This document shows positions 1-64,000 of a stretch of 64,000 nucleotides of DNA, one piece after another. Both the position numbers and the translations under genes were made by a program. Below the pieces are notes generated by a model. It was not told the DNA's origin and did not search any database. It saw only the letters and a list, made by a program, of their open reading frames with translations. The stretch is taken from IMG/VR virus record IMGVR_UViG_2595698871_000001, positions 109,443-173,442 of that record; one strand, 5' to 3'. The stretch's first letter is position 1. The number at the start of each line of letters is the position of its first letter. The stretch comes from a virus (taxonomy: Duplodnaviria; Heunggongvirae; Uroviricota; Caudoviricetes).

Positions 1-146
1 ACATCGCCGATCCCGTCAAGACCGCGACCGTGCCCGGCTTCGTCGAGCATGAGACCCACGTCGACGTCGGCGGCAACGTCTACGTGATGAACGAGGCCGG
101 CAAGACCATCGCCACCTGGACCCCGCCCTGCGGCGCGCCCAACTAG
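1..146 (+). CDS. 3' end of an unknown protein (partial, starts before the window)
   Basis: Frame-3 run with very high GC3 codons (...IADPVKTATVPGFVEHETHVDVGGNVYVMNEAGKTIATWTPPCGAPN*) ending at TAG 144-146; missing from the ORF track only because it is truncated. Confidence 0.45.
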   Translation, partial: IADPVKTATVPGFVEHETHVDVGGNVYVMNEAGKTIATWTPPCGAPN

Positions 147-382
147 GTCTTCTGCGCTTCCAGACCCGGATCGCCTTCCCAGGCGGCCGGGTCTTTCTGC
201 CAGCCCATCCGCTCCATGACCGCGTGGCAGTCGAGCGGCGCGCTGCCGTCCTTGGGCTCCTCGCCCAGGCAGAGGAACACGAACCGCTTGCCGGTGTTGG
301 CCTTGTAGCGGATGCGCAGGTTGCCGTCCTCCGAGACGATCTCGCACGACGTCATGTTCACGACTTCACCAGGGCGCATCAC
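143..382 (-). CDS. hypothetical protein (79 aa)
   Basis: ORF with good high-GC3 codon usage; GTG/ATG start at 382/379; shares a palindromic CTAG stop with the convergent plus-strand gene. Confidence 0.5.
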   Translation of the reverse strand: MMRPGEVVNMTSCEIVSEDGNLRIRYKANTGKRFVFLCLGEEPKDGSAPLDCHAVMERMGWQKDPAAWEGDPGLEAQKT

Positions 383-951
383 GCCGCCTCCTTAATTTCC
401 CGAGCGCGCTCGGTCCAGATCATCAGGTCGTAGTCGGCCGGGCTCATCCCGGCGGCGTCGGCAAGGCCCAGGAAGGCCTCTTCCAGGCGACGATAGACCT
501 TCGGGTTGCCCGGCGTCACCTTGGGCGCTTCCACCCCGTTCTGGGCCAGATGCGCGAGGATGTGGGTGTCCAGGGCCGACAGGCGCTGATCGGCGCGCGA
601 GTGCAGCAGGAAGAACCGGGCCGTCTTGGGGCCGACCCCGTGGATGGCCTCGAACTTCTCGACCGGATCGTGGCGCAGGTCCAGCCCCCAGGCGCTCTGG
701 GCAAAGCAGGCCTCCAGCCGGGCGTACTGCCCGATGCCGAACATCTCCATATAGGGCCGCAGCTTGTTCTCGAAGATCGCGCAGCGCAGCTTGCCGAACG
801 GCGTGGTCCCGACCATGGCGTGGAGCATCTGGTCGAGCTTGCGGGCCTGGATGTCGGCGGTCTTGCCCGCGACGATGCAGCAGAACAGCCACCACTCTTC
901 CAGTTCCGCGTCGGTGCGGTCGAACTTGGTCACGTCACGCGGGTCGATCAT
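379..951 (-). CDS. HhH-GPD family DNA glycosylase (endonuclease III-like)
   Basis: Helix-hairpin-helix motif IHGVGPKTARFFLL followed by ALDTHILAHL (EndoIII-like GVG.KTA ... DTHv.R pattern); start taken at the internal Met (MIDPRDV), since the upstream part of the ORF is R/P/A-rich shadow. Confidence 0.55.
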   Translation of the reverse strand: MIDPRDVTKFDRTDAELEEWWLFCCIVAGKTADIQARKLDQMLHAMVGTTPFGKLRCAIFENKLRPYMEMFGIGQYARLEACFAQSAWGLDLRHDPVEKFEAIHGVGPKTARFFLLHSRADQRLSALDTHILAHLAQNGVEAPKVTPGNPKVYRRLEEAFLGLADAAGMSPADYDLMIWTERAREIKEAA

Positions 952-955
952 TGGC

Positions 956-1411
956 TCACTTCTTGTACTTCTTGGCGTGCTGGCGGCCCTTCCAGGAGGC
1001 CTTGTAGCCACCGAGCTTGGTGAAGCCCGAACAGCAGGGCGATCCACAGGAGCAGCGGTCGTAAGCGTCCTCGACCAGCCCGCGCTTGTAGAGGGTGTGC
1101 ATGTGCGAGCCCTTGAACGGCTCGGGCGGGCGGCGCACCTGCTCGTCGGCGACCATCTCGATCAAGAGCCACTTGGGGCCGTCGATCTCGCACGCGCGGC
1201 AGGTGTGTTCGTCCTCGGCGGCGAACATCGCCTCGGTCTCGGCCTGCGAGCGCACCATGGCGGCGAACTCGTCGTCCGTGTACGCGCCAGTGATGTAGCG
1301 CTCGACGGTGACCGCCCTCTTCAGCGTCCGCCCGCAGGTCTTGCAGGCGCAGGTGTAGCCCACCGTGGCGCTGAAGAGGTCGACGTTGTCGGAGACAGCG
1401 TAGCCGGCCAT
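956..1411 (-). CDS. Cys-rich hypothetical protein (possible Zn-binding)
   Basis: Start at the internal Met (MAGYAV); several CxxC pairs (CACKTCG, CRACE, CSCGSPCC); the stop abuts the next gene. Confidence 0.5.
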   Translation of the reverse strand: MAGYAVSDNVDLFSATVGYTCACKTCGRTLKRAVTVERYITGAYTDDEFAAMVRSQAETEAMFAAEDEHTCRACEIDGPKWLLIEMVADEQVRRPPEPFKGSHMHTLYKRGLVEDAYDRCSCGSPCCSGFTKLGGYKASWKGRQHAKKYKK

Positions 1412-1413
1412 GA

Positions 1414-1863
1414 CTAGAGGTGCGGCGCCAGTTCGCGTTCCAGGCGGTCGAGTTCGCCGCGCTTGTGGAGTTCGGAGACGCGGTGCAGGGCGATGATCTT
1501 CTGCTCGATGTAGGTCATGGTCGCCGGCGCCCGCGTGGGCAGTTCCGACAGGCCCGTGCCGATCCCGTCGGACGGGTAGACCACGATGCCGCCCTTCTTG
1601 ACGTGCTCGAACAGCGGGCGGAAATCTTCGTCGATCGTCCGGCACTGGGCGTCGGTGGCGATCGGATCATCACCGAAGAAGTCGGTGGCGTGCATGCCCG
1701 GCGTGCGCTTGGTCGCCACACCGATGGCGTTGGGCTCGCCGCGCATGTGGCCGGCCTGCCCGCCCATCCCCTGGCGGATCATGTTGTCGCCGAAGACGTA
1801 GAGGACGTCGGGATTGCGGCGCAGGTCCTCGCGGAAAATGCGGTGCTGGTAGATGACGGGCAT
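1414..1863 (-). CDS. conserved hypothetical protein (FGDN..GxGGQA..RGEPNAxGVxTK motif)
   Basis: 149-aa ORF with good codon usage; motif suggests a Rossmann-like fold but the family is not recognised. Confidence 0.5.
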   Translation of the reverse strand: MPVIYQHRIFREDLRRNPDVLYVFGDNMIRQGMGGQAGHMRGEPNAIGVATKRTPGMHATDFFGDDPIATDAQCRTIDEDFRPLFEHVKKGGIVVYPSDGIGTGLSELPTRAPATMTYIEQKIIALHRVSELHKRGELDRLERELAPHL

Positions 1864-1888
1864 GGGGCGATCCTTCTGAAGTGGGAGA

Positions 1889-1908
1889 GGGGCCGGCGAA
1901 CCGGCCCC
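1889..1908. other. perfect 8-bp GC hairpin (GGGGCCGG cgaa CCGGCCCC) between rIIB and the downstream gene; no U-tract
   Basis: Inverted repeat read directly from the sequence; possible RNA-stability or processing element. Confidence 0.3.
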
Positions 1909-1923
1909 TCGGGGTGGGAGCGA

Positions 1924-3546
1924 TTACTTGTTGGCGAACGCCGCGACGTAGGCCTTGGCGTAGGCTTCCTTGTAGAGCGGGCCGACGTCGTCGTTGTTCT
2001 CGTCTTCGAGGTCGGTGAAGTTCGAGTAGTGCTCGCCCTTCTCGGCGTCGAGGTCGAACGTCTCGGCGTACTCGCCCTCCAGGCGCCCGTCGCGGTCGCC
2101 CGCCAGCTTGGCCCAGGCCGCGTAGTGGTGGACGAGGACCTCCTCGAACGCTTCCTCATAGAGGTACGAGTAGGTGCCCACGCCCTTGTCGGCGCTGGCG
2201 CTGTTGTCGAGCGCCGATTCAGCCACCACGTCCAGGCGCTCGCCTTCGGGGCCTTCGCCCTCGACGAGGTCGACCAGGGCCTGGAGGCGCACGCCTTCGT
2301 CGGTCTGGCTCATCGCCTGGGCGATCAGCTTCTCGGCGTCCTCGCGGCCCCAGGACTTGGCCATGGTCGTGGCCAGATCGTGGTCGACGGCGGCAAAGCC
2401 GTTGGCGTCGTAGGCGGGGGTCTCGTCGGTCGAGGCGGTCTCTTCGACCTTCTCGTCCGAGGCGTCGTCAGTGGCGGCGGCCGAGAAGCCGACGCCATAG
2501 CCCTTGACATAGCCCTCCGAGTACGCCTGCCGGGCCGAGTCGGGGCCGTCGGTGAGTTCGCCCGGCAGATCGAAAGACGCGTCGTACTCGTAGCCGTTGT
2601 CCTGGTCGGCCGCACCCGCCTTCAGGCCAGCGTCGTGGCCGATCTTGGCCCAGTCGGTCGCCTCGGCTTCGACCACCGCTTCGGGGGCCTCGGTGGTGAT
2701 CACGCCGTCGGCGGCCGTGGCGTCGGTCTCGATCTCGGGATCGACCTGGGCCTGGGCGTCAGCCTGGGCGGCCTTCTCCTCGGCGTAGCGGCGCTCGACG
2801 GCGGCGGTGAAGTAGTTGACCGCGTCGGCCTCGGGGATTTCGCCCAGGACCTTCATCTCGCAGCAGCGCAGCTTGGTGAGGTTGTAGTCGGTCGGGATCG
2901 CCGTGACGTCCTTGGGGTTGATCTCGACGATGATGATCTTGCCCCGGCCGCCGTGGAACGAGCGCAGGTAGTCGAACGAGCAGGCGTGCAGGCCGCGCGA
3001 ACAGGTCTGGTTGCGGTTCGGGTCACAGAGGTCGCGATCCATCGAGACCGTGCTGCCGATCTTGTACTCGACGGTGTGTGAGTGCAGGTCGAAGTAGTCC
3101 TCGCCCACGCGCTTGAAGGCATGGAACATGCCGTCCGGCGTCAGCGGGTTGCGACCCTTCTCCAGGAAGGCGTAGAGATCGGCGGCGATCGACTTGTCGG
3201 GGTTCTGGTCGACATTGGCGATGAAGTTGGTCAGCGGCTCCATGTCGAAGCCTTCCGCCAGCACGCGCTTGAAGGTGCCGGCCGCCACGTAGTCGACGAC
3301 CTTGCCGTCCAGGCGCAGGCGGTCGCGATCGTCCAGGATGACGCGGCCGAACGAGTGGGCCGCCACATAGGCCGCCACGTCGGCGATCAGCCGGATTTCG
3401 TCGATGTCCTGCGGGACCTTCTTGACGGCCTCTTCCAGCTTCTTGCCCTGCGACGAGCCGCGAGGGAAGGAGCGGTAGCGCCCGTCCAGGGTGATCGAGA
3501 TCGCGTCGACGGTGATCGTCACGGCGACCTTCGCTTGGGTAGTCAT
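1924..3546 (-). CDS. rIIB: rIIB-like protein with a long acidic C-terminal extension
   Basis: Core matches T4 rIIB from memory (NQTCSRGLHACSFDYLRSF...IPTDYNLTKLRCCEMKV vs T4 TQTCSRGLHVCSKSYIRHF...IPIDYNDAKMRTCQYEV); lies immediately downstream of the rIIA-like gene as in T4; the roughly 250-aa D/E/A-rich tail is absent from T4. Confidence 0.8.
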   Translation of the reverse strand: MTTQAKVAVTITVDAISITLDGRYRSFPRGSSQGKKLEEAVKKVPQDIDEIRLIADVAAYVAAHSFGRVILDDRDRLRLDGKVVDYVAAGTFKRVLAEGFDMEPLTNFIANVDQNPDKSIAADLYAFLEKGRNPLTPDGMFHAFKRVGEDYFDLHSHTVEYKIGSTVSMDRDLCDPNRNQTCSRGLHACSFDYLRSFHGGRGKIIIVEINPKDVTAIPTDYNLTKLRCCEMKVLGEIPEADAVNYFTAAVERRYAEEKAAQADAQAQVDPEIETDATAADGVITTEAPEAVVEAEATDWAKIGHDAGLKAGAADQDNGYEYDASFDLPGELTDGPDSARQAYSEGYVKGYGVGFSAAATDDASDEKVEETASTDETPAYDANGFAAVDHDLATTMAKSWGREDAEKLIAQAMSQTDEGVRLQALVDLVEGEGPEGERLDVVAESALDNSASADKGVGTYSYLYEEAFEEVLVHHYAAWAKLAGDRDGRLEGEYAETFDLDAEKGEHYSNFTDLEDENNDDVGPLYKEAYAKAYVAAFANK

Positions 3547-3567
3547 GGGAGACTCCTTGCTCGCGGC

Positions 3568-5691
3568 CTAGTAGCTGCCGAACTTCAGGGTGAGAGGGAT
3601 GGTGCGAATCAGCGCTTCCAGGGCCTTGGTGCAGGCGGTGACCTGCTCGGTCGAGGTCGCGTGGTTCGTGTTGTCGAGGAACTTGCGGATCGGGTGGTTG
3701 GACGTGGCGTTCAGCTTGGTATGACCCTCCTCGAACGTCTTGGTCAGTTCCGAGCGCGGCGGCGCCTTGAACTGCCCGTCCACCTCGTAGAGCGCCTTGA
3801 TGAAGGAGCGCTCGCGCTCGGTCCACTCGACGAGGCCGGCGGCCAGCAGCGGCTTGACCGCGCCGAAGTAGGCCGCGACCGACGACTTCATCCGCGTCAG
3901 GCGGTCGAAATCGGCCGGGCACTTCTCGATCGCCCGGTTGTAGAAGCCGTAGGCCGTCGACGAGGTCGACAGCTTCTGCACCGCCACCACGCAGTCATCC
4001 AGGCTGACCTTGTGCTTGGCCTGGATCGCCGCGTCGATCGCCTCGCGCATGGTCGGGACCTTGGCGTCCTCGACGTGCTTCTGGGCGGTGGGCGAGGCGA
4101 TGTAGATGTGCTTGATGCCGTACTTGTTGGCGACGACGAAGACGTCCTCGGCCTTCTTGCGGTACTGGTCCGACGACACCCAGGCCACGGTCCCGGCAGG
4201 GAAGGTCTCCACGCCGGTCACCGCCATCTGCTCGCCCGCGCGCTTGGCCAGGGCCAGACCCCGGATCGGCGGCACATAGGCGGGCGCGTCCTTGCTGACC
4301 TTGTCGCGGCGCGGGACCTCGCCCTTGAGCGTGGCCACGTCGATGTCCTCGAACTTGGCGGTCGGCAGGGCGCAGTTCCAGAAGGCCTTGTCCCGGTCGT
4401 AGCCGAGCATGAAGACCCCGTCCTTCAGGTTCTTGCTCTCCAGGTAGAGGCGCAGGATGCGCGCAAGGCGGCGCGTCTCGCTCTGGGAGAACTCGCGCTT
4501 GGTCGAGTCGTCGCGCGACGGGTCGAGCAGGTCGGAGATGTCGCGCAGGACCAGGAAGTGGGTTTCGGCCTTCTGGCTCAGGTCGAGCGTGTTCTCGATC
4601 CGGTAGCCCCAGCGCTCGCGGTGCTGGTCGAACGAGGCCTTGTAGAGGCAGGCCACGCCAGGGAAGGAGATCGTCGTGCTTTCCAGGCCCGTGGCCGGGT
4701 GCTTGGGCTTGCTGCTGATGAACGGCGGGCGCAGCTTGTTGTGGGTCGCGAAGAACTCGGTGACCGACTGGATGTCCTTGATCTTGACCCAGATCGCCGC
4801 CTCGACGTCTTGGCTGATCGTGCCGATGATGTCTTGCAGGGCCTTGACCGCTTCGGGCTTGTACTGGATTTCTTCCCGCGACGGGATGGGCTCGACCGTG
4901 CCCATCGGCACCGTGATCAGCCACTTGCGGCCGTTGTCGTGGGGCAGGCTCAGACCGCCCTTGGCGGCCAGCGGGTAGATGGCGCAGCCCTGGCGCACGT
5001 TCCACGTCGCCGGCAGGGCCGAGTTCTCGTAGGCGGCCCAGGTGCCGTCGGCGGCTTCGTACTGCGGCATGCCCAGCGGCTGGCCCAGGTCGATGTTGCT
5101 GTCGTACATGGGGATGAAGCCCATGGCGACGTTCTTGACGGCGCGCTCGAAGGAGGCGAAGTCGGTGGGGTTGACCGCGACGGTGACGCGCACGCCGGCC
5201 GGCTCGGAGCAGTCCTCGGTGCCCTGGAGCATGACGCGCGGCACGCCGCCCTTGCCGATCGCGGCGGTGTAGTGGCGCACGACGTCGCCGTCGTAGCAGG
5301 ACAGGGCGAATTGGGAGGTGTAGGCGAACGGGCTCTTGGAGCCCAGGCCGAAGGCGCCGGTGAGATCGTCGGTCTCGTCCTTGTCCGACTCGAACAGGGT
5401 CGAGTAGAGGTGCATGACCTTGGCGTGGTCCATGCCGGGGCCGTAGTCGCGCACGTAGAATTCGGGGCGCATTTCGCTGGGGACGTGGACGAAGAAGCTG
5501 CCGGGGTAGCCGGCGACGATATGGGCGTCCTGGGCGTTCGAGCAGATTTCCCGCACCAGCGAGCCGATCTTGTCCGAGTAGAGCCCGTCGATCAGCATCC
5601 GGAACGCTTTGCCAGACGCCTTGATCTTGAACTCTTGCTCCTCCTGAACGCCGATGGTTTCGAGGAAGACCGGTTCGGTTGCAAGCCGCAT
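3568..5691 (-). CDS. rIIA: rIIA-like protein (N-terminal GHKL/HATPase_c ATPase fold)
   Basis: GHKL boxes LVREICSNAQDA (N box), VRDYGPGMD (G1) and GAFGLGSKS (G2); about 700 aa; directly upstream of rIIB; start taken at ATG 5691 (tggag RBS); the ORF-track start at 5697 is a TTG. Confidence 0.8.
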   Translation of the reverse strand: MRLATEPVFLETIGVQEEQEFKIKASGKAFRMLIDGLYSDKIGSLVREICSNAQDAHIVAGYPGSFFVHVPSEMRPEFYVRDYGPGMDHAKVMHLYSTLFESDKDETDDLTGAFGLGSKSPFAYTSQFALSCYDGDVVRHYTAAIGKGGVPRVMLQGTEDCSEPAGVRVTVAVNPTDFASFERAVKNVAMGFIPMYDSNIDLGQPLGMPQYEAADGTWAAYENSALPATWNVRQGCAIYPLAAKGGLSLPHDNGRKWLITVPMGTVEPIPSREEIQYKPEAVKALQDIIGTISQDVEAAIWVKIKDIQSVTEFFATHNKLRPPFISSKPKHPATGLESTTISFPGVACLYKASFDQHRERWGYRIENTLDLSQKAETHFLVLRDISDLLDPSRDDSTKREFSQSETRRLARILRLYLESKNLKDGVFMLGYDRDKAFWNCALPTAKFEDIDVATLKGEVPRRDKVSKDAPAYVPPIRGLALAKRAGEQMAVTGVETFPAGTVAWVSSDQYRKKAEDVFVVANKYGIKHIYIASPTAQKHVEDAKVPTMREAIDAAIQAKHKVSLDDCVVAVQKLSTSSTAYGFYNRAIEKCPADFDRLTRMKSSVAAYFGAVKPLLAAGLVEWTERERSFIKALYEVDGQFKAPPRSELTKTFEEGHTKLNATSNHPIRKFLDNTNHATSTEQVTACTKALEALIRTIPLTLKFGSY

Positions 5692-5699
5692 TATCAACT

Positions 5700-5775
5700 C
5701 CAGAGGAGAGTGGTTAGGTGGATGTCGACGATCCTTCTATCCAGGGCATCCGGTTCTGTCAACACACTCGCTCCG
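5700..5775 (-). promoter_or_regulatory. consensus promoter/leader element driving rIIA-rIIB
   Basis: Reverse complement reads gagcgaGTGTGTTGACAGaaccggatgccctggaTAGAAGGatcgtcgac...ggag..ATG; TTGACA, 17 nt, TAGAAG. Confidence 0.55.
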
Positions 5776-5998
5776 GCTTTTTGGTCGTGAATCTTGACGT
5801 TCTCGCACGGGTCAGGCACAATTTTCTCATGTGGTCAATCCGCAACATCACGACCGAAGCCTCCCACTCGATTCGCACCTGCACCGCCAAGGACTACCCG
5901 TGGCCTGAGCGGGGGTCGGAGGGCTGCATTTGTCGCGACCCTGGCGCGCGCCGTGACCGGGATTTCATGCTGCTGATCGACCGCCATGGCGAGATTCA

Positions 5999-6424
5999 AT
6001 GGTACGCGAGGACGACATGCCCGATCCACGGCCCGAAGATCACGACGGTGGACGTCGAAACAAAATCCACGACCTGATCGTCGGCGACCCGCGCGAGGAC
6101 CCGCGCTACAATCGCAAGCTCAGCAACCGCGACAAGACCGCCTTCCTCTGCGGCGTCCTGCGCCACCCGGCCCAGGCGTTCGACCTGGACCTGCCGTTCC
6201 CGGTCGAGGACTGGGTCGCCTCGGACGACAACTCCCTGATCGTCGCGGGCCTCTACCTGTCGGACCTGCGGCTCCAGTTCTATGACGCCCTGGAGGTCAA
6301 GCCCGACGACGAGCACGGCTTCGTGCGCCAGGGCGAGGCCGAGTTCTGGCACCACGCCTTCAACGTCATGGTCGAGCGCCGCAGCCACGGCGTGCTGGTC
6401 TCCGACGGGCGCGTGCTCAATTGA
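5999..6424 (+). CDS. hypothetical protein (141 aa; alternative start at 6017)
   Basis: Strong high-GC3 codon usage; first gene of the plus-strand block after the divergent region; start ambiguous. Confidence 0.5.
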   Translation: MVREDDMPDPRPEDHDGGRRNKIHDLIVGDPREDPRYNRKLSNRDKTAFLCGVLRHPAQAFDLDLPFPVEDWVASDDNSLIVAGLYLSDLRLQFYDALEVKPDDEHGFVRQGEAEFWHHAFNVMVERRSHGVLVSDGRVLN

Positions 6425-6792
6425 CCCTGCTCTATGACGGCGCCCTGGAAGGCAACTGCGTCGGCCGCTTCGTGCGCGCCGGCCAGACCTTCGACGTCAT
6501 CCGCCCCGGCTACGACGCCCAAGGGGTCAAGCGCCAGACCTGGACCCAGATCATCCACGACGGCGTGCCGGTCTTCGAGGTCAAGGTCCGCACCGACCTC
6601 GACAACGTGATCGACCGCTTCGACGCGCTCTGGGAACGCCACATCGGCGATGACGACGACCTGCTGGCCCGCGCCCTGACCTCGGTCAAGCGCGAGCGGG
6701 CCTCCAAGTTCCGCGATGGCAAGGCCGGCGTCGCGCCCGCCCCGACCCTGGCCCATGACGAGCATCCCTACCCGCCGCATTATGTCGCATAA
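6421..6792 (+). CDS. hypothetical protein (123 aa)
   Basis: TTG start overlapping the upstream TGA (TTGA); good codon usage. Confidence 0.5.
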   Translation: MTLLYDGALEGNCVGRFVRAGQTFDVIRPGYDAQGVKRQTWTQIIHDGVPVFEVKVRTDLDNVIDRFDALWERHIGDDDDLLARALTSVKRERASKFRDGKAGVAPAPTLAHDEHPYPPHYVA

Positions 6793-6793
6793 T

Positions 6794-6866
6794 GTTGGCG
6801 TGAGACTGTTGACATCTCTGATTTTGTGACATAGAAGCCTCCTCGACGACAACGAAGGAGGCTTTC
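6794..6866 (+). promoter_or_regulatory. full-consensus promoter/leader element (GTTGGCGTGAGACTGTTGACAT-N17-TAGAAG-CTCGACGACAACGAAGGAGG)
   Basis: TTGACA at 6809-6814, TAGAAG at 6832-6837, CGACGACAACG at 6844-6854, GGAGG RBS, ATG at 6867. Confidence 0.6.
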
Positions 6867-7493
6867 ATGCCCAAGCGGATCAAAGGCAAGCGTATCGCCC
6901 TGCACCAAGCCAAGGTGCTGGACGCCCAAGAGTTCCAGATGGTTCTCGACCGCGCCGAGCAGGGTGACAACCCGCTGCGTGACCGCGTGCTCTTCAAGCT
7001 CTCCTTCTACTGCGGCATGCGTGTCGCCGAGATCGCCGGCCTGGAGTGGCGCAAGCACCTCCTGGACGCCAGCGGCCGGCTGCGCCCCGCCATCCACATC
7101 ACCCACGACATCGGCAAGAACGCCGTCGCCCGCCACGTCCCGATCGAGGCGTCGCTGGCGGCTGACCTGCGCGCCCTGCGCAAGGAACGCGGCGGCGATC
7201 GCTTCGTTGTCTACCCGCTGCGCGCCTCGATGCGCGGTGGTCCCGAGAAGACCGACGCCAACACCCTGGCTCAATACATGCGCCGCATGTACCGCGAGAT
7301 CGGGCTGGACGGCGCCTCGTCGCACTCGGGCCGCCGCACCTTCATCACCGATCTGGCGCGCAAGGCGAACATGTTCGACTGCTCGCTCCGGGACATCCAG
7401 GAGATGGTCGGGCACCGGCGGATCGAAACGACCGGGACCTATATCGAGACGAGCCCCCGCCAGGACCGGCTCGTCAACATGGTCCTGCGATAG
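6867..7493 (+). CDS. tyrosine recombinase (phage-integrase family), catalytic domain only
   Basis: Box [25 protein letters not shown]; [14 protein letters not shown] (H..R); box [22 protein letters not shown] (catalytic Tyr); only 208 aa, no N-terminal core-binding/SAM-like domain. Confidence 0.75.
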
Positions 7494-7502
7494 GGGGCGG
7501 CG

Positions 7503-7913
7503 ATGACCTTCATCTGCACCGAACTGGACAACGCCACCCCCGTCGACCTGGACGCGGCCGAGGCCCTCCTCGCCACGACCCCGCGCAAGCGCGCCAACTT
7601 CGCCAAGGCCAAGGGTGTCTGCCGCGAGTGCGGCGCGCCCAAGCACGAGCGCCGCCTGGGCGCGGACTTCTGCTCGGCCCGCTGCCGCTCGGACTTCCAC
7701 AACCGGGCCAAGATGGAAGGCGCCTCGATCGTCCACATCATCAAGCGCTGGCGCCGTTACCGCCGCCCCGGCGATTTCGCCCTGATGACCAAGATGGCTG
7801 ATGACCTGATCCGCATGGACAAGGCCCTGAAGCGCGACTTCTACCCCGATCCGCCGGCCACCGCCCACGCCAAGGTCGTCGCCACCAATATCGCCGGCCG
7901 CCGCCGCGCCTGA
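7503..7913 (+). CDS. hypothetical protein with a Cys4 zinc-ribbon (CRECG...CSARC)
   Basis: ORF with good codon usage; C-x2-C-x13-C-x3-C motif; basic C-terminus. Confidence 0.5.
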   Translation: MTFICTELDNATPVDLDAAEALLATTPRKRANFAKAKGVCRECGAPKHERRLGADFCSARCRSDFHNRAKMEGASIVHIIKRWRRYRRPGDFALMTKMADDLIRMDKALKRDFYPDPPATAHAKVVATNIAGRRRA

Positions 7914-7928
7914 AGTAAGGAGTACAGC

Positions 7929-8183
7929 TTGAACCAACCCACCGAGAAGCCCGTGTTCGCCACCGAGAGCGGCGGTTACCTTTTCCAGGTCTACGCCGCA
8001 CCGGCTGACCACGGCCGCGCCTACCTGGGCTTCTGCGACGGCGTCCTGAGCGTCAGCGGCGACACCGTCGATGTCACCCTGCGCGCCCTGGCCCGCAAGC
8101 ACGCCGAGCCCAAGCGCACGGCCCAGGTCATCGACTTCACCGCCGAAAAGCTCAAGCGCCTGGGCGCGGTGGTCGCGGCCTGA
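7929..8183 (+). CDS. hypothetical protein (84 aa)
   Basis: TTG start 8 nt after an AAGGAG RBS. Confidence 0.45.
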   Translation: MNQPTEKPVFATESGGYLFQVYAAPADHGRAYLGFCDGVLSVSGDTVDVTLRALARKHAEPKRTAQVIDFTAEKLKRLGAVVAA

Positions 8184-8572
8184 TGGCGTCTCCTGTCGAA
8201 GAGCGCCTGGACCCGACGATCCTGGCCCCGCTCATCTACCGCCACTTCTACAACGGTCCCGTCGGCGGCGCGGCCTTCCGCCTCGCGCGGATCATCCGCA
8301 ACCACGCCATGGGCCTGCCGATCCTGTCGTTCGCCGAGGTGCTCGACGAGTACCTGAACGCCAAGCTCGGACTCAATGACAGCGCCGACCCCGAGATCAG
8401 GGCGGAGAACGAGCGCACCCTCAAGACCGCCCGCGCGGCGTTCTGGAAGGCGCTCAACGGCATAGGCGATCCCGAGCACGTCGACGGACTGGTCCGCTAT
8501 GCCCAGGCCAAGAGCCTGAGCGAGTGCATCGCCGAGACCCTTGAAAAACGTCGTCCGCAACAACTGTCATGA
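8183..8572 (+). CDS. hypothetical protein (129 aa)
   Basis: ATG overlaps the upstream TGA; good codon usage. Confidence 0.5.
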   Translation: MASPVEERLDPTILAPLIYRHFYNGPVGGAAFRLARIIRNHAMGLPILSFAEVLDEYLNAKLGLNDSADPEIRAENERTLKTARAAFWKALNGIGDPEHVDGLVRYAQAKSLSECIAETLEKRRPQQLS

Positions 8573-8575
8573 ATC

Positions 8576-8639
8576 TTGACACCTGTCGGGAAAGGGGGCT
8601 AGATGACCCCCGCCTTTCACCCCCGTCCCGACAGGCTTC
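8576..8639 (+). promoter_or_regulatory. promoter (TTGACA-N17-CTAGAT) overlapped by a 10-bp inverted repeat (putative operator) upstream of the primase gene
   Basis: TTGACA 8576-8581, CTAGAT 8599-8604; inverted repeat CCTGTCGGGA (8582-8591) / TCCCGACAGG (8626-8635) flanking a GGGGG..CCCCC core. Confidence 0.4.
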
Positions 8640-11600
8640 ATGTCCGATCCCTTTGATTTCCTCGCCGCGCTGTTCGCGGCGCATGAAGGCCCGATCGCCT
8701 TCGAACACGACAACAAGACCGTCAAGACCCGCGAACCTGAGTTCGTCGAGGATCATGCCGGCGCCCTTTACGTCTCGCCGTCCACGCCGGACGGCCGCGT
8801 CGCCTTCGTGTTTGGTTCCGACCAGGACGTCGACCGCGACGCCTGGGAGTCGTTCCGCCTCAAGCCGACCGTGGTCCTCTACAAGGAGAAGACCGGCGAC
8901 ATGATCGTCGCCTGGGCCTTCGAGGAGACCCAGGAGCCCGACGACGTCCGCCGGCTGGCCGACGCCCTGGGCATGGCTGATCTGGAAGAGCCGATCCCGC
9001 TGCCGGGCACCAACGGCTGGACCTTGGTCCACGCCGAGGAGAGCGACTACTACAAGCTCGACGAGGTCGAACGCGTGTACGCGCCTGACCGCAAGGTCGG
9101 CTACCCCGACCCGCCCAAGAACCGGCAAAAAGATCGGCAATTTTCTGACACGGCTTCCTCGCAAGCCTCGGAAAAGGCTGGGAAAAAGGCTGCTTCGAAG
9201 ACCGGCAAGAAAACCGGCGCCGACGACCCGCCGTGGGACGAGGACCTCGGCGTTTATGCCGACGCCCAAATCAAGACCCGCTACGACGAGAGCGACCCGG
9301 CCCTGAGCCGCGAGATCATCGTCTCGGTCGGCGGCAACAGCAAGTCGATGAACTGGCAACCCAAGGCCATGCCCCTGGGCGCGTTCGTCGCGCAGTTCTG
9401 CCAGCACCGCGAGGGCGCCAAGGATGGCGTCTCCTTCGTCATGGGCGACATGGTGCCCGGCCAGCGCAAGAAGACGGCGGTCAAGGCCCTCTACGCGGTG
9501 GGCCTGGACGTCGACGTCGGCATGGCCTCCTCGGCGATCGACGCGGCGCTGAAGAAGTTCGGCCGCATGGCCGTGCGCTACACCACCCACTCGCACCTGA
9601 AGTCGGTCACGGACGTCAAGAAGGACGTGCTGATCAAGTGGTGCGAGCAGGAAGCCGACGGCGCCGACTACGAAGAGGACGAGGTCCTCCAGCGCTACTT
9701 CCTGGCCAAGGACCTGATGACGCCGGAGATCGCCAAGACGGTCGAGTTCAACGGCACCGAGCACAAGGATGGCGGCATCATGGTGAGCGTCAAGCACGCT
9801 CCCATCGCCAAGCACCGGATCATCGTGCCGCTCGCCGAGGCGTTCGACATCTCCAAGGTCGCCCCGACCCAGAAGGAGGCGATGGAAAAGTGGGCCAAGG
9901 TCCCGACCGCCCTGGCGGCGGAACTGGGCGTGCCGCTCGACAAGTCGTGCCTGGACCCCTCGCGCCTGTTCTATCTGCCGCGCCACGCCAAGGGCAAGCC
10001 GTTCGAGGTCAGCCTGTTCGGCGGCGACCTGTTCGACTGGAAGAGCCTGACGCTCGACGATCCGTTCGAGGCCGAGATCGCCAAGCTCTCCAAGGGCACC
10101 AGCAAGTCCAAGACCGCCGCCGGCCGTGACCTCGGCCGCTGGTCGATGAAGGCCGCCCACGGCTTCCAGGTCGTGCAGGTGATGGAGGAGCACTGCCCCG
10201 ACAAGCTGCGCCATCAGGTCTCGGCCGGCTACGAGATCGAGTGCCCGTTCGACGACCTGCACTCCAACGCCGGCGACACCGAGGACCGCGCCTGTCTGGC
10301 GGTCAATGCCGGCGACGGCCCTAGCGAGTGGTTCACCGTCCGCTGCCAGCACGAGTCCTGCCGCGAGTTCACCAACCTCGACATGCTGGGCAAGATGGTC
10401 GAGGACGGTTGGTTCGATCGCGCCTGCCTGGACGACGAGGACTACAACATCGTCGAGGCCGAGAACGCTCCCAACCCGGTGGCGGCCAAGCGCATCGAGA
10501 CCGAGGACAAGGCCAAGGAAGCCTACATGCAGGCGATCTTCGACCTGCCCGAGGTGGACTTCACCGACGACGACGTCGACAAGGTGGTGCGGACCTGCTG
10601 CGAGGCCGCCCTGGGGACCCTGGCCGAGAACAAGGCCAAGGACGCCCTCAAGGCGCGCCTGGGCGTCAACGGCACGGTCATCAACAAGATGTTCAAGGAC
10701 ATGAAGGCGGCCATCGCCCGTGACCAGAACACCGAGGGCAACATCAAGGACCCGCTGGGCCGCAGCGTCTTCTCCTACGCTGGCGAGTTCAACTTCGACG
10801 AGGCGTTCTCCTGCTGCTTCCGGGCGCTGCTGAACACCAACCGCGAGAAGGACCAGCCGATCTTCTCCTGCTTGCAGGACAAGCCGGTCCGGATGGCGAC
10901 GGACGTCGATGGGCGCCTGAAGTTCACCGAGATCGGGGCCTCGGCCGCGATGAACGCCGAACTGAACGAGCTTGTCACCTTCGTGCGCAAGAACGACCAG
11001 GGCACGGGTGTGCGCGGCCGGGTGCCTGACGACGTCGCCCGCCACGTCTACGAGAAGTGCTACACCCGTCTGCCCCGGACGCCCGAGATCATGTACACCC
11101 CGATCTATACGGCCGACGGTGACCTGATCCGCAAGCCGGGCTGGTATCAGAACCTGGACATCATGATGGCCGACATCGGCTTCCAGGTGCCCAAGGTCTT
11201 CAGCGACCCCACGCCCGAGGAGGTCCAGGAGGCCGTGCGCCTGCTGACCGACGACGTGCTGATCGACTTCCCGTTCCTGGACTACGACACCCAGGGCAAC
11301 GAGCGTCGCGAGCCGTCGCTGGCCAACGCCATGGCGATGTTGATCACCCCGTTCATGCGCCGCATGATCGATAGCTGCACCCCGGTGTTCTTCGTCTCCA
11401 AGCCCACGCCGGGCACGGGCGGCACGTTCCTGGGCATGGTGCCGATCATCCTCTTCGACGGGGAAGAGCCGGCCCCGATCCGCTATACCCAGAACGAGGA
11501 GGAGATGCAGAAGGCCCTCCTGGCGTCGCTGATGAATTCGAAGGCCTACCTGTTCTTCGATGACGTGAAGGAGTTTAACAACCGGGTGTTGCTGATGGCG

Positions 11601-12296
11601 ATCACCTCGCGTTATATTGGTGGCCGCGTCCTGGGCTCCTCGAAGAACATCGAGATGCCCAACAACTCGATCTGGATCGCCACGGGCAACAACCCGCTGA
11701 TCTCCTCGGAAATGGCCCGCCGGGTGGTCGACATCCGCCTCAACGCCAAGACCTCGGACATCCAGAAGCGCACCTATCGCCACCCCGACTACGTCCAGTG
11801 GCTGAAGGCCAACCGGGGCGAGATCGTCCACGCGATCCTGACCCTGATCGCCCACTGGATCAACTGCGGCATGCCCAAGTTCACGGCGCGCAAGCGTGCC
11901 TCGTTCGAGGACTGGTCCGAGAAGGTCGGCGGCGTGCTGATGTGCGCCAACATCGACGGCTTCCTGGACAACCGCCGCTCGGTGGCCGCCGACATGGACG
12001 AGGCCGCGATCAAGCAGTTCGTCCGCGACTGGCTGCTGAAGTGGGGCGAGAAGGCTCCGGTCAAGATCGCCGACCTGTGGAGCTACGCTTTCGACATGGA
12101 ACTCGACATCGTGTCGGGCGCCAACGACGACCAGAAGAAGGCCCGCTTCATGCGCATCCTTCCGACCCTGGACGGCCGGACGTTCAAGATGCCGCGCGGC
12201 GACTGCATGGTCCGCGCAGGCGCCGACGTCGACGGCAACGTCACCTATCATCTGGAGCGCTTGAGCGCGCCGGAGGAGGTCCTGGAGACTGCCTGA
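8640..12296 (+). CDS. large replication protein: AEP-superfamily primase-polymerase N-terminus, zinc-binding region, large C-terminal domain (1218 aa)
   Basis: AEP-like motifs VGLDVDVG (DxD), RYTTHSH (sxH), DKSCLDPSRLFYLPRHAKG (motif III-like); Cys/His cluster HCPDKL...ECPFDDLHS...RCQHESC; no Walker A found, so the C-terminal domain is not an obvious helicase. Confidence 0.55.
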   Translation: MSDPFDFLAALFAAHEGPIAFEHDNKTVKTREPEFVEDHAGALYVSPSTPDGRVAFVFGSDQDVDRDAWESFRLKPTVVLYKEKTGDMIVAWAFEETQEPDDVRRLADALGMADLEEPIPLPGTNGWTLVHAEESDYYKLDEVERVYAPDRKVGYPDPPKNRQKDRQFSDTASSQASEKAGKKAASKTGKKTGADDPPWDEDLGVYADAQIKTRYDESDPALSREIIVSVGGNSKSMNWQPKAMPLGAFVAQFCQHREGAKDGVSFVMGDMVPGQRKKTAVKALYAVGLDVDVGMASSAIDAALKKFGRMAVRYTTHSHLKSVTDVKKDVLIKWCEQEADGADYEEDEVLQRYFLAKDLMTPEIAKTVEFNGTEHKDGGIMVSVKHAPIAKHRIIVPLAEAFDISKVAPTQKEAMEKWAKVPTALAAELGVPLDKSCLDPSRLFYLPRHAKGKPFEVSLFGGDLFDWKSLTLDDPFEAEIAKLSKGTSKSKTAAGRDLGRWSMKAAHGFQVVQVMEEHCPDKLRHQVSAGYEIECPFDDLHSNAGDTEDRACLAVNAGDGPSEWFTVRCQHESCREFTNLDMLGKMVEDGWFDRACLDDEDYNIVEAENAPNPVAAKRIETEDKAKEAYMQAIFDLPEVDFTDDDVDKVVRTCCEAALGTLAENKAKDALKARLGVNGTVINKMFKDMKAAIARDQNTEGNIKDPLGRSVFSYAGEFNFDEAFSCCFRALLNTNREKDQPIFSCLQDKPVRMATDVDGRLKFTEIGASAAMNAELNELVTFVRKNDQGTGVRGRVPDDVARHVYEKCYTRLPRTPEIMYTPIYTADGDLIRKPGWYQNLDIMMADIGFQVPKVFSDPTPEEVQEAVRLLTDDVLIDFPFLDYDTQGNERREPSLANAMAMLITPFMRRMIDSCTPVFFVSKPTPGTGGTFLGMVPIILFDGEEPAPIRYTQNEEEMQKALLASLMNSKAYLFFDDVKEFNNRVLLMAITSRYIGGRVLGSSKNIEMPNNSIWIATGNNPLISSEMARRVVDIRLNAKTSDIQKRTYRHPDYVQWLKANRGEIVHAILTLIAHWINCGMPKFTARKRASFEDWSEKVGGVLMCANIDGFLDNRRSVAADMDEAAIKQFVRDWLLKWGEKAPVKIADLWSYAFDMELDIVSGANDDQKKARFMRILPTLDGRTFKMPRGDCMVRAGADVDGNVTYHLERLSAPEEVLETA

Positions 12297-12322
12297 CGGG
12301 GGTGAGTGCTCCAGGACTACGA

Positions 12323-12356
12323 GAAAGGCCCCAGGAGCGATCCTGGGGCCTTTTGA
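12323..12356. terminator. intrinsic terminator hairpin between convergent genes (GGCCCCAGGA gcga TCCTGGGGCC TTTT)
   Basis: Perfect 10-bp GC stem with a 4-nt loop; TTTT on the plus strand, TTTCTC on the minus strand. Confidence 0.6.
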
Positions 12357-12365
12357 GTTGTAGCC

Positions 12366-12755
12366 TTAGAGCCAGACGACCCGAGGCGGTTTGCCCCGCT
12401 CACGCACGATCCTGACGTCGCCGCTCGCGACGAGCTTGGCGAACATCTTGTCGAGCGAGGAGGTCTTGGTCTTGCCCTTCTGGGCGGCCTGGGCGCGCCG
12501 GCGCTGGCGGCGGTTCATCTGCCCTTCATCGGCGACGGCGTAATTGGTGCTGTCGGGCTCGGAGCCCCGGCCGTAGCTCATCTCGAACGAGGCCGACTGG
12601 AGTTCCTGGCGGGTGAGCTTGCCGCTGGTGATCGCTTGGTCCAGGACGGCGATCGCATCGGGCGGGTACTTGTCGCGGACGGCCTCCAGATAGGCCGCCT
12701 TCTCCTCGGGGGAGAGGGCCTCGGCCGGGTCGAGAGTGGAGGGGTGAGGCGTCAT
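12366..12755 (-). CDS. hypothetical protein (129 aa)
   Basis: ORF with good codon usage; tggag RBS; convergent with the primase gene. Confidence 0.5.
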   Translation of the reverse strand: MTPHPSTLDPAEALSPEEKAAYLEAVRDKYPPDAIAVLDQAITSGKLTRQELQSASFEMSYGRGSEPDSTNYAVADEGQMNRRQRRRAQAAQKGKTKTSSLDKMFAKLVASGDVRIVRERGKPPRVVWL

Positions 12756-12804
12756 GAAAATCTCCAGAGGCGGGAATGTCGCCCTTCATGACACGCCCGG
12801 CAGT

Positions 12805-12870
12805 AGACGTAAAGTGTTGACAGACGACACTCGATCCCGGTATGTGATCCTTGTACGGTAAGGGAAACCG
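12805..12870 (+). promoter_or_regulatory. promoter-like element (aaaGTGTTGACAGacgacac...)
   Basis: TTGACA 12817-12822 with a weaker -10 (gtatgt); drives the plus-strand regulator cassette. Confidence 0.35.
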
Positions 12871-13470
12871 ATGAACGACGACGATTTGGACTGGCAGGAC
12901 GGCGAGCTTTCGCCGGCCCGCGCTCCGGTCACGACCAAGGACATCGCCGATGTCGCCCAGGCTCCGGCCGGCGGGCGGATGGCGGCGATGCGTGAAGCGG
13001 GTGATGCGCATCGGCGCGACTTCCTGCTCCTGCGCGGTCCGCTGGGCGTGGTCCGTCTGTCGCTCGCGCACGTTCCGGCGCTGCACGCTCTTTGGCGAGT
13101 CTGGTCGCGCAAGCGCACGGCCCAGACCGCCGATCCTGGCGCCAGTCTTGCAGAGATCGGCGAGGAGATGAATTTGCCGGCGGCCTCGGTGCGTCCGATG
13201 GTCGTCAGCCTGCTCAAGAACCGACTCATCCGGACGCGGCGCAGCCACCACGGATGGCAAGGGGTGCGGGCGACCTACTACCCGTCGGCGATCGCCGTCC
13301 AGGCCCTGGCCTTGGCGGAGGTCCTCGGTCCGGGGCATGCGGTTCAGGTGGGGCGCAACGCCTCGGCCTGGGCCAATCGCAGCCTGACCGAACCCGGCAA
13401 CCTGTTCCAACACGCCGCCTTGTTGCGCGGCGGGGCTCCCCTCGGGGCCTCCGAGACGGAGTATTCATGA
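12871..13470 (+). CDS. hypothetical protein, possible winged-helix (MarR-like) DNA-binding protein
   Basis: Segment SLAEIGEEMNLPAASVRPMVVSLLKNRLIRTRRS resembles a MarR-type recognition helix and wing; weak. Confidence 0.45.
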   Translation: MNDDDLDWQDGELSPARAPVTTKDIADVAQAPAGGRMAAMREAGDAHRRDFLLLRGPLGVVRLSLAHVPALHALWRVWSRKRTAQTADPGASLAEIGEEMNLPAASVRPMVVSLLKNRLIRTRRSHHGWQGVRATYYPSAIAVQALALAEVLGPGHAVQVGRNASAWANRSLTEPGNLFQHAALLRGGAPLGASETEYS

Positions 13471-13471
13471 G

Positions 13472-13888
13472 ATGCCTCAACGCCAAAAAGACGTCCAAGC
13501 CCAAGCCGACAAGCCCGCTGGGGCTCAGGGAGGCGCGCAGCCTGGAAGTTCTCAAGGCGAGGCCGCCCAGGCTGCGCAGCTTCTGAGCCCCGAGGCGATC
13601 GGTCAGATCGGCGAAGCGCTCGGCGGCCGGACCCATTGGCAGGCCTCGATCGCCCGCCGCGTCGGCGTCTCCAAGTCGCAGATCACCCGCTACCTCAACG
13701 GCGATCGCACGCCCAACACCGCGCTGGGCGACAGCTATCTCGAACTGATGCTCGACAACCTCGCCGAGCTTTCGGACCTGCTCTCGACGCCCGGCCTGCC
13801 CCAGGCTGACGGTGCCGACGTCGCCGAAGCCCAGCGCCACATCCATCACGCCGTGCGCCTCCTGCGCGACAAAGTTCTCTACGCCTGA
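13472..13888 (+). CDS. HTH (XRE-like) DNA-binding protein
   Basis: ASIARRVGVSKSQITRYLNGDRTPN is a helix-turn-helix signature; the N-terminus is low-complexity A/Q/G-rich, so the start is uncertain. Confidence 0.5.
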   Translation: MPQRQKDVQAQADKPAGAQGGAQPGSSQGEAAQAAQLLSPEAIGQIGEALGGRTHWQASIARRVGVSKSQITRYLNGDRTPNTALGDSYLELMLDNLAELSDLLSTPGLPQADGADVAEAQRHIHHAVRLLRDKVLYA

Positions 13889-13896
13889 AGGACCCC

Positions 13897-14358
13897 ATGA
13901 CGACCCTGATCGAACAACTCCGCAACGACGCCCTGGCCGCGCGCAAGGCCGCCATCAAGAAGGAAGCCGGCGGTGAGCACGCCGCGCTCCTGGCCTCGGT
14001 GGCGTCCGACGCCACCATGATCGGCAAGAACGACCGCGCCGCGCCCGGCCGCGAACCGACCGACGACGAGACCGCCAAGGTCGTGAAGAAGTACATCGCC
14101 GGCCTGGAGACCTCGATCGAGGCCGCCCGGAGCGAGGAGGAGCGCTCGCGCTTCATCGTCGAGAAGCGGCGCCTGGAGGGCTTCCTGCCGCAGATGCTCG
14201 ACGGCGGTCACCTGACCGACGCCATCCACGTGACCCTGGCCAAGCTGGGCGTCGATCGCGACGTCAAGAGCACCAAGGCGGTGGTCGCCGATCTGCAAGA
14301 GACCTACCCCGGTCAGATTGACCCGGCGGCCGTCTCGCGCTACCTTCGCAACGTCTGA
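13897..14358 (+). CDS. GatB/YqeY-domain protein
   Basis: Collinear with B. subtilis YqeY from memory: L.EQL..D...A.K..........D.E...V.KKY..........EE...F.VE..RLEGFLPQML....L. Confidence 0.65.
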   Translation: MTTLIEQLRNDALAARKAAIKKEAGGEHAALLASVASDATMIGKNDRAAPGREPTDDETAKVVKKYIAGLETSIEAARSEEERSRFIVEKRRLEGFLPQMLDGGHLTDAIHVTLAKLGVDRDVKSTKAVVADLQETYPGQIDPAAVSRYLRNV

Positions 14359-14385
14359 TCCCAGACGAAATCCCAACCAGAACTC

Positions 14386-14419
14386 AAAAGGCCCCGGAGC
14401 GATCCGGGGCCTTTTCTTC
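14386..14419. terminator. bidirectional intrinsic terminator (AAAA GGCCCCGGA gcga TCCGGGGCC TTTTCTTC)
   Basis: 9-bp GC stem with the same gcga loop as the 12.3-kb terminator; T-tracts on both strands; convergent gene ends. Confidence 0.65.
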
Positions 14420-14427
14420 GTCCAGGT

Positions 14428-14748
14428 CTACCGGCGCTGCGCCGGCGGATCGCCATAGATGACGGGGTAGTGGGCGCGCACGTCAGGCGGCGTGAAGTCG
14501 CCCCCGTCCTTGACGCACTCGCGCGCCCGCATGACGGTGTGGTCGTAGAGGGTCAGAAGCTCCTCGCGCGTCAGCGCCATCAGGGCGTTGGTGAACCAGA
14601 CGCGCTGGGAGCCGTGGACCTCGGTCGGCTCGTAAGGCAGCGGCGCGGTCAAGAACACCTGATGCGCGCGGTTCTCACGCCAGTTGGCGATCTTGAGCGC
14701 CCGCTGGAGGAGGCCCATGGGGTTGACGTCTTCGTTAGGCGGCTTCAT
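14428..14748 (-). CDS. hypothetical protein (106 aa)
   Basis: Start at the internal Met (MKPPNEDV) with an aagagga RBS; upstream ORF extension is shadow. Confidence 0.5.
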   Translation of the reverse strand: MKPPNEDVNPMGLLQRALKIANWRENRAHQVFLTAPLPYEPTEVHGSQRVWFTNALMALTREELLTLYDHTVMRARECVKDGGDFTPPDVRAHYPVIYGDPPAQRR

Positions 14749-15808
14749 CGTCGGTGTCCTCTTGCTTGGCCAGCCAGTCGGCGTAGAGCGCCTCCAGGAC
14801 CTTGACGCGGGCGCCGTCCATGTCGGACGGATCACGCAGGCCCTCGAACACCCCGTGGCGCGGCAGGTCGTAGTCGCCGGCCAGGGCGTAGCTCATCTTG
14901 ACGAACTGACCCACCGGCGGGTTGACGAAGTAGTCGGCCTTGGTCTTGTCGTTGAGGCCCGAGGCGATCCGCGCCACCTTGCCCGGCCATTCGGGGAAGA
15001 TCACCAGCAGCTTGCCGGCGCGGCCCTTGGCGGCCTTGTTCGCCTTGTGGGTCGAGCGCTTGGTGTAGCCGCGCTCGTCGAGCGTCGCCTCGTTGTTGTT
15101 GGCGAACTCCTCCTCGACGCCGATGCAGACGCCCTCCAGGTCGGCCTTGTCCTTGGCCTTGACGTTGTAGCCCTCCAGGACCGTCGAGCGGCCGGGCTTG
15201 TAGGGGCCGTCGATCGCGCAGAAGATCAGGCCCTCGTCCTCGTTCTCCAGCGCCTCCAGGTACATGGCCAGCGCCTCCTCGGCGTTGCGAAGCAGGCGCT
15301 GCTCCAGGACCACTACCCACGACGGCAGGGACAGTTCCAGGGCCTTGAGCGCGGCGAGGCGCTCGGCCTTGCCGCCCGGCGCCAGGAAGTGCTCGAAGAC
15401 ATAGTAGCGGATGTCGGGCTCGCCCTCATGGGTCATCACCGCCGAGGTCGAGCCCCGGAAGTTCAGCTTGCCATCGGTCAGGATGCCGATCTCGCCGTCC
15501 AGGCCGTGCGGCAGCGTCGACAGCAGCTTGCGCACGTGCAGGTTCGGGATGTACTTCAGCGACCGGGTGATGCCGTGGCCGATCGTGTCGCGCTCGTTGG
15601 TCACCCAGCCGGCCTCGGTGTGGGTGATCGCCGCCTCGATCCTGTCGGGATGCACCGGCGAGACGCTGGCCCGGACCCCGTCCTTTTTGAAGGACCCGTA
15701 GCAGGGGAACGTGATCCGCGTGGCGAACTCGCTGGGCTTGACCGAGTCGGTGTCGGCTAGGGCGATACGGAAGCGCTTGTAAAGCTTGGGCTTCTTGATC
15801 TTGCTCAT
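14735..15808 (-). CDS. ATP-dependent DNA (or RNA) ligase, KxDG nucleotidyltransferase family
   Basis: Motif I SFKKDGVRAS (KxDGxR), LDGEIGIL (III), EGLIFCAIDGPYKPGRS (IV), KAKDKADLEGVCIG (V); 357 aa; gagggga RBS. Confidence 0.7.
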   Translation of the reverse strand: MSKIKKPKLYKRFRIALADTDSVKPSEFATRITFPCYGSFKKDGVRASVSPVHPDRIEAAITHTEAGWVTNERDTIGHGITRSLKYIPNLHVRKLLSTLPHGLDGEIGILTDGKLNFRGSTSAVMTHEGEPDIRYYVFEHFLAPGGKAERLAALKALELSLPSWVVVLEQRLLRNAEEALAMYLEALENEDEGLIFCAIDGPYKPGRSTVLEGYNVKAKDKADLEGVCIGVEEEFANNNEATLDERGYTKRSTHKANKAAKGRAGKLLVIFPEWPGKVARIASGLNDKTKADYFVNPPVGQFVKMSYALAGDYDLPRHGVFEGLRDPSDMDGARVKVLEALYADWLAKQEDTDDEAA

Positions 15809-16266
15809 CTCAATTTCCCCTCGATCAACTTGAGGCCGGGCTGGTCCCGGTCCATCTGGTAGACGGTGTAGCGATCGCCGTCGAACTCGACGCTGTAGAC
15901 CCGGATGCCGGCGTTGAGGCACTGCATCCACATGTCGCGCGTGCCCGGCCCGCCGGGAAACGCCACGCAGACGTCGGGCTGGCTGGTCTCACGCATGCGG
16001 GTGTTGCGCCGCTTGGGCGCATCGTCGCCCTCGCCGTCGAGCGCCGGGTCGACCTTGTAGACCTCGGTGGCGAACCCCCACTTCGCGGCCCAGGCGCGGC
16101 AGAGCCGGTCATAGCCCACCGCGTCGCCGTCGACCCAGATCATGTCGCGCGGCCAGCGCAGCGCCGAGACCAGGGCGGACAGCACAAGGGTGGGCGCGAT
16201 CTCGACGACGCCGACCCGGCCGCCGCAGACCACCGCGACGAAAGGACGTTCAGCTTCAGGCGTCAT
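15805..16266 (-). CDS. hypothetical protein, possible SLOG/LOG-like Rossmann domain
   Basis: VAVVCGGRVGV...VCVAFPGGPGTRDM resembles the GGxGT motif of LOG/YspA-type domains; start at the internal Met (MTPEAERPF) overlapping the upstream stop. Confidence 0.45.
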   Translation of the reverse strand: MTPEAERPFVAVVCGGRVGVVEIAPTLVLSALVSALRWPRDMIWVDGDAVGYDRLCRAWAAKWGFATEVYKVDPALDGEGDDAPKRRNTRMRETSQPDVCVAFPGGPGTRDMWMQCLNAGIRVYSVEFDGDRYTVYQMDRDQPGLKLIEGKLR

Positions 16267-18169
16267 CGAAGATGTCCGGGTTGAGGATTTCGGGTTCCAT
16301 GTCGATGAACGAGCCGTCGAGCTTACCCGAGCGCACGCCCGGCGTCGGTGCCTCATAGCGCGGGTTGAGCAGGTCCATCTCCAGGCGGTGGCGCTGGTAT
16401 TCGTTATGCGAGTTGTACCTGTACTTGTTGTGGTACATCTTGGACGCGTGTTCCATGGTCTCCTCGGGCGGCGCGTAGCTGCGCCCCCGCCTGCCGCCGC
16501 CGTAGTCGTAGTGCGGGCTGCGGAAGTTGCCGCCGAACTCGCGGTCCGACAACGCCGCCTGCTGCTGCAACCGGTCGCGGAACTTGCCGTAGCGCGCCGT
16601 CACGGCCGCGTGGTAGAGGCCCACGTCCGCCAGGAGCTTGATCAAGGGCTTGAACGACTTCTGCCCGTCGGAGAACTCCGTCACCGCGTCGACGAAGGCC
16701 TGGGCCGCCTTGACGGCCCTGGGCGAGCCGCCCAGCCAGGACAGAATTTGACCGCCCTCGACGTCGTAGCAGGAGCCGTTGATCGCCCAGCCGCGCTCGG
16801 CCTCGTCCCAGGTCCACTGCGCGTTGTGCATCAGGGCCAGGACACCGAACGGATCGTAGCGATCCTTGCCGTCGCGCAGGACCCCAAAGCCGAACTTGGT
16901 CTTGGCCATCAGCCCCGTCCATTCGGCCATGATGCCGGCATCCACCGACATCTGCTGGAGCAGCTTCTGGAGGTAGCGCACGTTCGCCGGCACGTCGGTG
17001 CTGGTGCTGTCGCGCACGATCGTGCCTTGGAACGTCGTCCACGCCTCCAGGGTGCAGAACCGCTGGTGCAGCGGCTGGCGATCGTATTCCTGGCGCACGT
17101 TGTCAAGCTGCGCGAACTCGTCGAACGCGCCATAGCCGCCGTAACGGTCCCGGCGCCGATAGTACATGTCGCCGCCGACCTTCATGATCGGCATGTCGGC
17201 GTGGGCTTCGAAGATGTTGCCCAGGTCGTAGTAGCCGTCGTAGTCCCTGGTCTTTTCCAGTTCAGCGTCGGGGATCGCCCACAGGCCCGTCCACTCGCCG
17301 TCCGGACCCCAGAGGAAGAGGTTGGCCATCGGCCCCATCTCCTCCACCGTCGGGGTCCGCTCGGGCAGATAGGGCGCGAAGTGGTGGGCGTTCTTGTGGA
17401 TGAACTCACGCACGTGGACTTCGTAGCGGTCGCTCGCGCGCCCGTGACGGCCATACATATCGTGATGGATCGAAGACATCTTGGTGTCCATGTACTTGAG
17501 GGGCGAGGCGGCCAGCCAGCGCATCATGTCTTTTTGATAGGGGCGCAGCGACAGGGCTTGATGGTCACGCATGATCTCGGCGGCGGTCTTGCCCTGCGCC
17601 TTGTGGCTGGTGACGGGGAAGCCGTAGAGCTTGTCGACCATCTCCTTGAGCCGCGACTTGCCCGCCTGACGCGGGGCGACGTGTACCGTGCGGCAGAGGT
17701 TGTCGAACTTGGCGTCCAAGGGAGCAGGCCAGGGGGACGGCCAGGGCGCGTCGAACGCGGTGACGTCCTGCAACATGGCCGCCTCGTCGATGAGCCACGT
17801 GTTGTTCAGGGTGTCGTGCCCGAAGAACCGGTGAATCGTGCTGCCGGTCTTGCTGGCCGGGTCGATGCCGTAATGGACCTTGAACGGCCCCAGGGTGGCG
17901 TCCTCGATCTTGCGCTGCATCTCCTTGAGCCGCTCTTCGATCGACGGTAGGTCCGAGGCCTGCTCCAGGACCTTGATCTCCAGCGGGAACACGCTGTCCT
18001 TCCAATCGGGCTTGGCCTGGGTCGTCTTGGCGACCTTCAGCGTGTCCGCCAGCTTCTGGATCGACTTGGCCGCCTTGCCGGTCGGCGCCGGCACGAAGAA
18101 GCTGGAGGGCGCGGGCGGCTCCTTGAACAGGCTGAAGACGTCGGCCGGCGGGGCGCTGACCTGCTTCAT
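16256..18169 (-). CDS. large hypothetical protein (about 637 aa; W/Y/H/R-rich; unknown function)
   Basis: Long ORF with good codon usage; start set at M58 so it does not overlap the upstream gene; no recognised motifs. Confidence 0.55.
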   Translation of the reverse strand: MKQVSAPPADVFSLFKEPPAPSSFFVPAPTGKAAKSIQKLADTLKVAKTTQAKPDWKDSVFPLEIKVLEQASDLPSIEERLKEMQRKIEDATLGPFKVHYGIDPASKTGSTIHRFFGHDTLNNTWLIDEAAMLQDVTAFDAPWPSPWPAPLDAKFDNLCRTVHVAPRQAGKSRLKEMVDKLYGFPVTSHKAQGKTAAEIMRDHQALSLRPYQKDMMRWLAASPLKYMDTKMSSIHHDMYGRHGRASDRYEVHVREFIHKNAHHFAPYLPERTPTVEEMGPMANLFLWGPDGEWTGLWAIPDAELEKTRDYDGYYDLGNIFEAHADMPIMKVGGDMYYRRRDRYGGYGAFDEFAQLDNVRQEYDRQPLHQRFCTLEAWTTFQGTIVRDSTSTDVPANVRYLQKLLQQMSVDAGIMAEWTGLMAKTKFGFGVLRDGKDRYDPFGVLALMHNAQWTWDEAERGWAINGSCYDVEGGQILSWLGGSPRAVKAAQAFVDAVTEFSDGQKSFKPLIKLLADVGLYHAAVTARYGKFRDRLQQQAALSDREFGGNFRSPHYDYGGGRRGRSYAPPEETMEHASKMYHNKYRYNSHNEYQRHRLEMDLLNPRYEAPTPGVRSGKLDGSFIDMEPEILNPDIFDDA

Positions 18170-18179
18170 CAGCGCCGCG

Positions 18180-18812
18180 CTAGGCGCCCCTAAGAGGCTC
18201 GAAAGGCTGCTCGCTGGGGATGTAGAGGGGGTGGCGAGGATGCCCGCCTTTGGACTTGCCGAGGCACTTGACTTCGACCCCGGTGATTTCGGCTTGCTGG
18301 ACCGCGCCATAGTCTTGATCCTTGAACTCCCCATGGACACCCCAGCCGGCGATGACGTCGGCCTTGGCGGTGACAGCGTACTCGAAAGCGTGTTGCAGGA
18401 AACGGGCGTTGAGTGGCCCGATCGGGTCGGGCGCGGCCTTCATGATCGCGGGCGACTTTGACCGGAAGGCGAAGAGGTTGACCACGATGATCCCGCCGTA
18501 GTCGTCGCGGCGCGCAAAGCCCATGCAGCGCCGGATGGTGTTGTCGTCGACTTGCGCGGTGGCGGTAGACGGATTGAGCATCATGAAGATCAGCAGCGGC
18601 TTGCTCGGGTCCCAGACCCGCATCAGCATGTAGCGGAAGGTCTCGCAGTCCGAGAGGATCGCGGCCTTGATCACGCCGTCCTCGATCACCACGTCGCCAT
18701 AGACGCCGGTGATCTCCGGATCGTCGATCGACAGTTCGGCGGTCCCGTCCTCCAGGACCCGCAGGAAGTCGCCCCAGGAGGGCGCGCTCAGTTGTGCGGT
18801 GATCGTCGTCAT
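18180..18812 (-). CDS. DUF1643-family protein
   Basis: LLIFMMLNPSTATAQVDDNTIRRCMGFA...GGIIVVNLFAFRSKSP...VIAGWGVHG matches remembered DUF1643 blocks (LNPS...DDpT.rrc...NLfa.R...aWG); start could be M10 (18821) or M13 (18812). Confidence 0.55.
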   Translation of the reverse strand: MTTITAQLSAPSWGDFLRVLEDGTAELSIDDPEITGVYGDVVIEDGVIKAAILSDCETFRYMLMRVWDPSKPLLIFMMLNPSTATAQVDDNTIRRCMGFARRDDYGGIIVVNLFAFRSKSPAIMKAAPDPIGPLNARFLQHAFEYAVTAKADVIAGWGVHGEFKDQDYGAVQQAEITGVEVKCLGKSKGGHPRHPLYIPSEQPFEPLRGA

Positions 18813-18859
18813 TCCTGACATTTGCCCCGAGACGGCCGGCTTTGTCAACGCTTGGAATC

Positions 18860-18890
18860 AAAAGGGCCGCCCCGCAGGACGGCCCTTTCT
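18860..18890. terminator. GC hairpin (AGGGCCG ccccgcagga CGGCCCT) flanked by A-tract/T-tract; probable terminator
   Basis: 7-bp stem; TTTTGATT on the minus strand; followed within 10 nt on the minus strand by a TTGACA-like box upstream of the DUF1643 gene. Confidence 0.45.
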
Positions 18891-19090
18891 CGACCTTACC
18901 AGACTTCGCCGAGTATGCACGTCCGCCTGGACGTCGACCGCCTCGGAGTCTGGTCTTGTAGCGCCTCTAACGCTTGCCCCTCCGCACCCCGATCAAGGAA
19001 ACCAGAAATCGGGTCGGATGGTCTAATGGGCGGCAGGTGATCGCTGGCGGTCTCTTCCGTGTAGGGCCTCCTACCACTTGCGGCTCTGTT

Positions 19091-19369
19091 CTAGGATCGC
19101 GGCGCTACGTCGTCAACCTCAAGCAGGGCCTTTTGAGCCAGGGCGCGGTTGTACTCCAGGAGCTTGCGAAGAGCCTTGCGGTCTCCTTCAGCCATGGCGT
19201 AGAGCCGCACCACGTCGTCGAAGTCGAACTCGTTGACGAGGTCGCGTAGGTCCTGGTCCATCCTGTCGATGGTCCGAAACAGGCGCTCGCGGTACTGGCG
19301 GCGCTCACGCTGGCGGCGGCGGGCGACGAGGGTGCCGATCCGCTGCCGCACGCGACGATGGCGCAGCAT
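19091..19369 (-). CDS. hypothetical protein (92 aa, Arg-rich N-terminus)
   Basis: ORF with good codon usage; ATG overlaps the upstream TGA. Confidence 0.5.
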   Translation of the reverse strand: MLRHRRVRQRIGTLVARRRQRERRQYRERLFRTIDRMDQDLRDLVNEFDFDDVVRLYAMAEGDRKALRKLLEYNRALAQKALLEVDDVAPRS

Positions 19370-19881
19370 CAGAGCGGCTTAGGCGCGTGCCAGTCCTCGC
19401 GGTCGTCGGCATAGAGCACCGACGCCAGCGGCCCGGTCCCGATGTCGCACTTGGCGGCGATCCCCACCGCCTGGGCGGCCGTGGCGCCCATGTGAAGCGC
19501 TCCCAGGGCCGACCACGTACCCGAGCCGAAGGCGTAGAAGGGCGCGCGCATCACATAGGCCGGCGCGCCGCTCTCGAACCGCAGGCAGGAGCCATCGGGG
19601 AGGATGACGTAACCGTTGGTCTCCTTGTCGGGCTTCTCGGGGCGGCCCATGTCGCAGTACGGCCCCTTGCCGCCATCCGCCAGCCACTCATCGAACTTCT
19701 CGGACTTGACCCAGTCGAGGAAGATTTGGACGTAGGACGACTCGCCCGCCGCACCGAAGAGCAGCGTGCCGCCCGGCCCGGTGCGCTTGCCGATCTTGGG
19801 AACGTCCCCGCAGGGGGTCCACAGGTCCAGCACCCGCGCATCGGCGGCCAGGGCGCCGTCTCGATAGACGATACACGTCAT
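19369..19881 (-). CDS. HslV/proteasome-beta-like Ntn-hydrolase peptidase
   Basis: Met-Thr-Cys N-terminus (nucleophile at position 2); YAFGSGTWSALGALHMGATAAQAV resembles the GSG...A.GA block of HslV/proteasome beta subunits; 170 aa; aggag RBS. Confidence 0.5.
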   Translation of the reverse strand: MTCIVYRDGALAADARVLDLWTPCGDVPKIGKRTGPGGTLLFGAAGESSYVQIFLDWVKSEKFDEWLADGGKGPYCDMGRPEKPDKETNGYVILPDGSCLRFESGAPAYVMRAPFYAFGSGTWSALGALHMGATAAQAVGIAAKCDIGTGPLASVLYADDREDWHAPKPL

Positions 19882-19912
19882 ACGTCCAAACTCCTACTGA
19901 TGTCTTCTAGGT

Positions 19913-20602
19913 TTAGCGCGGTGCGCGCGGCAGGCGGGCGGCGGCCGGGTTCTTCAGCGAGCCGGTGGTCGGCCCGGCTTGGCGAGCGCCGGCCTTGGGG
20001 TTGAAGCCCTCGGGCAGGAGCGGCGTGCGGGACTTGCCCGAAGCGGCGGCGCGCTCCTTGACGAGGTCGTCACCCCCTTCGCTCTGGACCTTGGCGTCGG
20101 AGACCAGCTTGTCGCGGCGCTTGGAGGGCGCGACGTTGTTGGACTGGACGGTGCCGTCCGAGCCGGCCGCGATCTGGCGCGTCGTCAGGTCGACGACCGC
20201 GTTGACCAGCGCCGACAGCATCGCCTTTTCGGCGCTGACCGAGGCTGCGGTCGAGGCGCCCGTGAACCCGGTCTCCTCACCCTTCGCCTTGCCGCTGACG
20301 CGCACGGTGATCTGCTTGGTCTTCTTGTTCTTCAGGAAGCCCGAGACCTCTTCGCGCGTCGAGACGTCGACCCGCGCGCCCGGCGCGATGTGCTCCAGCA
20401 GCGCCAGGGCGGCGTGATAGCTGCTGGTGAAATTGAGCGCGCCCTTGTAGCCGCTCGGGACGGCGATGGTCTTCTCGATCGTTTGATCGATGACCGTCGT
20501 GGCCAGATAGGTGGGCTCAGGATCGCGCAGGTAGGTGTCGACCTGCTCCTTCACGGCCCGCAGGCGGTTGATGTCGATTGAAAGGGCGCGGGTGGCGACC
20601 AT
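19913..20602 (-). CDS. hypothetical protein (229 aa)
   Basis: Real frame starts at the internal Met (MVATRAL) with an aggag RBS; the N-terminal 180 aa of the ORF-track entry is R/S/T-rich off-frame shadow. Confidence 0.5.
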   Translation of the reverse strand: MVATRALSIDINRLRAVKEQVDTYLRDPEPTYLATTVIDQTIEKTIAVPSGYKGALNFTSSYHAALALLEHIAPGARVDVSTREEVSGFLKNKKTKQITVRVSGKAKGEETGFTGASTAASVSAEKAMLSALVNAVVDLTTRQIAAGSDGTVQSNNVAPSKRRDKLVSDAKVQSEGGDDLVKERAAASGKSRTPLLPEGFNPKAGARQAGPTTGSLKNPAAARLPRAPR

Positions 20603-20612
20603 GGGACTGCTC

Positions 20613-21164
20613 CTATTCCTGTTCATCGATCGCCTGGGCGACCTGGGTGCTGCTGTAGCGGTAGTTGTTCCAGTGGTCGCTCGTGGCGTAGCGACCCTTG
20701 CGCTTGAGGCTGACCTCGACTTCCGGCGAGACCAAGCCCATCTTCTCTCCGGCCGCGATGAGGTCGAAGAACTTCTGCTGCCAGGGCGGCGGCATCTCCT
20801 GGAGGGACATGCGCGGCAGGGTGAACCACGCCATCCGCCCCAGGCCGAAGAAGCGATCGACCGGTGCGTAGGGCATGGGCATGTCCCCGGCATAATGGAC
20901 GACCCGCCCGTCGCTCTCCTTGACCGAGTGCGTGTACGCGGCAATCCTGGCGCGCTCGTAGGCCTCGTCTTCCGCCTGCCGGATAAGCAGGGCGCGGATG
21001 TCCTCGGGACAGCCCTGGAAGAACGCCTCATCCTTGGGGGTGAGGCAGTCGGCCAGGGCCGCCTTGAGCGCGCTGCGCATCTCATCGAGCGCCTGGGCCG
21101 CGTCCTCGTCCCGATCGGGATGGAAGTCGTCGGCGATCTCAGCGATGCGGTCACGCAGGTTCAT
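20613..21164 (-). CDS. hypothetical protein (183 aa)
   Basis: Start at the internal Met (MNLRDRIAEI) forming an ATGA overlap with the upstream gene. Confidence 0.5.
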   Translation of the reverse strand: MNLRDRIAEIADDFHPDRDEDAAQALDEMRSALKAALADCLTPKDEAFFQGCPEDIRALLIRQAEDEAYERARIAAYTHSVKESDGRVVHYAGDMPMPYAPVDRFFGLGRMAWFTLPRMSLQEMPPPWQQKFFDLIAAGEKMGLVSPEVEVSLKRKGRYATSDHWNNYRYSSTQVAQAIDEQE

Positions 21165-21622
21165 TGGCAGACCTTCACGGGGTCGACGGCCGCGACCGGC
21201 GACATGTAGGTGTCGGGGTCCCAGGCGCCGGGGACGTTGCCGCCCTCGATGTACTGGTAGTCCGGCGACGGCGGCCTCATCGAGCCGCCGTTGCTGGCGA
21301 CCTTGCCCGGATTGGGATAGGCCGATAGCCACAGGCGCCCGTCGGTGCCGCGCAGGACAAATTGCCCGCTCTGGCGGCAGACCTTGGCGATCTGCATCCG
21401 CCATGCGTAGTTGAGCTTGCGCTTCTTGGCGGCCTCGTCGCGCAGCCACTGCTCATGGCCCATCCGCGCCCACCGAGCCCTCTTGGCGACGAGGGCCTTG
21501 TGCTCGGGCGACCAGCGCAGGTTCTGCTCCTCGTCGAACGACACCGACACCGTCACCAGCAAGAGGAGGACCAGGACACCAAGCACCGGGAGCCAGAAGA
21601 GCGGATCACGCAGGCGAGACAT
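21161..21622 (-). CDS. membrane-anchored hypothetical protein (N-terminal TM helix)
   Basis: LFWLPVLGVLVLLLLVTVSV hydrophobic segment; ATGA overlap with nadV. Confidence 0.5.
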   Translation of the reverse strand: MSRLRDPLFWLPVLGVLVLLLLVTVSVSFDEEQNLRWSPEHKALVAKRARWARMGHEQWLRDEAAKKRKLNYAWRMQIAKVCRQSGQFVLRGTDGRLWLSAYPNPGKVASNGGSMRPPSPDYQYIEGGNVPGAWDPDTYMSPVAAVDPVKVCQ

Positions 21623-23079
21623 CAGGCGGGCTCGTCGACGAAGGCGTAGTCGCCGGTGTCGTAGCCGGCCGCCACGCGCTCGCGGACTTGATCCAGGGTC
21701 GTCGGCTCCAGCACCTTGCCGGTGTTGAAGACCTCGTCGAGCAGGTCGTGCTCAACCACGTCGCCTTCGTGGACCGTGATGGTCTCGAAGCCGCCATGCT
21801 CGTTGGTCACGAGCGCCAGCTTGCCCTTCTTGGACACCTTGCCCGGATCGGTGATCGGGTCCTTGAAGATGTCGACCCACTCGCCGTTGATCTCCTGGGC
21901 CGACGACTTCATCGCCCACTTGTTGGTGTCGCGGTCGAGGTCGCCCGTCGCCAGACCACCGCCGGCCGCCGTCATGATGCTGTCGGGCGCGATGCCCAGG
22001 TCCCGGCCCAGGTAGAACGGGTCCATGTGGGTGTGCTCGTTCATGCCGTCGCCCTGGAGGACCTTGACGTTCATGTTGATGACGTCCAGGCCCTTGCTGT
22101 TGCGCTGGGTGCCGAACCCGTCCGCCAGGGTCTTGAGGACCGGCGGGATCACCTCGCCCAGGCGCCCGCTGTCGGGGCGGCAGACGATGGTCAGGTTCTT
22201 GTTGGCGATCAGGTCCTTGTACTTCACGAGCTTCTTGGCGAACTCGAAGATGTTCCAGGTGTCGCCGACCAGCGAGACGATCGAGCCCACCGGCGCGCGC
22301 GTCAGGCAGTGCAGGATGTACTCGTCGTCGTTGTCGCGCCCGAACGAGCACGAGATCGAGTGCTCGGTGGCCAGCACCGAATAGGCCGACATCTCGCTGA
22401 AGTAGTTGATGTTCGCCGCGCGCACGCCGGGCACGTTGTCCGAGCCCTGGAAGTGGAAGAGGTGAGCGATGCCGGCCAGGACCGAATGGTCATAGCCCAT
22501 GGTGCCGCGCGAGGAGAAGTCCAGGAAGGCGAACGGCGACATCGGGGTGTCGCTGGTCAGTTCCCAGAAAATCTTGATCGACTGGGCGATCTTGTTGACG
22601 CGGGCGGCGATCGTCGAGGCCGTCCAGACATCGCGCAGGATCATGGTCTCGAAGTACGAGGTCAGCCAGGGCAGGCGCGGGTCGAGGTTCTCGACGCTGA
22701 TCAGCGCGTTCTTGACCGGGATCATCATGCCCTCGGGCACGGCCTTGATCCGCAGCGGCAGGTAGCCGCCGTACTCGTTCAGGATGATCTCCCAGCCGTC
22801 ACGGTTGAACGGCAGGCCATGGGCCGGCACGAACGCGGCCATCTCTTCGATGTCGGCGCGGGTGATCGGCTTGCAGAGCTTCTGGAAGAGCAGGCGCTGG
22901 AACGCGGCCAGCATCACCTTGGGGTAACGCCCGCCCCGGCTCTCGATGTAGCTGTAGACGGTGGTGCAGCCGTCGCGATAGAGCACCCAGTGACCCAGCT
23001 TGTAGCTGTCGGTGTCGGCGATCAGGTTGTAGGTCTCGACGGGGGCGACCCCGTCCCAGTTGGCGATGTCGAAGGCCAT
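21622..23079 (-). CDS. nadV: nicotinamide phosphoribosyltransferase (NadV/NAMPT)
   Basis: N-terminal YNLIADTDSYKLGHW (DSYK signature); about 485 aa, typical for NAMPT; aagggga RBS. Confidence 0.85.
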   Translation of the reverse strand: MAFDIANWDGVAPVETYNLIADTDSYKLGHWVLYRDGCTTVYSYIESRGGRYPKVMLAAFQRLLFQKLCKPITRADIEEMAAFVPAHGLPFNRDGWEIILNEYGGYLPLRIKAVPEGMMIPVKNALISVENLDPRLPWLTSYFETMILRDVWTASTIAARVNKIAQSIKIFWELTSDTPMSPFAFLDFSSRGTMGYDHSVLAGIAHLFHFQGSDNVPGVRAANINYFSEMSAYSVLATEHSISCSFGRDNDDEYILHCLTRAPVGSIVSLVGDTWNIFEFAKKLVKYKDLIANKNLTIVCRPDSGRLGEVIPPVLKTLADGFGTQRNSKGLDVINMNVKVLQGDGMNEHTHMDPFYLGRDLGIAPDSIMTAAGGGLATGDLDRDTNKWAMKSSAQEINGEWVDIFKDPITDPGKVSKKGKLALVTNEHGGFETITVHEGDVVEHDLLDEVFNTGKVLEPTTLDQVRERVAAGYDTGDYAFVDEPA

Positions 23080-23090
23080 GAGGTTCCCCT

Positions 23091-24329
23091 TTAAGCGTTG
23101 AGGCTAAGCATGCGGTCCACGATGAAGGCGTGGTCCTCGAAGGTGTTGGACGGGTCGATCTCGGAGATCGGGTCCCAGTCGGCGGCGGCGGCGTCGTCGT
23201 GCCCCTTGACCACCGGCAGGCTCAGGCCCAGAGCCGGCGGCGGGATGACGAAGTGGTAGGCGGTCGAGATGATGTGGGCGCGCCGCGAGCGGTGCGGATC
23301 GTCGAAGACCTGAGGCTCGCCCACCAGGAAGCGGCGAAGCTCCTCCATGGCCTTGAGCACGTAGCCCGGCGCGGCCGGCGGACGCAGGCCCAGCTTCTCG
23401 GCCTGCTTGCAGGCGGCGAGCCAGTGGACGAAGTTGTAGTAGTCGCGCTCGGAGATGAACAGCGCGGTCTCTTCGATGATCTCGCGCAGGCAGTTGGCCA
23501 GCAGCGAGGAGCCCGCGTTGACGAAGCCGCCGGGCAGGGCCTTCATGCCCAGGCCCTCGGCGCCGCCGCGCTCGATCCGCAGGATGTGGCCGGCGCACTC
23601 GACGACGCCGTCGACGGCCAGGAACGGACCCGGCCCCCAGCGCTCGCGGTAGGCGTCCTCGGCCTTCTTCTGGGCGAGCAGGTAGGCGTAGACCTGCTTG
23701 TCGCGGAACCGCTCCAGGAAGTCGATGGTGCTCGGGTAGAGCAGATCGCTCCAGGCGTAGCCCCGGTCGCTCCAGGAAGTGTCGCGGAAGTTGACCCCGC
23801 CAGCGAAATAGGCTTGGCGCAGGGCCGTGGCGTTGACGCCGTTGTCCTCGACCGGCGTGTAGGGCCACTGCGGGAACCACGTCAGGTATTCGCTGGTGGC
23901 GTCGCGGACGTTGCCGATCAGGGTGACGCGCGGGCGCAGGACCTTGGTGGCGTTCTTGACGTGCTGCTGGACCTGGGCGATCCACTCGTTCTTGCCGAAC
24001 GGGCCGGTGTCGTTGAGCGCGATGACCTCGGTGTTGGAGATGTGCTCCAGGACGCGGGCGCCGGTGACCTCGACATCGACGTACTCGCCGCTGAAGTCGG
24101 CCGCGATCTCCTCGGCGGCCAGATCACTGATCCCGTCCAGGATCATCGCCTTGCGCTCCTCGAACAGGAACGGGTTGCGGGTGTCGCGGGCGAGGTTGGC
24201 CGAGCCGATGAACCAGAGGACCTTGCGGGCCTTCTTGCGCGCGGCCTGATACAGGCGGAAGTGGCCGAGCTTGGTCGGCATTTGCGCCCGCGTGATCAGC
24301 ACCGCGATGTCGTACTCGAAATCCACCAT
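23091..24329 (-). CDS. natV: bifunctional NMN adenylyltransferase / Nudix hydrolase (NatV-like)
   Basis: N-terminal nucleotidyltransferase motif DIAVLITRAQMPTKLGH ((H/T)xGH-like); C-terminal Nudix box GGFVNAGSSLLANCLREIIEETAL (Gx5Ex7REUxEExGU); ATG 24329 overlaps the upstream TGA. Confidence 0.8.
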   Translation of the reverse strand: MVDFEYDIAVLITRAQMPTKLGHFRLYQAARKKARKVLWFIGSANLARDTRNPFLFEERKAMILDGISDLAAEEIAADFSGEYVDVEVTGARVLEHISNTEVIALNDTGPFGKNEWIAQVQQHVKNATKVLRPRVTLIGNVRDATSEYLTWFPQWPYTPVEDNGVNATALRQAYFAGGVNFRDTSWSDRGYAWSDLLYPSTIDFLERFRDKQVYAYLLAQKKAEDAYRERWGPGPFLAVDGVVECAGHILRIERGGAEGLGMKALPGGFVNAGSSLLANCLREIIEETALFISERDYYNFVHWLAACKQAEKLGLRPPAAPGYVLKAMEELRRFLVGEPQVFDDPHRSRRAHIISTAYHFVIPPPALGLSLPVVKGHDDAAAADWDPISEIDPSNTFEDHAFIVDRMLSLNA

Positions 24330-24754
24330 CACCTCCTAAAGGCCGGGCGGATGCGCCGGGCCGGCTTGTTCTCGGTCAATTCCCGCCCGCTGAAGGACGG
24401 GAAGGAAAGCTCGCTGATGCCGTTCTGCCGTATGGCGAACTGGCGCTTCTTGGTGTCGATCCCGTCCAGGTGCGTGCTGCGCCGCCGCTCGATCAGTTCG
24501 AGGTCGACGACGTCGCCAAACACCTTGCCGTGGAAAATCTGCCGCCGCGCCCAGGTGATGGCCGATCCCAGGTGCTCGAACGCCCTGGTCTTCTCGGCCT
24601 CCTGGAGGCTGGCGCCGTCGTGGAAGGACGGGTCCACCCACGACAGCTTGATTTCCCGCGCCGGGAGCGTCTTCACCAGGACGTTGATGGCCTCGTGCCC
24701 GTAGCGCTGGGCGAAGTCGCCCACGTCGTAGCTTTCGATGTCCAGCACCATCAT
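24329..24754 (-). CDS. hypothetical protein (about 141 aa)
   Basis: Start taken at ATG 24754 because the upstream GTG lies inside the promoter -10; ATGA overlap with natV. Confidence 0.45.
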   Translation of the reverse strand: MMVLDIESYDVGDFAQRYGHEAINVLVKTLPAREIKLSWVDPSFHDGASLQEAEKTRAFEHLGSAITWARRQIFHGKVFGDVVDLELIERRRSTHLDGIDTKKRQFAIRQNGISELSFPSFSGRELTENKPARRIRPAFRR

Positions 24755-24779
24755 GGTGATCGGCTTGGTCGTTAGGGAC

Positions 24780-24815
24780 GACACTATCGATTTCCCTCCG
24801 GCTTTGTCAACGCTT
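24780..24815 (-). promoter_or_regulatory. promoter-like element (gcgTTGACAaagccggagggaaatcgATAGTG)
   Basis: TTGACA (reverse complement of 24806-24811) and a -10-like ATAGTG 17 nt downstream; lies between the PTH2 stop and the next gene. Confidence 0.4.
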
Positions 24816-25291
24816 TAACGCAGGAGCTTCAGCGACGAGGGGGCGTGGTATTTGAACGCCGCCTCGGTGATCGGCCCGATCCCCACGAAGGTCACGGTCG
24901 GCTTCTCGAAGACGGTGCGCCCGGCGTCGACGACCAGGGTCGCGCCGGCATACTCCCGGAAGCGCTCGTAGAGGGCTTCCAGTTCTTCGTTGGTGCCGGT
25001 GTGGAGCGCGATCTTCGCCGCCGACTGCGAGTAGCGGTACTGGCGCGCGGTCTTGGGGAAGCGCTCCATGGCGTCCCACCACGCATGCAGGTAGGCGTGG
25101 CCAGCCTGGGCGGAGAGCTTGCCGATGTTGAGGGACTTGTCCTCGGGCTTGCGGCTGCGCTTGGCCACGGTCATCGCGTCGAGCGCTTCCTGGCTGACGA
25201 TGGCGTAGAGGCGCAGTTCAGCCTTGGACTTGCCGGCGAAGCACGCCATCACGAGGTCCCAGGCGTGCAACCAGCTTTCGAAGAATTTCAT
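24815..25291 (-). CDS. peptidyl-tRNA hydrolase, PTH2 (archaeal/eukaryotic) type
   Basis: GKLSAQAGHA (cf. GKVAAQCSHA of human PTRH2) and LVVDAGRTVFEKPTVTFVGIGP (cf. [21 protein letters not shown]); C-terminal SLKLL. Confidence 0.7.
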   Translation of the reverse strand: MKFFESWLHAWDLVMACFAGKSKAELRLYAIVSQEALDAMTVAKRSRKPEDKSLNIGKLSAQAGHAYLHAWWDAMERFPKTARQYRYSQSAAKIALHTGTNEELEALYERFREYAGATLVVDAGRTVFEKPTVTFVGIGPITEAAFKYHAPSSLKLLR

Positions 25292-25731
25292 GCCCGCAAG
25301 GCCCTTTCGTAGTGGTCCTCCAGCGCGATGGCCGCGTCGAAGGCGATGTCGATGAGGTCCTCGTTGATGATGACCTCGCAGGATCGGTGGAGGCTGATCA
25401 ACGCCAGGGGCTCGTAGGCCTTGTTGAGCGTCGACAGCGTCTTGATGTTCAGGGCCAGTCGATCGAGCAGCTTGACGCCGTAGACCTCAGGTCCGAACGG
25501 GTGCTTCTGCGCGTAGAGCCGCTTCTTGACCTTCGGAAAGGTCTCCCAGTCCTTGACGTGCAGGTCGGACATCAGGTCGGCGGTCTGCTCGATCAGGGTC
25601 ACATAGCGCATCAGCTTGCGGAGCCGGACCTGGATGTCGTCGGACTTGGCCGTCGGCGGAGGATCGCGACAATCCTCCGCCTCATGGGCCGCCAGCATCC
25701 GCGCTCGAAAGAGGACGTCGGCGATCGGCAC
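25288..25731 (-). CDS. hypothetical protein (147 aa)
   Basis: GTG start; ATGA overlap with PTH2. Confidence 0.5.
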   Translation of the reverse strand: MPIADVLFRARMLAAHEAEDCRDPPPTAKSDDIQVRLRKLMRYVTLIEQTADLMSDLHVKDWETFPKVKKRLYAQKHPFGPEVYGVKLLDRLALNIKTLSTLNKAYEPLALISLHRSCEVIINEDLIDIAFDAAIALEDHYERALRA

Positions 25732-25734
25732 CGA

Positions 25735-26172
25735 TTAGGCCTCGGGCGTCGGGGCTTCGGCTTCCGGCTCGGCGGCGGCGGTGGTCTTGGCCTTGCCTTT
25801 GCTGCCCGACGACGGCGAGGCCTGCGCTTCGTCAGCCGCCGGCGCGGCGGCCGGGGTCTCGACCAGAACCGGCTCGGCGTCGGCCGGCACGTCGACCGCA
25901 GCGTAGTCGGCCTCGAACGCGGCCGGCTTCAGGATCAGCAGTTCGTAGTCGTCGCCGCGCGGGATGCGCACGATGAAGTCGTCCTGGGTCGCCGAGGCGA
26001 TCTGGCCGTTGATCGGGACCAGCAGCTTGCCGACGGCATCCTTGCCGACAGCCATGGTGCCCATGGCGGTGTAGGCGGTGTGCTGCGTCAGCCACTCGGG
26101 CAGGTCTTCCAGGCGCTGGAAGGTGTATTGGACCGCATCCACGGTCACGGGCAGACGAGTGTACTTGCTCAA
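25735..26172 (-). CDS. hypothetical protein (145 aa; A/P/E-rich C-terminus)
   Basis: TTG start 8 nt after an aggag RBS. Confidence 0.5.
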   Translation of the reverse strand: MSKYTRLPVTVDAVQYTFQRLEDLPEWLTQHTAYTAMGTMAVGKDAVGKLLVPINGQIASATQDDFIVRIPRGDDYELLILKPAAFEADYAAVDVPADAEPVLVETPAAAPAADEAQASPSSGSKGKAKTTAAAEPEAEAPTPEA

Positions 26173-26181
26173 GGATAGCTC

Positions 26182-26766
26182 CTACTGGGGCTGGGCCGGC
26201 GCCGGGATGGCGAAGGCAAGGGAGTCTTCGACCAGGGCCAAGAGGTCGGTGACCAGCTTGGGATTGAGGTCGTCTTGGGTCAGGGCGGCGGCGACGGCGT
26301 TGATCCGCGACCACGTGAAGTCCTCGGTCAGGCCGAGATTGTGGAGGCGCAGCAGGGTCTCGCCGTGGATCGCCACGACGCCGGAAAGCTCGCGCAGGGT
26401 GCGCAGGGTCAGAGGCCGCTCGGAGAGCATCTTGATCGCGCTGCCCGAGGGCGCCAGGAGCAGGCGCATCCAGTCGCCGGCGGGATCGTCGGCCCGGCGC
26501 AGGTCCGGATGGTCCAGGGTCGCGCCCCAGATCACCGCGTGGGCTTTCGCTGCCAGCGACTGGCGGCGCTTGGCGATGGCCTCGGCTTCCTTGGCTTCGC
26601 GCTGGGCCGCCAGGAAGGTGGCGATGATCACCGAGGGGAAGATCGCCACCAGGAAGAAGGCGAGGCGGTCGGTCCAGACCGCGTGCGGCGTGACCACGTT
26701 CATGCCCGTGCCGATCAGCACCGTCGGGTAGATCAGCCCGCCGTGGCGGTGGATGAAGCGGATCAT
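26182..26766 (-). CDS. membrane protein (2 TM), hypothetical
   Basis: Hydrophobic segments LIYPTVLIGTGMNVV and LAFFLVAIFPSVIIATFLAA; ggagg RBS. Confidence 0.5.
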   Translation of the reverse strand: MIRFIHRHGGLIYPTVLIGTGMNVVTPHAVWTDRLAFFLVAIFPSVIIATFLAAQREAKEAEAIAKRRQSLAAKAHAVIWGATLDHPDLRRADDPAGDWMRLLLAPSGSAIKMLSERPLTLRTLRELSGVVAIHGETLLRLHNLGLTEDFTWSRINAVAAALTQDDLNPKLVTDLLALVEDSLAFAIPAPAQPQ

Positions 26767-26769
26767 GAA

Positions 26770-26840
26770 AAGGGCCTCCGGCGTTGTCGTCGAAGGCCCT
26801 TCTAGCGAGTCGGTGTCAGGCTGTCAACACTTGTCAGCCA
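26770..26840 (-). promoter_or_regulatory. consensus promoter/leader element
   Basis: Reverse complement reads GTGTTGACAGcc..(17)..CTAGAAGGGCcttCGACGACAACGccGGAGGcc..ATG. Confidence 0.55.
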
Positions 26841-27442
26841 GCGTCTTCCACCAGCCGCGCGATCCGCTCGAAGCCCAGTTCCAGGCGGCCCCAGAAGGCA
26901 CCGGGCACGTGCGGCTTGACGACCTCGGTGAAGCGGGCGCGCTCCTTCAGGTACATCTTGGCCATGCCCAGATGCGGTGCGTTCGTCGCCGGGTCCTTGA
27001 TCGAGGCCTCGACGTTGGCGATCCGATCGGCCAGCTTCAGGATGCAGGCCTCGGGGTGCTCGCCCAGCTTGCGGTAGATGTCCTCGTTGCGGGCCTTGCG
27101 GTTGGGGCCGATGCCCGACACCGCCCAGACCAGCGCCGCGACGCGCTCGCCGAACTTGTCCTCAACCATCTGCCGGCGGGCCTCGGGCGTCATGTCGAGG
27201 TGGGTGTCCTCGATCACGTCGTGCAGTTTGGCCGCCGCCGTCCAGGTGAAGCCCGCATAGCCGTAGTCGTCCAGGATGCGCTCGACCTTCTGGAGGTGGT
27301 AGAGGTAGGGCTGGCCGGCGTACTGCTGCTCGCCGTGCGCGGCGATGGCGAACTTCGTCGGGTCCTCCTGCTGGTAGGTGCCGGGGGCGTCCTCCATCAG
27401 GCTGGCCAGTTGATCGGGATCGGACAGGGGCGTGTCGGTCAT
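26834..27442 (-). CDS. small alarmone hydrolase (SpoT/RelA-type HD domain, Mesh1-like (p)ppGpp hydrolase)
   Basis: FAIAAHGEQQYAGQPYLYHLQKV...AAKLHDVIEDT...ILKLADRIANV matches the HD hydrolase signature (H...HD....D, KLADRLHNM) of RelA/SpoT and SAH enzymes. Confidence 0.75.
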   Translation of the reverse strand: MTDTPLSDPDQLASLMEDAPGTYQQEDPTKFAIAAHGEQQYAGQPYLYHLQKVERILDDYGYAGFTWTAAAKLHDVIEDTHLDMTPEARRQMVEDKFGERVAALVWAVSGIGPNRKARNEDIYRKLGEHPEACILKLADRIANVEASIKDPATNAPHLGMAKMYLKERARFTEVVKPHVPGAFWGRLELGFERIARLVEDAG

Positions 27443-27846
27443 GACGTTTTCTCGGGGATCAGGGTGAAGACCTCCACCCCCTCGTCGATGCGCATGTGGT
27501 GCGTCGGCGGGTGGGCGGGGTTGTAGCGGATGTAGCCGGCGAGGCCGCCGTCGATCATCGCGCCGCCGCGCTCCTGGTAGTCGTGGCGGAAGCGCGAGAC
27601 CAGGAACGAGCCGTCGGCGAGCTTGATGGCCGAGAACACCGCCTCGCGGATCGAGGCCGCCGAGGTGATGTAGATGCCGTCCTTGAGCGGGTGGATGAAG
27701 AGGCCAAAGTAGTTGTCGTGGCCCTGCGAGCGATCCGGCGTCTCGGTGTAGAAGACGTAGAACGGCCCCTCCCGATCCGGGAGGTCGTAGTAGCCCACGT
27801 ACTTGGCGTTGTAGTGCTCTTCGGCGGCTTTGATGTTGATGCCCAT
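27439..27846 (-). CDS. hypothetical protein (135 aa)
   Basis: Start at the internal Met (MGINIKAAE); overlaps the neighbouring genes' stops. Confidence 0.5.
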   Translation of the reverse strand: MGINIKAAEEHYNAKYVGYYDLPDREGPFYVFYTETPDRSQGHDNYFGLFIHPLKDGIYITSAASIREAVFSAIKLADGSFLVSRFRHDYQERGGAMIDGGLAGYIRYNPAHPPTHHMRIDEGVEVFTLIPEKTS

Positions 27847-28346
27847 CAGGCGACCCTCAAGAATTCGCCCCAGGCGGGGGCGGCGTATTTCAGGTAGGCC
27901 TCGTGCGCGGCCTCCGGCGTAGTATAGCGCCCCAGGAAGCGATAGACACCATGAATGGTGATCTGGGCCTGGAACGGCTTGCTCTTGCACCGGCACTTGG
28001 TCACGCCCTTGGGCAGGGCGCCGATCGGGCGGCGGTTGACGAGGTTCTGCGACCGCGTCGCCTTCCGGAGGTTCTTGATCCGGTTGTTGCGGCGGTTGCA
28101 GTCCTCGTGGTCGACGTCATGGTCGGGAACGACCCCGTGGTGGAGCGCCCAGGCCAGCTTGTGGGCGGCGATCTGGATGCGGCGGCCCTCGAAAGGAACC
28201 TTGATCACCCGGTAGCCGTCCTGGTTGACCGTGCCCAGGCGCTTGCGGGTCTTGGAGCCCCGCAGGTAGATGGCGCCGGACGAGGCCTCGTAGCGATAGC
28301 GCGCCCTGAGGTACTCGACCGGGATGACGTACTCTGCCCCCGACAT
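27846..28346 (-). CDS. HNH homing endonuclease with AP2-like DNA-binding domain
   Basis: HNH motif VDHEDCNRRNNRIKNLRKATRSQN; downstream AP2-like segment FQAQITIHGVYRFLGRYTTPEAAHEAYLKYA. Confidence 0.7.
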   Translation of the reverse strand: MSGAEYVIPVEYLRARYRYEASSGAIYLRGSKTRKRLGTVNQDGYRVIKVPFEGRRIQIAAHKLAWALHHGVVPDHDVDHEDCNRRNNRIKNLRKATRSQNLVNRRPIGALPKGVTKCRCKSKPFQAQITIHGVYRFLGRYTTPEAAHEAYLKYAAPAWGEFLRVA

Positions 28347-28350
28347 GGGA

Positions 28351-28590
28351 TCAATCCTTCTTGGCGTACCGCTTGAAGAGGAGGTAGAAGCCGTAGGCGA
28401 CCAGGACCCCGAGCCAGCAGAACCACAGGATCGCCGCCTGCCCCAGGGTCATGAAGAAGAACCCGATCTTCCAGTCGTCGTTGAACCGGTTCTCCCGGTT
28501 CTCCCAGACCTTGGGGTAGTCGATGGCGTAGCGGTAGCCGATCCGGGCCAGCGCGATCAGGCCGCCCAGGATGAAATAGATGTCCTGCAT
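28351..28590 (-). CDS. small membrane protein (2 TM)
   Basis: IYFILGGLIALARIGY and IGFFFMTLGQAAILWFCWLGVLVAYGFYLLF. Confidence 0.5.
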   Translation of the reverse strand: MQDIYFILGGLIALARIGYRYAIDYPKVWENRENRFNDDWKIGFFFMTLGQAAILWFCWLGVLVAYGFYLLFKRYAKKD

Positions 28591-28597
28591 GGCGGAC

Positions 28598-28873
28598 CTA
28601 CTTCGTGGAGGCGTTGTCGACGGCGTCGACGGCCTTCTCCGCCAGGGCGCCCAGCTTCTTGCGGACGAAGAAGAACACGCCGGCCCAGAAGCCCAGGAAC
28701 AGCGCCAGCGGCCAGATCAGGCCGATGATGATCCCGGCGATGCCGAAGAAGAAGCAGTAGACGCCGATGCCTTCGTAGTTGGTGATCCCCAGCTTGCGGA
28801 ACACCGCCGGGAAGACGGTCGCGGCGGCGGCCCAGACGCCGGCGCAGATGAAGAGCGCGGTGAGGAAATACAT
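28598..28873 (-). CDS. small membrane protein (2-3 TM)
   Basis: Highly hydrophobic 91-aa ORF. Confidence 0.5.
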   Translation of the reverse strand: MYFLTALFICAGVWAAAATVFPAVFRKLGITNYEGIGVYCFFFGIAGIIIGLIWPLALFLGFWAGVFFFVRKKLGALAEKAVDAVDNASTK

Positions 28874-29175
28874 CAGGTCGGTTCCTTTTCGAGCCCGTGG
28901 TCGGGGTCGTACTTGACGAGGATGCCGTCTTCGTTCCGGTGCTCCATCAGGGGCAGGCCGGAGACGAACTGCGGCACGAAGAGGTCGCGGCGCGGCTGCT
29001 GGAGCCAGATGAGGCCGGTCTCGGCCACCTGCGCGCGCTCGGCCGGCGAAAGCTCCCAGCAGGAGATCACGCCCTCGGGGCCGGTGTAGGTGTGCAGCGG
29101 GATGACCGAGTCCTCGTTGCCCGGCGCCGGGTTCCAGACCTTGTTGGAGCCGGCGAAGTTACGCGGCGTGGCCAT
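28873..29175 (-). CDS. hypothetical protein (100 aa)
   Basis: ORF with good codon usage; ATGA overlap. Confidence 0.5.
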   Translation of the reverse strand: MATPRNFAGSNKVWNPAPGNEDSVIPLHTYTGPEGVISCWELSPAERAQVAETGLIWLQQPRRDLFVPQFVSGLPLMEHRNEDGILVKYDPDHGLEKEPT

Positions 29176-29407
29176 GCTTGGACCCCTTGTTGACGAAGAA
29201 CCAGATCGCCAGCGCGATCAGGAAGCCGGGCACGGCCAGGGGCCATGCGAAGGTGACGCCCAGGAAGACGAAGACGCCCAGGAAGACCGCACCGACCGCG
29301 TCGGAGAGCTTGAGCACCCCGTCCTTGGTCTCGTGCTTGATCGCCCAGAAGAGCGCGCCCAGGCCGGCGATCACGCCGACGATGAGAGAGAAGAGGATGT
29401 ACTTCAA
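29159..29407 (-). CDS. small membrane protein (2-3 TM)
   Basis: Hydrophobic 82-aa ORF; TTG start overlapping the mazG stop. Confidence 0.5.
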   Translation of the reverse strand: MKYILFSLIVGVIAGLGALFWAIKHETKDGVLKLSDAVGAVFLGVFVFLGVTFAWPLAVPGFLIALAIWFFVNKGSKHGHAA

Positions 29408-29787
29408 AGCAAGCCCGCCGCCTGCTTGGCGGCCTCCTTGGCGCGGACCTTGTCATGCGACAGGCTCTTCACGCGGTTGATCTCGTCGGCCTCGCAGCCG
29501 TCGGCGCTGATGCCGAGGTTCTCGCAGAGGGTGTAGAGCGACAGGAGCAACCCGCCGACCTCCTCCTTGACCTCGCCGACCGGGCGCCCGTAGGTCCAGT
29601 GGGCCTGCCGGATCACGTCCTCCAAGGTCAGGCCCTGGGTCTGGACGAGTTCCATGCACTCCTCCAGCGTCCGGAAGGCCTGGATGCGGCGGTTGAAGAC
29701 GCGGCCCGTCAGGACCTCCTCAACCCACTTCCAGCACCATGTCTGGCGCTTGGCCCGGTGCTCGTGGCAGGCGTCCACCTCGGTCAC
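29404..29787 (-). CDS. mazG: MazG-like nucleotide pyrophosphohydrolase (all-alpha NTP-PPase)
   Basis: EEVGGLLLSLYTLCENLGISADGCEADEINRVKS fits the MazG E..E...E/D helix pattern; GTG start overlapping the upstream TGA (GTGA); the upstream part of the ORF-track entry is an off-frame shadow of rtcB. Confidence 0.5.
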   Translation of the reverse strand: MTEVDACHEHRAKRQTWCWKWVEEVLTGRVFNRRIQAFRTLEECMELVQTQGLTLEDVIRQAHWTYGRPVGEVKEEVGGLLLSLYTLCENLGISADGCEADEINRVKSLSHDKVRAKEAAKQAAGLL

Positions 29788-29933
29788 GATTTGGTCCACT
29801 TGAACAGGCTCCAGAACGATTGGCGGGTATCGCGTGACCAGCGCCAGGGGCGGATCACCAGGATCGAGGCGATGACGGCGACGATCGCGTAGATCGTCGC
29901 CGCCCGCCCCAGGACGTCCAGGAAGGCCGTCAT
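29784..29933 (-). CDS. small membrane protein (49 aa), tentative
   Basis: ATG 3 nt after the rtcB stop; MTAFLDVLGRAATIYAIVAVIASILVIRPW...; below the ORF-track length cut-off. Confidence 0.35.
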   Translation of the reverse strand: MTAFLDVLGRAATIYAIVAVIASILVIRPWRWSRDTRQSFWSLFKWTKS

Positions 29934-29936
29934 CGA

Positions 29937-31169
29937 CTAGCCCTTCACGCAGAGGACTTGCTTCAGGGTGTGGACGATGTCCACGAGGTCCTTCTGCGCC
30001 TCCATGACCGCGTCGATGTCCTTGTAGGCCATCGGGATTTCGTCGATCACGCCGATGTCCTTGCGGCACTCGACGCCTTCGGTCGCCTTGATCTGGTCTT
30101 CCAGCGTGAAGGCGGCCTTGGCGGCGGTGCGCGACATGGTCCGCCCCGCGCCGTGCGAGCACGAGCAGAACGAGTCGGCGTTGCCCTTGCCGCGCACGAT
30201 GTAGGACTTGGCCCCCATCGAGCCGGGGATGATGCCGAACTGGTCCTTCTGAGCCGACACCGCGCCCTTGCGGGTCACGAAGACCCACTCGTCGAAGTGG
30301 AACTCCTTCTGGACGTAGTTGTGGTGGCAGTTCACCGCTTCCTTGTCCGTCTTGAAGGGCGGCAGGCCCGAGGCGCGCATGGCGTCCAGGACCCGGATCA
30401 TCATCATCTCGCGGTTGATCCGCGCGAAGTCCTGACCCCAGGCGACGGCTTCCACGTAGTCGTAGAATTCCGGCTCGCCTTCCGACAGCCACGCGAGGTC
30501 CTTGTCGAGCGGCTTCTGACCGTCCCGACGCAGCATCATCTCCTTGGCCTTCTCGATGAAGATACGGCCGATGGTGTTGCCGACGCCGCGCGAGCCCGAG
30601 TGGAGCATCACCCAGACGCGCTGGTCCTCGTCGAGGCAGACCTCGATGAAGTGGTTGCCGCCGCCCAGCGTGCCCAGTTGGACGACGCTGTTGGCGTTCT
30701 TGAGGGTCTTGTACTTGTCGCAGAGCTTCTCGAACCGGGCTTCCAGGCCCGAGTCGACCCACTTGCGCATGATCGAGTTCGGGATGCCGCTACGCCCGTT
30801 CCAGCCGCCCGACGGACCCGGCCCGCCGTGCGGGACGGCGTGCTCGATCAGCGAGCGCAGCTTGGCGAGGCTGTCGGGCAGGTCCGAGGCCTTCAGCGAG
30901 GTGCGCACGGCCATCATGCCGCAGCCGATGTCCACGCCCACGGCCGCCGGGATGATGGCGCCCTTGGTCGGGATCACCGAGCCCACGGTCGAGCCGATGC
31001 CCATGTGGACGTCCGGCATCAGGGCCACATGCGAGTGGATGAACGGCAGGGCGGCGAGGTTGTGCGCCTGCACCTGGGCGGGCTGCTCGAAGGTCACACC
31101 CCGGACCCAGGCCTTGATCACCCCGCCGTTCCAGCCGGTGATCTCTTCGTATTGGGTCTCGGCGGTCAT
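29937..31169 (-). CDS. rtcB: RtcB RNA 3'-phosphate/2',3'-cyclic-phosphate – 5'-OH ligase
   Basis: Hallmark blocks GGGNHFIE, HSGSRGVGN, CHHNY, SCSHGAGR; 410 aa; gaggag RBS. Confidence 0.9.
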   Translation of the reverse strand: MTAETQYEEITGWNGGVIKAWVRGVTFEQPAQVQAHNLAALPFIHSHVALMPDVHMGIGSTVGSVIPTKGAIIPAAVGVDIGCGMMAVRTSLKASDLPDSLAKLRSLIEHAVPHGGPGPSGGWNGRSGIPNSIMRKWVDSGLEARFEKLCDKYKTLKNANSVVQLGTLGGGNHFIEVCLDEDQRVWVMLHSGSRGVGNTIGRIFIEKAKEMMLRRDGQKPLDKDLAWLSEGEPEFYDYVEAVAWGQDFARINREMMMIRVLDAMRASGLPPFKTDKEAVNCHHNYVQKEFHFDEWVFVTRKGAVSAQKDQFGIIPGSMGAKSYIVRGKGNADSFCSCSHGAGRTMSRTAAKAAFTLEDQIKATEGVECRKDIGVIDEIPMAYKDIDAVMEAQKDLVDIVHTLKQVLCVKG

Positions 31170-31179
31170 GTGCTCCTCG

Positions 31180-31245
31180 CTGCCGTTGTCGTGATTTACG
31201 ACTTTTGACCACGCCCTTCGTCGTCTGTCAACACACCTTCGATCG
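31180..31245 (-). promoter_or_regulatory. promoter/leader element upstream of rtcB, embedded in the 3' end of a small upstream ORF
   Basis: Reverse complement reads GTGTTGACAGacgacgaagggcgtggTCAAAAGtcgtaaatcaCGACAACGgcagcGAGGAGcacATG. Confidence 0.5.
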
Positions 31246-31375
31246 CCTCGATCTGAGATTCGGCCAGAAAACGGATCGCCGCGTCGTCGGCCCCGCAGCG
31301 CCCGATGATCTGGTCGAGGACCTCCAGGGTGTCCTCCAGCATGCTGCGGTAGGTGTTCTCGCGCGGGGTGCTCAT
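31196..31375 (-). CDS. small hypothetical protein (59 aa), tentative
   Basis: MSTPRENTYRSMLEDTLEVLDQIIGRCG...; ATGA-coupled to the upstream small ORF; acceptable codon usage. Confidence 0.35.
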   Translation of the reverse strand: MSTPRENTYRSMLEDTLEVLDQIIGRCGADDAAIRFLAESQIEAIEGVLTDDEGRGQKS

Positions 31376-31476
31376 GGGATCGCTTTCAGCACTTGGATGA
31401 GGGCCGCCCAGAGCGCCAGATCGGCGAGGACGGCGAGGAAGAGTTCATAGTTCAAACGGGCGCCCTTGTGGGTCAT
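31372..31476 (-). CDS. small hydrophobic peptide (34 aa), tentative
   Basis: Strong gggagg RBS 5 nt upstream of the ATG; MTHKGARLNYELFLAVLADLALWAALIQVLKAIP. Confidence 0.35.
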   Translation of the reverse strand: MTHKGARLNYELFLAVLADLALWAALIQVLKAIP

Positions 31477-31492
31477 CGCTGCCTCCCTGAAA

Positions 31493-31529
31493 CGAAAAAC
31501 GCCGGCGAGTAGGTCCCGCCGGCGTTTCC
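31493..31529 (-). terminator. intrinsic terminator (CGCCGGCG agtaggtcc CGCCGGCG) with TTTTTC on the minus strand
   Basis: 8-bp GC stem followed on the minus strand by TTTTTCGTTTC; immediately downstream of the SPFH gene stop. Confidence 0.6.
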
Positions 31530-31556
31530 GTAGTCCAAATCTAGGCCGTCAGGCCG

Positions 31557-32387
31557 TTAGTTCACCTTGACGAAGGGCACCGCCCCGCCGGTCGTGGTCG
31601 GCAGGCGGCCGTCCCACTTCTCGATCGCCTTCAGTTCGACGATCTGCGGGCTGGCCGCGATCGACGCCGCCAGCAGGCGGTTCGATTCGGCTTGACCACG
31701 GGCTTGCTCGATCGCGGCGTTGGCTTCAGCCTTGGCGACCTCGACGCGGGCGGTGGCCGCCACGGTGTCGGCGTCAGCCTTGGTCTTGGCCTGGATCGAG
31801 TCGAGGATCACCTGCGGGTAGCGGATGTTGCCGATCCAGTCGAGTTGGCTGATCGTCACGCCCTCCTTGGCCCACTTGTGCTGGACCGTGGCGAGGGCCT
31901 TCTGGATCACCTGCTGGCGACCGCCCTTGTAGAGGTACTCGACCGACACCAGTTCGGTTTCGCGGGCGATGGCCGAGCGCACGTCGTTGCGGATCGGGCC
32001 TTCGAACAGTTGGTCGAACGACAGCCGGTACTTCTTGTAGAGCGCCGGCGCCGCCGCCGAGTCGACGCGCATGACGAGTTGGACGTCGGCGGTCATCGGC
32101 AGGGCGTTGTTGTCCGAGAACGTGACTTCTTCGTTCTCGCCGCCGCGCTCATCACGTTCGCGGGTGTAGGTGTAGGTGCGTTGGATCGCCGGGTAGTCGA
32201 CGATCTTCTCGCCGAAGCTGTTGAAGTGCATGCCCGAGGACAGCGGGGCGGGATCGACACCCGAGCCGCCAACGGTGCGAATCTTCACGCCGATATTGCC
32301 GGGCTCGACGGTGTGCCAGCCGCAGGCCGACATGGTCGCCGCCATGCCCATCAGGGCCACGGCAGTCAAAAGAGACTTGATCTTCAA
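31557..32387 (-). CDS. SPFH/Band-7 (prohibitin/stomatin-like) lipoprotein
   Basis: Signal peptide plus lipobox (LLTAVALMGMAATMSAC); SPFH-like central domain followed by an A/E/Q-rich coiled-coil tail; TTG start with gaggag RBS. Confidence 0.55.
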   Translation of the reverse strand: MKIKSLLTAVALMGMAATMSACGWHTVEPGNIGVKIRTVGGSGVDPAPLSSGMHFNSFGEKIVDYPAIQRTYTYTRERDERGGENEEVTFSDNNALPMTADVQLVMRVDSAAAPALYKKYRLSFDQLFEGPIRNDVRSAIARETELVSVEYLYKGGRQQVIQKALATVQHKWAKEGVTISQLDWIGNIRYPQVILDSIQAKTKADADTVAATARVEVAKAEANAAIEQARGQAESNRLLAASIAASPQIVELKAIEKWDGRLPTTTGGAVPFVKVN

Positions 32388-32391
32388 GGGG

Positions 32392-32727
32392 TTACTCCTC
32401 GTCTTGTTTCGGGGATTTGTGGAACGCTTTTGCGATGTCGCTCAGGAGCTTGATCGCGAACATGAGGACGGTCGGCATCCCGATCAGCAGGATCGCGAAG
32501 GCGGCGAACGTCGAGCCGAAGACGTGGGCCTCGGTCAGGGTCCAGGCGAAAGCCATGTAGACCAGGATGCCGGCCATGATCACGATCATCGGGTAGATCG
32601 CCAGCCGGTAGAAAAGGCCGGGGAGGCGCTTGTCCCGCAGCGCCGCGCTGGGACCGCCAAGGGCCGAGACCAGGAAGGCGACCATCAGGACGAAGTAGAG
32701 AGGGAAGAGAGGAAAGAAGAGCCTCAC
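32392..32727 (-). CDS. membrane protein (3 TM), possible partner of the SPFH protein
   Basis: GTG start overlapping the upstream stop (GTGA); hydrophobic segments LFFPLFPLYFVLMVAFLV, IYPMIVIMAGILVYMAFAW, AAFAILLIGMPTVLMFAI. Confidence 0.45.
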   Translation of the reverse strand: MRLFFPLFPLYFVLMVAFLVSALGGPSAALRDKRLPGLFYRLAIYPMIVIMAGILVYMAFAWTLTEAHVFGSTFAAFAILLIGMPTVLMFAIKLLSDIAKAFHKSPKQDEE

Positions 32728-33416
32728 GAGGTGGGACCTTTCAGAATGGCGTCGATCCGCGCGAGGAGGTCCCCGCAATCGACGCCGCCAGCTTTGAAAG
32801 CCAAGGAGACCTCCGACAGCAGGTCGGTCTTCTTGACGGTCGCGATGGCGACCTGTTCCTCGATCGCCTCGACGATCGCGGTGACGAGCACCTCCTGGCG
32901 AACCCGCCAGCAGCCGTCGGCGCCCGAGTAGAACCACGTGCCGATGATGTTGTCGGAGCGGCTGTTGTCGGCGATCTTGCGCGCGGCGTGGTAGGGACCT
33001 TCGTCGCGGCCGATGTGCGCGCCCGCCGACAGGATGTCGATGATGTCCCGGCGGATGCCGTGCCACATGTCAGGCAGGATGCCCGAGGCCCTGTAGGCGT
33101 CGGCGTTGTCCAGGACGATCAGGAGGCGGCGCACGCGCTCGTCGGTGATCGGGCGGCTTTCGGTGATGCGCCGCTCGGCCCACTCCACCCGCGTCAGAGG
33201 AACCACCGCGCTCGGCGCGCCGGCCCGCAGAAGGCGCTTGGCGACGTCGTTCTCGTAGGACTCGTACTCGCGGCAGCGACCCTCCAGGCGGCGGATCGTC
33301 GCCCGCAGATCGACGGCTTCCTTGGCGTAGTCGTCCAGGGCCTCGTTAGCCTCGGCGAGCTTGCGCTCCAGGTCGGCGATCTTCAGCGCGCCATCGGCGT
33401 CCTCAAGAGGGTGCAT
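32724..33416 (-). CDS. hypothetical protein (230 aa)
   Basis: Start at the internal Met (MHPLEDADG) with a TGATG overlap; upstream ORF portion is shadow. Confidence 0.5.
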   Translation of the reverse strand: MHPLEDADGALKIADLERKLAEANEALDDYAKEAVDLRATIRRLEGRCREYESYENDVAKRLLRAGAPSAVVPLTRVEWAERRITESRPITDERVRRLLIVLDNADAYRASGILPDMWHGIRRDIIDILSAGAHIGRDEGPYHAARKIADNSRSDNIIGTWFYSGADGCWRVRQEVLVTAIVEAIEEQVAIATVKKTDLLSEVSLAFKAGGVDCGDLLARIDAILKGPTS

Positions 33417-33700
33417 CAGCCCGCGAGCCCCCGCTGCTTCAAGGCGACGATCTGCTCGATCTCCTTGAGGATGTGCTCCGACAGGCGGTCGGTGCGCTCC
33501 TTGATGCCGGCCGGGACGCCGATCTTGCACTGGCCGATCTCATGCAGGCGGTCGGAGACGGCCTTCAGATCGATCAGGGTGTCGCGGATCAGCACGTCGG
33601 CGAGGCTCAGGGCCTCGGACTGGAGCGCGGCGATGCGCTGGGCGGTGGTGATCTCGGTGGTCGCCGGCACGACGGCGAGCTTGGTCTGGGAAGCGGTCAA
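33416..33700 (-). CDS. hypothetical protein (94 aa)
   Basis: TTG start 8 nt after an aaggag RBS; first gene after the promoter. Confidence 0.5.
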   Translation of the reverse strand: MTASQTKLAVVPATTEITTAQRIAALQSEALSLADVLIRDTLIDLKAVSDRLHEIGQCKIGVPAGIKERTDRLSEHILKEIEQIVALKQRGLAG

Positions 33701-33775
33701 ATCGGGTCTCCTTGTTGTCGTCGGGCGTGACTTCTAGCCGGCGTCCGTGGGGCTGTCAACACTTTCGCTCACGGG
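33701..33775 (-). promoter_or_regulatory. consensus promoter/leader element (its -35 lies inside the last codons of the upstream gene, and its -10 CTAGAAG contains that gene's TAG stop)
   Basis: Reverse complement reads aaGTGTTGACAGccccacggacgccggCTAGAAGtcacgccCGACGACAACaAGGAGacccgatTTG. Confidence 0.55.
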
Positions 33776-34291
33776 CGCGGCGCCATAGTGCGCGACCAGC
33801 ACCAGCCGCGCGCCGCAGGCCACGAGCGAGCCCTGGGCGTTGTAGATCAGGCGCCCGGCTTCCTGGCCGTTGGCGTCGAGGATGGCGGCGGCGTGGGCGT
33901 AGGTCGGCTTGCCGCCCTTGCCCTTCTGGATGCGGATCGGCGGGGCGTTGGTCTGGTGCTTGGTGTTGCGGTCGATGACCTGCCGGTTGACGTTGAGCAC
34001 GATCATGCCGCGCTCGATCTTCGGCAGCGGGGCGGGCTCCTCGGGCGGCAGCGGCATCCAGCCGATGACGTCGTCGATGGTGTAGGCGTCGCGCCCGGCC
34101 ATCTTCCAGCAGATGTACGGGTCGTCATCCTCGTCGATCTGCCAGTCGACCAGTTGTGCCGTGTACATGCGGCCGTGCTGGGTCTTCACCAGCACCCAGT
34201 CGGACGCCTTCGCACCCCAGGGGTCCTCTTGCTTGATCTCGGGCGGATCGGCGTGAGGATGGCGCCACAGGGGCCAGGACGGGTTGTTCAT
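33734..34291 (-). CDS. hypothetical protein (185 aa)
   Basis: Start at the internal Met (MNNPSWPLW) with a ggagga RBS. Confidence 0.5.
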   Translation of the reverse strand: MNNPSWPLWRHPHADPPEIKQEDPWGAKASDWVLVKTQHGRMYTAQLVDWQIDEDDDPYICWKMAGRDAYTIDDVIGWMPLPPEEPAPLPKIERGMIVLNVNRQVIDRNTKHQTNAPPIRIQKGKGGKPTYAHAAAILDANGQEAGRLIYNAQGSLVACGARLVLVAHYGAAPVSESVDSPTDAG

Positions 34292-34299
34292 GGGTCCTC

Positions 34300-35199
34300 C
34301 TACCAGCCGAACTTGGTGGCGCAGACCGGGCCGATGCCGGCGTCGATCGAGGCGTGATTGGTCAGTTCCCGGCCGCAGCACGAGCAGGAGCCGGTGCGCT
34401 GGCCATAGGCGATGGCGGCGGCGTGCGGATCGGCCGCCAGGGCGAGGATTTCGGCTTCCTGCTCGGCGGTGCAGTCGCGCACCTTGAGGAACTTGCCGTT
34501 CATCACCTTGCCCATGTACACGCCCTCGACGGTGCGCACGTAGATGGCGCCGGCGTTGGTGCTATCCATGGCGGCGGGCTTGAACTTGTAGCCGGCCAGC
34601 CGCAGGGTGATGTTCTTCAGGCCCGAGCCCTTGGCGTGGAAGAAGGCTTCTTCCAGCTTGGCGAGCGAGATGGCGGGCGCGGCGGCTTCGCGGGCGACCC
34701 GCTCGGCTTCGCGTTGGATCGCGCGCTTCTTGTCCTCGGCCGCCAGCCGCTGGACGGTGGCAAGCTGCTTCTCCGACAGGTGACCGTATTGCTCGACGGC
34801 CTGGAGCATCTTGTGGGCGAAGTCAAAGCGCGGGGCGGTCTTGACCATCCACGCCATCTCCTCGGCGTGCGTCAGCTTCCAAGCAGCGCGCTGGGCTTGG
34901 AGATCGGCCACGGCCTGGGCCTTCTTCTTGTCGGCGTTGGCGCGGCGGCGGGCGCGTTCCTCGGGCGAGGTCTTGCGCACGAACTTGCCCTTGCCCTTGC
35001 AGACGAAGCACTGGCGGCCGTACTGCGACATGCCGCGATACGTGCCCGTGCCCCGGCACTTGGGGCAGAGTTCGATCCACTCGGCCGGCGGCGGGGTCTC
35101 GTCGACGAAATCGACGCCCGCTTCCATGGGCTCACCCGGCTGGGTTTCCCGGACCACCGGCTCGGTGATCAGTTCATCCATGTCAGCGAAAAGGTCCAC
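34300..35199 (-). CDS. hypothetical protein with a zinc ribbon (CPKCRG...CFVCKG) and a second C-terminal Cys cluster
   Basis: GTG start with ggaga RBS; CPKCRGTGTY...QCFVCKGKG; C-terminal SCSCCGRE...CATK. Confidence 0.5.
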   Translation of the reverse strand: MDLFADMDELITEPVVRETQPGEPMEAGVDFVDETPPPAEWIELCPKCRGTGTYRGMSQYGRQCFVCKGKGKFVRKTSPEERARRRANADKKKAQAVADLQAQRAAWKLTHAEEMAWMVKTAPRFDFAHKMLQAVEQYGHLSEKQLATVQRLAAEDKKRAIQREAERVAREAAAPAISLAKLEEAFFHAKGSGLKNITLRLAGYKFKPAAMDSTNAGAIYVRTVEGVYMGKVMNGKFLKVRDCTAEQEAEILALAADPHAAAIAYGQRTGSCSCCGRELTNHASIDAGIGPVCATKFGW

Positions 35200-35280
35200 G
35201 GCGGGTCTCCATCAGCAGGTGATGGAGCCCTTCTAGGCCCTCTCGACCTAGCCTGTCAACACTCTCGCGCCAACAAAATG
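35200..35280 (-). promoter_or_regulatory. consensus promoter/leader element
   Basis: Reverse complement reads ttGTTGGCGCGAGAGTGTTGACAGGctaggtcgagagggcCTAGAAGGGCtccatcacctgctgatGGAGAcccgcGTG. Confidence 0.55.
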
Positions 35281-35284
35281 TCGG

Positions 35285-35452
35285 CTAGTCCTCGCCGGCC
35301 GCCGGCGGATCGTCTGGTCCCTCGTCCGGTCCAGCCTCTTCCCAGGCTCTGGCCCATTCGGGGCTCCGCAGCAGCGGCAGGTTACGCCAACCTGGACCGT
35401 AGCGATCATCCATGATCTTCGTCGCGCGGCTGGTTTGAGTGCCTTCACGCAT
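35285..35452 (-). CDS. small hypothetical protein (55 aa), tentative
   Basis: ATG overlapping the upstream stop (ATGCGTGA); lower GC3 than the neighbours; its 3' end runs into the promoter element. Confidence 0.3.
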   Translation of the reverse strand: MREGTQTSRATKIMDDRYGPGWRNLPLLRSPEWARAWEEAGPDEGPDDPPAAGED

Positions 35453-35678
35453 CAGCCTGCACCTTCTCGGCGGGCGGGACGACGATGGTTAGATCGTCGA
35501 TGTCCCATCGCCCGAACAAAGGACGCCCGGCGTCACGAATAAGCTGACAGGCGACGGTCTTGGCGATCCTCACGCGAATGGGCGCACGATCCTCTGCGTA
35601 GTTAGGGTCAAGGCAGGCATAGACGATCCTCGCGTACCGAATGTCGGGGCCAGTGACTTCGTTGCTGAAGGTCGTCAT
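35445..35678 (-). CDS. hypothetical protein (77 aa)
   Basis: Start at the internal Met (MTTFSNEV) with a TGATG overlap. Confidence 0.45.
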   Translation of the reverse strand: MTTFSNEVTGPDIRYARIVYACLDPNYAEDRAPIRVRIAKTVACQLIRDAGRPLFGRWDIDDLTIVVPPAEKVQADA

Positions 35679-35992
35679 CAGCTTTGCTCGGCCTCTTCCA
35701 GGATCAGGGTGTACATGTCGCGCGGATCGCCGCACGGGATGATGTCGACGATCACGCAGGTCCGGATGCGCTCGCTCTGGGTCAGGTAGATGACGAAGTC
35801 GCCCAGGCGCGGCCCCTGGCAGTGGACCATCACGCTGATGCGCTCGATCACCAGGGGCTTGCGGAACCAGCCCCGCTTGACCAAGCGCGGCTTGGCGACG
35901 CTGAACGTGCTGGAGTGCATGGCGTGACCCCAGCCCTGTTTGCCGGGGCGGAAGTCGAAGGTCCGGGGACCGTTATTAAGGCGCAGGAGCAT
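35678..35992 (-). CDS. hypothetical protein (104 aa)
   Basis: ORF with a gcaggag RBS. Confidence 0.5.
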   Translation of the reverse strand: MLLRLNNGPRTFDFRPGKQGWGHAMHSSTFSVAKPRLVKRGWFRKPLVIERISVMVHCQGPRLGDFVIYLTQSERIRTCVIVDIIPCGDPRDMYTLILEEAEQS

Positions 35993-36206
35993 GGCGACCC
36001 TTTTCGGCTAGGACGCGGCGCTCCAGGCGGCCGTGCCCGATGAAGGCGATAATGTCTTTGCCCCGGACGCGCTTGGGCATGTAGCCGCCAAAACGCCGCT
36101 GGAGCGGGATGCGCCGGTACTTGGGATCGAACAGCCCGACCCAGCGGCGCGCCCTGGGGTTCTCGCGCGGCAGGATCACCGACAGGACATAGGGTGAGAA
36201 GTTCAT
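35976..36206 (-). CDS. hypothetical protein (76 aa, basic)
   Basis: ATGA overlap with the upstream gene; 17-nt overlap with the downstream gene. Confidence 0.45.
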   Translation of the reverse strand: MNFSPYVLSVILPRENPRARRWVGLFDPKYRRIPLQRRFGGYMPKRVRGKDIIAFIGHGRLERRVLAEKGRHAPAP

Positions 36207-36445
36207 GTCGTGATCGTCGAGAGGACGTAGGTCGCCTCGGCCCGGCCGTAGTCGTCGGGGCCGATCAGCATCAGTTGCGACGGCTGGTCGAGGTCGACGT
36301 CACGCCAGACCACCTTGCCCTTGCGGCCGGTGACCGACGGATCGTGCGGCAGGTCAGCGATCAGCCGCAGGGCGGCGGTGGCGATCTGGTGGGCCTCATA
36401 GGAGCCCGGTTCGATGTGGTCGGCGAGGGTGAGCTTGACGAGCAT
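36203..36445 (-). CDS. hypothetical protein (80 aa)
   Basis: aggag RBS. Confidence 0.5.
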   Translation of the reverse strand: MLVKLTLADHIEPGSYEAHQIATAALRLIADLPHDPSVTGRKGKVVWRDVDLDQPSQLMLIGPDDYGRAEATYVLSTITT

Positions 36446-36457
36446 CTTGGCTCCTTT

Positions 36458-36985
36458 CTATCCGTGAAGAGAGGTCTTCAGGTGGGCGCGGCCCTGGTGG
36501 TACATCCGCATCGCGCGCTTCTCGGTCTTGCAGGGACCAAACCAGAGCAGGTCCCCCGGCCGCCGGGCGGCGATCCCATACTGCCGCATGGGCTCTTCCA
36601 CGTAGTCGACGCCAGCCAAGATGCTGATCACCTCGTAGGGGCTTTCGCCCGCTTCGATCTGCGCGTCGTCCACGCCGACGTAAAACGAGACGTCCTTGCC
36701 GAACATCCCGCCGGTGACCCTGGCATGTCGCCAGGACGTCCAGAACCACCCGCGCCGCAACTCCAGGCCGCAAACGATACCCAGGTCGGCTTCCTGCGGC
36801 TCACCGTCGGGCCAGGACCCAAGCACCGACGCCTGGAAAGCCGAGTCAGGATGGGACTCCGCCTTGACGAGGCCGGTGGCGATCCGCTTGGCGTCGTCCT
36901 CGTCGACCGCCGTGACCTCGATCTCGGTGACGAGGGCCTGGGTGACCTTGATCAGGAAGGTCTCAGCCACGCAGGCGCGCCTCAT
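36458..36985 (-). CDS. hypothetical protein (175 aa)
   Basis: ORF with good codon usage. Confidence 0.5.
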   Translation of the reverse strand: MRRACVAETFLIKVTQALVTEIEVTAVDEDDAKRIATGLVKAESHPDSAFQASVLGSWPDGEPQEADLGIVCGLELRRGWFWTSWRHARVTGGMFGKDVSFYVGVDDAQIEAGESPYEVISILAGVDYVEEPMRQYGIAARRPGDLLWFGPCKTEKRAMRMYHQGRAHLKTSLHG

Positions 36986-37649
36986 GGAACGCGTTCGCGC
37001 CCACCGCCGCCGCCAGTTCCGACTTGATCTGGTCGACGTCGGCCTTCAATTCCTTGAAGTAGGGCGTGTCGGCGAGCAGGTCCTGCATCTTCCACAGGCC
37101 CGCATAGGCCCGCTGGACGTAGCCGGTCAGATCATCCTCGACCACGCGCACGATGTCGTGGAACTTGACCGGGACGTAGGCGTCGACGTCGCAGAGGTAA
37201 GCGACATCGTGGGCTTCGATAATCCGCACGCCGCCCGAGGCGAGGTTCTTGACGACCTGGGGGACGTGCTCGCAGTGGCTGACCGTGCGGATCGAGCCGC
37301 GCGGGGCCTTGGGCGGATTGTGCGTCACCAGGACGACCTTGTCGCCCGGCTGGAACTCCCAGCGGACCTCGGGATCGTTCAGGTGGTCGTCGATCATCTT
37401 GCGGATCGTCGCCAGCGAGCGATGGCTGTAGCAGTCGCCGTGGAGGCAGTAGTGGATGATCTTCCACTCCTTGTCGGTGGGCGAGGGGATTTCCTTGCCC
37501 TCGCCGTCGCGGCCATGGAAGTAGGCCGCCGACTCCAGACGATGGATGGCCTCGATGTCGCGGTCGTCGTCGGTCTCGATCGTGTCGAGCAGGTTGATCA
37601 CCTTCATCAGGCTGTAGGTGATCGGACGAGTGTAGGGGCGCTTGATCAC
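36963..37649 (-). CDS. hypothetical protein (228 aa; His/Cys-rich, possible metal-dependent enzyme)
   Basis: GTG start overlapping the upstream TGA (GTGA) with a ggagaag RBS; the N-terminal 170 aa of the ORF-track entry is off-frame shadow; IHYCLHGDCYSHRS, VLVTHNPP. Confidence 0.5.
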   Translation of the reverse strand: MIKRPYTRPITYSLMKVINLLDTIETDDDRDIEAIHRLESAAYFHGRDGEGKEIPSPTDKEWKIIHYCLHGDCYSHRSLATIRKMIDDHLNDPEVRWEFQPGDKVVLVTHNPPKAPRGSIRTVSHCEHVPQVVKNLASGGVRIIEAHDVAYLCDVDAYVPVKFHDIVRVVEDDLTGYVQRAYAGLWKMQDLLADTPYFKELKADVDQIKSELAAAVGANAFHEARLRG

Positions 37650-38542
37650 AGGTGCTTCTCCAGGCCCAGGTCGTCGATCACCGCCTGGGCGATGGCTTCG
37701 AGGTTGAAGTGGCCGTCGAGGATCGCATCGCGCATGTCGTCGGCGTCGACCCAGTTGGAGGCGCCCTGGTAGGCGGTGCTCTCGGCGGCCTCGATCGCGC
37801 GCTTGAGGGCGTCGGCCAGGATCACCGCCGGGGTGCGCTTGACCTTGGCCTTCTTGACCTTCCAGTGGAGGTCCTGGATGCGCACGACGCGGCGCGCGCC
37901 GTCGTCGATGTCCTTGAAGGCGCCGGCCTCGACCAGCCGCGCGACGGTGGCGTCGGTGAAGTGGGCGTTGGCCTCGTTCACCGGGAACGTGGTCCAGCAG
38001 TCGGTGCCCAGTTGGGTCAGGGTGCCCGACGACGTGGCGCGCGCGGCGTGGATGGCGTGGTATTCGTCGGCGAGCATGAACTGCTCGTAGCCGGGGCCGC
38101 TCAGGGTGCCAACGTCGTTGAGCACCGCGACATAGCAGTTCTCGCCGTTCCAGGACTGCGACGAGTAGCACTTCTGGAGCGTGTAGGTCTTGCCGACCGT
38201 GAAGCTCTCGCTGCCGCCCACATAGACGGCCTGGGCGTTCTGGGGGAACGGCCAGCGATAGTGCTCATTGTCGGGATCGAAGGCTTCCAGGGCCTTGGTG
38301 ATGTCCTCGCGCTTGACCTCGTCGGCCGTGAAGCGCTTGTACTTGCCCTCGGCGTCGCGGCCGTGGAACAGGTCCTGAATCGCGCGCACGATGTCGTACT
38401 CGAACGGCCAGATCGAGCCGCCCCGGTAGTCACTGACCAGCTTGTCGAACATCGCCACCGAGCCGCCGGCCGCTTCGAGCGCCAGCAGGTCACGGATGAT
38501 GTCGGCCGGCTCGCGGGCGTAGGCGTAGGGTTGACGGACCAT
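37646..38542 (-). CDS. hypothetical protein (298 aa)
   Basis: ORF with good codon usage; TGATG overlap upstream. Confidence 0.5.
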   Translation of the reverse strand: MVRQPYAYAREPADIIRDLLALEAAGGSVAMFDKLVSDYRGGSIWPFEYDIVRAIQDLFHGRDAEGKYKRFTADEVKREDITKALEAFDPDNEHYRWPFPQNAQAVYVGGSESFTVGKTYTLQKCYSSQSWNGENCYVAVLNDVGTLSGPGYEQFMLADEYHAIHAARATSSGTLTQLGTDCWTTFPVNEANAHFTDATVARLVEAGAFKDIDDGARRVVRIQDLHWKVKKAKVKRTPAVILADALKRAIEAAESTAYQGASNWVDADDMRDAILDGHFNLEAIAQAVIDDLGLEKHL

Positions 38543-38907
38543 CAGGCCGACACCTTCGCCAGTTGCTTTTCCAGTTCGGCGCGCAGTTCGGCGTCGGTCA
38601 GACCCAGGCGCTCTTTCATGAACGCCACGGCGTCGGCCGGGTTGTCGAAGGAGCGGGTGTCCGCATCGGTGCTGTCGCGCAGGCCACGCACCTCGGTCAC
38701 GCCCCAGAAGGTCGCCCAGGCGCTCGCGACGACGGCCGCCAGCGCTACGAAGAACGCGCCGCCAAACTGGTGAGCGTCAGCGCGCTCGATCAGTTCGGCG
38801 CCGGCGAAGGACACGGCGATGAGTGACACCGAGGCCAGATGCAGCATGGCGCTCTTGCGCGTGTAGGTCGGGGTCACCTTGAGGGTGAACTTGTCGCTGG
38901 TCTCCAA
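38542..38907 (-). CDS. membrane protein (2 TM), hypothetical
   Basis: TTG start with agaggag RBS; MLHLASVSLIAVSFAGA and FFVALAAVVASAWATFWGV. Confidence 0.5.
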   Translation of the reverse strand: METSDKFTLKVTPTYTRKSAMLHLASVSLIAVSFAGAELIERADAHQFGGAFFVALAAVVASAWATFWGVTEVRGLRDSTDADTRSFDNPADAVAFMKERLGLTDAELRAELEKQLAKVSA

Positions 38908-38990
38908 GAGAGGTCTCCTCTGTCGTTGTCGTCGAGGGGCTTATAGGCGGAGGTCAGTGACCTGTCAACACTCTCACGCCAACTTTACGC
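38908..38990 (-). promoter_or_regulatory. full-consensus promoter/leader element
   Basis: Reverse complement reads aaaGTTGGCGTGAGAGTGTTGACAGGtcactgacctccgccTATAAGcccCTCGACGACAACGACAGAGGAGacctctcTTG. Confidence 0.6.
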
Positions 38991-40386
38991 CGACCGAGGC
39001 TGCGACCTTGGTGAGGGACTCGCGCTGGGCCTTGATGCGTTTGTCGAAGGCGTCGAGCGTCGACATCATCTCGGCCTCCAGCTTGTCCAGCGCCGCCCAC
39101 TGCTCGACGACCGCCTTGGCGGCCTTGTCCTGGGCCTCGTTGCGTTCTGGGCCGTAGACCCGCTCGCGCAGTTCGGCGATCCAGGCGCGCGGCAGGCCCA
39201 GTTCCTTGGAGACCTTCTCGTCGGTCATGTCGCCGCCATAGCACTGGCGGTTGGTATCGTAGTGGGTGTCCAGGGCTTCGAGGATACGGCGGTTCTCGGC
39301 CGGCGTCGCCGCGCGCGGCGGCTCGGCGGACTGGGGCAGGGTCTTGGCGGCGGCTGGGGGCATGGCGATCTCCGGAATAGGGGTTTCGATATGGGTTTCG
39401 ATGGTGGTCGGATTGTTCTTCTTGGCCAGCCGCGTCTTGGCGGCGGCCTTCTGGCGCTCGGAGCGTTCTTCCTGGGTCATGGCGGCCCAGTAGGCGCGCG
39501 GGCCGCGCCCCTTCTTTTCACGCTGCTCGGCGATCTTGGCTTCCCGCTTGGCCTTGCGCGTGGCGTGGCCCTTCTTGGCGAGTTCCGACCGTTGCTCGGG
39601 CGTCAGGGATTCGTGGTGGGCGCGCAGATGCGCCCCATCGAAGAGCTTGCGCCGATCGACCTTGGCGTCGACGCCTTGTTCCTTGCTCACGATGGCGTAG
39701 GCCTCCTCGAAAATGGGATTGAGGAACTTGTCGGACGCGTAGTGGACGATCTCCTCGGGCAGCACGTCATCCTGGGTGCTCAGTTCCTGGATCACCCGGC
39801 GGATCGACGCCAGGAGAGGAGCCGTGGGCGCTTCAAGTCCACACTCGCGGAAGAACTTGCCGGCGTAATTCGTGAGGACGACCTTGATCCGCTGCTCGCG
39901 CGGGTAGCCGCCCGTCGTCTTGCGGATGGCGCCCCGGACGATCCTGTCGGCCGTGTCGGGATCGATCTCCGCCACGGTGGCCAGCATCTTGCCCACGGCC
40001 TCGTCTTCGAGGACGAAGTCACCCGCCTCGCGCGGGTCGATCATCTCGATCGGCTTGATCGCGTTGGACACGACCTGGATCGCCGTGTCGATGGCGATGT
40101 CGTCGCGGTCGGCGACCGGGGCGGAGTCCTGCTTGGCGCGGCCGTGGCAGGACGGGCAGGTGTCCTTGTTGCGGTTGGCGCCGACGGCCCAGCCCCGCTT
40201 ACGGAATATCTTCGAGGCCAGTTCCGCCGGGATGTGCGGGCTGCGCGTCGTCACCGGGACGGCGTCATCGCGGTCGCACTTGCGGCAGACGGCCACGACG
40301 TGGTTCTGGCGCTTGTTGGGGTCGGTGGCCAGGGGACGCATCTCGACCCGGAACGACTCGCGCGTGGCAAGTTTGGTCGTGCTCAT
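38974..40386 (-). CDS. hypothetical protein with an N-terminal Cys4 treble-clef (CRKC...CPSCHG) and a long K/R/E-rich region; possible nucleic-acid-binding regulator
   Basis: C-x2-C-x34-C-x2-C; central ARKAKREAKIAEQREKKGRGPRAYWAAMTQEERSERQKAAAKTRLAKK; start at M15. Confidence 0.5.
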   Translation of the reverse strand: MSTTKLATRESFRVEMRPLATDPNKRQNHVVAVCRKCDRDDAVPVTTRSPHIPAELASKIFRKRGWAVGANRNKDTCPSCHGRAKQDSAPVADRDDIAIDTAIQVVSNAIKPIEMIDPREAGDFVLEDEAVGKMLATVAEIDPDTADRIVRGAIRKTTGGYPREQRIKVVLTNYAGKFFRECGLEAPTAPLLASIRRVIQELSTQDDVLPEEIVHYASDKFLNPIFEEAYAIVSKEQGVDAKVDRRKLFDGAHLRAHHESLTPEQRSELAKKGHATRKAKREAKIAEQREKKGRGPRAYWAAMTQEERSERQKAAAKTRLAKKNNPTTIETHIETPIPEIAMPPAAAKTLPQSAEPPRAATPAENRRILEALDTHYDTNRQCYGGDMTDEKVSKELGLPRAWIAELRERVYGPERNEAQDKAAKAVVEQWAALDKLEAEMMSTLDAFDKRIKAQRESLTKVAASVGVKLA

Positions 40387-40715
40387 TTCTTGCCCCTCGG
40401 ACGATTGTTCTCGAACCACGCGTGCCACTCAGCCTTGGTCATCCAGGGCTGGGTGCGGTGGGCGTTGTAGAGGGCAAGGCCCTCCTCGGTGACGGTGTAG
40501 AACTTCGAGCCGCGCTCCATGTGTGGCATGCGCTGCTCGGACTTGGCGAGACCACGCTTTTCGAGCTTGGCCAGGGTCGCCGAATGGTGCGAGCCGTTCG
40601 AGCCGCCGACATCCATGGTGCGGTGTCGGCGGATCGGCTCATCGCGGAAGGATGGGATCAGGCACCCCAGGACCTCCCAGTCGCGGTCGGTCAGTGGGGA
40701 CAGGCGTCGGGTCAT
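40383..40715 (-). CDS. winged-helix DNA-binding protein (MarR/PadR-like), tentative
   Basis: WEVLGCLIPSFRDEPIRRHRTMDVGGSNGSHHSATLAKLEKRGLAKS...FYTVTEEGLALY fits an HTH-plus-wing layout; start at the internal Met with a tggaga RBS. Confidence 0.45.
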   Translation of the reverse strand: MTRRLSPLTDRDWEVLGCLIPSFRDEPIRRHRTMDVGGSNGSHHSATLAKLEKRGLAKSEQRMPHMERGSKFYTVTEEGLALYNAHRTQPWMTKAEWHAWFENNRPRGKK

Positions 40716-40795
40716 CGCGGTCTCCAGATTGTCGTCGTCTCGACATCTAAGAGGCTTTTCCGAGCCTGTCAACACAATCACGCCAGCGATTGGGG
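40716..40795 (-). promoter_or_regulatory. consensus promoter/leader element
   Basis: Reverse complement reads ccaatcGCTGGCGTGATTGTGTTGACAGGctcggaaaagcctCTTAGATgtCGAGACGACGACAAtcTGGAGAccgcgATG. Confidence 0.5.
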
Positions 40796-40830
40796 ATTGA
40801 CCAGAGCGATGAGCACAAGTCCCGAGAGGT

Positions 40831-41190
40831 TCATCGGTCTTCTCCGTGTTCAGCCTCGGCGAGGCGCTGGATGTAGGCGCGCATGCCCGCGCTGGACGCA
40901 TAGCGCCACGTCCAGGGGACCTGCTCGGGCCGGGCGCCGTTGAAGCGGCAGAGCCAGAGGAAGGCCTCCTCGGTGTGCGGGTAGTTCTCAGCGTCGGCCG
41001 AAAAGCCGGTCATGCGAAAGCATGCCGCGACCTGGGCCGGCGTCAGGTTCGGGTCGCGCACGGCCTTGAGCTTGACCTTCACCTCCTCGGGAGGCGGTGG
41101 TGGTGGCGGCTCGACCTCGTAGCCGGCCTTGCGCAGGAGCTTGATCGCGGCGGCGATCTCAGGCGTCGGCTTCATGGGCGCGGCTTCCAT
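40831..41190 (-). CDS. hypothetical protein (about 119 aa; proline-rich linker PPPPPPPEE)
   Basis: Start at the internal Met; the upstream ORF extension is R-rich shadow. Confidence 0.45.
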   Translation of the reverse strand: MEAAPMKPTPEIAAAIKLLRKAGYEVEPPPPPPPEEVKVKLKAVRDPNLTPAQVAACFRMTGFSADAENYPHTEEAFLWLCRFNGARPEQVPWTWRYASSAGMRAYIQRLAEAEHGEDR

Positions 41191-41417
41191 TCCCCGCACG
41201 AGACGTTCATGTGAACCTGGGGGAACTCCGCCCAGCCGATGTGATCGGGCTCGCGGTCGCCGTGGAAGCTGCCGCCCGACCGAGCGCCATGGTAGCGGGA
41301 CGGCTTGACCTTGATCGACGGCGGATAGCGCCGGCATTGACCGTGGCGCTCAACCTCGCGGGTGTCCTTGAAGAACCGGCAGTTGGCACAGCGCTCCTCG
41401 TCCTCGTTCTGGCTCAT
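41172..41417 (-). CDS. small zinc-finger protein (81 aa)
   Basis: Real frame is only the C-terminal 81 aa of the ORF-track entry; CANCRFF...HGQCRRY plus HxxxC; ATGA overlap. Confidence 0.45.
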   Translation of the reverse strand: MSQNEDEERCANCRFFKDTREVERHGQCRRYPPSIKVKPSRYHGARSGGSFHGDREPDHIGWAEFPQVHMNVSCGEWKPRP

Positions 41418-41941
41418 AGGATGTAGGCTCCGCCGTCGGCGCTCTCGCAGCGCTGATCGTGGAAGGCGTCCATGCCTACGCGGTAGACCTCGCAGATCGT
41501 GGGCCGCGTATGCGGCTCGTCCCAGGGCCGAATCAGGCCGTTCAGCGCCAGTTCGAAACCCTGGACCTGACCGTAGCGGGTGAAGACCGCGCCAAACGGC
41601 ACGTGCAGCGGATGCACGAGGATCATCTTGACCAGATCGAAGGTCTTGACGTCCTCGGGCATGTAGCCGTCCTGGCAGAGCACCGCCAGTTCGCAGGCCA
41701 CGCGCGTGCGCCGGCCGTAGACGTTGTCGATCTCCTCGCCGGTCAGGAACCGGTCGTCGAAGATCGGCGTCGTCCGGTCGGTCTTCTCCAGGAAGGCCAG
41801 TTGCTTCTCCGCCCACTGCCCCGCGCTCATGTAGGGCTGGTACAGGCAGGTCGCGACGATGCCGTACTTGACGCTCTTGTCGTAGAGCGTGTAGCGGCGG
41901 CCGGCGTGGTCGCGCTCGATCCAGATGGCGGGGCGCTTCAT
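41414..41941 (-). CDS. hypothetical protein (175 aa)
   Basis: Start at the internal Met (MKRPAIWIER). Confidence 0.5.
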   Translation of the reverse strand: MKRPAIWIERDHAGRRYTLYDKSVKYGIVATCLYQPYMSAGQWAEKQLAFLEKTDRTTPIFDDRFLTGEEIDNVYGRRTRVACELAVLCQDGYMPEDVKTFDLVKMILVHPLHVPFGAVFTRYGQVQGFELALNGLIRPWDEPHTRPTICEVYRVGMDAFHDQRCESADGGAYIL

Positions 41942-42246
41942 CGACGGACCACCGGCATGGTCTGGATCGAAAAATCGACGTGCTTGTGGTTGCAGTTGCC
42001 GGCGCCCGGCTGAATAGCATCCAGGGCGTCGCAAGTCCCGCGCTCCCAAGCGTCGCGCGCGGCGTAGACTTCCGAGGGCTTGGCCGAGGGGTCCACGCTG
42101 GGCATCTGGTAGCGGCGGGAGATCACGCTGTTCAGCTTGGTGGCGACGTCCTCGGCGTGCGCCAAGTCGGCGAACGCGGTGAGGTTGGTGACGCCGCCGG
42201 CGTCGTAGTCGCGGTCATCCATGACCAGAATGTAGACGGTGTCCAC
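41938..42246 (-). CDS. hypothetical protein (102 aa)
   Basis: GTG start 5 nt after a ggagg RBS. Confidence 0.5.
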   Translation of the reverse strand: MDTVYILVMDDRDYDAGGVTNLTAFADLAHAEDVATKLNSVISRRYQMPSVDPSAKPSEVYAARDAWERGTCDALDAIQPGAGNCNHKHVDFSIQTMPVVRR

Positions 42247-42320
42247 GTGGGCCTCCTTCGTTGTCGTCGGAGGCCTTCCTAGACTGGCGCGAGTGTGTTG
42301 TCAACAGCCCGAGGCCGACG
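42247..42320 (-). promoter_or_regulatory. consensus promoter/leader element
   Basis: Reverse complement reads cTGTTGACAAcacactcgcgccagtCTAGGAAGGCCTCCGACGACAACGAAGGAGGcccacGTG. Confidence 0.5.
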
Positions 42321-42524
42321 GAACTTCTCCATCAGCGCGGTGCGCTCGGCCGGCGTCATCTTGCGCTCCCAGCAGGCGTACTCGTCCTCGAACCGCGTAT
42401 GCTCGGCCCGGATGATCACGCCGTCGGGCGTGAGCCCCGACGCGTAGGGAGCCTTCATGCAGTGCCCCAGCGACTGTCCCACCCAGGGGTGCCAGAGCCG
42501 GCAGGTTCCGCACGACTGGGTCAC
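42279..42524 (-). CDS. small zinc-finger protein (81 aa); its 3' end contains the next promoter's -35
   Basis: CGTCRLWHPW...C..; ORF with good codon usage. Confidence 0.45.
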   Translation of the reverse strand: MTQSCGTCRLWHPWVGQSLGHCMKAPYASGLTPDGVIIRAEHTRFEDEYACWERKMTPAERTALMEKFRRPRAVDNTLAPV

Positions 42525-42763
42525 GCCGCCGCGACCGCCGCCATGATCACCAGGATGACCAGCCCCACCGTCACCACCGCGACTGCCGGGCAGAGGATCA
42601 GTGACAGGAAGAAGGTCAGGGTCGGGTGGTCGAGGAAGAAGTAGTCGAGGTAGGCTGGCGGATGCGGCTGGTCATAGAGATAGCCGGCCGTGAAGCCGAG
42701 GATCACCACGCCGCAGGCATAGGCGGCGATGTACCAGAGGGCGTATTTGACCGCGTTGGGCAT
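42521..42763 (-). CDS. membrane protein (2-3 TM)
   Basis: Hydrophobic 80-aa ORF. Confidence 0.5.
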   Translation of the reverse strand: MPNAVKYALWYIAAYACGVVILGFTAGYLYDQPHPPAYLDYFFLDHPTLTFFLSLILCPAVAVVTVGLVILVIMAAVAAA

Positions 42764-42948
42764 CAGAGGAACTTCTCACCGTTGTGGCAGGCGATGCCCA
42801 CCCGCGCGACGATCGCCGCGAAGTAGACCAGCAGAAGGAAAGTCTGGGACTCGATGGCGAAGCCCAGAACCCGCATGACATGCAGGGCCGAGATCGGAAC
42901 GACGAGGACGGAGACGATGATCATTAGAAGCGAGATCAGCATTTTCAT
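42763..42948 (-). CDS. small membrane protein (61 aa)
   Basis: Only the C-terminal 61 aa of the ORF-track entry is hydrophobic and codon-typical: MKMLISLLMIIVSVLVVPISALHVMRVLGFAIESQTFLLLVYFAAIVARVG. Confidence 0.45.
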   Translation of the reverse strand: MKMLISLLMIIVSVLVVPISALHVMRVLGFAIESQTFLLLVYFAAIVARVGIACHNGEKFL

Positions 42949-43271
42949 CGATCGGACCTTTGACTTTCCAGGTAGTTTATGCGTCCGCGCAGCGACGAGA
43001 TCGTGTTCTTCAGGTCCTCGATCTCCCTGGCGTGGCGCTTGTCGGCGTCTTCGGTCTCGCGCTTGTGGCGATCGCGCGTCTGACGCAACTCGGTGTCCAA
43101 CGGGTTGGGGATCACGTCGTGACCCATCGCCTGACCGTAGTTCTCGGCCGAGGTCTCGATCCCCTGGGCGATGCCAACGCGCTGCTCCTCGGTGAGCCCG
43201 TCCCAGACGTCCCAAAGGCCCTCGCCGTCGAAGGCTAGGTCCAGGCTGTCGCGCCAGTAGCTATTCGACAT
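42945..43271 (-). CDS. hypothetical protein (108 aa; coiled-coil C-terminus)
   Basis: ORF with good codon usage. Confidence 0.5.
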   Translation of the reverse strand: MSNSYWRDSLDLAFDGEGLWDVWDGLTEEQRVGIAQGIETSAENYGQAMGHDVIPNPLDTELRQTRDRHKRETEDADKRHAREIEDLKNTISSLRGRINYLESQRSDR

Positions 43272-43626
43272 CGACGTTCAGGTCCCGCTTGAGCGCCGTC
43301 GCGCAGTCGCTGCCGTGGGAGATCAGATCGCCAGAGCGCACCAGCATGGCGACGGTGGCGTCGCTGATGCGCACGCCCCGGTGCCCGATCGGGAACCAGT
43401 CACCATCGTGATCCTTGAGCAGGCCGTGGTCGCGCACCGCCCAGGACAGCGCCTGCGCCGCGCGCTGGGCGGCGGCCGTGGCGCTCTCGGCCATCTGGTG
43501 CAGGTCCTCGGGCGAGAAGCAGTTCAGCAGCTTCTCGCGCATGCCCTCGCGGTCCTCGGCCGGCGGCTTGATGAAGAACTCCAGCAGCAGGTCGACGTGG
43601 TGCTCGGGCGAATTGGTCTTCGTCAT
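43261..43626 (-). CDS. hypothetical protein (121 aa)
   Basis: ORF with good codon usage. Confidence 0.5.
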   Translation of the reverse strand: MTKTNSPEHHVDLLLEFFIKPPAEDREGMREKLLNCFSPEDLHQMAESATAAAQRAAQALSWAVRDHGLLKDHDGDWFPIGHRGVRISDATVAMLVRSGDLISHGSDCATALKRDLNVDVE

Positions 43627-43901
43627 CAGGCCCTCTGCTTGGTCACGGCGGCGTACACGACGTCGATCATCATGCCCAGGGTCGTGTCCTGGTCGGGGAA
43701 GTCCTCGGGAAGTTCGATGAAGAACTCCTCCTCCAGCGACATCGCCAGATCGACAAAGTCGAGGCTGTCGAACCGCAGGTCCGGACCGAGACGCAGGTCC
43801 TTGTGGTAGTCGTCCAGAACGATGGGCGTCTCGCTCATCATGTGCGCGAATTCGTACACCGCGATCTGGACTTCACTCCACGTGACTTTTGTATCGGCCA
43901 A
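43626..43901 (-). CDS. acyl carrier protein-like protein
   Basis: LGPDLRFDSLDFVDLAMSLEEEFFIELPEDFPD aligns with E. coli ACP [29 protein letters not shown], including the phosphopantetheine-site Ser of DSLD; TTG start with aagggga RBS. Confidence 0.65.
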   Translation of the reverse strand: MADTKVTWSEVQIAVYEFAHMMSETPIVLDDYHKDLRLGPDLRFDSLDFVDLAMSLEEEFFIELPEDFPDQDTTLGMMIDVVYAAVTKQRA

Positions 43902-43980
43902 GGACTTCCCCTTCTGCTGCTGCCCGGCGCTTCTAGCGAAGCTTCACCAGGACGTCAACACTCTAACGCCAGACCCAACT
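43902..43980 (-). promoter_or_regulatory. consensus promoter/leader element (TTGACG variant)
   Basis: Reverse complement reads gttgggtCTGGCGTTAGAGTGTTGACGtcctggtgaagcttcgCTAGAAGcgccgggcagcagcagAAGGGGAagtccTTG. Confidence 0.55.
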
Positions 43981-44628
43981 CAAGCTGAGCACGATGTCGT
44001 GGTCCTCGTAGGCGGCGCTGCGTCCGGTGATCAGCTTGATCCCCCGCAGCGGCCCCAGCCGCCAAAGCTGGACCTCCTTACGCTCATGGCGCCCCGGCAC
44101 ATGCTCCAGCAGTTCGCGGCGCTTGATCGCGATATGCTTTTGCTCGCGGTGGACGACCAGGGCGATCTTGCACGTCGGGCTCTTGCCAAACCACCGGCGC
44201 CAGTAGCCGGGCGTGTCGAGGTTGTCGAACAAGCGCGCCACGCGCTTGCTGACCGGGCGCAGCCCCGCGACCTGCCGGCGCACGTTGAGCGGCGGGAAGG
44301 TGCAGGGCGGCCAGACGTCGAGCAGGCTCTGGCGCAGGCGGCGAAACTCCCAGGCCAACATGGCATTGTCCTTGGAGTTGTTGCACGCCACGCACGCCGC
44401 CGCGACATTGCTGTCGTGGTTCGAGCCGCCCTCGGCCTTGGCCTCCAGGTGTTCGATCGTGACCTCGTCCGGCTCCAGGTTGCCGGCTTTCTTACCGACG
44501 CGCCGGCGATATTTCATCTGCCCCGTGCAGTAGGTGCAGAGGCCGCCCGACTCCAGGAAGAGCCGTTGCCGGCGGTTTGGGGCCGCTGGCGGGAGGGGAT
44601 CGTAGACGATGACGTCAGAGGACGACAT
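43963..44628 (-). CDS. HNH endonuclease
   Basis: CTYCTGQM...TIEHLEAKAEGGSNHDSNVAAACVACNNSK: two Cys pairs flanking a His-Asn-His core. Confidence 0.7.
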   Translation of the reverse strand: MSSSDVIVYDPLPPAAPNRRQRLFLESGGLCTYCTGQMKYRRRVGKKAGNLEPDEVTIEHLEAKAEGGSNHDSNVAAACVACNNSKDNAMLAWEFRRLRQSLLDVWPPCTFPPLNVRRQVAGLRPVSKRVARLFDNLDTPGYWRRWFGKSPTCKIALVVHREQKHIAIKRRELLEHVPGRHERKEVQLWRLGPLRGIKLITGRSAAYEDHDIVLSLSWVWR

Positions 44629-45055
44629 AGCCGTCCTCGCCGTTCTCGAACGCGAGATCAGCGAAGCGCAGGTTCTCCAGGGCGACGTTGAACGCCTCCT
44701 CCGACCCGCCGACCTTGGCCCAGATCGCCCGGCGAGCGATCACGGTGGTGAAGAGGTTGGGCGAGCGGCCCTGGCGGACCTCGTCGGCCGCCAGATCGAC
44801 GAGCACGCGGTAGGCCGCGCCCGTCACGGTTTGGCGGCTGCGCACGTCCACGAGACCCAGGCCCCGCAGGGTGTCCAGGTAGGCGCTCAGGTCTTTGACC
44901 GTGACGCCGGCCGTCAGGGCGAAGGTCGTCGGGTTGGTGTCGAGCACCTTCAGCGACTCGGCGCGGCGCAGGACCACCTCCTCGCGGGCCTCGATCGCCA
45001 GTTGCTCGTCCGACTTCTTCTCGGCTTGTTTGATCTTGCGCAGGGGGTTCAGCAT
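44615..45055 (-). CDS. hypothetical protein (146 aa)
   Basis: Start at the internal Met (MLNPLRKIKQ); the upstream part is shadow. Confidence 0.45.
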   Translation of the reverse strand: MLNPLRKIKQAEKKSDEQLAIEAREEVVLRRAESLKVLDTNPTTFALTAGVTVKDLSAYLDTLRGLGLVDVRSRQTVTGAAYRVLVDLAADEVRQGRSPNLFTTVIARRAIWAKVGGSEEAFNVALENLRFADLAFENGEDGYVVL

Positions 45056-45063
45056 GGGGTCTC

Positions 45064-45456
45064 CTAGTAGAGGACGCTCCAAGACGTCTGGGTCTTGGCG
45101 TAGGCGGATGGGGTGATGTAGCCGCGATCCTTGAGATCGTCGATCAGGGCGAGGGTCGTCGGCAGGAACGCTTCTTCGCTCAGGGGCTCTTGGCCCGGCT
45201 CGCAGTGGTTGCGCGCCCACCAGTAGAGGCGGTGGTTGAGCCGCAGCGTCGTGCGCTCGAACGCCCGGCGCGGGTTGATCTCGTTGGCCAGGATGTGCAT
45301 GAGCCAGCCCGCCAGGGTATAGCGCGAGGAATTGCCGACCGGGTCGCGATAGAAGCCCGCCTGCTTGAGCGCCTCGAACTCGGCCTGGAACTCCGGCAGG
45401 AACCGCACGAGGCGGCCGAACGGCTCATGGAAGACGACGATCTGCCGATCATTCAT
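45064..45456 (-). CDS. hypothetical protein (130 aa)
   Basis: ORF with good codon usage. Confidence 0.5.
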   Translation of the reverse strand: MNDRQIVVFHEPFGRLVRFLPEFQAEFEALKQAGFYRDPVGNSSRYTLAGWLMHILANEINPRRAFERTTLRLNHRLYWWARNHCEPGQEPLSEEAFLPTTLALIDDLKDRGYITPSAYAKTQTSWSVLY

Positions 45457-45814
45457 CGGCCTGATACCCCAGGTACGGGCGCAGGTTGGCCAGATCGTCC
45501 TCCTCCAGGCGGATGGACGTGAGCTTCGAGCACCGGGCGTTCTCGGCCATCTTGGTGTAGCGGCTGGCGAGGTTCCAGTAGGTCCTCGCGTGGTCCCACC
45601 AACGATAGTTGTTATCGAGGACCTTCTCGGCTTCCTCGCGGGTCACCGGCCGGCGCTGGAAGAGCCACCACGGCGCGACGCTGGTGGTCTCGACCTTCAT
45701 GATCTTGGCGATCGTCTCCTCGCGGATGGCGTCGCCCTGGGCCTCGAAATCCTCGGCGCCCTTGGTGGCGGCCTCGATCAAGACGAGGCGGTCGACTTCG
45801 GCGCTCATGCTCAC
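45449..45814 (-). CDS. hypothetical protein (121 aa)
   Basis: ORF with good codon usage. Confidence 0.5.
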   Translation of the reverse strand: MSMSAEVDRLVLIEAATKGAEDFEAQGDAIREETIAKIMKVETTSVAPWWLFQRRPVTREEAEKVLDNNYRWWDHARTYWNLASRYTKMAENARCSKLTSIRLEEDDLANLRPYLGYQADE

Positions 45815-46080
45815 TTCAGCTTCTCCCCGACATAGACCTCCAGGAAACGCGTTTGCGTTTCGGGGTCCTGGAACATCCAGATGGCGTACTTGGTGCGCGG
45901 GAACGGCTGGCGGAAGAACTCCACCCCGCCCAGCGTCTGCTTGGCGATCGGGGGCGTCGGCGCCGCCAGCGGCGTCTTGACCACAAACGGGTAGCGTTCG
46001 AGGTGCTTAATCACCGCCATGGAGCAGTCGCGCTCGCGCGTCGTCTTCTCGGGCAGGTCGCGGGTCCAGGTCGTAGTCAA
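45811..46080 (-). CDS. hypothetical protein (89 aa)
   Basis: ATGA overlap. Confidence 0.5.
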   Translation of the reverse strand: MTTTWTRDLPEKTTRERDCSMAVIKHLERYPFVVKTPLAAPTPPIAKQTLGGVEFFRQPFPRTKYAIWMFQDPETQTRFLEVYVGEKLK

Positions 46081-46229
46081 AGGGCCTTCTCCGAGGCACG
46101 GGCGATGATCGCCACCAAGAGGATGGAAAAGAGGGCGGCCGTGATCATCGGCGGCTGGCGGTTGTAGCCGTCGACGAAGCCTTGGATCACGCCGACCAGC
46201 ATGGCGGCGCCGTAAGCGGACCAGAATTT
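46077..46229 (-). CDS. small membrane peptide (about 50 aa), tentative
   Basis: TTG/ATG start coupled to the upstream stop; hydrophobic ...AAMLVGVIQGF...MITAALFSILLVAIIARA. Confidence 0.3.
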   Translation of the reverse strand, partial: KFWSAYGAAMLVGVIQGFVDGYNRQPPMITAALFSILLVAIIARASEKAL

Positions 46230-46801
46230 CAAGCCGTGATCTCCTCGAAGCGGCCGTCCATGAACTCGGCCTCGCGCCGGCCCCAGACCTGCCCGCCGCC
46301 GTCGATGTAGCTCAGCAGGGTCTCGTCGTCCTGGATCGGGGTCTCGCACTGGATGCGGATGGTCCCCACCACGGCATAATCGGAGCCCCGCTTCTTGTGG
46401 CGGAACCGGCGCATGCCGCGCGGCAGTTCGGCCAGGAAGGCTTTCAGGGCGTCGGCCATCTTGGCGACGCCATGCGGGAAGTGCGAGCCCGGCCCCCGAA
46501 CCCATTGATAGACCGTCGCCAGGGCAAAGCGCCCGGCGGCGATCTCGCCGGTCGGGTCCTTGCGGAGCCGATCGGGCGCGTGATCTTCGAGGTAGTTGGT
46601 CCCCAGGAGCGCCATCATGTGGGCCTCGTCGACCGTGGTCGGAACCCTCAGGAAACCCTCGGGCGTCGCGCCGTCGAGCGCTTTGATCGCGCCCAGCAGG
46701 ACCGCCGCCTTTTCCGTATGCCACTCACGCCCGCCCGGCTCGGGCGAGTGTGCGGCATGATAGAGGTGGTAGTCCATGATTTCGTGCAGGGCTTCGCTCA
46801 T
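46229..46801 (-). CDS. hypothetical protein (190 aa)
   Basis: ggaagg RBS; first gene after the promoter. Confidence 0.5.
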   Translation of the reverse strand: MSEALHEIMDYHLYHAAHSPEPGGREWHTEKAAVLLGAIKALDGATPEGFLRVPTTVDEAHMMALLGTNYLEDHAPDRLRKDPTGEIAAGRFALATVYQWVRGPGSHFPHGVAKMADALKAFLAELPRGMRRFRHKKRGSDYAVVGTIRIQCETPIQDDETLLSYIDGGGQVWGRREAEFMDGRFEEITA

Positions 46802-46875
46802 CGGGTCCTTCCGTTGTCGTCGGCCGTGACTTTAGAGGGTCACGGCTGAGCCTGTCAACACATCAAGTCAGGGCT
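46802..46875 (-). promoter_or_regulatory. consensus promoter/leader element
   Basis: Reverse complement reads GTGTTGACAGGctcagccgtgaccCTCTAAAGtcacggcCGACGACAACGGAAGGAcccgATG. Confidence 0.55.
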
Positions 46876-47387
46876 TCGAGCCCGCGATGATAAAAGAGCC
46901 GGCGGCCGTTGAAGAACAGCCGGACCCGGAACTTGTCGCCCAGCTTGCCGATGTCGAGCGAGAAGCCCAGCAGGCCCAGGCTGACATAGGCGTGGTTCTC
47001 GCGTCGACCACGCATCATCGGCACGTCGTTCATGCCGCCGATCGCCAGCCGGATCAGCCAGCGCCAGCCCAGGTCGAAGCGCTTGAAGCCCTGCCAGGAG
47101 ATCGAGCGCCAGATGAAGCCGCCGCCCAGGAAGGATGCCTCGGCATCGAGGTTCCAGCCGCCGGCCAGGGGATCGCCCCGGCGACGGTATTGCAGCCGGC
47201 CCAGCGCTGACTTGAAGTCGAACTGCGGCAGACGCGCCAGCAGAGCGAACCAGAGCCGGGCGCCGATGAAGAGGAACGGATGGATCAGGCAGGCGTAGAG
47301 CAGCACCACCAGGAAGATCAGGGCGTGGTAGTAGTTGATCCAGACGGCGCCGAGAAAGGCGCCCAACTTGGGCGTGTCGTTGGTCAC
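46863..47387 (-). CDS. membrane protein (3-4 TM), hypothetical
   Basis: AFLGAVWINYYHALIFLVVLLYACLIHPFLFIGARLWFALLA. Confidence 0.5.
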   Translation of the reverse strand: MTNDTPKLGAFLGAVWINYYHALIFLVVLLYACLIHPFLFIGARLWFALLARLPQFDFKSALGRLQYRRRGDPLAGGWNLDAEASFLGGGFIWRSISWQGFKRFDLGWRWLIRLAIGGMNDVPMMRGRRENHAYVSLGLLGFSLDIGKLGDKFRVRLFFNGRRLFYHRGLEALT

Positions 47388-48028
47388 GTGCGGTCCCCCT
47401 CGGCGAAATCACCGGCGCGGCCGATGATCGGATAGAACGTGTACATCTCGCCCGGCCGGTCCCTGGCTTCCCGGCTGATCACCGGCAGGTCCGGGGCGTA
47501 GCGGGCAAACCACGCGGCCTTGCGCTCGGCCCAGGCTTGTGGGTCCTCGTCGTGGTCCCAGCCAAACACCCCGCGCCCGTTCTCCTTGCCCTTGCGGATC
47601 GAGGAGAGCATCTGGTTCATGCCGATGTAGCGGCAGTAGGCCTCCGGCGCCGCGCCGTGCTGCGTCGGGCGCCCGTTGTTGTGGTGATCGACGAAGGCCA
47701 GATCGTTCTTGGACAGGTCCTGCTCGATCCAGCCACGACCGTCCTTGACGAACGGATCGACCAGCTTGGTGATCTCGCGATAGACGTCGATCCCGACGAA
47801 GGCCGCATAGCCATCCGACAGGCTCAGTTCGGGGTTGACCCCGTCCCGGAGGGTGATCATGTAGGCGCAGCCCTCGGCAATGGTCTTGCCTTCGAGGAGT
47901 GCGGCATAGCGCATGCAGATGTCGCCCCAGGCCTTGGCGGACAGGACGTCCCAGGCGGTGCGCTGCATCCGATCGCGGCGGTAGTAGGCCTGGGCGGCTT
48001 CGCGCAGGTGATCAGAAAACGTGGTCAT
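47384..48028 (-). CDS. hypothetical protein (214 aa)
   Basis: ORF with good codon usage. Confidence 0.5.
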   Translation of the reverse strand: MTTFSDHLREAAQAYYRRDRMQRTAWDVLSAKAWGDICMRYAALLEGKTIAEGCAYMITLRDGVNPELSLSDGYAAFVGIDVYREITKLVDPFVKDGRGWIEQDLSKNDLAFVDHHNNGRPTQHGAAPEAYCRYIGMNQMLSSIRKGKENGRGVFGWDHDEDPQAWAERKAAWFARYAPDLPVISREARDRPGEMYTFYPIIGRAGDFAEGDRT

Positions 48029-48037
48029 GAGCCCTCC

Positions 48038-48661
48038 CTAGTTTCGAAGGAACAGAAGGATGTCGCGGGCCTTGTCTTCCTTGGCGAAGCGGCCCTTGAT
48101 CGTCTTGGCGGCGGCGGCCTGCTTGAGCAGCTTGGCCGCCTGCATGAGCTTGTCGGCCTCCTCCAGGAGCCTGGACGACTGCCCCGTGTCCCCGATCAGC
48201 GCTTGCTCGTCGATGACCTCGCCCGTGCGAATGTCGATGATCCGGAACTTCGTGGGGAAGCCCGTGGAATCGACCGGATCGGCGTGAACGAGATAGTTCA
48301 GCGTCGCCTTGGCGGTCGCCAAGTCCACGAACCCGGAATGATCGGTCCAGGCCTTGCCTTTCCGGTTGTAGCCCTCGCCGCCATAGCTTTCGACGGCGTA
48401 GATCGGGAGCGGACCACCGTCCTCGGTGGCCTGTTGGCCTGCCATGTGCGCGGGATGGACCACGAGCCCGGTGCGGATGTCGACGACCCGCCAGGACCCT
48501 TCCAGGTCCTTGCCGACGTAGTGGTCGACGTCCAGGGCCGCGTCCGTCACGTCATCGAAAGTCGAATGAAGCTTCCACGTCCGGGCCGCGTCGGGAAGGG
48601 TTTCGCGGCCACGCGGCAGGGGATAGAACCCCTGGAGCCAGAACGGATCGTGCGACGGCAT
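48038..48661 (-). CDS. hypothetical protein (207 aa)
   Basis: ORF with good codon usage. Confidence 0.5.
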   Translation of the reverse strand: MPSHDPFWLQGFYPLPRGRETLPDAARTWKLHSTFDDVTDAALDVDHYVGKDLEGSWRVVDIRTGLVVHPAHMAGQQATEDGGPLPIYAVESYGGEGYNRKGKAWTDHSGFVDLATAKATLNYLVHADPVDSTGFPTKFRIIDIRTGEVIDEQALIGDTGQSSRLLEEADKLMQAAKLLKQAAAAKTIKGRFAKEDKARDILLFLRN

Positions 48662-48951
48662 CAGTGGCCCTTCGCCGGGCGCTTGAAGCGGCCGTTCTCG
48701 TCGTAGCTGTCGACGCTGGCGCCGGGCGTGTCCCAGCCGAACATCGAGCCGAACTCCATGGCCGAAGCCTGGGCGGGCGTCACGCCCATGCGCTTGTTCA
48801 GGCTGGCGACGATTTCCGCGCCCTGGGGACCGTAGTTGGGATTGTAGTAGCCGGTCTCGCCACGCTTGACGATCACGGTTTCGCCCGTGGTCGACAGGAC
48901 CACATAGGCGGTCTCAGGCAGGGCGGCGAGGTTGGTTTCGAGCAGGGACAT
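48661..48951 (-). CDS. hypothetical protein (96 aa)
   Basis: ggaggc RBS; first gene after the promoter. Confidence 0.5.
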   Translation of the reverse strand: MSLLETNLAALPETAYVVLSTTGETVIVKRGETGYYNPNYGPQGAEIVASLNKRMGVTPAQASAMEFGSMFGWDTPGASVDSYDENGRFKRPAKGH

Positions 48952-49025
48952 CGGGGCCTCCTTGGTTGTCGTCGACGCTCCCTATAGACCCGGTCTGTCA
49001 GCCTGTCAACACTCGACAGCCAAGT
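48952..49025 (-). promoter_or_regulatory. consensus promoter/leader element with a duplicated CTGTCAG half-site
   Basis: Reverse complement reads GGCTGTCGAGTGTTGACAGGCTGACAGaccgggtCTATAGGgagcGTCGACGACAACcAAGGAGGccccgATG. Confidence 0.55.
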
Positions 49026-49323
49026 AACGATTCCGCTGGGGCTCGTAGGGTAGATCGTTGGCGACCGCCATCAGCCAGCCGGCGTGACAGCGCTTGGGCG
49101 CGCAGTGGCAGACGAGGTGGAAGCCCTTGAGATTAGCCTTCACCCAGGCGATGAACTGCGCATCGTCCCGCCTGTGGGCGATGTACCGGTCGATCACCTG
49201 ATCGCGAGTTCCGTCGACGCCGATCCGGAACTCGTTGCCCGCCGGCGTCCCCCGGCCGACGTACTTGGACATCGGCGGGAGGTGGCCTGGGAAATCGCTT
49301 CGGCTCAGGACTTGGAGGATCAC
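49006..49323 (-). CDS. DUF4326-like protein (tentative)
   Basis: YVGRGTPAGNEF...GFHLVCHCAPKRCHAGWL resembles the remembered DUF4326 motifs (YIGR..WGNPF ... LvCwCaP..CHa); GTG start overlapping the HAD-gene stop (GTGA); an alternative ATG at 49272 (MSKYV) lacks an RBS. Confidence 0.45.
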   Translation of the reverse strand: MILQVLSRSDFPGHLPPMSKYVGRGTPAGNEFRIGVDGTRDQVIDRYIAHRRDDAQFIAWVKANLKGFHLVCHCAPKRCHAGWLMAVANDLPYEPQRNRYLAVEC

Positions 49324-49955
49324 GCCGCCTTGCTCTCCACGTATTCGGCCAGCCGCGCGATCGTGTCCTGGGCCGAGGTGTGGTAGATCGCAAAGCCGCC
49401 CGCGTCGATCCAGGCGTTGCAGTTGGCCGTGCGGTCGTCGATCAGGATTTGGTGGTCCGAGTGCTTGCGGTGCATGAACAACTGCTTGCGCGAGGAGGTC
49501 GTGCAGATGAAGCGCTCGTCGGGGATGCGCCGGCGCGGGGTGACGTAACCATCGCGATCGTTCATGCCATAGGGGACCTTGAAGACCTCCGCCAGCAGCG
49601 TCTCCTCGATCCAGCGGCGTTTGGCATAAGCCGCGCCCTGGAAGAACGGTGCCGTCAGGTAGTCGTCCTCGCTGGCGCCGAACTTCGGCGAGGCCGTCAG
49701 GATGATCGGTTCGGCCTCGGCGACGGCCTTGTAGAGATCGACGGCGCCCGGCATGAACGGCAGGGTCTCGAAGAAGGTCGTACCCTTGATGACGTCGTAC
49801 ATGCCCTGCTTCCACAGGTTCGCCTCGTCGTCCATCGCGTGGCTCGACTGGTTGAACAGCGGATCGGGCTTGAAGCCCAGGCGGCGGATGCCCTCGTCGA
49901 AATCGGCGAGGACGCCGTCCATGTCGAGGTAGATGGCGTAGTTCTTCAGGTCCAT
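49320..49955 (-). CDS. HAD-superfamily 5'(3')-deoxyribonucleotidase-like hydrolase
   Basis: N-terminal IYLDMDGVLADF is HAD motif I (DxDGxL), typical of NT5C-type nucleotidases. Confidence 0.6.
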   Translation of the reverse strand: MDLKNYAIYLDMDGVLADFDEGIRRLGFKPDPLFNQSSHAMDDEANLWKQGMYDVIKGTTFFETLPFMPGAVDLYKAVAEAEPIILTASPKFGASEDDYLTAPFFQGAAYAKRRWIEETLLAEVFKVPYGMNDRDGYVTPRRRIPDERFICTTSSRKQLFMHRKHSDHQILIDDRTANCNAWIDAGGFAIYHTSAQDTIARLAEYVESKAA

Positions 49956-49957
49956 GG

Positions 49958-50323
49958 TCAGTTACACTCCCGCAGTTCGCCCAGGCCGCCGATCTGGACG
50001 TCGCACTCTGCCAGGGCCTGCTCGCGCCGCTCGCACATGCCGATCAGGTCTTCGATGCAGTCGACCAGCATGCCCACCCCATCATAGAGGTCGATCTCCT
50101 GGTCCTCGGTCAGGGTCCCGCCCACCTCGGCGATGTTGCCGATGGCGCGGAACTTGGCCAGCTTGCCGCCCGGTTCCAGCAGCGCCTTGAACGCGGCGAG
50201 GTTGGGGCTGGGCACCTGGGCGCCGGCCGTGACGAAGCCCGACAGCCGCGAGGCCACCCGCGCCATAGCCTCGTCGCGCAGGTCCCCGACCGGGCCTTTG
50301 ATGGTCATGTTGACGACTTCCAT
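49958..50323 (-). CDS. hypothetical protein (121 aa)
   Basis: ORF with good codon usage. Confidence 0.5.
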   Translation of the reverse strand: MEVVNMTIKGPVGDLRDEAMARVASRLSGFVTAGAQVPSPNLAAFKALLEPGGKLAKFRAIGNIAEVGGTLTEDQEIDLYDGVGMLVDCIEDLIGMCERREQALAECDVQIGGLGELRECN

Positions 50324-50325
50324 GT

Positions 50326-50523
50326 CTACTCCGGAAATTGGGCGTGCAGGCTCATGGCGATGCGCGCCAGTTCATAGGCGGTCTTGGTTTCCAACTCAGC
50401 GGTCGGCGTGCGCGCGATCTTGAGTTGGTCGCTCATCATGTGGATGGCGTGGATGATGTCGCTCTTGCGCCGCTTCTCGTAGTAGCGGTGCGAGACGGTG
50501 GCGCGGACCTCGACGATCGCCAC
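50326..50523 (-). CDS. hypothetical protein (65 aa)
   Basis: Short ORF in an operon context. Confidence 0.4.
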   Translation of the reverse strand: MAIVEVRATVSHRYYEKRRKSDIIHAIHMMSDQLKIARTPTAELETKTAYELARIAMSLHAQFPE

Positions 50524-50910
50524 CTAGTCCCCCAGGCCCTGCATGGCGTTGTCGCGGCTGTCCTCGGCGTCGGGCCGCACCGCCAGTTCCGCCAAGAGGT
50601 CGACGTCGAGGTGGCGGTTGTAGATCGCCGCGCCCCGGTACTTGAAGAGTTCGCTGGCCTCATGCAGTAGAGCCCGCTCCACCGCCGCCCAGGCCGTCTG
50701 CACGATCTCGGTGTCGGTGGCGTAGTAGGAGAGCTTCCACTTGCGGCCCTTCCAGGCCTCGGGCTCGCCCGTGACGGTGTTGACGCCGTCCTTGCACGAG
50801 ACCTGGAGCCAGACTTCCGCATGGCTCGTGTTCAGCAGGAACTCAAAGCCCGGATAGCTGATCTTGGCGACGACGTCGCGGATCGACTGAGGGGTGCGCA
50901 TGTTCGCCAT
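50524..50910 (-). CDS. hypothetical protein (128 aa)
   Basis: ORF with good codon usage. Confidence 0.5.
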   Translation of the reverse strand: MANMRTPQSIRDVVAKISYPGFEFLLNTSHAEVWLQVSCKDGVNTVTGEPEAWKGRKWKLSYYATDTEIVQTAWAAVERALLHEASELFKYRGAAIYNRHLDVDLLAELAVRPDAEDSRDNAMQGLGD

Positions 50911-51374
50911 CAGGGCCTCGACTTGATCAGCTTCTTCTTCTTGCGGCGCGGCGAGGAGAAGCGCAGAGGGTTGATCATCATGTCCGTGTACACGGCTTCC
51001 GGCGGCGGGTCGGGGAGGTCGACCGGGCGCTCCAGGCTGAAGCCGTCCAAGTCGAGGTCGTAGATCGACAGGCGCTCGCTGTAGCCATAGCGGTTGTTGG
51101 CGAAGGTGATCCCGACATCGCCCATCGACGAGACCATGATCACCCGGCAGGCCTTGCCGCCCTTGCGGCCGTAGAGGGCCGGCATGAAGCCCGCCTCCTC
51201 GATCGCCAGGGTCTCGGTGGCGTTGCCGGCGTTGAGCGCCAGGAAGCCCCGGACGATGGCCGGCAGCTTGTAGTCGCAGATCGCCCGGCTGTTGCTGGCC
51301 TCGTAGGGCATGCCGATCTTGCCTTCGATCACCGCGCCCAGGATTTCGGCGTCCGACATCGTCTCAGCGGTCAT
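50910..51374 (-). CDS. hypothetical protein (154 aa; K-rich C-terminus)
   Basis: Start at the internal Met (MTAETMSDAEIL); the upstream ORF part is A/S/P-rich shadow. Confidence 0.45.
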   Translation of the reverse strand: MTAETMSDAEILGAVIEGKIGMPYEASNSRAICDYKLPAIVRGFLALNAGNATETLAIEEAGFMPALYGRKGGKACRVIMVSSMGDVGITFANNRYGYSERLSIYDLDLDGFSLERPVDLPDPPPEAVYTDMMINPLRFSSPRRKKKKLIKSRP

Positions 51375-51621
51375 AGGTGATCCTGTAGGGCAGGCCGCCG
51401 ACGCAAATCTTGCCCCGGAGCCCGCTGGCGGTGGTGAAGGAAAAGCCCTGGCGACCTTTGGTCCCGGCGCAGCCGAACCAGCGGCGATGGAAGCTGACGA
51501 TCTGCGAGCCGGTGTCACGCTCGACAAGCCGCCGGGCGTGGTTGCCTTCCCAGCCGAGCGCCATCATCCCGATCGTCAGGAAGAAAACGCCCAGCGCGAA
51601 CGTAGCCCAGACGGACCTCAC
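51364..51621 (-). CDS. small membrane-anchored protein (85 aa)
   Basis: VWATFALGVFFLTIGMMALGW TM segment. Confidence 0.4.
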   Translation of the reverse strand: MRSVWATFALGVFFLTIGMMALGWEGNHARRLVERDTGSQIVSFHRRWFGCAGTKGRQGFSFTTASGLRGKICVGGLPYRITYDR

Positions 51622-51998
51622 GCGGCGACGAACCCGGCGATCACGTCGGCGACGACGCGGCGCTTCTCGACCGGCATGCTGGCCAGGGCCAGGATCGTGC
51701 CGGCGCCGATCTGGGCGACGGCGCTTTCCAGGTCGGCGCGACCGTCGGTCATGAAGGTCGGATCATCGACCGGCGGGTAGAAGCTCTCGATCGGCTGCTT
51801 GAGGAAGCGCGCGGCGTCGTAGAGCTTCGAGGACGAGATGCGGTTGTCGCCGCGCTCGTACTTCTGGACCTGCTGGAACGTGATGCCCAGGGCGTTGGCC
51901 AGATCGCCTTGCGAATAGCCGGCGGCCTTGCGGGTGTTGCGCAGCTTCTGACCGACGTACTTGTCGACCGGGTGCGGGGTCTTGTCTTCGTCAGCCAT
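51618..51998 (-). CDS. XRE-family (Cro/C1-type) HTH transcriptional regulator
   Basis: VGQKLRNTRKAAGYSQGDLANALGITFQQVQKYERGDNRISSSKLYDAARFL is a textbook XRE HTH; start at the internal Met (MADEDKTP). Confidence 0.65.
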   Translation of the reverse strand: MADEDKTPHPVDKYVGQKLRNTRKAAGYSQGDLANALGITFQQVQKYERGDNRISSSKLYDAARFLKQPIESFYPPVDDPTFMTDGRADLESAVAQIGAGTILALASMPVEKRRVVADVIAGFVAA

Positions 51999-52974
51999 TG
52001 GCGGCTTCCTCCTTCTTTTGTTGGCGGGCCTTGCGGCGGTGCGTGTAGGTCGCGCGCAGGGCCTGGGTGGTGTCGTCGTGCGCGCCCAGGTCAATCCCAT
52101 CGGGCGCGACGACGCTGTTCTTCAGGCCGAACCGATAGCCCTCGGCCTCCAGTTCGTAGAGCGCCTGCTCTTCGTGCATCTGGGCGAGGTGGCGGTAGTA
52201 TTCCGCCAGGGCCAGTTCGTAGTCGCCCAGGAAGAGCCGCGCATTGCGCTCGGTCCCGGCGACCTCGGCGCGGAAGGTGAGCAGGAACCGACCAGGGCCG
52301 ACATGCGTCAGCTTGTAGCCGGTCTCGGCCAGGACCTCCTCGACGGTCTTGACGACCTCGTAGATGTGGAAGGTCCACACCGACTCGATGTGGGTGTCGT
52401 GGTAGAGGTACTCGTGCTCGGGCTTCTGCTCGCCGATATAGGGACCCCACTTGTGGTAGCGCCAGCCGCCGCGATCGGGCTGGTGCTCGCGGCGCACCTC
52501 GACCATCGAGATGAAGTAGTTGGTGTCCGGATCGTCGATCAGGTCCGGGATCAGCGCCAGCAGTTGCTCGGGGCCGTCACAGACGCCGTAGCTGTCGATG
52601 GGTTCGGCGATGCGCTTGTAGCCCTCGGCCACCGGCGGCAGGTCCTCGTTGTCCAGGTCGCCGACGACCTCGATCTTGTACTTGTCGTGCAGGAGCTTGA
52701 TGCGCGCCTCGCGGCGCTCGCCATCGGCCTTGATCCAGGCGCGAAACGCAGCGGTGCGCTCCTCCTCGGTCTGGCCGGCCTTGTACTCAGGCCCCCAGCG
52801 GCCCCACTTGTCCTCGATCTTCTCGACGATCTCGTACTCGGGGTTCCAGGAGCCCAGCGCGAAGACGCCCTGGGCCAGCCGCTTGGGAAAGCCCGAGCGC
52901 TTGTTGCTCTCGGCGATCATGCGGGCGATGGGATCGACGGCCGAGGCCGGGCGCGGGGTGATGTCGTAGAGCAT
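51991..52974 (-). CDS. hypothetical protein (327 aa)
   Basis: ORF with good codon usage. Confidence 0.5.
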   Translation of the reverse strand: MLYDITPRPASAVDPIARMIAESNKRSGFPKRLAQGVFALGSWNPEYEIVEKIEDKWGRWGPEYKAGQTEEERTAAFRAWIKADGERREARIKLLHDKYKIEVVGDLDNEDLPPVAEGYKRIAEPIDSYGVCDGPEQLLALIPDLIDDPDTNYFISMVEVRREHQPDRGGWRYHKWGPYIGEQKPEHEYLYHDTHIESVWTFHIYEVVKTVEEVLAETGYKLTHVGPGRFLLTFRAEVAGTERNARLFLGDYELALAEYYRHLAQMHEEQALYELEAEGYRFGLKNSVVAPDGIDLGAHDDTTQALRATYTHRRKARQQKKEEAANG

Positions 52975-53273
52975 CAGGCGGCGCCCTGGGCGATTTCGTA
53001 GACGATCTTGGAGATGCCGCCCAGGTCCACGGTGAAGCGGTCCTCCGAGCCGTCGAAGATGTACTTCCCGACGCAGCCGATCGGCAGCATCTTGCCGTTG
53101 TCCAGGTAGATGGCGTGCGGGGTGGCCTCGACCACGCCCCGGATCGCGCCCTGCTCCTCGGTCGGCGCCATGTCGACGAAGGTGTCCTTCGCGCCCTTGA
53201 TGCGGACCACCGCCACGCGCAGACGCGCGCCGGGCTGGTTGAGCTTGGTGATCAGGTCTTGAACGGTCTGCAC
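52974..53273 (-). CDS. hypothetical protein (99 aa)
   Basis: GTG start 6 nt after an agaggag RBS; first gene after the promoter. Confidence 0.5.
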   Translation of the reverse strand: MQTVQDLITKLNQPGARLRVAVVRIKGAKDTFVDMAPTEEQGAIRGVVEATPHAIYLDNGKMLPIGCVGKYIFDGSEDRFTVDLGGISKIVYEIAQGAA

Positions 53274-53345
53274 GGGAACTCCTCTATGTCGTCGTCTCGA
53301 CCCTTCTAGGTGGAGGTTACCGTTCTGTCAACACACAACCGCCAA
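53274..53345 (-). promoter_or_regulatory. consensus promoter/leader element
   Basis: Reverse complement reads cctcGTTGGCGGTTGTGTGTTGACAGaacggtaacctccacCTAGAAGGGtCGAGACGACGACAtAGAGGAGttcccGTG. Confidence 0.55.
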
Positions 53346-53350
53346 CGAGG

Positions 53351-53383
53351 CAAAAAGAAACCGCCGACCCGAAGGCCGGCGGT
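53351..53383 (-). terminator. intrinsic terminator (CCGCCGACC cgaa GGCCGGCGG; TTTCTTTTTG on the minus strand)
   Basis: 9-bp stem with one mismatch; T-rich tract on the minus strand only; between the stop of the 620-aa gene and the next promoter. Confidence 0.55.
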
Positions 53384-53404
53384 TGGGAGGTGTGGGCTCG
53401 GGAA

Positions 53405-55267
53405 CTAGACGTCGAGGATGAAGAAGCGCTCGCTGGACGCCGGACCTTGGACCTCGACGATGAAGCCCGACTCCAGCAGCGCCTCGATCGCCTTGCCGGT
53501 GTGGTAGAGCGACAGGTCGGACGCTTCGCTGATCCGGGTCAGCGAGAAGCCGACGTTCTGACCAACCTTGAGGTCTTGCAGCGACAGTTCGTTCAGGGTG
53601 GTGATCACCACGCCGGCCGGGGCCAGTTCATAGGCGCCCTCGAAGTCGCGGTCTTCCGACAGACGCACGAGGCCTTCCTGCTCGATGTTGTCGAGCAGCG
53701 AGGCCAGGAACTCGGGATCGACGAAGCCGACGTGGCTGCGGATTTCGCTCAAGTAGGCCGGGCCGTCGACGTCGACGGCGTTGAGGACCGCCAGCAGGGC
53801 GATGCCCGGCATGACCGCCACGACCTGCTCGGCCTTCTCCTCCTCGGAGAGGTCGGTCGGCACGCCCCTGCCGTTCGACAGAGGCACGATGGCTTCGTCC
53901 GGATGCAGGAGGATAAAGTCCTTGATCGCCCGCAGCGCCGCCAGGAAATGGTCCTTGGGGATTTCGTCGAGCTTGAAGGTGATGCGATCGTCGATGCCCA
54001 TGGGATAGATCGCCCGCAGATTGGCGACGATGTCCTCGGGCCACGCGGCGAGCACCGTGTCCCAGAGAACCTTGGGCATCTGGAAGGCCCCGAAAGACAG
54101 GAACTGGTCGGGGGTGGCGGCTTCGACCGCCGCGATGGACTCGTCGATGCTGGCGGGCGTGTAGCCGCCCACGACGCCGTTTTGCGTCGCGTGGAGCACC
54201 TCGGCGGCTTCCTCGGCGCTCAGCCCCGTGATGACCTTCTCCACCCCCTCCTCGGGCTCCTGGAGCGGCTCCAGGGTCTTGAGGCGATCGCTCAGGCCCT
54301 GGATCGACTCGTAGGCGTCGGCCGTGTCCACGGTGAGCTTCAGGGTCAGGCGCTCGGGGCGGGCGCTGAACTCCTCGCCCGTGATGGTGTAGACGCCCTC
54401 GCGCTCCAGGATTTCCAGGTTCAGGAAGCGGCCGGACTGGTTGAGCGTCATGAAGCGCTCGAAGAGCGTGCTTTCGACGTACTCCTGGTTGAAGATGCCC
54501 TTGTCGAGCGCGAACAGCAGTTCGCTGCTGGAGAGGGTCTGCTCGCCCATGCCGGAGACCTCCTCGGGCTGGTCCTTCGTGAACCTCAGGCCCGGCCCGG
54601 TGGTCTCGGTTTCTTGAGGGATGATGGGGTCTTCGATCACGGGGGCTTTCTCCTTGAAAACGATGGAGGTCAGTTCGCTCAGCGAGACCGACCAGTTGGT
54701 GTCGACCTGGGCGGCGTAGCGGCCCGACATGGGGTTCCATGCGACCTTGCCGATCTCGCCGCTGACCATCTTGTCCTCCCATGCCGAGCGGAACATCACG
54801 TCGGCGCCGCCGAAGTAGTCCGTCAGGTGGCCTGCGAAGGTCTCGATGTCCTCGCGGGACGCCGGGCGAACCTCGCGCAGCGGGTAGGAGTGATGGACGC
54901 CGGGGCGCGCGTCCTCGATCTCGACGAAGATCGGGCCGTGGTCGGTGTGGAAGCGCTCGGTGTAGCCGATCATCTCGCCTTGCGGGGTCATGACCATCAC
55001 CGGCAGGGCCGAGAACTTGTGGTTCAGGCGGTCCACGTAGTCACTGGGATAGGCGGTGGTGGTGTAGATGAGGTTGTCGCCCCGGCGCACGCCGCTGTAG
55101 TCGACGACGCAGAGCGGCGTGGCCACCGCACCGCTCGGGAAGCGCGGCCGATCAACGAACACTTGCCCGTCCGCCACCGGCGGGGAGACGCCGTGAACGT
55201 AGGGGACCACCTCGCTGTAGGTGGCGATCCAGGCGGGCTTGACCCGGTCAAGGAAGGTTTCGGTCAA
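53405..55267 (-). CDS. large hypothetical protein (620 aa)
   Basis: Long ORF with good codon usage; no recognised motifs. Confidence 0.55.
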   Translation of the reverse strand: MTETFLDRVKPAWIATYSEVVPYVHGVSPPVADGQVFVDRPRFPSGAVATPLCVVDYSGVRRGDNLIYTTTAYPSDYVDRLNHKFSALPVMVMTPQGEMIGYTERFHTDHGPIFVEIEDARPGVHHSYPLREVRPASREDIETFAGHLTDYFGGADVMFRSAWEDKMVSGEIGKVAWNPMSGRYAAQVDTNWSVSLSELTSIVFKEKAPVIEDPIIPQETETTGPGLRFTKDQPEEVSGMGEQTLSSSELLFALDKGIFNQEYVESTLFERFMTLNQSGRFLNLEILEREGVYTITGEEFSARPERLTLKLTVDTADAYESIQGLSDRLKTLEPLQEPEEGVEKVITGLSAEEAAEVLHATQNGVVGGYTPASIDESIAAVEAATPDQFLSFGAFQMPKVLWDTVLAAWPEDIVANLRAIYPMGIDDRITFKLDEIPKDHFLAALRAIKDFILLHPDEAIVPLSNGRGVPTDLSEEEKAEQVVAVMPGIALLAVLNAVDVDGPAYLSEIRSHVGFVDPEFLASLLDNIEQEGLVRLSEDRDFEGAYELAPAGVVITTLNELSLQDLKVGQNVGFSLTRISEASDLSLYHTGKAIEALLESGFIVEVQGPASSERFFILDV

Positions 55268-55276
55268 GGCGGTCCC

Positions 55277-55741
55277 CTATTCGTTTGGAATGACGGACGC
55301 CGGGGCGTCCAGGTCGAAATTCTCGCCCTCATCGGTGAGGGCGAAGGTGGCGTAGCCGTCAGGGCTCTTGACCATGGTCAGCAGCTTGATCAGGCCGTGC
55401 TTCTCCAGCGCCTGGGCGGCGGGATAGTCGGCGTGCTTGTAGAAGACGTTGAGTTGCCCGCCTAGGCCCAGGATGCGCACGCTGCGCAGCAGCATGGCCT
55501 CCTGCTCGCTCAGCCCCAGCGCGCCCTTGACCCGCACGCGGGCGAGATGGACGTCGATCACGTGCGTCTGGCCCTGATGCTCGAACTCGATGATCGCCAG
55601 CGGGCCGAACGATCCGTTGGTCACCGCCAGGATGACGCCCTCGAACTCGGTCGTTTTCCGCGCCGTGATGGGCACATAGTAGTCGAAGAAGACCGTCTTG
55701 CCCTTCATCACGTGGTGGGCCTGGGGCGCAACCGTGCTCAT
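55277..55741 (-). CDS. hypothetical protein (154 aa)
   Basis: ORF with good codon usage. Confidence 0.5.
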   Translation of the reverse strand: MSTVAPQAHHVMKGKTVFFDYYVPITARKTTEFEGVILAVTNGSFGPLAIIEFEHQGQTHVIDVHLARVRVKGALGLSEQEAMLLRSVRILGLGGQLNVFYKHADYPAAQALEKHGLIKLLTMVKSPDGYATFALTDEGENFDLDAPASVIPNE

Positions 55742-55989
55742 GCCGTGGGGTCCTTCTTGCGGGCGGTGTAGTGGAACTCGTCGTGCATGCGCCCGTCCAG
55801 GGTGACCTTGTAGCCGGGACCCAGTTCAGCCAGGATGCGCGCCTCGATCTCGGAGAAGTCGATGTTGGCCATTGCGCGCTCGGCCGCCGCCGCCTGCTCC
55901 AGGAAGCTGCTCCTGATCTTGGCGCCGGCCTCGGTGCGGATCGGGATGTTCTGGATGGGCGGCTCGGACTTGGACAGACGCTCGCTCAT
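55738..55989 (-). CDS. hypothetical protein (83 aa)
   Basis: Real frame is only the C-terminal 83 aa (MSERLSKSEP...) of the ORF-track entry; TGATG overlap with gcrA. Confidence 0.45.
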   Translation of the reverse strand: MSERLSKSEPPIQNIPIRTEAGAKIRSSFLEQAAAAERAMANIDFSEIEARILAELGPGYKVTLDGRMHDEFHYTARKKDPTA

Positions 55990-56537
55990 CAGGCCCTCTT
56001 GATCTTGCCGACGTGCGAGGGGCGCGTGGCGGCCTTGTAGACGAACGGGCGATAGGCCACGCGGTGGTGCTCGATGCAGTAGACGCCCTGCTCGGTGCGG
56101 CACCCGCAATGGCCGAAGTTCTGGTCGGTCGGATCGCCGTAGGGCCAGCGGCACATGCCGCGCGTCAGCTTCAGCGTCGGGACCACGGTCTCGGGGCGCA
56201 CCGGGATCGGCGCCTGACCCTCGGGGACCAGTTCGATCTTCGGCTTCGACGGCTTCTCGGCCTTGGGCTTGGTGACCTTCTTGGGCTTGGCGACCTTGAC
56301 CTTCTTGATCTGGATGCCGTAGCCGCGCGTCTTCTTGCGGCGCTCCTGGAGCGGCAGGACCTTCTCGCCCAGTTCGCCCTTCTGGCGCAGGCGATCGCCC
56401 ATGCCGCAGACGGCGCTCTTGCTGCGCGGCTCGCTCAGCATTTCCCCGATCTGCTTGGTCCCGACAGGCTCTGCCCAGAGCTTCTTCAGCAGGGCGATGT
56501 CCTCGGCCAGCCAATCCGACTTACGCTTCTTCACCAC
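55989..56537 (-). CDS. gcrA: GcrA-like cell-cycle regulator homologue
   Basis: N-terminal W...DIALLKKLW... and C-terminal CRWPYGDPTDQNFGHCGCRTEQGVYCIEHHRVAYRP match remembered GcrA features (LKKLW...; CkWPiGdP...FCG...YC..H..VAY); GTG start with aggag RBS. Confidence 0.75.
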   Translation of the reverse strand: MVKKRKSDWLAEDIALLKKLWAEPVGTKQIGEMLSEPRSKSAVCGMGDRLRQKGELGEKVLPLQERRKKTRGYGIQIKKVKVAKPKKVTKPKAEKPSKPKIELVPEGQAPIPVRPETVVPTLKLTRGMCRWPYGDPTDQNFGHCGCRTEQGVYCIEHHRVAYRPFVYKAATRPSHVGKIKRA

Positions 56538-56545
56538 CTTGTACG

Positions 56546-56731
56546 CTACTCCTGTTCTGCTTTGGCGGGACGCCGGCTTCTGGACTGACGCGGGACGAAC
56601 ACCAGGGCGACGGTCGAGCCGCCGGTGTACTTGGTGCGGCGGCTATAGAGCCAACCGCCCTCGATTTCCAGGCGCTCGGTCACCTGACCATCGCCCTCGT
56701 CGATCTTTTCCCATTTCGTCTTCTTGGCCAT
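56546..56731 (-). CDS. small hypothetical protein (61 aa)
   Basis: gaggag RBS; first gene of the minus-strand operon. Confidence 0.4.
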   Translation of the reverse strand: MAKKTKWEKIDEGDGQVTERLEIEGGWLYSRRTKYTGGSTVALVFVPRQSRSRRPAKAEQE

Positions 56732-56868
56732 GACGCTCCTCGATTTTCGCCGGCACCCTAGAGGAGCGCCGATGTGTTGACAAGCGCCAAATGGCTCTGG
56801 CTGGCGAGTGTTGACAAGGCGGCGGTGGTCCCTTAGAAGGGCGGCGACGACAACGAAAGGAGGCGCTG
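56732..56868. promoter_or_regulatory. divergent promoter hub: minus-facing element plus two tandem plus-facing GTGTTGACAAG boxes, then CTTAGAAGG, CGACGACAACG and AAGGAGG
   Basis: Plus strand: TTGACA at 56776-56781 and 56811-56816, TAGAAG at 56834-56839, CGACGACAACG at 56845-56855, ATG at 56869; minus side: cctctaggg-like -10 at 56756-56764 and a gaggag RBS. Confidence 0.5.
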
Positions 56869-57168
56869 ATGCGCTACGTTCTGGAGTACATGGACTGCGA
56901 CGACCAGATCGTCCAGGTCGACTTCGAAGCCCCCACCCGCGCCTCGGCGATCGCCAAGGCCAAGCGCCTCTTCGTGAAGGCGGTCGAGGCCAGCGGCCGG
57001 TCGATCTTCACCGGCTACATGTTCGAGGACCACTCGATCACCATGAAGGTGAAGCTGGTCCCGTTCGGCACCCTGAGCCGCTACCTGGGCCTGGGCAAGG
57101 TCACCGCCGCCAACATCTCGTTCGACGACCGCGACGCCAAGATCGCCCGCCAGGACATGGCCGCATGA
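56869..57168 (+). CDS. hypothetical protein (99 aa)
   Basis: First plus-strand gene after the hub; good codon usage. Confidence 0.5.
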   Translation: MRYVLEYMDCDDQIVQVDFEAPTRASAIAKAKRLFVKAVEASGRSIFTGYMFEDHSITMKVKLVPFGTLSRYLGLGKVTAANISFDDRDAKIARQDMAA

Positions 57169-57377
57169 TCCGGATCGAGGACGTTCAGCCCGGCTTCATC
57201 TATCGCGGGGGCAAGAGCGGCGCGCTGCGCCAAGTGGTCAGCTACGGCGCCAATGAGAGCTTCGTCTGCTGGGCCAACCCGCACGATCGCCTGCCCTATG
57301 GCGGCTTCCTGAACACCACCTGCACCAGCCGGGCGTCGTTCGCTCGCTGGGCCGACAAGATCGAGGAAGAGGTTTGA
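57165..57377 (+). CDS. hypothetical protein (70 aa)
   Basis: ATGA overlap; the upstream part of the ORF-track entry is shadow. Confidence 0.45.
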   Translation: MIRIEDVQPGFIYRGGKSGALRQVVSYGANESFVCWANPHDRLPYGGFLNTTCTSRASFARWADKIEEEV

Positions 57378-57658
57378 TCACCACCTTCCTGCGCTGCACC
57401 CATCGCGACGAGGCCGGCCGCCGTTACCTGGAGTTCCGCGAGCCCGGCCTCGTCCAGCGCCTCTATGTCCGCAAGCCGCAGACCGAATGGGAAGAAGGCT
57501 TCCCGATCATCCTGGAGGATTTCTACAACGGCTCCTCCGGCGGCAAGACCCTTTTCCGCGCCGGCAAGACCCAGGGCCTGGGGATCAGCGCGTTCTTCCG
57601 CGCCTACCCCGAGGTCTTCACCCTGATCGTTCTGCCCCAGGAGCTTCTCGATGCGTAG
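57374..57658 (+). CDS. hypothetical protein (94 aa)
   Basis: TTG start overlapping the upstream TGA. Confidence 0.45.
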   Translation: MITTFLRCTHRDEAGRRYLEFREPGLVQRLYVRKPQTEWEEGFPIILEDFYNGSSGGKTLFRAGKTQGLGISAFFRAYPEVFTLIVLPQELLDA

Positions 57659-57914
57659 GAAGAAACGCCCGGACCTGCCCGTCACCGTCGCCGACCTCAA
57701 GGCGTTCCTGGACAAGTTCCCGGACGACATGAAGGTCGGCATCCGCAGCGGCGGTGGTCGCTTCACCGGCTTCACTGAGGTCGAGGTGTACAACCTCACC
57801 ACCTATGGCTCGGCGAGCGATCGCCTGACCATGGAGACCTCGCGCGGGGCCACCATCTTCAAAGGCTACAAGGGCAAGATTTCCGCGCCCTTCGACGCCC
57901 TCATTTTCGACTAG
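57651..57914 (+). CDS. hypothetical protein (87 aa)
   Basis: ATG overlapping the upstream TAG (ATGCGTAG). Confidence 0.45.
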   Translation: MRRKKRPDLPVTVADLKAFLDKFPDDMKVGIRSGGGRFTGFTEVEVYNLTTYGSASDRLTMETSRGATIFKGYKGKISAPFDALIFD

Positions 57915-57922
57915 GAGGGACC

Positions 57923-58177
57923 ATGAGCAACCGCGTTTGGATCGAACTGGAAAAGCCCAAGACGGCCGAGGAGGGCAAGGCGCGCGCCGCGCTGCTCTGC
58001 AAGATGCTCGCCCGCCTGGGCGTCGAGTACGGCCGCTATCCCGCCGTCTTCTGGAGCGAGCGCGACGGCAACTACGCCTTCACCCTCGACGGCGCCGGCA
58101 GCTACGCCGTCTGCGAGGGGGCCGACCCCGGTCACTGGTACAACCTGGACTACATCGTCGAGGCGTTCGAGGCGTGA
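57923..58177 (+). CDS. hypothetical protein (84 aa)
   Basis: taggagg RBS 5 nt upstream of the ATG. Confidence 0.5.
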   Translation: MSNRVWIELEKPKTAEEGKARAALLCKMLARLGVEYGRYPAVFWSERDGNYAFTLDGAGSYAVCEGADPGHWYNLDYIVEAFEA

Positions 58178-58572
58178 CCCAGGACACCTTCCCGCCGATC
58201 CGCCCCCGCGACGCCAGGGACGAGGAAGTCCATGGCTTCGTCGTCCGCTACGGCTGGTTCTGGAACGTGACCCTGCTCAACGGCACGATCCTGGCCTTCG
58301 ATCCCGACGACGTCGACCCCTGCCGCTACGGCGTCACCGACAAGGACGCCTTCCGCAACCTCGCCGGCCCGGTCGAGACCATCGTCTCCTACGAGTGCGT
58401 CCAGGGCTGGCACGCCAAGGCCAAGCACCTGTCGGGCTGGACCGAGAAGCATGACGACCGGCTCGATGCCCTGCGCACGGCCTACCGGCGCCTGGAGGAG
58501 CAGCGCGAACGCAACAGCCGGGCGCTCGAAGAGCACGGCGGCATCTTCCAGTTCCTGGAGAAGCAGGACTGA
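58174..58572 (+). CDS. hypothetical protein (132 aa)
   Basis: GTG start overlapping the upstream TGA; the upstream part of the ORF-track entry is shadow. Confidence 0.45.
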   Translation: MTQDTFPPIRPRDARDEEVHGFVVRYGWFWNVTLLNGTILAFDPDDVDPCRYGVTDKDAFRNLAGPVETIVSYECVQGWHAKAKHLSGWTEKHDDRLDALRTAYRRLEEQRERNSRALEEHGGIFQFLEKQD

Positions 58573-58573
58573 C

Positions 58574-58762
58574 GTGACCAACGAGGAGATCACCTTCGCG
58601 GGCCTGATCAAGGCCATGGAGGACGCCCGCCGCGAAGCCCGCGCGGTGGGCGATCTCCTCAAGTCCGCCGAGATCGACGGCTGGTTCAAGGAGCACGCCC
58701 GGATCATCCGGGTGATCCGCGACAAGGCCGAGGCCGAAGAATTCGACAATCCGTTGGCGTGA
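58574..58762 (+). CDS. small hypothetical protein (62 aa), tentative
   Basis: GTG start 2 nt after the upstream stop; its stop lies inside the next promoter element. Confidence 0.35.
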   Translation: MTNEEITFAGLIKAMEDARREARAVGDLLKSAEIDGWFKEHARIIRVIRDKAEAEEFDNPLA

Positions 58763-58826
58763 GAGTGTTGACAGCCTCGCCGCGCCCGGCTACAAGCCTC
58801 CTCGACGACAACGCAAGGAGCCTGTC
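58750..58826 (+). promoter_or_regulatory. full-consensus promoter/leader element
   Basis: GTTGGCGTGAGAGTGTTGACAGcc..CTACAAG..CTCGACGACAACGcAAGGAGcctgtcTTG; TTGACA at 58768-58773. Confidence 0.6.
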
Positions 58827-59990
58827 TTGACCGATTTCCCGATCATCCGCGCCGCCATTGAAGGCCGCCGCGCCGCTGGTTTCGACACCGTCCTGGCCAA
58901 CGCCGACGCCTTCGCTGCCGAGGGCGTGCTGATCAAGGCCGAGTTCGAGGACATCAAGGGCGTCTTCAGCCGCTGCCTCTCCGACGCCTGGGAAGTCGTG
59001 CGCAAGCGCCACTTCTTCATCGACCACGCCCTGCGCTCCAAGGAAGTCGAGGACCTCTTCTGGAGCTTCTCGATCCCCTATCCGCACGTCATGCCGGGCT
59101 TCCTGAAGAAGACCCTGGCGGCCAAGAACATCCCGGCCAACGTCCGCGAAGACCTCGTGGCCCTGTTCAACGAGGGCATCGCCCTCAACGACAAGCTGGT
59201 GGCACTCAAGCCTCTGATCGGCAAGCGCGCGCCCAAGAAGACCAAGGTCGAGATCGAGCGCGAGGGCAAGGAACGCACCTGCCAAATCTGCGGTCGCGGC
59301 ATCCTGGCCGAGGGCGGCATCATCGCCCACCACGGCTACACCCGCCCCTACGAGGGCTGGCAGACCGCCTCCTGCTCTGGCGCCCGCGAGGTTCCGTTCG
59401 AACTGAGCCGCGACGAACTGGGCAAAGAGATCGCCGCCCTGAAGGCGTGGCGCGTGCGCAAGGTGAACGAGCGCGCGGCGATCGAAGCCGAGACCGTCAA
59501 GCTGATCCTGAAGTATCAGGTCTCCGAGCAGGACCCGCGCAAGGCGCAGGGCTTCAAGCTGACCGTCGATCGCCAGATCGAAGTCACCCGCGACACCTTC
59601 GAGGCCCTGAAGGTCTCCACGCCCGAGGCCTTCTCGGGCAAGTACAACCCCCGCAAGGAGGGCAAGTACACCTACGAGGCCCTGACCTTCGACGGCCTGA
59701 AAGAGCAGGCCCTGGGCATGGTCGACATCGAGATCGGCCGCCTGGACAACGACATCCTGCGCCAGCAGGCCCGCTATGACGCCTGGAGCCAGAAGGCGAT
59801 CTTCGCCAAGGGCCGCTATTGGTTCATCGGTGATGAGGTCAAGACCGCCGACGGCGCGGTGGGCAGCATCAAGGGCTTCTACCAGCACTATCCGCCGCAG
59901 CCGGGCGACGTCGCGGGCGGCGTGCGTCTCGGGGCCGAGACCAGCGGTTTCGTCTCCTGGAACGTCGAGAGCCTGGAGCCGGTGGCCTGA
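58827..59990 (+). CDS. hypothetical protein (387 aa; central CxxC...HH zinc-binding patch)
   Basis: TTG start 8 nt after the aaggag RBS; ERTCQICGRGILAEGGIIAHHGYTRP. Confidence 0.55.
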   Translation: MTDFPIIRAAIEGRRAAGFDTVLANADAFAAEGVLIKAEFEDIKGVFSRCLSDAWEVVRKRHFFIDHALRSKEVEDLFWSFSIPYPHVMPGFLKKTLAAKNIPANVREDLVALFNEGIALNDKLVALKPLIGKRAPKKTKVEIEREGKERTCQICGRGILAEGGIIAHHGYTRPYEGWQTASCSGAREVPFELSRDELGKEIAALKAWRVRKVNERAAIEAETVKLILKYQVSEQDPRKAQGFKLTVDRQIEVTRDTFEALKVSTPEAFSGKYNPRKEGKYTYEALTFDGLKEQALGMVDIEIGRLDNDILRQQARYDAWSQKAIFAKGRYWFIGDEVKTADGAVGSIKGFYQHYPPQPGDVAGGVRLGAETSGFVSWNVESLEPVA

Positions 59991-60391
59991 TGCGCTTCGT
60001 CTCCCCGAACCAACCCTACTGCCGCTGCTGCGGCAAGCCGATCAAGAAGTTCACGCTCCGGCACTCGTTTGGCAAGAGCGAGTACAAGGACCATGGCTGG
60101 TCGATCTCGCGCACCGAGAAACCGATGTCCAAGGAGGAACTCCAGCGCGCGGTCAACGGCCGGATCATCTCGTTCACCTGGGATCACAACACGACCTATG
60201 ACGCCAACTACGAGCCGGTTCGCACGAAGACCTTCATCGGCGAGGCCAACGTCTGGGACGGCGAGACCTACGAGGCGCAGTTCTTCTGCACCATGCGGTG
60301 CGCCGCCGCGTTCGGGGAGATGGCCGCCCGTGAATATCCCGGCCTCCACACCCAGACCTACGCTGACGCCATGAAAAAGAGGGAGGGCTAA
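59990..60391 (+). CDS. hypothetical zinc-ribbon protein (133 aa)
   Basis: ATGA overlap; PYCRCCGKP...FFCTMRC. Confidence 0.5.
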   Translation: MRFVSPNQPYCRCCGKPIKKFTLRHSFGKSEYKDHGWSISRTEKPMSKEELQRAVNGRIISFTWDHNTTYDANYEPVRTKTFIGEANVWDGETYEAQFFCTMRCAAAFGEMAAREYPGLHTQTYADAMKKREG

Positions 60392-61113
60392 TGTCCGACG
60401 AGATCAGGAAGACCCACGAAGCCTTCGGCGTGATCGGCTACAGCCACACCCAGGGCGACACCGATCTGGTCGGCGTCGACTACGCCCAGGGGCACTACGT
60501 GTCCCTGACGATCAAGACGGCGATCGCCTACGAGGGCGAGACGCATGATCGCTTCCACGGCGACAAGTACATCTGCAAGGTGTCGATGAGCGAGGTCCAG
60601 TGGGCCTCCTTCATCGCCAACCCCAACCGGGGCGACGGCGTGCCCTGCACCTTGCAGTTCTACCGTGACCCGCTGACCGGCGAGCCCAAGCAGCCCAAGT
60701 ACATGCGCGAGCGCCTGACCCGCATCGACCGCACCCGCGAGGCCGTCACCGCGCGCGCCAAGGGCCTGTCGACCAAGGTCAAGGAGGCCCAGGCCGAACT
60801 CCAGCGGCTGATGGACGGCGGCCCGATCAAGAAGGGCGACCTCAAAGCGCTCAAGGACCTGCTCTACTTCGCCAACCAGGACATGGACATGAACCTGGGC
60901 TACTTCGTCGAGCGGGTCGAGGAGACCATCGACAAGGCGGTGGTCGACGCCAAGGCCCAGGTCGACGCCCACGTCGACTTCGTGGTCCGGGAACTGGGCG
61001 TGCGCGCCCTGGGCTCGCGGCTGCAAGCGGCGATCGACGCGGGCCATGAGCCGGGCGCGGTCGGCCAAGCCCTGCTCGACGCGATAGCCCCGCCCCAGGA
61101 GCCGCCGACGTGA
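60391..61113 (+). CDS. hypothetical protein (240 aa)
   Basis: ATG overlapping the upstream TAA; good codon usage. Confidence 0.5.
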   Translation: MSDEIRKTHEAFGVIGYSHTQGDTDLVGVDYAQGHYVSLTIKTAIAYEGETHDRFHGDKYICKVSMSEVQWASFIANPNRGDGVPCTLQFYRDPLTGEPKQPKYMRERLTRIDRTREAVTARAKGLSTKVKEAQAELQRLMDGGPIKKGDLKALKDLLYFANQDMDMNLGYFVERVEETIDKAVVDAKAQVDAHVDFVVRELGVRALGSRLQAAIDAGHEPGAVGQALLDAIAPPQEPPT

Positions 61114-61352
61114 GGACGCCCCGCTTCCTGAACCGCTGGCGCGACCGCGACCTCGCCGAGGAGAAGGCCTTCCAGACCAAGGGTCTGGCCTTCGCCCACG
61201 CCGCGCGCATCGCCGCTCGCCTGGGCGAGATCGTCCGCGTCGAGCACCAGGAACCCATCAGCCAAGCCTCCCCGAATTGGGCGGTGGTCGAGAAGTGGAC
61301 CTTCCACCCCGACGGCCGCCTGACCCGTGACCTCAAGAAGGAAATCCAATGA
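61110..61352 (+). CDS. hypothetical protein (80 aa)
   Basis: GTG start overlapping the upstream TGA. Confidence 0.45.
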   Translation: MRTPRFLNRWRDRDLAEEKAFQTKGLAFAHAARIAARLGEIVRVEHQEPISQASPNWAVVEKWTFHPDGRLTRDLKKEIQ

Positions 61353-61843
61353 CCCGCAGCACCTCCGACATCCTCGCCCGCATCAAGTCCCTGGAGAACG
61401 ACACGTCCGACTTCTTCGGCTTCCAGACGGGCGACCTCGTCTGCTACCTGCCGTTCGCCGACGCCAAGCCCTGGCTGAACGAGAACGCCACGGCCGAGGC
61501 CTGGGCGCCCAGCGTCAACACGCCCGAGGCGATCAAGTCGACCATCCACGACTACATGGCGTTCGCCTGGGACAAGGCCAACAACTGCCGGGGCCTGTCG
61601 GCCGGCCGCTCGCTCGACCACATGAAGGCGTGGCTCTGGCTTTACGGCGCCGACGAGGCCTGGGTCGAGGCCCTGCGCCTGGACAACTACACCATGTACG
61701 GTAAGCCCCAGCTTCGCGCGATCTGCGAGCACTTCGGCTGGGACTGGACGGCCTGGGACGACGGCTGCTGGACCAACAACGAGGGTGCGAGCGGCTCCAG
61801 CCCGGACGAGGTCGAGCGCGTCGGCGTGCTGGCTGACGCCTAG
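61349..61843 (+). CDS. hypothetical protein (164 aa, Trp-rich)
   Basis: ATGA overlap; good codon usage. Confidence 0.5.
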   Translation: MTRSTSDILARIKSLENDTSDFFGFQTGDLVCYLPFADAKPWLNENATAEAWAPSVNTPEAIKSTIHDYMAFAWDKANNCRGLSAGRSLDHMKAWLWLYGADEAWVEALRLDNYTMYGKPQLRAICEHFGWDWTAWDDGCWTNNEGASGSSPDEVERVGVLADA

Positions 61844-61914
61844 TTGGCGTTAGAGTGTTGACAGCCGTCAGGGCCTCCTCTATACCCACCCTCGACGACA
61901 ACGAGGAGGCCCCG
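61844..61914 (+). promoter_or_regulatory. full-consensus promoter/leader element
   Basis: GTTGGCGTTAGAGTGTTGACAGcc..CTATACC..CTCGACGACAACGAGGAGGccccgATG; TTGACA at 61859-61864. Confidence 0.6.
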
Positions 61915-63663
61915 ATGACTGCCGAGACCATGACCCTGAGCTTCCGTATCGAAGGCGCCGCCCTGGTGGAGCGCGCCCGCGACCGGGTCATCGAAGGCGC
62001 CTGGGAGCATGGCCTGCGCATCCTCGTCGAGGGTCTGCACGGCATGACCTACGAGATCGCCATCGACATCCTGATGGGCAAGTACACCCTGGGCGGCTGG
62101 TCCTCGGACCCCGAGGGCGTCTACCTCACCGAGCAAGACCCCGAGGACGAGACCTTCAAGCGCTACAAGGAGACGTTCGACTTCCAGTTCGCCGGCGTCT
62201 TCAAGGACGAGACGGGCCGCATCATGCGCCCCTACGCCATCGTCGACAGCTACGGCAAGAAGGACTTCGACTCCAAGTACCGCTACGACCACGCCCGCGC
62301 GCGCGGCTCGGACGAGTTCCTGTCGCGCCCGGTGCGCTACCACGACATCCTGGGCAAGGACCCGATCGACTGGGCCTACCGCGCCCTGCATTACGCCAAC
62401 CTGCCCCAGCAGGACATCGTCAAGCGGGTCAAGAACCCTGGCGACTACCACGGCTCGATCCAGGAGATGGTCGCGCTGTTCGAGGTCATCCACGACTACC
62501 CCAAGCTCCTGCTGCCCTACGTCACCAACAGCGCCCAGGAGGCCGTCGACAAAGCGACCGCCGCCGGCCGCCGGCTGGAGAAGCGCGGGTACGTCCACGA
62601 GTATGGGCTGAACGATCCTCAGGCCGAGTTCCACGCCGTGACGACCACGGCGATCGACAACCTGCCGCCCCAGTGGGTGATCGAGAACCCCGCCTATGAG
62701 CCCCCGGCGCCGGTCAAGGCCCTGGAGGACTTCAAGCAGGGCGTCGCGAGCGCCCCTGATGAGGTCTCGGCGATGAACCGGATGATCGTCAAGGAGGTCA
62801 ACGCCGGCACGAGCATGTCGACCGCCATCGCCCTGGCCCGCGCCAAGATGGCGCTGATGGGCGGCATGGCCGAGGACCCTGAAGAGCGCATGTCGGCGAT
62901 TAACGCCCACTTGGCGGCGGAGGCCGAGCGCGCCGAAGGCAAGTCCAACGAGACCTACCGCAAGGCGATCCAGGAGCAGGCCGCCGGCGACTACTTCGAT
63001 CTCGTGTACACGGGTAAGGGTGGCGAGGAGGTGACCCTGAAGGTCCCGACCGCGCCGTTCGAGAAGTGGTGCCTGTGGCGCACCGCCGGCGCTCACCTCG
63101 CCAAGCCGTGGAAGCGCGTCACCTATTCGGGTCTGAAGTGCTTCGGCGACGACCCCTATCACACCGACTGGGTCATCGGCGCGGGCCTGGAGCCCGAGGA
63201 TTGGCCGACCCGCAGCGACGACCCGCTGCACAAGGCCGCCTGGGACAAGCGCTTCGAGGTCGCCCAGAGCAAGATGGGCGGCAATCTGGTGGTCCTGCTG
63301 GGCACGGGCTTCGTGACCGGCAAGATCAAGCACCTCAAGCCGGGCGAGACCCTGGAGCGGGGGCAGATCGGCGTGATCCGCAACGCTGGCCCCGACTACG
63401 TCCAGGCCGCCGTCAGCGCGATCGACAACAACGCCGCCCTGATCACCGAGAACGGCGGCAACGTCGCCCACCTCGTCACCGAGTTCCGGGACAAGCCGCT
63501 GCGTCTGGTGCGCATCGCCGACGCCCGCAAGATTTTCAAGGACGGCATGGAGGTCGACCTCGACCTGGATAAGGCATGGCGCCGTATCTACGAAGGCTCG
63601 CGCGGTCCCGCGCCGGGCGACCTCTACCTGCCGCCGGAATGGGAGATTCAAGATGACGCATGA
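61915..63663 (+). CDS. large protein with a C-terminal PEP-utilizing-enzyme mobile (swivel phospho-His) domain
   Basis: C-terminus GQIGVIRNAGPDYVQAAVSAIDNNAALITENGGNVAHLVTEFRDKPLRLVRIADARKIFKDGMEVDLD follows the PEP-utilizer pattern (G..A..Grarv....ILV...tdP....GGrTSHaAIvARElgiPaVvG....dG..v.vD); the N-terminal 450 aa has no recognised family; start at ATG 61915 after a gaggagg RBS. Confidence 0.55.
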   Translation: MTAETMTLSFRIEGAALVERARDRVIEGAWEHGLRILVEGLHGMTYEIAIDILMGKYTLGGWSSDPEGVYLTEQDPEDETFKRYKETFDFQFAGVFKDETGRIMRPYAIVDSYGKKDFDSKYRYDHARARGSDEFLSRPVRYHDILGKDPIDWAYRALHYANLPQQDIVKRVKNPGDYHGSIQEMVALFEVIHDYPKLLLPYVTNSAQEAVDKATAAGRRLEKRGYVHEYGLNDPQAEFHAVTTTAIDNLPPQWVIENPAYEPPAPVKALEDFKQGVASAPDEVSAMNRMIVKEVNAGTSMSTAIALARAKMALMGGMAEDPEERMSAINAHLAAEAERAEGKSNETYRKAIQEQAAGDYFDLVYTGKGGEEVTLKVPTAPFEKWCLWRTAGAHLAKPWKRVTYSGLKCFGDDPYHTDWVIGAGLEPEDWPTRSDDPLHKAAWDKRFEVAQSKMGGNLVVLLGTGFVTGKIKHLKPGETLERGQIGVIRNAGPDYVQAAVSAIDNNAALITENGGNVAHLVTEFRDKPLRLVRIADARKIFKDGMEVDLDLDKAWRRIYEGSRGPAPGDLYLPPEWEIQDDA

Positions 63664-63949
63664 ACTGATTATGGTCCAGGTGGGTGGGCAAGCCCATTCG
63701 CACTTCTCGATCGAGACGCGCGAGGCCGAGGTGCCGGGCGGAAAGCTCTACATCACCACGGCGCATGCCGGCGAGAACTGCGAGGCCATATCGGTCGCCC
63801 AGACCTTCGTGCCGACGCCGCCGCCGTCTAAGGTCGTGACCATCCCCGACGAGGTGCTGCGCGACCTGATGAGCCGCAAGGACGTCGCCAGCGGGCGCTC
63901 GCTGCTCAAGAAGTGGCTGTTCGCCCACGGCCTGGAGCTTGAGGCCTGA
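63653..63949 (+). CDS. hypothetical protein (98 aa)
   Basis: ATG overlapping the upstream stop by 11 nt (alternative ATG at 63671). Confidence 0.45.
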   Translation: MTHELIMVQVGGQAHSHFSIETREAEVPGGKLYITTAHAGENCEAISVAQTFVPTPPPSKVVTIPDEVLRDLMSRKDVASGRSLLKKWLFAHGLELEA

Positions 63950-64000
63950 TGCCGCTCTTCAGCTTCAAGGCCACGGTCACCTACCACGACGACGTCGTGA
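63949..64000 (+). CDS. 5' end of an unknown protein (partial, runs off window end)
   Basis: ATGA overlap with the previous gene; MPLFSFKATVTYHDDVV... Confidence 0.4.
   Translation, partial: MPLFSFKATVTYHDDVV

What the first reader, a model, noticed from the sequence alone, without database searches (positions are those of the whole stretch)
26834..31245. Co-transcribed RtcB – MazG – HNH – small-alarmone-hydrolase operon: candidate tRNA/alarmone counter-defence module
A single consensus promoter (31.2 kb) drives, with no internal promoter or terminator and with coupled start/stop overlaps, the following genes in order: rtcB (RNA 2',3'-cyclic-phosphate/5'-OH ligase); a 49-aa membrane peptide; a MazG-like NTP pyrophosphohydrolase; four small membrane or unknown proteins; an HNH-AP2 endonuclease; a 135-aa unknown; and a SpoT/Mesh1-type HD small alarmone hydrolase (SAH). 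RtcB can re-seal tRNAs cut by anticodon nucleases or tRNA-targeting defence effectors (PrrC/RloC-type, PARIS AriB, retron/VapC-like). SAH enzymes hydrolyse (p)ppGpp/(p)ppApp and can remove the 3'-pyrophosphate that toxSAS effectors (CapRel/FaRel2-type) place on the tRNA CCA end. MazG is thought to deplete alarmones. A PTH2-type peptidyl-tRNA hydrolase sits 1.5 kb downstream in the next operon, and the NadV/NatV pair follows that. This concentration of tRNA-end repair, alarmone hydrolysis and peptidyl-tRNA recycling functions in one transcription unit has, to my knowledge, not been described as a unit. The interleaved small membrane proteins and unknowns (27439-27846, 28873-29175) are candidates for new anti-defence factors.
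Basis: partly seen in the sequence, partly recalled or inferred. Interest (0 to 1): 0.85.

Follow-up and report, generated by a model that had tools for sequence, protein, structure and literature searches.

The report
Phage RNA-repair and alarmone-hydrolase operon
This is a real ten-gene operon of the published Caulobacter phage CcrRogue that carries an RNA-repair ligase and an alarmone hydrolase; a role in countering host defences is plausible, but it is untested and its parts have already been predicted in the literature.

Summary
The window is Caulobacter phage CcrRogue (NC_019408), 100% identical. Ten tightly packed minus-strand genes (gp257-gp266, 31169-26834) lie between one copy of a repeated phage promoter motif and a strong terminator hairpin, and no copy of the motif falls inside. 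GTGTTGACA occurs 15 times in the window against 0.19 expected.

- **Gene identities confirmed:** RtcB, an HNH_3 endonuclease, and a single-domain RelA/SpoT-type HD hydrolase with intact catalytic motifs. PTH2 and NadM-Nudix plus NadV (NARP2) lie downstream.
- **MazG:** supported only as remote superfamily homology. It falls below Pfam's cut-off and lacks the final Asp of the motif.
- **AP2:** not detected.

Three results are new here. RtcB...SAH...NadM-NadV is a conserved gene-order block across Dolichocephalovirinae and metagenomic relatives, but not in unrelated phages that carry the hydrolase. The unknown gp261 is fused to the hydrolase in CcrPW and Kikimora. The unknown gp265 (DUF7695-like) gives a confident model with no match among solved structures.

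The counter-defence reading is plausible but untested, and each element has already been proposed (Iyer 2021, Jimmy 2020, Osterman 2024). I rate it a new member of a known kind, of moderate interest.

The parts
31490..31526 (-). Intrinsic terminator that ends the upstream (band-7 lipoprotein) unit: a 12-bp GC-rich stem followed by UUUUUCGUUU.
   Evidence: -22.3 kcal/mol, z -3.8. Conserved in CcrKarma, where the record annotates a rho-independent terminator at this position.
31202..31234 (-). Promoter of the unit: GTGTTGACAG, then 14-15 nt, then GTCAAAAG (a weak -10 element). It lies inside the last codons of gp256. A CACGACAAC leader and a GAGGAG ribosome-binding site follow.
   Evidence: motif family, 15 copies against 0.19 expected; the element is conserved between Rogue and Karma.
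29937..31169 (-). gp257, RtcB RNA ligase (joins 3'-P or 2',3'-cyclic-P ends to 5'-OH ends).
   Evidence: Pfam RtcB E 4.8e-123 over the full length. phrog_1075. Matches solved RtcB structures 2epg, 7p3b and 1uc2 with the metal-binding and GMP-His motifs aligned.
29784..29933 (-). gp258, a 49-aa protein with one hydrophobic segment.
   Evidence: hydropathy. phrog_12749, found only in phiCbK-like phages.
29404..29787 (-). gp259, a 127-aa divergent member of the MazG-like all-alpha NTP pyrophosphohydrolase superfamily. Its substrate is unknown.
   Evidence: No Pfam or NCBIfam hit. The family has 6130 representatives. The family profile matches YpjD 2gta at E 4e-8, 5ie9 at 1.3e-4 and 4qgp at 3e-4. 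R39, E42, E43, E46 and E76 are invariant, and G79 stands where the motif Asp should be. Conserved after rtcB in CcrPW, Kikimora, Bajun and L014.
29159..29407 (-). gp260, an 82-aa membrane protein.
   Evidence: phrog_12744.
28873..29175 (-). gp261, a 100-aa soluble protein of unknown function. Its homologue is fused to the N-terminus of the HD/SAH protein in Colossusvirus and in the Brevundimonas jumbo phage Kikimora.
   Evidence: gp261 and SAH matches lie in the same frame inside single annotated CDSs of CcrPW and Kikimora. Searches give distribution and alignment. No Pfam hit.
28598..28873 (-). gp262, a 91-aa membrane protein.
   Evidence: phrog_11940.
28351..28590 (-). gp263, a 79-aa membrane protein.
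   Evidence: phrog_12079.
27846..28346 (-). gp264, an HNH_3 homing-type endonuclease. It is present in some related blocks and absent from others.
   Evidence: Pfam HNH_3 E 3.6e-14. I-HmuI 1u3e E 1.5e-4. PADLOC HEase 4e-11. AP2 is not detected at E<=5. Present in Bajun, L010 and L014; absent from CcrPW, Kikimora and L016.
27439..27846 (-). gp265, a 135-aa DUF7695-like protein of unknown function, translationally coupled to the SAH gene.
26834..27442 (-). gp266, a single-domain RelA/SpoT-homologue hydrolase (small alarmone hydrolase).
   Evidence: HD_4 at 35.6 bits against a cut-off of 27.2. TIGR00691 matches the N-terminal part only. Matches Rel hydrolase domains and human MESH1. H49, H74-D75, E78-D79, D139 and N143 are present. 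32% identical to Salmonella phage SSU5 PaSpo.
26768..26802 (-). Hairpin followed by UUUU that ends the unit. It overlaps the -10 element and start region of the next promoter, and its 3' arm holds the ribosome-binding site of gp267.
   Evidence: -22.5 kcal/mol, z -5.6. Identical in Karma, where the record annotates a terminator.
26799..26830 (-). Next promoter of the same family (GTGTTGACAG, 14 nt, GCTAGAAG). It drives gp267 to gp270 (PTH2).
24815..25249 (-). gp270, a PTH2-type peptidyl-tRNA hydrolase. Context: it belongs to the next unit.
   Evidence: Pfam PTH2 E 2.3e-14. NCBIfam Pth2 hits.
21622..24326 (-). gp273 NadV (NAMPT) and gp272 NadM-Nudix (NMNAT), together NARP2. Context: they form the right-hand end of the conserved gene-order block.
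   Evidence: Gene order compared. NARP2 is defined in Osterman 2024.

Best explanation
Shown from sequence. gp257-gp266 of phage CcrRogue form one promoter-to-terminator unit. It encodes an RtcB RNA ligase, a divergent MazG-like NTP pyrophosphohydrolase, a homing-type HNH endonuclease, and a single-domain RelA/SpoT-type 3'-pyrophosphohydrolase (SAH) with intact catalytic motifs. It also encodes four small membrane proteins and two conserved soluble unknowns, gp261 and gp265. The unit is the left half of a lineage-conserved island, RtcB ... SAH ... (PTH2) ... NadM-Nudix - NadV, which persists in Dolichocephalovirinae and metagenomic relatives while the genes between and around it change.

Inferred. 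The island keeps the infected cell's translation apparatus and nucleotide and NAD pools working when the host tries to shut them down.
- RtcB re-joins RNAs cut by metal-independent ribonucleases (anticodon nucleases, HEPN or colicin-like toxins).
- The SAH removes 3'-pyrophosphates from (p)ppGpp, (p)ppApp or tRNA CCA ends.
- PTH2 recycles peptidyl-tRNA.
- NARP2 rebuilds NAD+.

This would blunt both the stringent response and abortive-infection effectors.

Further inferences. gp261 probably works with the SAH, because the two are fused in related phages. gp265 probably acts in the same nucleotide-centred context. The HNH gene is probably a selfish passenger. The terminal hairpin probably insulates the unit: read-through transcripts fold it, which would terminate them and hide the gp267 ribosome-binding site, whereas transcripts that start at the overlapping promoter lack its 5' arm.
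For: - Identity and anatomy.
- Promoter family and absence of an internal copy. Conservation of the rtcB promoter.
- Bracketing terminators.
- RtcB.
- SAH.
- MazG-like superfamily link.
- PTH2 and NARP2 genes.
- Conserved block with variable filling and flanks.
- gp261-SAH fusion.
- Published activities of relatives. Phage SAHs PaSpo and PbcSpo neutralise all tested toxSASs. SAHs reverse tRNA CCA pyrophosphorylation. NARP2 overcomes NAD-depleting defences. Jumbo-phage RtcB and HD-alarmone PDEase are predicted as counter-measures.
Against: - There are no expression, genetic or biochemical data for any of these genes in any phiCbK-like phage.
- The linkage is confined to one phage lineage. SAH homologues in Nodularia, Agrobacterium and Bertelyvirus phages are not near RtcB, so the gene order may reflect shared ancestry rather than selection.
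- RtcB (667 phage records) and SAH (118 records) are otherwise distributed largely independently.
- gp259 lacks a motif Asp and falls below the Pfam cut-off.
- The SAH lacks the Arg that precedes the first metal-binding His in Rel enzymes.
- I did not check whether Caulobacter hosts carry toxSAS systems or anticodon nucleases.
- No PADLOC or Rfam match adds support.
Confidence: 0.55

Rival explanations
1. The unit manipulates host physiology rather than countering defence. The SAH lowers the host's SpoT-made (p)ppGpp so that an oligotrophic, often starved Caulobacter swarmer cell keeps making rRNA and tRNA and keeps replicating DNA. RtcB, PTH2 and NadV/NadM are general maintenance enzymes for a phage with a large genome and 23 tRNA genes.
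For: The same enzyme assignments apply. Rogue carries 23 tRNA genes. In Osterman 2024, NARP2 raised NAD+ even without a defence system. From general knowledge, (p)ppGpp delays the swarmer-to-stalked transition and DNA replication in Caulobacter.
Against: Sequence cannot separate this reading from counter-defence, and the two are not exclusive. Relatives of the SAH and of NARP2 have demonstrated anti-toxSAS and anti-Thoeris effects.
Confidence: 0.3
2. There is no functional module. The genes are independent accessory genes that sit together because this region is inherited vertically in Dolichocephalovirinae. Co-transcription reflects only the dense operon packing typical of the genome, which has a promoter every 2-5 kb.
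For: The linkage is limited to one lineage. Promoter copies recur every 1.5-5 kb across the window, so any ten neighbouring genes would share one. The genes in between vary, and the HNH gene is present in some blocks and absent from others.
Against: The flanks of the block differ between phages: Ter genes, a band-7 gene or a BCS1-AAA gene upstream. Intervening genes turn over, yet RtcB, the gp259-, gp261- and gp265-like genes, the SAH and NadM/NadV stay together down to 30-40% protein identity. The gp261-SAH fusion shows at least one true functional link inside the unit.
Confidence: 0.25
3. The unit cleans up nucleotide pools or supports DNA metabolism. The MazG-like protein, the HD hydrolase and the relatives' PRA-PH or metallophosphoesterase neighbours would clear non-canonical or host dNTPs for phage replication, not signalling nucleotides.
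For: Nucleotide phosphohydrolases of different folds replace one another next to the HD gene in related phages: PRA-PH in L010 and L016, Metallophos in CcrPW. Iyer 2021 suggests that phage MazG-like enzymes may degrade unmodified NTPs.
Against: The HD protein matches the RelA/SpoT hydrolase family specifically (HD_4, TIGR00691, Rel and MESH1 structures), not dNTPase-type HD proteins. RtcB, PTH2 and NARP2 do not fit a DNA-precursor role.
Confidence: 0.1

Closest known systems
Stand-alone phage small alarmone hydrolases (PaSpo of Salmonella phage SSU5, PbcSpo of PVP-SE1; Jimmy et al. 2020, Kurata et al. 2021)
   Same: gp266 is a single-domain RelA/SpoT-type HD hydrolase encoded by a lytic phage. 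It is 32% identical to SSU5 PaSpo and keeps the same catalytic motifs. Those enzymes neutralise all tested toxSASs, and SAHs reverse tRNA CCA pyrophosphorylation.
   Different: gp266 has not been tested and was not placed in a subfamily here. It lacks the Arg that precedes the first metal-binding His in Rel enzymes. In sister phages the enzyme carries an extra N-terminal gp261-like domain, which was not found in the literature searched here.
Jumbo-phage RNA-repair and counter-nucleotide gene sets (Iyer, Anantharaman, Krishnan, Burroughs, Aravind 2021)
   Same: That survey already predicts phage RtcB, HD-alarmone PDEase, MazG-like triphosphatases and NAD-centred enzymes as counter-measures to host conflict systems. 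At 223.7 kb, CcrRogue is in the size range that survey covers.
   Different: That work treats these as separate components spread over genomes. Here they lie in one transcription unit and one conserved island.
NARP2 (Nampt + Nmnat; Osterman et al. 2024)
   Same: NadV and NadM-Nudix lie next to each other at the right-hand end of the conserved block. The pathway is shown to overcome NAD-depleting defences.
   Different: The pair lies outside the finding's coordinates, in a later transcription unit. The passages of that paper retrieved here do not mention RtcB.
T4 Pnk + Rnl1 tRNA heal-and-seal counter-defence against the anticodon nuclease PrrC (general knowledge)
   Same: A phage-encoded RNA end-repair system that restores cleaved tRNA. 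Kurata 2021 explicitly likens the 3'-phosphatase-like activity of SAHs to T4 Pnk.
   Different: RtcB seals 2',3'-cP/5'-OH ends directly and needs no healing step. No cognate host nuclease is known for Caulobacter. No experiment links RtcB and the SAH.
Bacterial RtcB2-PrfH ribosome and RNA repair pairs
   Same: An RtcB ligase sits near a peptidyl-tRNA-hydrolysing function (here PTH2, 1.6 kb downstream).
   Different: The phage RtcB scores far below the cut-off for the PrfH-linked RtcB model (TIGR03073, 137 against 272 bits). PTH2 is unrelated to PrfH and lies in another transcription unit.

Membership tests
RtcB RNA ligase (PF01139) | Full-length match to the family model above the curated threshold | tested here: met
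   412 bits against a cut-off of 27, residues 34-410 on model positions 1-426. phrog_1075 E 1.5e-152.
RtcB RNA ligase (PF01139) | Conserved metal-binding residues and the GMP-accepting His (D/H, DxGCG, GNHF, HSGSRG, SHGAGR motifs) | tested here: met
   These motifs align with T. thermophilus RtcB 2epg; human and P. horikoshii RtcB also match.
RtcB RNA ligase (PF01139) | GTP- and Mn-dependent joining of 3'-P or 2',3'-cP ends to 5'-OH ends | not testable with these tools
   Needs a biochemical assay.
RelA/SpoT-homologue small alarmone hydrolase (SAH) | HD_4-type hydrolase domain above the Pfam gathering score | tested here: met
   35.6 bits against 27.2. Rel and RelA hydrolase domains and MESH1 are the best PDB matches.
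RelA/SpoT-homologue small alarmone hydrolase (SAH) | Catalytic motifs: metal-binding His, HD, ED, Asp, Asn | tested here: met
   H49, H74-D75, E78-D79, D139 and N143 align with the Rel motifs PYxxH, LHDxxED and ADRxxN.
RelA/SpoT-homologue small alarmone hydrolase (SAH) | Single-domain protein with no synthetase or regulatory domains | tested here: met
   The protein is 202 aa. TIGR00691 matches only model positions 4-120 of 687.
RelA/SpoT-homologue small alarmone hydrolase (SAH) | Conserved substrate-contacting Arg that precedes the first metal-binding His in Rel enzymes | tested here: not met
   The aligned position is Q40/Y41, not Arg. SAH subfamilies vary here, so this bears on substrate choice rather than on membership.
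RelA/SpoT-homologue small alarmone hydrolase (SAH) | Hydrolysis of (p)ppGpp, (p)ppApp or tRNA 3'-pyrophosphate | not testable with these tools
   Shown only for relatives.
MazG-like all-alpha NTP pyrophosphohydrolase | Match to a curated MazG, MazG-like or PRA-PH model above threshold | tested here: not met
   PF12643 scores 13.7 bits against a cut-off of 27 (E 0.075). Only 8 of 57 family members reach E<=1. No NCBIfam hit.
MazG-like all-alpha NTP pyrophosphohydrolase | Homology to solved members, detectable by profile | tested here: met
   The family profile matches YpjD 2gta at E 4e-8 over the full length, 5ie9 at 1.3e-4 and 4qgp at 3e-4.
MazG-like all-alpha NTP pyrophosphohydrolase | Acidic metal-binding motif ExxE ... 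ExxD | tested here: inconclusive
   E42, E43, E46 and E76 are invariant, but the final Asp is Gly in gp259 and in most of the family. The AF2 model is too poor to judge the site (pLDDT 56.8).
HNH homing endonuclease with AP2 DNA-binding domain | HNH_3 nuclease domain | tested here: met
   52.6 bits against a cut-off of 24.8. I-HmuI 1u3e E 1.5e-4.
HNH homing endonuclease with AP2 DNA-binding domain | AP2 domain | tested here: not met
   No AP2 hit even at E<=5. The C-terminal 50 residues resemble AP2 by eye only, and the depositors wrote 'DNA-binding domain protein'.
PTH2 peptidyl-tRNA hydrolase | Match above the Pfam threshold | tested here: met
   54 bits against a cut-off of 23. It falls below NCBIfam's equivalog cut-offs.
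NARP2 (Nampt + Nmnat) | Both enzymes encoded in the same phage, next to each other | tested here: met
   NAMPT_N plus NAPRTase on one protein, and CTP_transf_like plus NUDIX on its neighbour.
Single transcription unit (operon) | One promoter, no internal promoter or terminator, and a terminator at the end | tested here: met
   Tested by sequence motifs only. No transcript data exist.
Phage counter-defence (anti-defence) module | Loss of the genes sensitises the phage to a defined host defence, or expression of the genes neutralises that defence | not testable with these tools
   No experiments were found for phiCbK-like phages.

The most novel reading that the evidence does not exclude
The RtcB-SAH island is a coordinated tRNA-end repair and signal-erasing pathway with new components. 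gp261 would be an accessory or targeting domain of phage alarmone hydrolases, since the two are fused in Colossusvirus-type phages. gp265 (DUF7695-like, no match among solved structures, invariant SRxxHDY...DGG...YxR motif) would be a new enzyme or sponge that acts on nucleotide signals or damaged tRNA ends. The small membrane proteins would add further anti-defence functions.
Probability: 0.15. Interest if true: 0.7.

Novelty: new member of a known kind. Interest (0 to 1): 0.35.

Why it matters
If the inference holds, phiCbK-like phages carry a compact, conserved set of tools that undo three common ways by which bacteria shut down an infected cell: cutting or blocking tRNA, raising alarmones, and draining NAD+. 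Caulobacter is a tractable model host in which to test how these counter-measures work together.

The most useful practical leads are two small conserved unknowns. gp261 now has a concrete partner, the alarmone hydrolase, because the two are fused in related phages. gp265 has a confident structure model with no match among solved structures.

Otherwise the enzymes are ordinary members of families whose roles in phages have already been proposed.

Tried and rejected
- **TAL-effector hits.** These topped the gp259 family profile search. They are repeat artefacts: many 17-22-residue stretches of 2-5 bits each, with no full-length match.
- **L010 PRA-PH gene.** It is not an orthologue of gp259 (hhalign probability 1.7%).
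- **afdb50 fold library.** Unavailable.
- **The search for related loci with the SAH.** It returned only two near-identical phages, so I used tblastn on the phage collection instead.
- **gp261 homologue search.** The word-indexed search found only two proteins; tblastn found 42 phage records.
- **Paracoccus phage R3 'HD-domain protein'.** It is a stand-alone gp261 homologue, not a second fusion.
- **PADLOC.** It matched only the HNH gene, as a homing endonuclease.
- **Rfam.** Nothing found in 24-33 kb.
- **The E. coli-type promoter scan.** It missed the phage promoter family altogether, so I searched with a Caulobacter-type pattern instead.
- **Literature.** No transcriptome of a phiCbK-like infection was found, and no paper links RtcB with anti-defence in these phages.
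- **Not attempted.** I did not survey Caulobacter or Brevundimonas genomes for toxSAS, PrrC or RloC, because I had no reliable query sequence.

Full report
**Source and anatomy.** The 5-kb region is 100% identical to Caulobacter phage CcrRogue (JX100814 / NC_019408; Dolichocephalovirinae, Poindextervirus). It is 84-99% identical to all other phiCbK-like phages. Window position equals record position minus 109442.

| Gene | Product | Window coordinates |
|---|---|---|
| gp257 | RtcB | 29937-31169 |
| gp258 | 49 aa | 29784-29933 |
| gp259 | 127 aa | 29404-29787 |
| gp260 | 82 aa | 29159-29407 |
| gp261 | 100 aa | 28873-29175 |
| gp262 | 91 aa | 28598-28873 |
| gp263 | 79 aa | 28351-28590 |
| gp264 | HNH endonuclease | 27846-28346 |
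| gp265 | 135 aa | 27439-27846 |
| gp266 | HD hydrolase | 26834-27442 |

Every junction is either an overlap of 1, 4 or 17 nt or a gap of 3-7 nt.

**Transcription signals.** An E. coli-type promoter scan finds nothing in this region. A Caulobacter-type pattern (TTGAC, a spacer, then sCTAnA) uncovers a family of elements of the form GTGTTGACAG - N14 - sCTAGAAG - CGACGACAAC - GGAG - start codon.

- The 9-mer GTGTTGACA occurs 15 times in the window against 0.19 expected, and none of 100 shuffles reaches 15. Every copy points in the local direction of transcription.
- One copy lies at 31234-31226, 57 nt upstream of the rtcB ATG and inside the last codons of gp256.
- The next copy lies at 26830-26822, directly after the stop codon of gp266. 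None lies between the two.
- The rtcB copy has a weaker -10 element (GTCAAAAG). Even so, the stretch GTGTTGACA...TGGTCAAAAGTCGTAAATCACGACA is conserved in CcrKarma, while the surrounding gp256 coding sequence diverges. That argues for function.

Two strong hairpins bracket the unit:

- 31526-31490: -22.3 kcal/mol, z -3.8, followed by U5CGU3.
- 26802-26768: -22.5 kcal/mol, z -5.6, followed by U4.

Both positions are annotated as rho-independent terminators in the CcrKarma record. Internal terminator-like matches are weak and no more frequent than in shuffled sequence.

The downstream hairpin overlaps the -10 and start region of the next promoter, and its 3' arm carries the ribosome-binding site of gp267. 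I infer that it stops or silences read-through from the rtcB unit. Transcripts that start at the overlapping promoter would lack its 5' arm and escape.

The observation of a single unit is therefore confirmed at the level of sequence signals. No transcript data were found.

**The enzymes.**

*RtcB* is unambiguous. The Pfam match is E 4.8e-123 over the full length, and the metal-binding and GMP-His motifs align with solved RtcB structures. It scores far below the cut-off of the PrfH-linked RtcB model.

*gp266* is a single-domain RelA/SpoT-type hydrolase.
- HD_4 scores above the gathering threshold.
- TIGR00691 matches only its N-terminal hydrolase part.
- The best PDB matches are Rel/RelA hydrolase domains and human MESH1, with H49, H74-D75, E78-D79, D139 and N143 aligned.
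- The Arg that precedes the first metal-binding His in Rel enzymes is not conserved.
- It is 32% identical to PaSpo of Salmonella phage SSU5.

*gp264* carries HNH_3. It resembles the homing endonuclease I-HmuI and PADLOC's homing-endonuclease model. An AP2 domain is not detectable.

- A profile search of 1.84 billion representatives shows that it belongs to a large family, with 6130 representatives at E <= 1e-3.
- A 57-member profile of that family matches three solved proteins: the MazG-like pyrophosphohydrolase YpjD (2gta, E 4e-8, full length), 5ie9 and 4qgp.
- E42, E43, E46 and E76 are invariant. The final Asp of the ExxD motif is Gly in gp259 and in most of the family.
- The claim therefore holds only at superfamily level. 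The substrate is unknown, and an alarmone-depleting role is speculation.

*Downstream genes.* The PTH2 (24815-25249), NadM-Nudix and NadV assignments are confirmed.

*Small proteins.* gp258, gp260, gp262 and gp263 each have one to three hydrophobic segments.

gp261 has no family assignment. However, in CcrPW and Kikimora its homologue and the SAH homologue lie in the same frame within a single annotated CDS of 307 and 278 aa. In CcrColossus the gp261 match also falls under the HD-domain annotation. This domain fusion is direct evidence that gp261 works with the hydrolase. A stand-alone homologue in Paracoccus phage R3 lies in a replication module.

**Conservation of the arrangement.** I ran tblastn with the window's proteins against related loci and compared annotated regions and metagenomic contigs. 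A recurring block appears: RtcB - (gp259-like) - (gp261-like) - (HNH) - (gp265-like) - (a PRA-PH or metallophosphoesterase gene in some) - HD/SAH - a few small genes - NadM-Nudix - NadV.

- It is present in Poindextervirus and Shapirovirus, in Brevundimonas phage Bajun, in Colossusvirus (CcrPW) and in the Brevundimonas jumbo phage Kikimora.
- It is also present in three metagenomic phage contigs, at protein identities down to 30-40%.
- The flanks differ between phages (Ter genes, a band-7 gene, or a BCS1-AAA gene), and the small genes in between turn over.
- SAH homologues in Bertelyvirus CcrSC, a Nodularia phage and Agrobacterium phage OLIVR5 are not near RtcB.
- RtcB occurs in 667 phage records and the SAH in 118, with apparently little overlap outside Caulobacter and Brevundimonas phages, judged from the organism counts only.

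The linkage is therefore real but confined to one lineage. It may reflect selection, shared ancestry, or both.

**Interpretation.** Each proposed role has precedent.

- Jimmy et al. 2020 showed that the stand-alone phage SAHs PaSpo and PbcSpo neutralise every toxSAS tested. They suggested that phages encode hydrolases to bypass alarmone-based defence.
- Kurata et al. 2021 showed that SAHs reverse pyrophosphorylation of the tRNA CCA end.
- Iyer et al. 2021 predicted jumbo-phage RtcB, HD-alarmone PDEase and MazG-like enzymes as counter-measures. They noted that RtcB acts on the ends left by metal-independent RNases.
- Osterman et al. 2024 established NARP2.

The genome paper for these phages does not discuss any of these genes, and I found no description of them as one unit.

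My best explanation, at confidence about 0.55, is a conserved island that keeps translation and the nucleotide and NAD pools running against host shut-down. Such an island would serve against both the stringent response and abortive-infection effectors. gp261 would be a partner of the SAH, and the HNH gene a selfish passenger.

The rivals are:
- pure manipulation of host physiology, by suppressing the stringent response in an oligotrophic host;
- mere inherited gene order with no functional coupling;
- clean-up of nucleotide pools.

Sequence analysis cannot separate the first rival from counter-defence.

**Verdict.** I rate it a new member of a known kind, with interest about 0.35. The most promising leads for follow-up are the gp261-SAH fusion and the gp265 model with no match among solved structures.

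Noticed in passing
window, 15 sites: minus strand at 5765, 26830, 31234, 33762, 35262, 38971, 40775, 46861, 49012, 53334; plus strand at 12814, 56774, 56808, 58765, 61855: A phage-wide promoter family: GTGTTGACAG - N14 - sCTAGAAG, followed by a conserved leader (CGACGACAAC) and a GGAG ribosome-binding site. It has 15 exact core copies against 0.19 expected. The leader often pairs with the ribosome-binding site. The text searches of the genome paper (Gill 2012) found no mention of it.
   Followed up: partly
L004:5767-6690 (CcrPW) and L005:6758-7594 (Kikimora), compared with window 28873-29175: The 100-aa unknown gp261 is fused in frame to the N-terminus of the HD/SAH protein in Colossusvirus and in the Brevundimonas jumbo phage Kikimora. 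This domain fusion links gp261 functionally to the alarmone hydrolase.
   Followed up: yes
[not shown]
   Followed up: partly
window 26768-26830 (-): The hairpin that ends the rtcB unit overlaps the -10 and start region of the next promoter, and its 3' arm holds the ribosome-binding site of gp267. Read-through transcripts could fold it, but transcripts that start at this promoter could not.
   Followed up: partly
window 31375-31476 (-) and 31196-31375 (-): An unannotated 34-aa hydrophobic ORF with a GGGAGG ribosome-binding site lies between the upstream terminator and gp256, overlapping gp256 in an ATGA. It is absent from CcrKarma. gp256 itself could start at 31375 (59 aa) rather than at the annotated 31327 (43 aa).
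   Followed up: no
window 39888-39961 (+): ARAGORN calls a tRNA-Ala (tgc) here. The site lies antisense inside the annotated CDS gp240, and Gill 2012 reports no tRNA-Ala in Rogue, so it is most likely a false positive.
   Followed up: yes
L006:6968-7768 and L006:13512-14444 (CcrSC): In Bertelyvirus CcrSC the SAH homologue is not near any RtcB gene. It lies 5.7 kb upstream of a tRNA nucleotidyltransferase (CCA-adding enzyme) gene, another enzyme that acts on tRNA 3' ends.
   Followed up: no
L015:7507-10624: In one metagenomic phage contig the gp265 homologue follows a NYN-domain (RNase-like) gene. It lies 1.3 kb upstream of a tRNA-synt_1c (GluRS-like) gene, and an HD_4 gene lies 3 kb downstream.
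   Followed up: no
L004:5216-5767 (CcrPW gp366): The gene annotated 'MutT/nudix family' directly upstream of the fused HD gene matches Pfam Metallophos (calcineurin-like phosphoesterase, E 5e-5), not NUDIX.
   Followed up: no
window 56774-56816 (+): Two copies of the promoter core lie in tandem, 34 nt apart, close to where the GC-skew profile changes sign.
   Followed up: no

What the first reader, a model, noticed from the sequence alone, without database searches (positions are those of the whole stretch)
43626..43901. Phage-encoded acyl carrier protein homologue with no cognate synthase or acyltransferase nearby
The sequence aligns with the ACP helix-II region, including the DSLD phosphopantetheinylation site. 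It is the first gene behind a consensus promoter and is flanked only by unknowns and an HNH endonuclease. Phage ACPs are rare. It may hijack the host AcpS/Fab machinery, feed an unknown tailoring enzyme among the neighbouring hypothetical proteins, or act as an inhibitor decoy of host lipid synthesis.
Basis: partly seen in the sequence, partly recalled or inferred. Interest (0 to 1): 0.55.

Follow-up and report, generated by a model that had tools for sequence, protein, structure and literature searches.

The report
Orphan acyl carrier protein in Caulobacter phage
The gene is a real but already annotated acyl carrier protein of the giant Caulobacter phage CcrRogue; it has no partner enzymes in the phage genome, so it probably relies on host enzymes, and two related phages have lost it, so it is an optional extra.

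Summary
The window is Caulobacter phage CcrRogue (100% identity). The ORF at 43626-43901 (minus strand, 91 aa, TTG start) is a genuine acyl carrier protein (ACP). It passes Pfam PF00550 above the gathering threshold. The DSLD serine sits at the start of helix II, and helix II is 12/16 identical to E. coli AcpP. Its pI is 4.05. The AlphaFold model (pLDDT 87) matches solved ACPs at 2.0-2.6 A. GenBank has called it "putative acyl carrier protein" since 2012, and orphan phage ACPs are documented, so it is not new.

A conserved Caulobacter RpoD-type promoter lies about 30 nt upstream. The neighbours are small unknowns plus an HNH gene. A Pfam scan of 176 further ORFs found no phosphopantetheinyl transferase, ketosynthase, acyltransferase, adenylating enzyme or thioesterase anywhere in the 224-kb genome.

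Two things are new here. Phage Ccr5 carries an in-frame 132-bp deletion that removes the serine and helices II-III. Phage BL57 lacks the gene entirely. Both keep the two downstream genes, so the ACP is dispensable and those neighbours do not depend on it.

Most likely it is modified by host AcpS and docks on host fatty-acid or lipid enzymes as an accessory early gene. This is inferred, not shown. Interest is low to moderate.

The parts
43626..43901 (-). ACP-homologue ORF, 91 aa, TTG start (CcrRogue gp229, D869_gp229; the GenBank CDS is the shorter 43626-43859)
   Evidence: ORF list. PF00550 above gathering threshold. NCBIfam and PHROG ACP profile matches. 61 PDB sequences by phmmer, all named ones ACPs. 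AF2 pLDDT 87.4 and Foldseek top hits nearly all ACPs. 100% identical to NC_019408.
43758..43769 (-). DSLD motif; Ser46 (43764-43766) is the predicted 4'-phosphopantetheine attachment site at the N-terminus of helix II
   Evidence: Read from the sequence. Invariant in the Rogue, BL10, phiCbK and metagenomic orthologues and in E. coli AcpP. Helix II is modelled as residues 46-60.
43930..43958 (-). Caulobacter RpoD (sigma-73)-type promoter: -35 TTGACGT (43958-43952), 14-nt spacer, -10 GCTAGAAG (43937-43930)
   Evidence: Pattern scan: 5 matches in the window against 0.12 expected. -35 and -10 are invariant while the spacer varies across Rogue, BL10 and phiCbK. It belongs to a family of at least 9 similar promoters in the window. 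Consensus taken from PMC8144410. No transcription start site data are available.
43906..43915 (-). Shine-Dalgarno sequence (AGAAGGGGAAG) 4-5 nt upstream of the TTG start
   Evidence: Read from the sequence. Conserved in BL10; GGGGGAGAG in phiCbK.
43261..43626 (-). gp230, 121 aa, unknown function. Its ATG shares one base with the ACP stop codon (TGATG), which suggests translational coupling.
   Evidence: Conserved in 26 Caulobacter phage records. PHROG 12903, unknown function. No Pfam or NCBIfam match. Retained in the ACP-less phages Ccr5 and BL57.
42945..43271 (-). gp231, 108 aa, unknown function (conserved GHDVIPNPL motif, charged C-terminal helix); overlaps the end of gp230
   Evidence: Retained in Ccr5 and BL57.
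43963..44628 (-). HNH endonuclease (gp228), last gene of the upstream transcription unit
   Evidence: PF01844 E=5.9e-7. PHROG 12576 E=2.3e-143.

Best explanation
The gene encodes a small, very acidic type-II acyl carrier protein. It is made from a host-RpoD-type promoter as the first gene of a short operon of six small genes.

The phage has no phosphopantetheinyl transferase and no ACP-dependent enzyme of its own. The protein must therefore be converted to the holo form by the host AcpS. It would then dock, through its almost canonical recognition helix II, on host ACP-client enzymes of fatty-acid, phospholipid or lipid A synthesis.

On this reading it is an accessory 'auxiliary metabolic' gene. 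It tops up or biases the host acyl-ACP pool while host gene expression is being shut down. It sits alongside other host-like housekeeping genes in this phage (NAD salvage, tRNAs, PTH2, RNR).

Shown: ACP homology and fold, the intact serine motif, purifying selection, the promoter motif, the absence of phage partner enzymes, and natural loss in two relatives.

Inferred: modification by AcpS, use by host Fab/Lpx/Pls enzymes, and early expression.
For: ACP identity. The AF2 model has pLDDT 87.4 with helices at 8-22, 46-60 and 75-90. Nearly all of the Foldseek top 50 are ACPs, with probability 1.0 and rmsd mostly 2.0-2.6 A.

Attachment site and recognition helix: DSLD, L52, LEE and F60 are invariant across two phage genera that are only 35% identical overall. 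Helix II is 12/16 identical to E. coli AcpP, against 29% for the whole protein. This includes the acidic positions D45, D48, D51, E57 and E58. By established knowledge of AcpS-ACP and Fab-ACP complexes, these positions make the partner contacts.

Physical properties: pI 4.05 and charge -14, like AcpP. dN/dS is 0.31.

No phage partner enzymes: whole-genome annotation, plus a Pfam scan of 176 unannotated or vaguely annotated ORFs of >=95 aa. That scan gave no ACPS, ketoacyl-synt, Acyl_transf, AMP-binding, thioesterase, FabA/Z or condensation domain. Each result list held fewer than 25 families, so the lists are complete.

Promoter: host-type and conserved.

Host shut-off context: the phiCbK early factor TgrL is reported to inhibit host transcription, and about 41% of phiCbK genes are early (PMC10688885).

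Precedent: a preprint predicts a phage ACP-host FabZ interface for another phage.
Against: There is no experimental evidence that Ser46 is modified or that any host enzyme accepts this protein.

It falls far below the AcpP equivalog cutoff (35.5 against 70.45 bits). The helix III region carries a family-specific, invariant Phe-Pro (F68-P69) and is modelled without a helix, so acyl-chain handling may differ from AcpP.

The gene is missing or crippled in two viable relatives. Any benefit must therefore be conditional.

Gene-level expression data for the phiCbK orthologue could not be read, because the supplementary table was truncated when stored.
Confidence: 0.45

Rival explanations
1. ACP mimic or decoy. 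The protein uses the conserved acidic helix II to bind, and so inhibit or re-programme, a host ACP-client. Candidates include AcpS, FabZ/LpxA, PlsX or the ACP-sensing SpoT. It would act as a host-takeover effector rather than carry acyl groups.
For: It sits in an operon of small proteins of unknown function behind a host-type promoter, which is typical of host-takeover cassettes. Helix II is the best-conserved part. It is highly diverged from housekeeping AcpP elsewhere. It has a family-specific FP motif in place of a normal helix III.
Against: A decoy does not need the serine, yet the full DSLD is invariant in all intact orthologues. No interaction data exist. Loss in Ccr5 and BL57 shows that it is not a core takeover function.
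Confidence: 0.2
2. Dedicated carrier for a phage-specific pathway. The partners would be unrecognised enzymes, such as the translationally coupled gp230 and gp231 or other hypothetical proteins, which load and use a cargo on the phosphopantetheine arm.
For: The ACP stop codon overlaps the gp230 start, and gp230 overlaps gp231. The three genes are syntenic in Poindextervirus and Shapirovirus. About 87% of PHROG families have no known function, so novel enzymes cannot be excluded.
Against: gp230 (121 aa) and gp231 (108 aa) have no Pfam or NCBIfam match and no relatives outside these phages, apart from one weak Vibrio phage hit. Both are retained intact in Ccr5, which has an in-frame ACP deletion, and in BL57, which has no ACP gene. 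They therefore function without it. No adenylation, acyltransferase, ketosynthase or thioesterase domain exists anywhere in the genome.
Confidence: 0.15
3. A near-neutral passenger gene on its way to loss, with no significant function in present-day phages.
For: Two independent natural losses were seen, a deletion in Ccr5 and absence in BL57. The family is tiny and confined to phiCbK-like phages. No relatives were found in 185,579 species genomes or in JGI metagenomes.
Against: dN/dS is 0.31. The functional motif and helix II are preserved across about 65% sequence divergence. The gene is intact in 22 of the 24 Caulobacter phage records matched by tblastn. The promoter and Shine-Dalgarno sequence are conserved.
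Confidence: 0.1

Closest known systems
Bacterial type-II FAS acyl carrier protein AcpP (PF00550; TIGR00517), e.g. E. coli AcpP
   Same: Size class, pI about 4, the helix-bundle fold of solved ACPs, the DSLD serine at the start of helix II, and helix II 12/16 identical. It is the best-scoring NCBIfam model.
   Different: Only 29% identical overall and well below the equivalog cutoff (35.5 against 70.45 bits). It has a roughly 10-residue longer N-terminus and an invariant Phe-Pro in the helix III region. It is not in a fabD-fabG-acpP-fabF cluster; it is encoded by a virus behind its own promoter.
Orphan phage-encoded ACPs annotated as auxiliary metabolic genes (PHROG 5934 and 4154; e.g. Prochlorococcus phage P-HM1 PHM1_027, Erythrobacter phage vB_EliS-R6L ORF32)
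   Same: A stand-alone ACP domain in a lytic phage with no partner enzymes nearby and unclear function. Profile match to PHROG 5934 at E=1.8e-9, and 44% identity over 52 aa to the P-HM1 ACP.
   Different: It forms its own PHROG (14581, labelled 'unknown function', E=3.5e-40) and is found only in phiCbK-like Caulobacter phages. P-HM1's protein is longer (158 aa) and has different neighbours.
Specialised alphaproteobacterial ACPs (NodF, AcpXL, RkpF) and other dedicated carriers (AsbD, DltC, type-II PKS ACPs)
   Same: Divergent stand-alone carrier proteins with a DSL serine. Type-II PKS ACP AntF is the top Foldseek hit, and there are weak NCBIfam hits to AsbD and other ACP models.
   Different: Those carriers are encoded next to their loading and using enzymes (my own knowledge of these systems). 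Here no such enzyme exists in the genome. Their profile scores are lower than those for AcpP.

Membership tests
Carrier-protein / PP-binding superfamily (Pfam PF00550) | Profile match at or above the curated gathering score | tested here: met
   22.1 bits against a cutoff of 20.8, E=1.9e-4. The margin is small, but it is backed by TIGR00517 at E=6.9e-9 and 61 PDB sequences, all named ones ACPs, by phmmer. UniRef names the BL10 orthologue 'Carrier domain-containing protein'.
Carrier-protein / PP-binding superfamily (Pfam PF00550) | Conserved (D)SL serine at the N-terminus of helix II | tested here: met
   D45-S46-L47-D48 is invariant in all intact orthologues and aligns with E. coli D35-S36-L37-D38. 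The modelled helix II starts at residue 46.
Carrier-protein / PP-binding superfamily (Pfam PF00550) | Compact helical-bundle ACP fold | tested here: met
   AF2 with an 88-sequence alignment gave pLDDT 87.4 and pTM 0.73. Nearly all of the Foldseek PDB top 50 are ACPs, with TM (target) mostly 0.7-0.85 and rmsd mostly 2.0-2.6 A. Caveat: the alignment consists of ACP homologues, and helix III is not modelled as a helix.
Carrier-protein / PP-binding superfamily (Pfam PF00550) | Covalent 4'-phosphopantetheine on the serine in vivo | not testable with these tools
   Needs mass spectrometry or an in vitro AcpS assay.
Housekeeping AcpP (NCBIfam TIGR00517 equivalog) | Score at or above the equivalog cutoff | tested here: not met
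   35.5 bits against a cutoff of 70.45.
Housekeeping AcpP (NCBIfam TIGR00517 equivalog) | Genomic association with fab genes (fabD, fabG, fabF) | tested here: not met
   No fab-type domain was found next to the gene or anywhere in the phage genome.
Orphan phage ACP auxiliary genes (PHROG 5934/4154) | Phage-encoded stand-alone ACP domain without adjacent partner enzymes | tested here: met
   PHROG 5934 at E=1.8e-9 and PHROG 4154 at E=8.6e-4. The context has no partner enzymes. The same pattern is seen in P-HM1.
Dedicated carrier with cognate loading enzyme (NRPS/PKS/Dlt/AcpXL type) | A cognate adenylating enzyme, acyltransferase, ketosynthase or phosphopantetheinyl transferase encoded with it | tested here: not met
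   None was detected at Pfam E<=1e-3 in 176 ORFs or among the annotated genes of the whole genome. Enzymes with entirely novel folds cannot be excluded.

The most novel reading that the evidence does not exclude
The ACP look-alike is not a metabolic helper but an early host-takeover effector. It would be an ACP mimic, possibly acting with the co-translated gp230 and gp231. It would bind a host ACP-sensing or ACP-dependent protein, for example SpoT, AcpS, or FabZ/LpxA at the lipid A branch point. That would rewire the stringent response or envelope synthesis during infection.
Probability: 0.15. Interest if true: 0.6.

Novelty: already known. Interest (0 to 1): 0.25.

Why it matters
As a gene identification it adds nothing, because the CDS has been labelled 'putative acyl carrier protein' since 2012 and orphan phage ACPs are a recognised class. 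No phage ACP function was reported as established in the papers read here.

This family is nonetheless a convenient test case. Its host is a genetic model organism. The promoter and operon are defined. There are two naturally ACP-less relatives, Ccr5 and BL57, to compare against. If a clear role were shown, whether boosting lipid synthesis or mimicking ACP to control host enzymes, it would explain a recurrent auxiliary gene in many large phages.

Tried and rejected
- The E. coli-type sigma-70 promoter scan found nothing in 41500-46500. The promoter appears only with the Caulobacter RpoD consensus.
- The first AF2 run used a 3-sequence alignment and was poor (pLDDT 68.9). Its Foldseek hits were weak, though mostly ACPs. 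It was superseded by the 88-sequence run.
- The homologue search for gp230 returned only three close relatives.
- Gene-level phiCbK RNA-seq (S3 Table of PMC10688885) could not be read. The stored file is cut off within the host-gene sheet.
- The Gill et al. 2012 genome paper does not discuss the ACP.
- Scans of 185,579 species genomes and of JGI metagenomes found no member of this phage ACP subfamily. The genome scan found only generic ACPs of Firmicutes and Chloroflexi.
- Rejected: that this is a recently captured host acpP. It is only 29% identical to AcpP-type proteins and below the equivalog cutoff.
- Rejected: that the nearby 'cytidyltransferase' gp272 supplies CoA or phosphopantetheine. 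It lies next to the nicotinamide phosphoribosyltransferase gene. The set of ORFs that included it gave a NUDIX match but no ACP-related domain.

Full report
**Origin of the window.** Bases 42000-46000 are 100% identical to Caulobacter phage CcrRogue (JX100814 / NC_019408, 223,720 bp). This is a phiCbK-like giant siphovirus of the genus Poindextervirus. Window position equals record position minus 109,442. The CDS under the finding is D869_gp229, which the record already annotates as 'putative acyl carrier protein'. The orthologues in phiCbK, Magneto, Swift and Karma carry the same label. The 2012 genome paper does not discuss the gene.

**The observation.**
- The ORF lies on the minus strand from TTG at 43901 to TGA at 43626 and encodes 91 aa.
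- The record's CDS starts at an internal GTG (43859, 77 aa). The TTG start is better supported. It follows a Shine-Dalgarno sequence, AAGGGGAAG. The N-terminus aligns with the BL10 and phiCbK orthologues. The PHROG match covers residues 7-88.
- The protein matches Pfam PP-binding above the gathering score (22.1 against 20.8 bits).
- It matches NCBIfam acyl_carrier TIGR00517 at 6.9e-9, below the equivalog cutoff.
- It matches the PHROG ACP family 5934 at 1.8e-9.
- phmmer finds 61 distinct PDB sequences at E<=0.01, and all the named ones are ACPs.
- DSLD (Ser46) aligns with E. coli D35-S36-L37-D38. Helix II is 12/16 identical to AcpP, against 29% for the whole protein.
- pI is 4.05 and net charge is -14, compared with -15 for AcpP.
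- An AlphaFold model built on 88 homologues has pLDDT 87.4. Its helices span 8-22, 46-60 (starting at the serine) and 75-90.
- Nearly all of the Foldseek top 50 PDB matches are ACPs, at rmsd mostly 2.0-2.6 A.
- GC3 is 0.85, and dN/dS against BL10 is 0.31.

**Distribution.** In a library of 1.84 billion representative proteins, only two close representatives exist, the Rogue/BL10 type and the phiCbK type. After those come about 1,270 generic ACP-like hits. No member of this subfamily was found in 185,579 species genomes or in JGI metagenomes. The family is therefore confined to phiCbK-like Caulobacter phages plus one short metagenomic contig. Between the two phage genera the protein is 35% identical. 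D41, L42, DSLD, L52, LEE, F60, P65, F68-P69 and T74-L75-G76 are invariant. The F-P pair falls in the helix III region, and the model has no helix there.

**Context.**
- The upstream gene is an HNH endonuclease.
- In the 61-bp gap lies TTGACGT-N14-GCTAGAAG. This matches the Caulobacter RpoD consensus TTGaCgS / GCtANAWC (PMC8144410).
- The two boxes are invariant in Rogue, BL10 and phiCbK, while the spacer differs.
- The promoter is one of at least nine of the same family in the window (TGTTGACA/G ... CTAnAA); shuffled sequence gave none.
- The next promoter of this family on the same strand is at 42306. The unit is therefore ACP-gp230-gp231-gp232-gp233-gp234, all encoding proteins of 59-121 aa.
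- The ACP stop codon shares a base with the gp230 start codon (TGATG), and gp230 overlaps gp231.
- None of the neighbours has a Pfam or NCBIfam match. They fall in PHROGs of unknown function.

**Partner enzymes.** The whole-genome annotation lists no phosphopantetheinyl transferase, ketosynthase, acyltransferase, adenylating enzyme or thioesterase. I also scanned 176 unannotated or vaguely annotated ORFs of >=95 aa, covering the genome up to the right terminal repeat, which duplicates the left one. The scan was run against Pfam in three batches. Only 20, 9 and 2 families matched, and none is related to ACPs. The ACP is therefore an orphan in the full sense. If it is modified, the host AcpS must do it.

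**Natural loss.**
- tblastn finds gp230 and gp231 in 26 Caulobacter phage records but the ACP in only 24.
- In Ccr5 an in-frame 132-bp deletion removes 44 residues: the end of loop I, DSLD, helix II and the helix III region. It leaves a 41-aa remnant that still overlaps the gp230 start.
- In BL57 the gene is absent. The HNH gene is followed by a 91-bp spacer containing a TTGACA box, and then by the gp230 homologue.
- Both phages were isolated and grown on C. crescentus.
- The ACP is therefore dispensable in laboratory conditions, and gp230 and gp231 do not depend on it.

**Mechanism.** The preserved serine and recognition helix, the purifying selection, the own promoter and the lack of phage partners best fit a true carrier. 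It would be activated by host AcpS and used by host ACP-client enzymes, as an accessory gene that supports or biases lipid metabolism during infection. This fits a genome that also carries NAD-salvage, RNR, PTH2 and many tRNA genes. It also fits the reported inhibition of host transcription early in phiCbK infection (PMC10688885). This mechanism is inference, and I give it about 0.45. Rivals are an ACP mimic acting on a host client (0.2), a dedicated carrier for unrecognised phage enzymes (0.15) and a decaying passenger gene (0.1).

**Comparison and novelty.** The protein is a member of the PP-binding superfamily; all testable features are met. It is not an AcpP equivalog, because both the score and the gene context fail. 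It belongs to the known class of orphan phage ACPs. Examples are P-HM1 and Erythrobacter phage R6L, about which the authors state that such homologues occur in several phages with unclear function. A 2026 preprint predicts a phage ACP-host FabZ contact. Since this exact CDS is already annotated, the finding is 'already known'. What this analysis adds is the corrected start codon, the conserved promoter and operon, the genome-wide absence of partner enzymes, and the two natural loss variants.

Noticed in passing
L030:1364-1489 (Caulobacter phage Ccr5, KY555144.1) and L029:1406-1498 (phage BL57, PQ287320.1): Ccr5 has an in-frame 132-bp deletion in the ACP gene that removes the DSLD serine and helices II-III, leaving a 41-aa remnant. 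BL57 has no ACP gene between the HNH gene and the gp230 homologue. Both keep gp230 and gp231.
   Followed up: yes
window 43859 vs 43901 (minus strand): The GenBank/RefSeq CDS for CcrRogue gp229 starts at an internal GTG (77 aa). The Shine-Dalgarno sequence, the orthologue alignment and the PHROG coverage support the TTG at 43901 (91 aa), which restores helix I.
   Followed up: partly
window 6844, 26783, 33714, 38925, 42260, 46813, 48965, 56845, 58803, 61893 (plus one intragenic copy at 18540): The 10-mer CGACGACAAC occurs 11 times against 0.2 expected. Ten copies sit in the same architecture: (TGGCGTGAGAG)TGTTGACA, about 16 nt, CTAnAAG, about 8 nt, CGACGACAAC, 1-4 nt, GGAGG, start codon. This is a conserved leader element between the RpoD-like promoters and the ribosome-binding sites. 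The ACP promoter shares the -35, the -10 and the upstream TGGCGTTAGAG, but lacks this leader.
   Followed up: partly
L002:3252-3986 (phiCbK gp220 HNH) vs L002:3983-4240 (ACP): In phiCbK the annotated HNH ORF runs through the conserved promoter and overlaps the ACP start. The promoter is therefore embedded in the 3' end of the annotated upstream coding sequence rather than in an intergenic gap.
   Followed up: partly
window 42945-43271 (minus strand), gp231: This small protein has a strongly conserved YG-A-GHDVIPNPL motif and a charged C-terminal helix. It has weak relatives in two other PHROGs (21617, 22300) and in Vibrio phage PWH3a-P1 (32% identity over 77 aa). Its function is unknown.
   Followed up: no
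whole CcrRogue genome (L004-L007, L001): The Pfam scan of hypothetical ORFs found host-like helper domains that the record does not name, or names only vaguely: PTH2 peptidyl-tRNA hydrolase, NUDIX, HD/HD_4, SLOG-family YAcAr, DUF1643, DUF6011, DUF6197 (two copies) and DUF7831.
   Followed up: no
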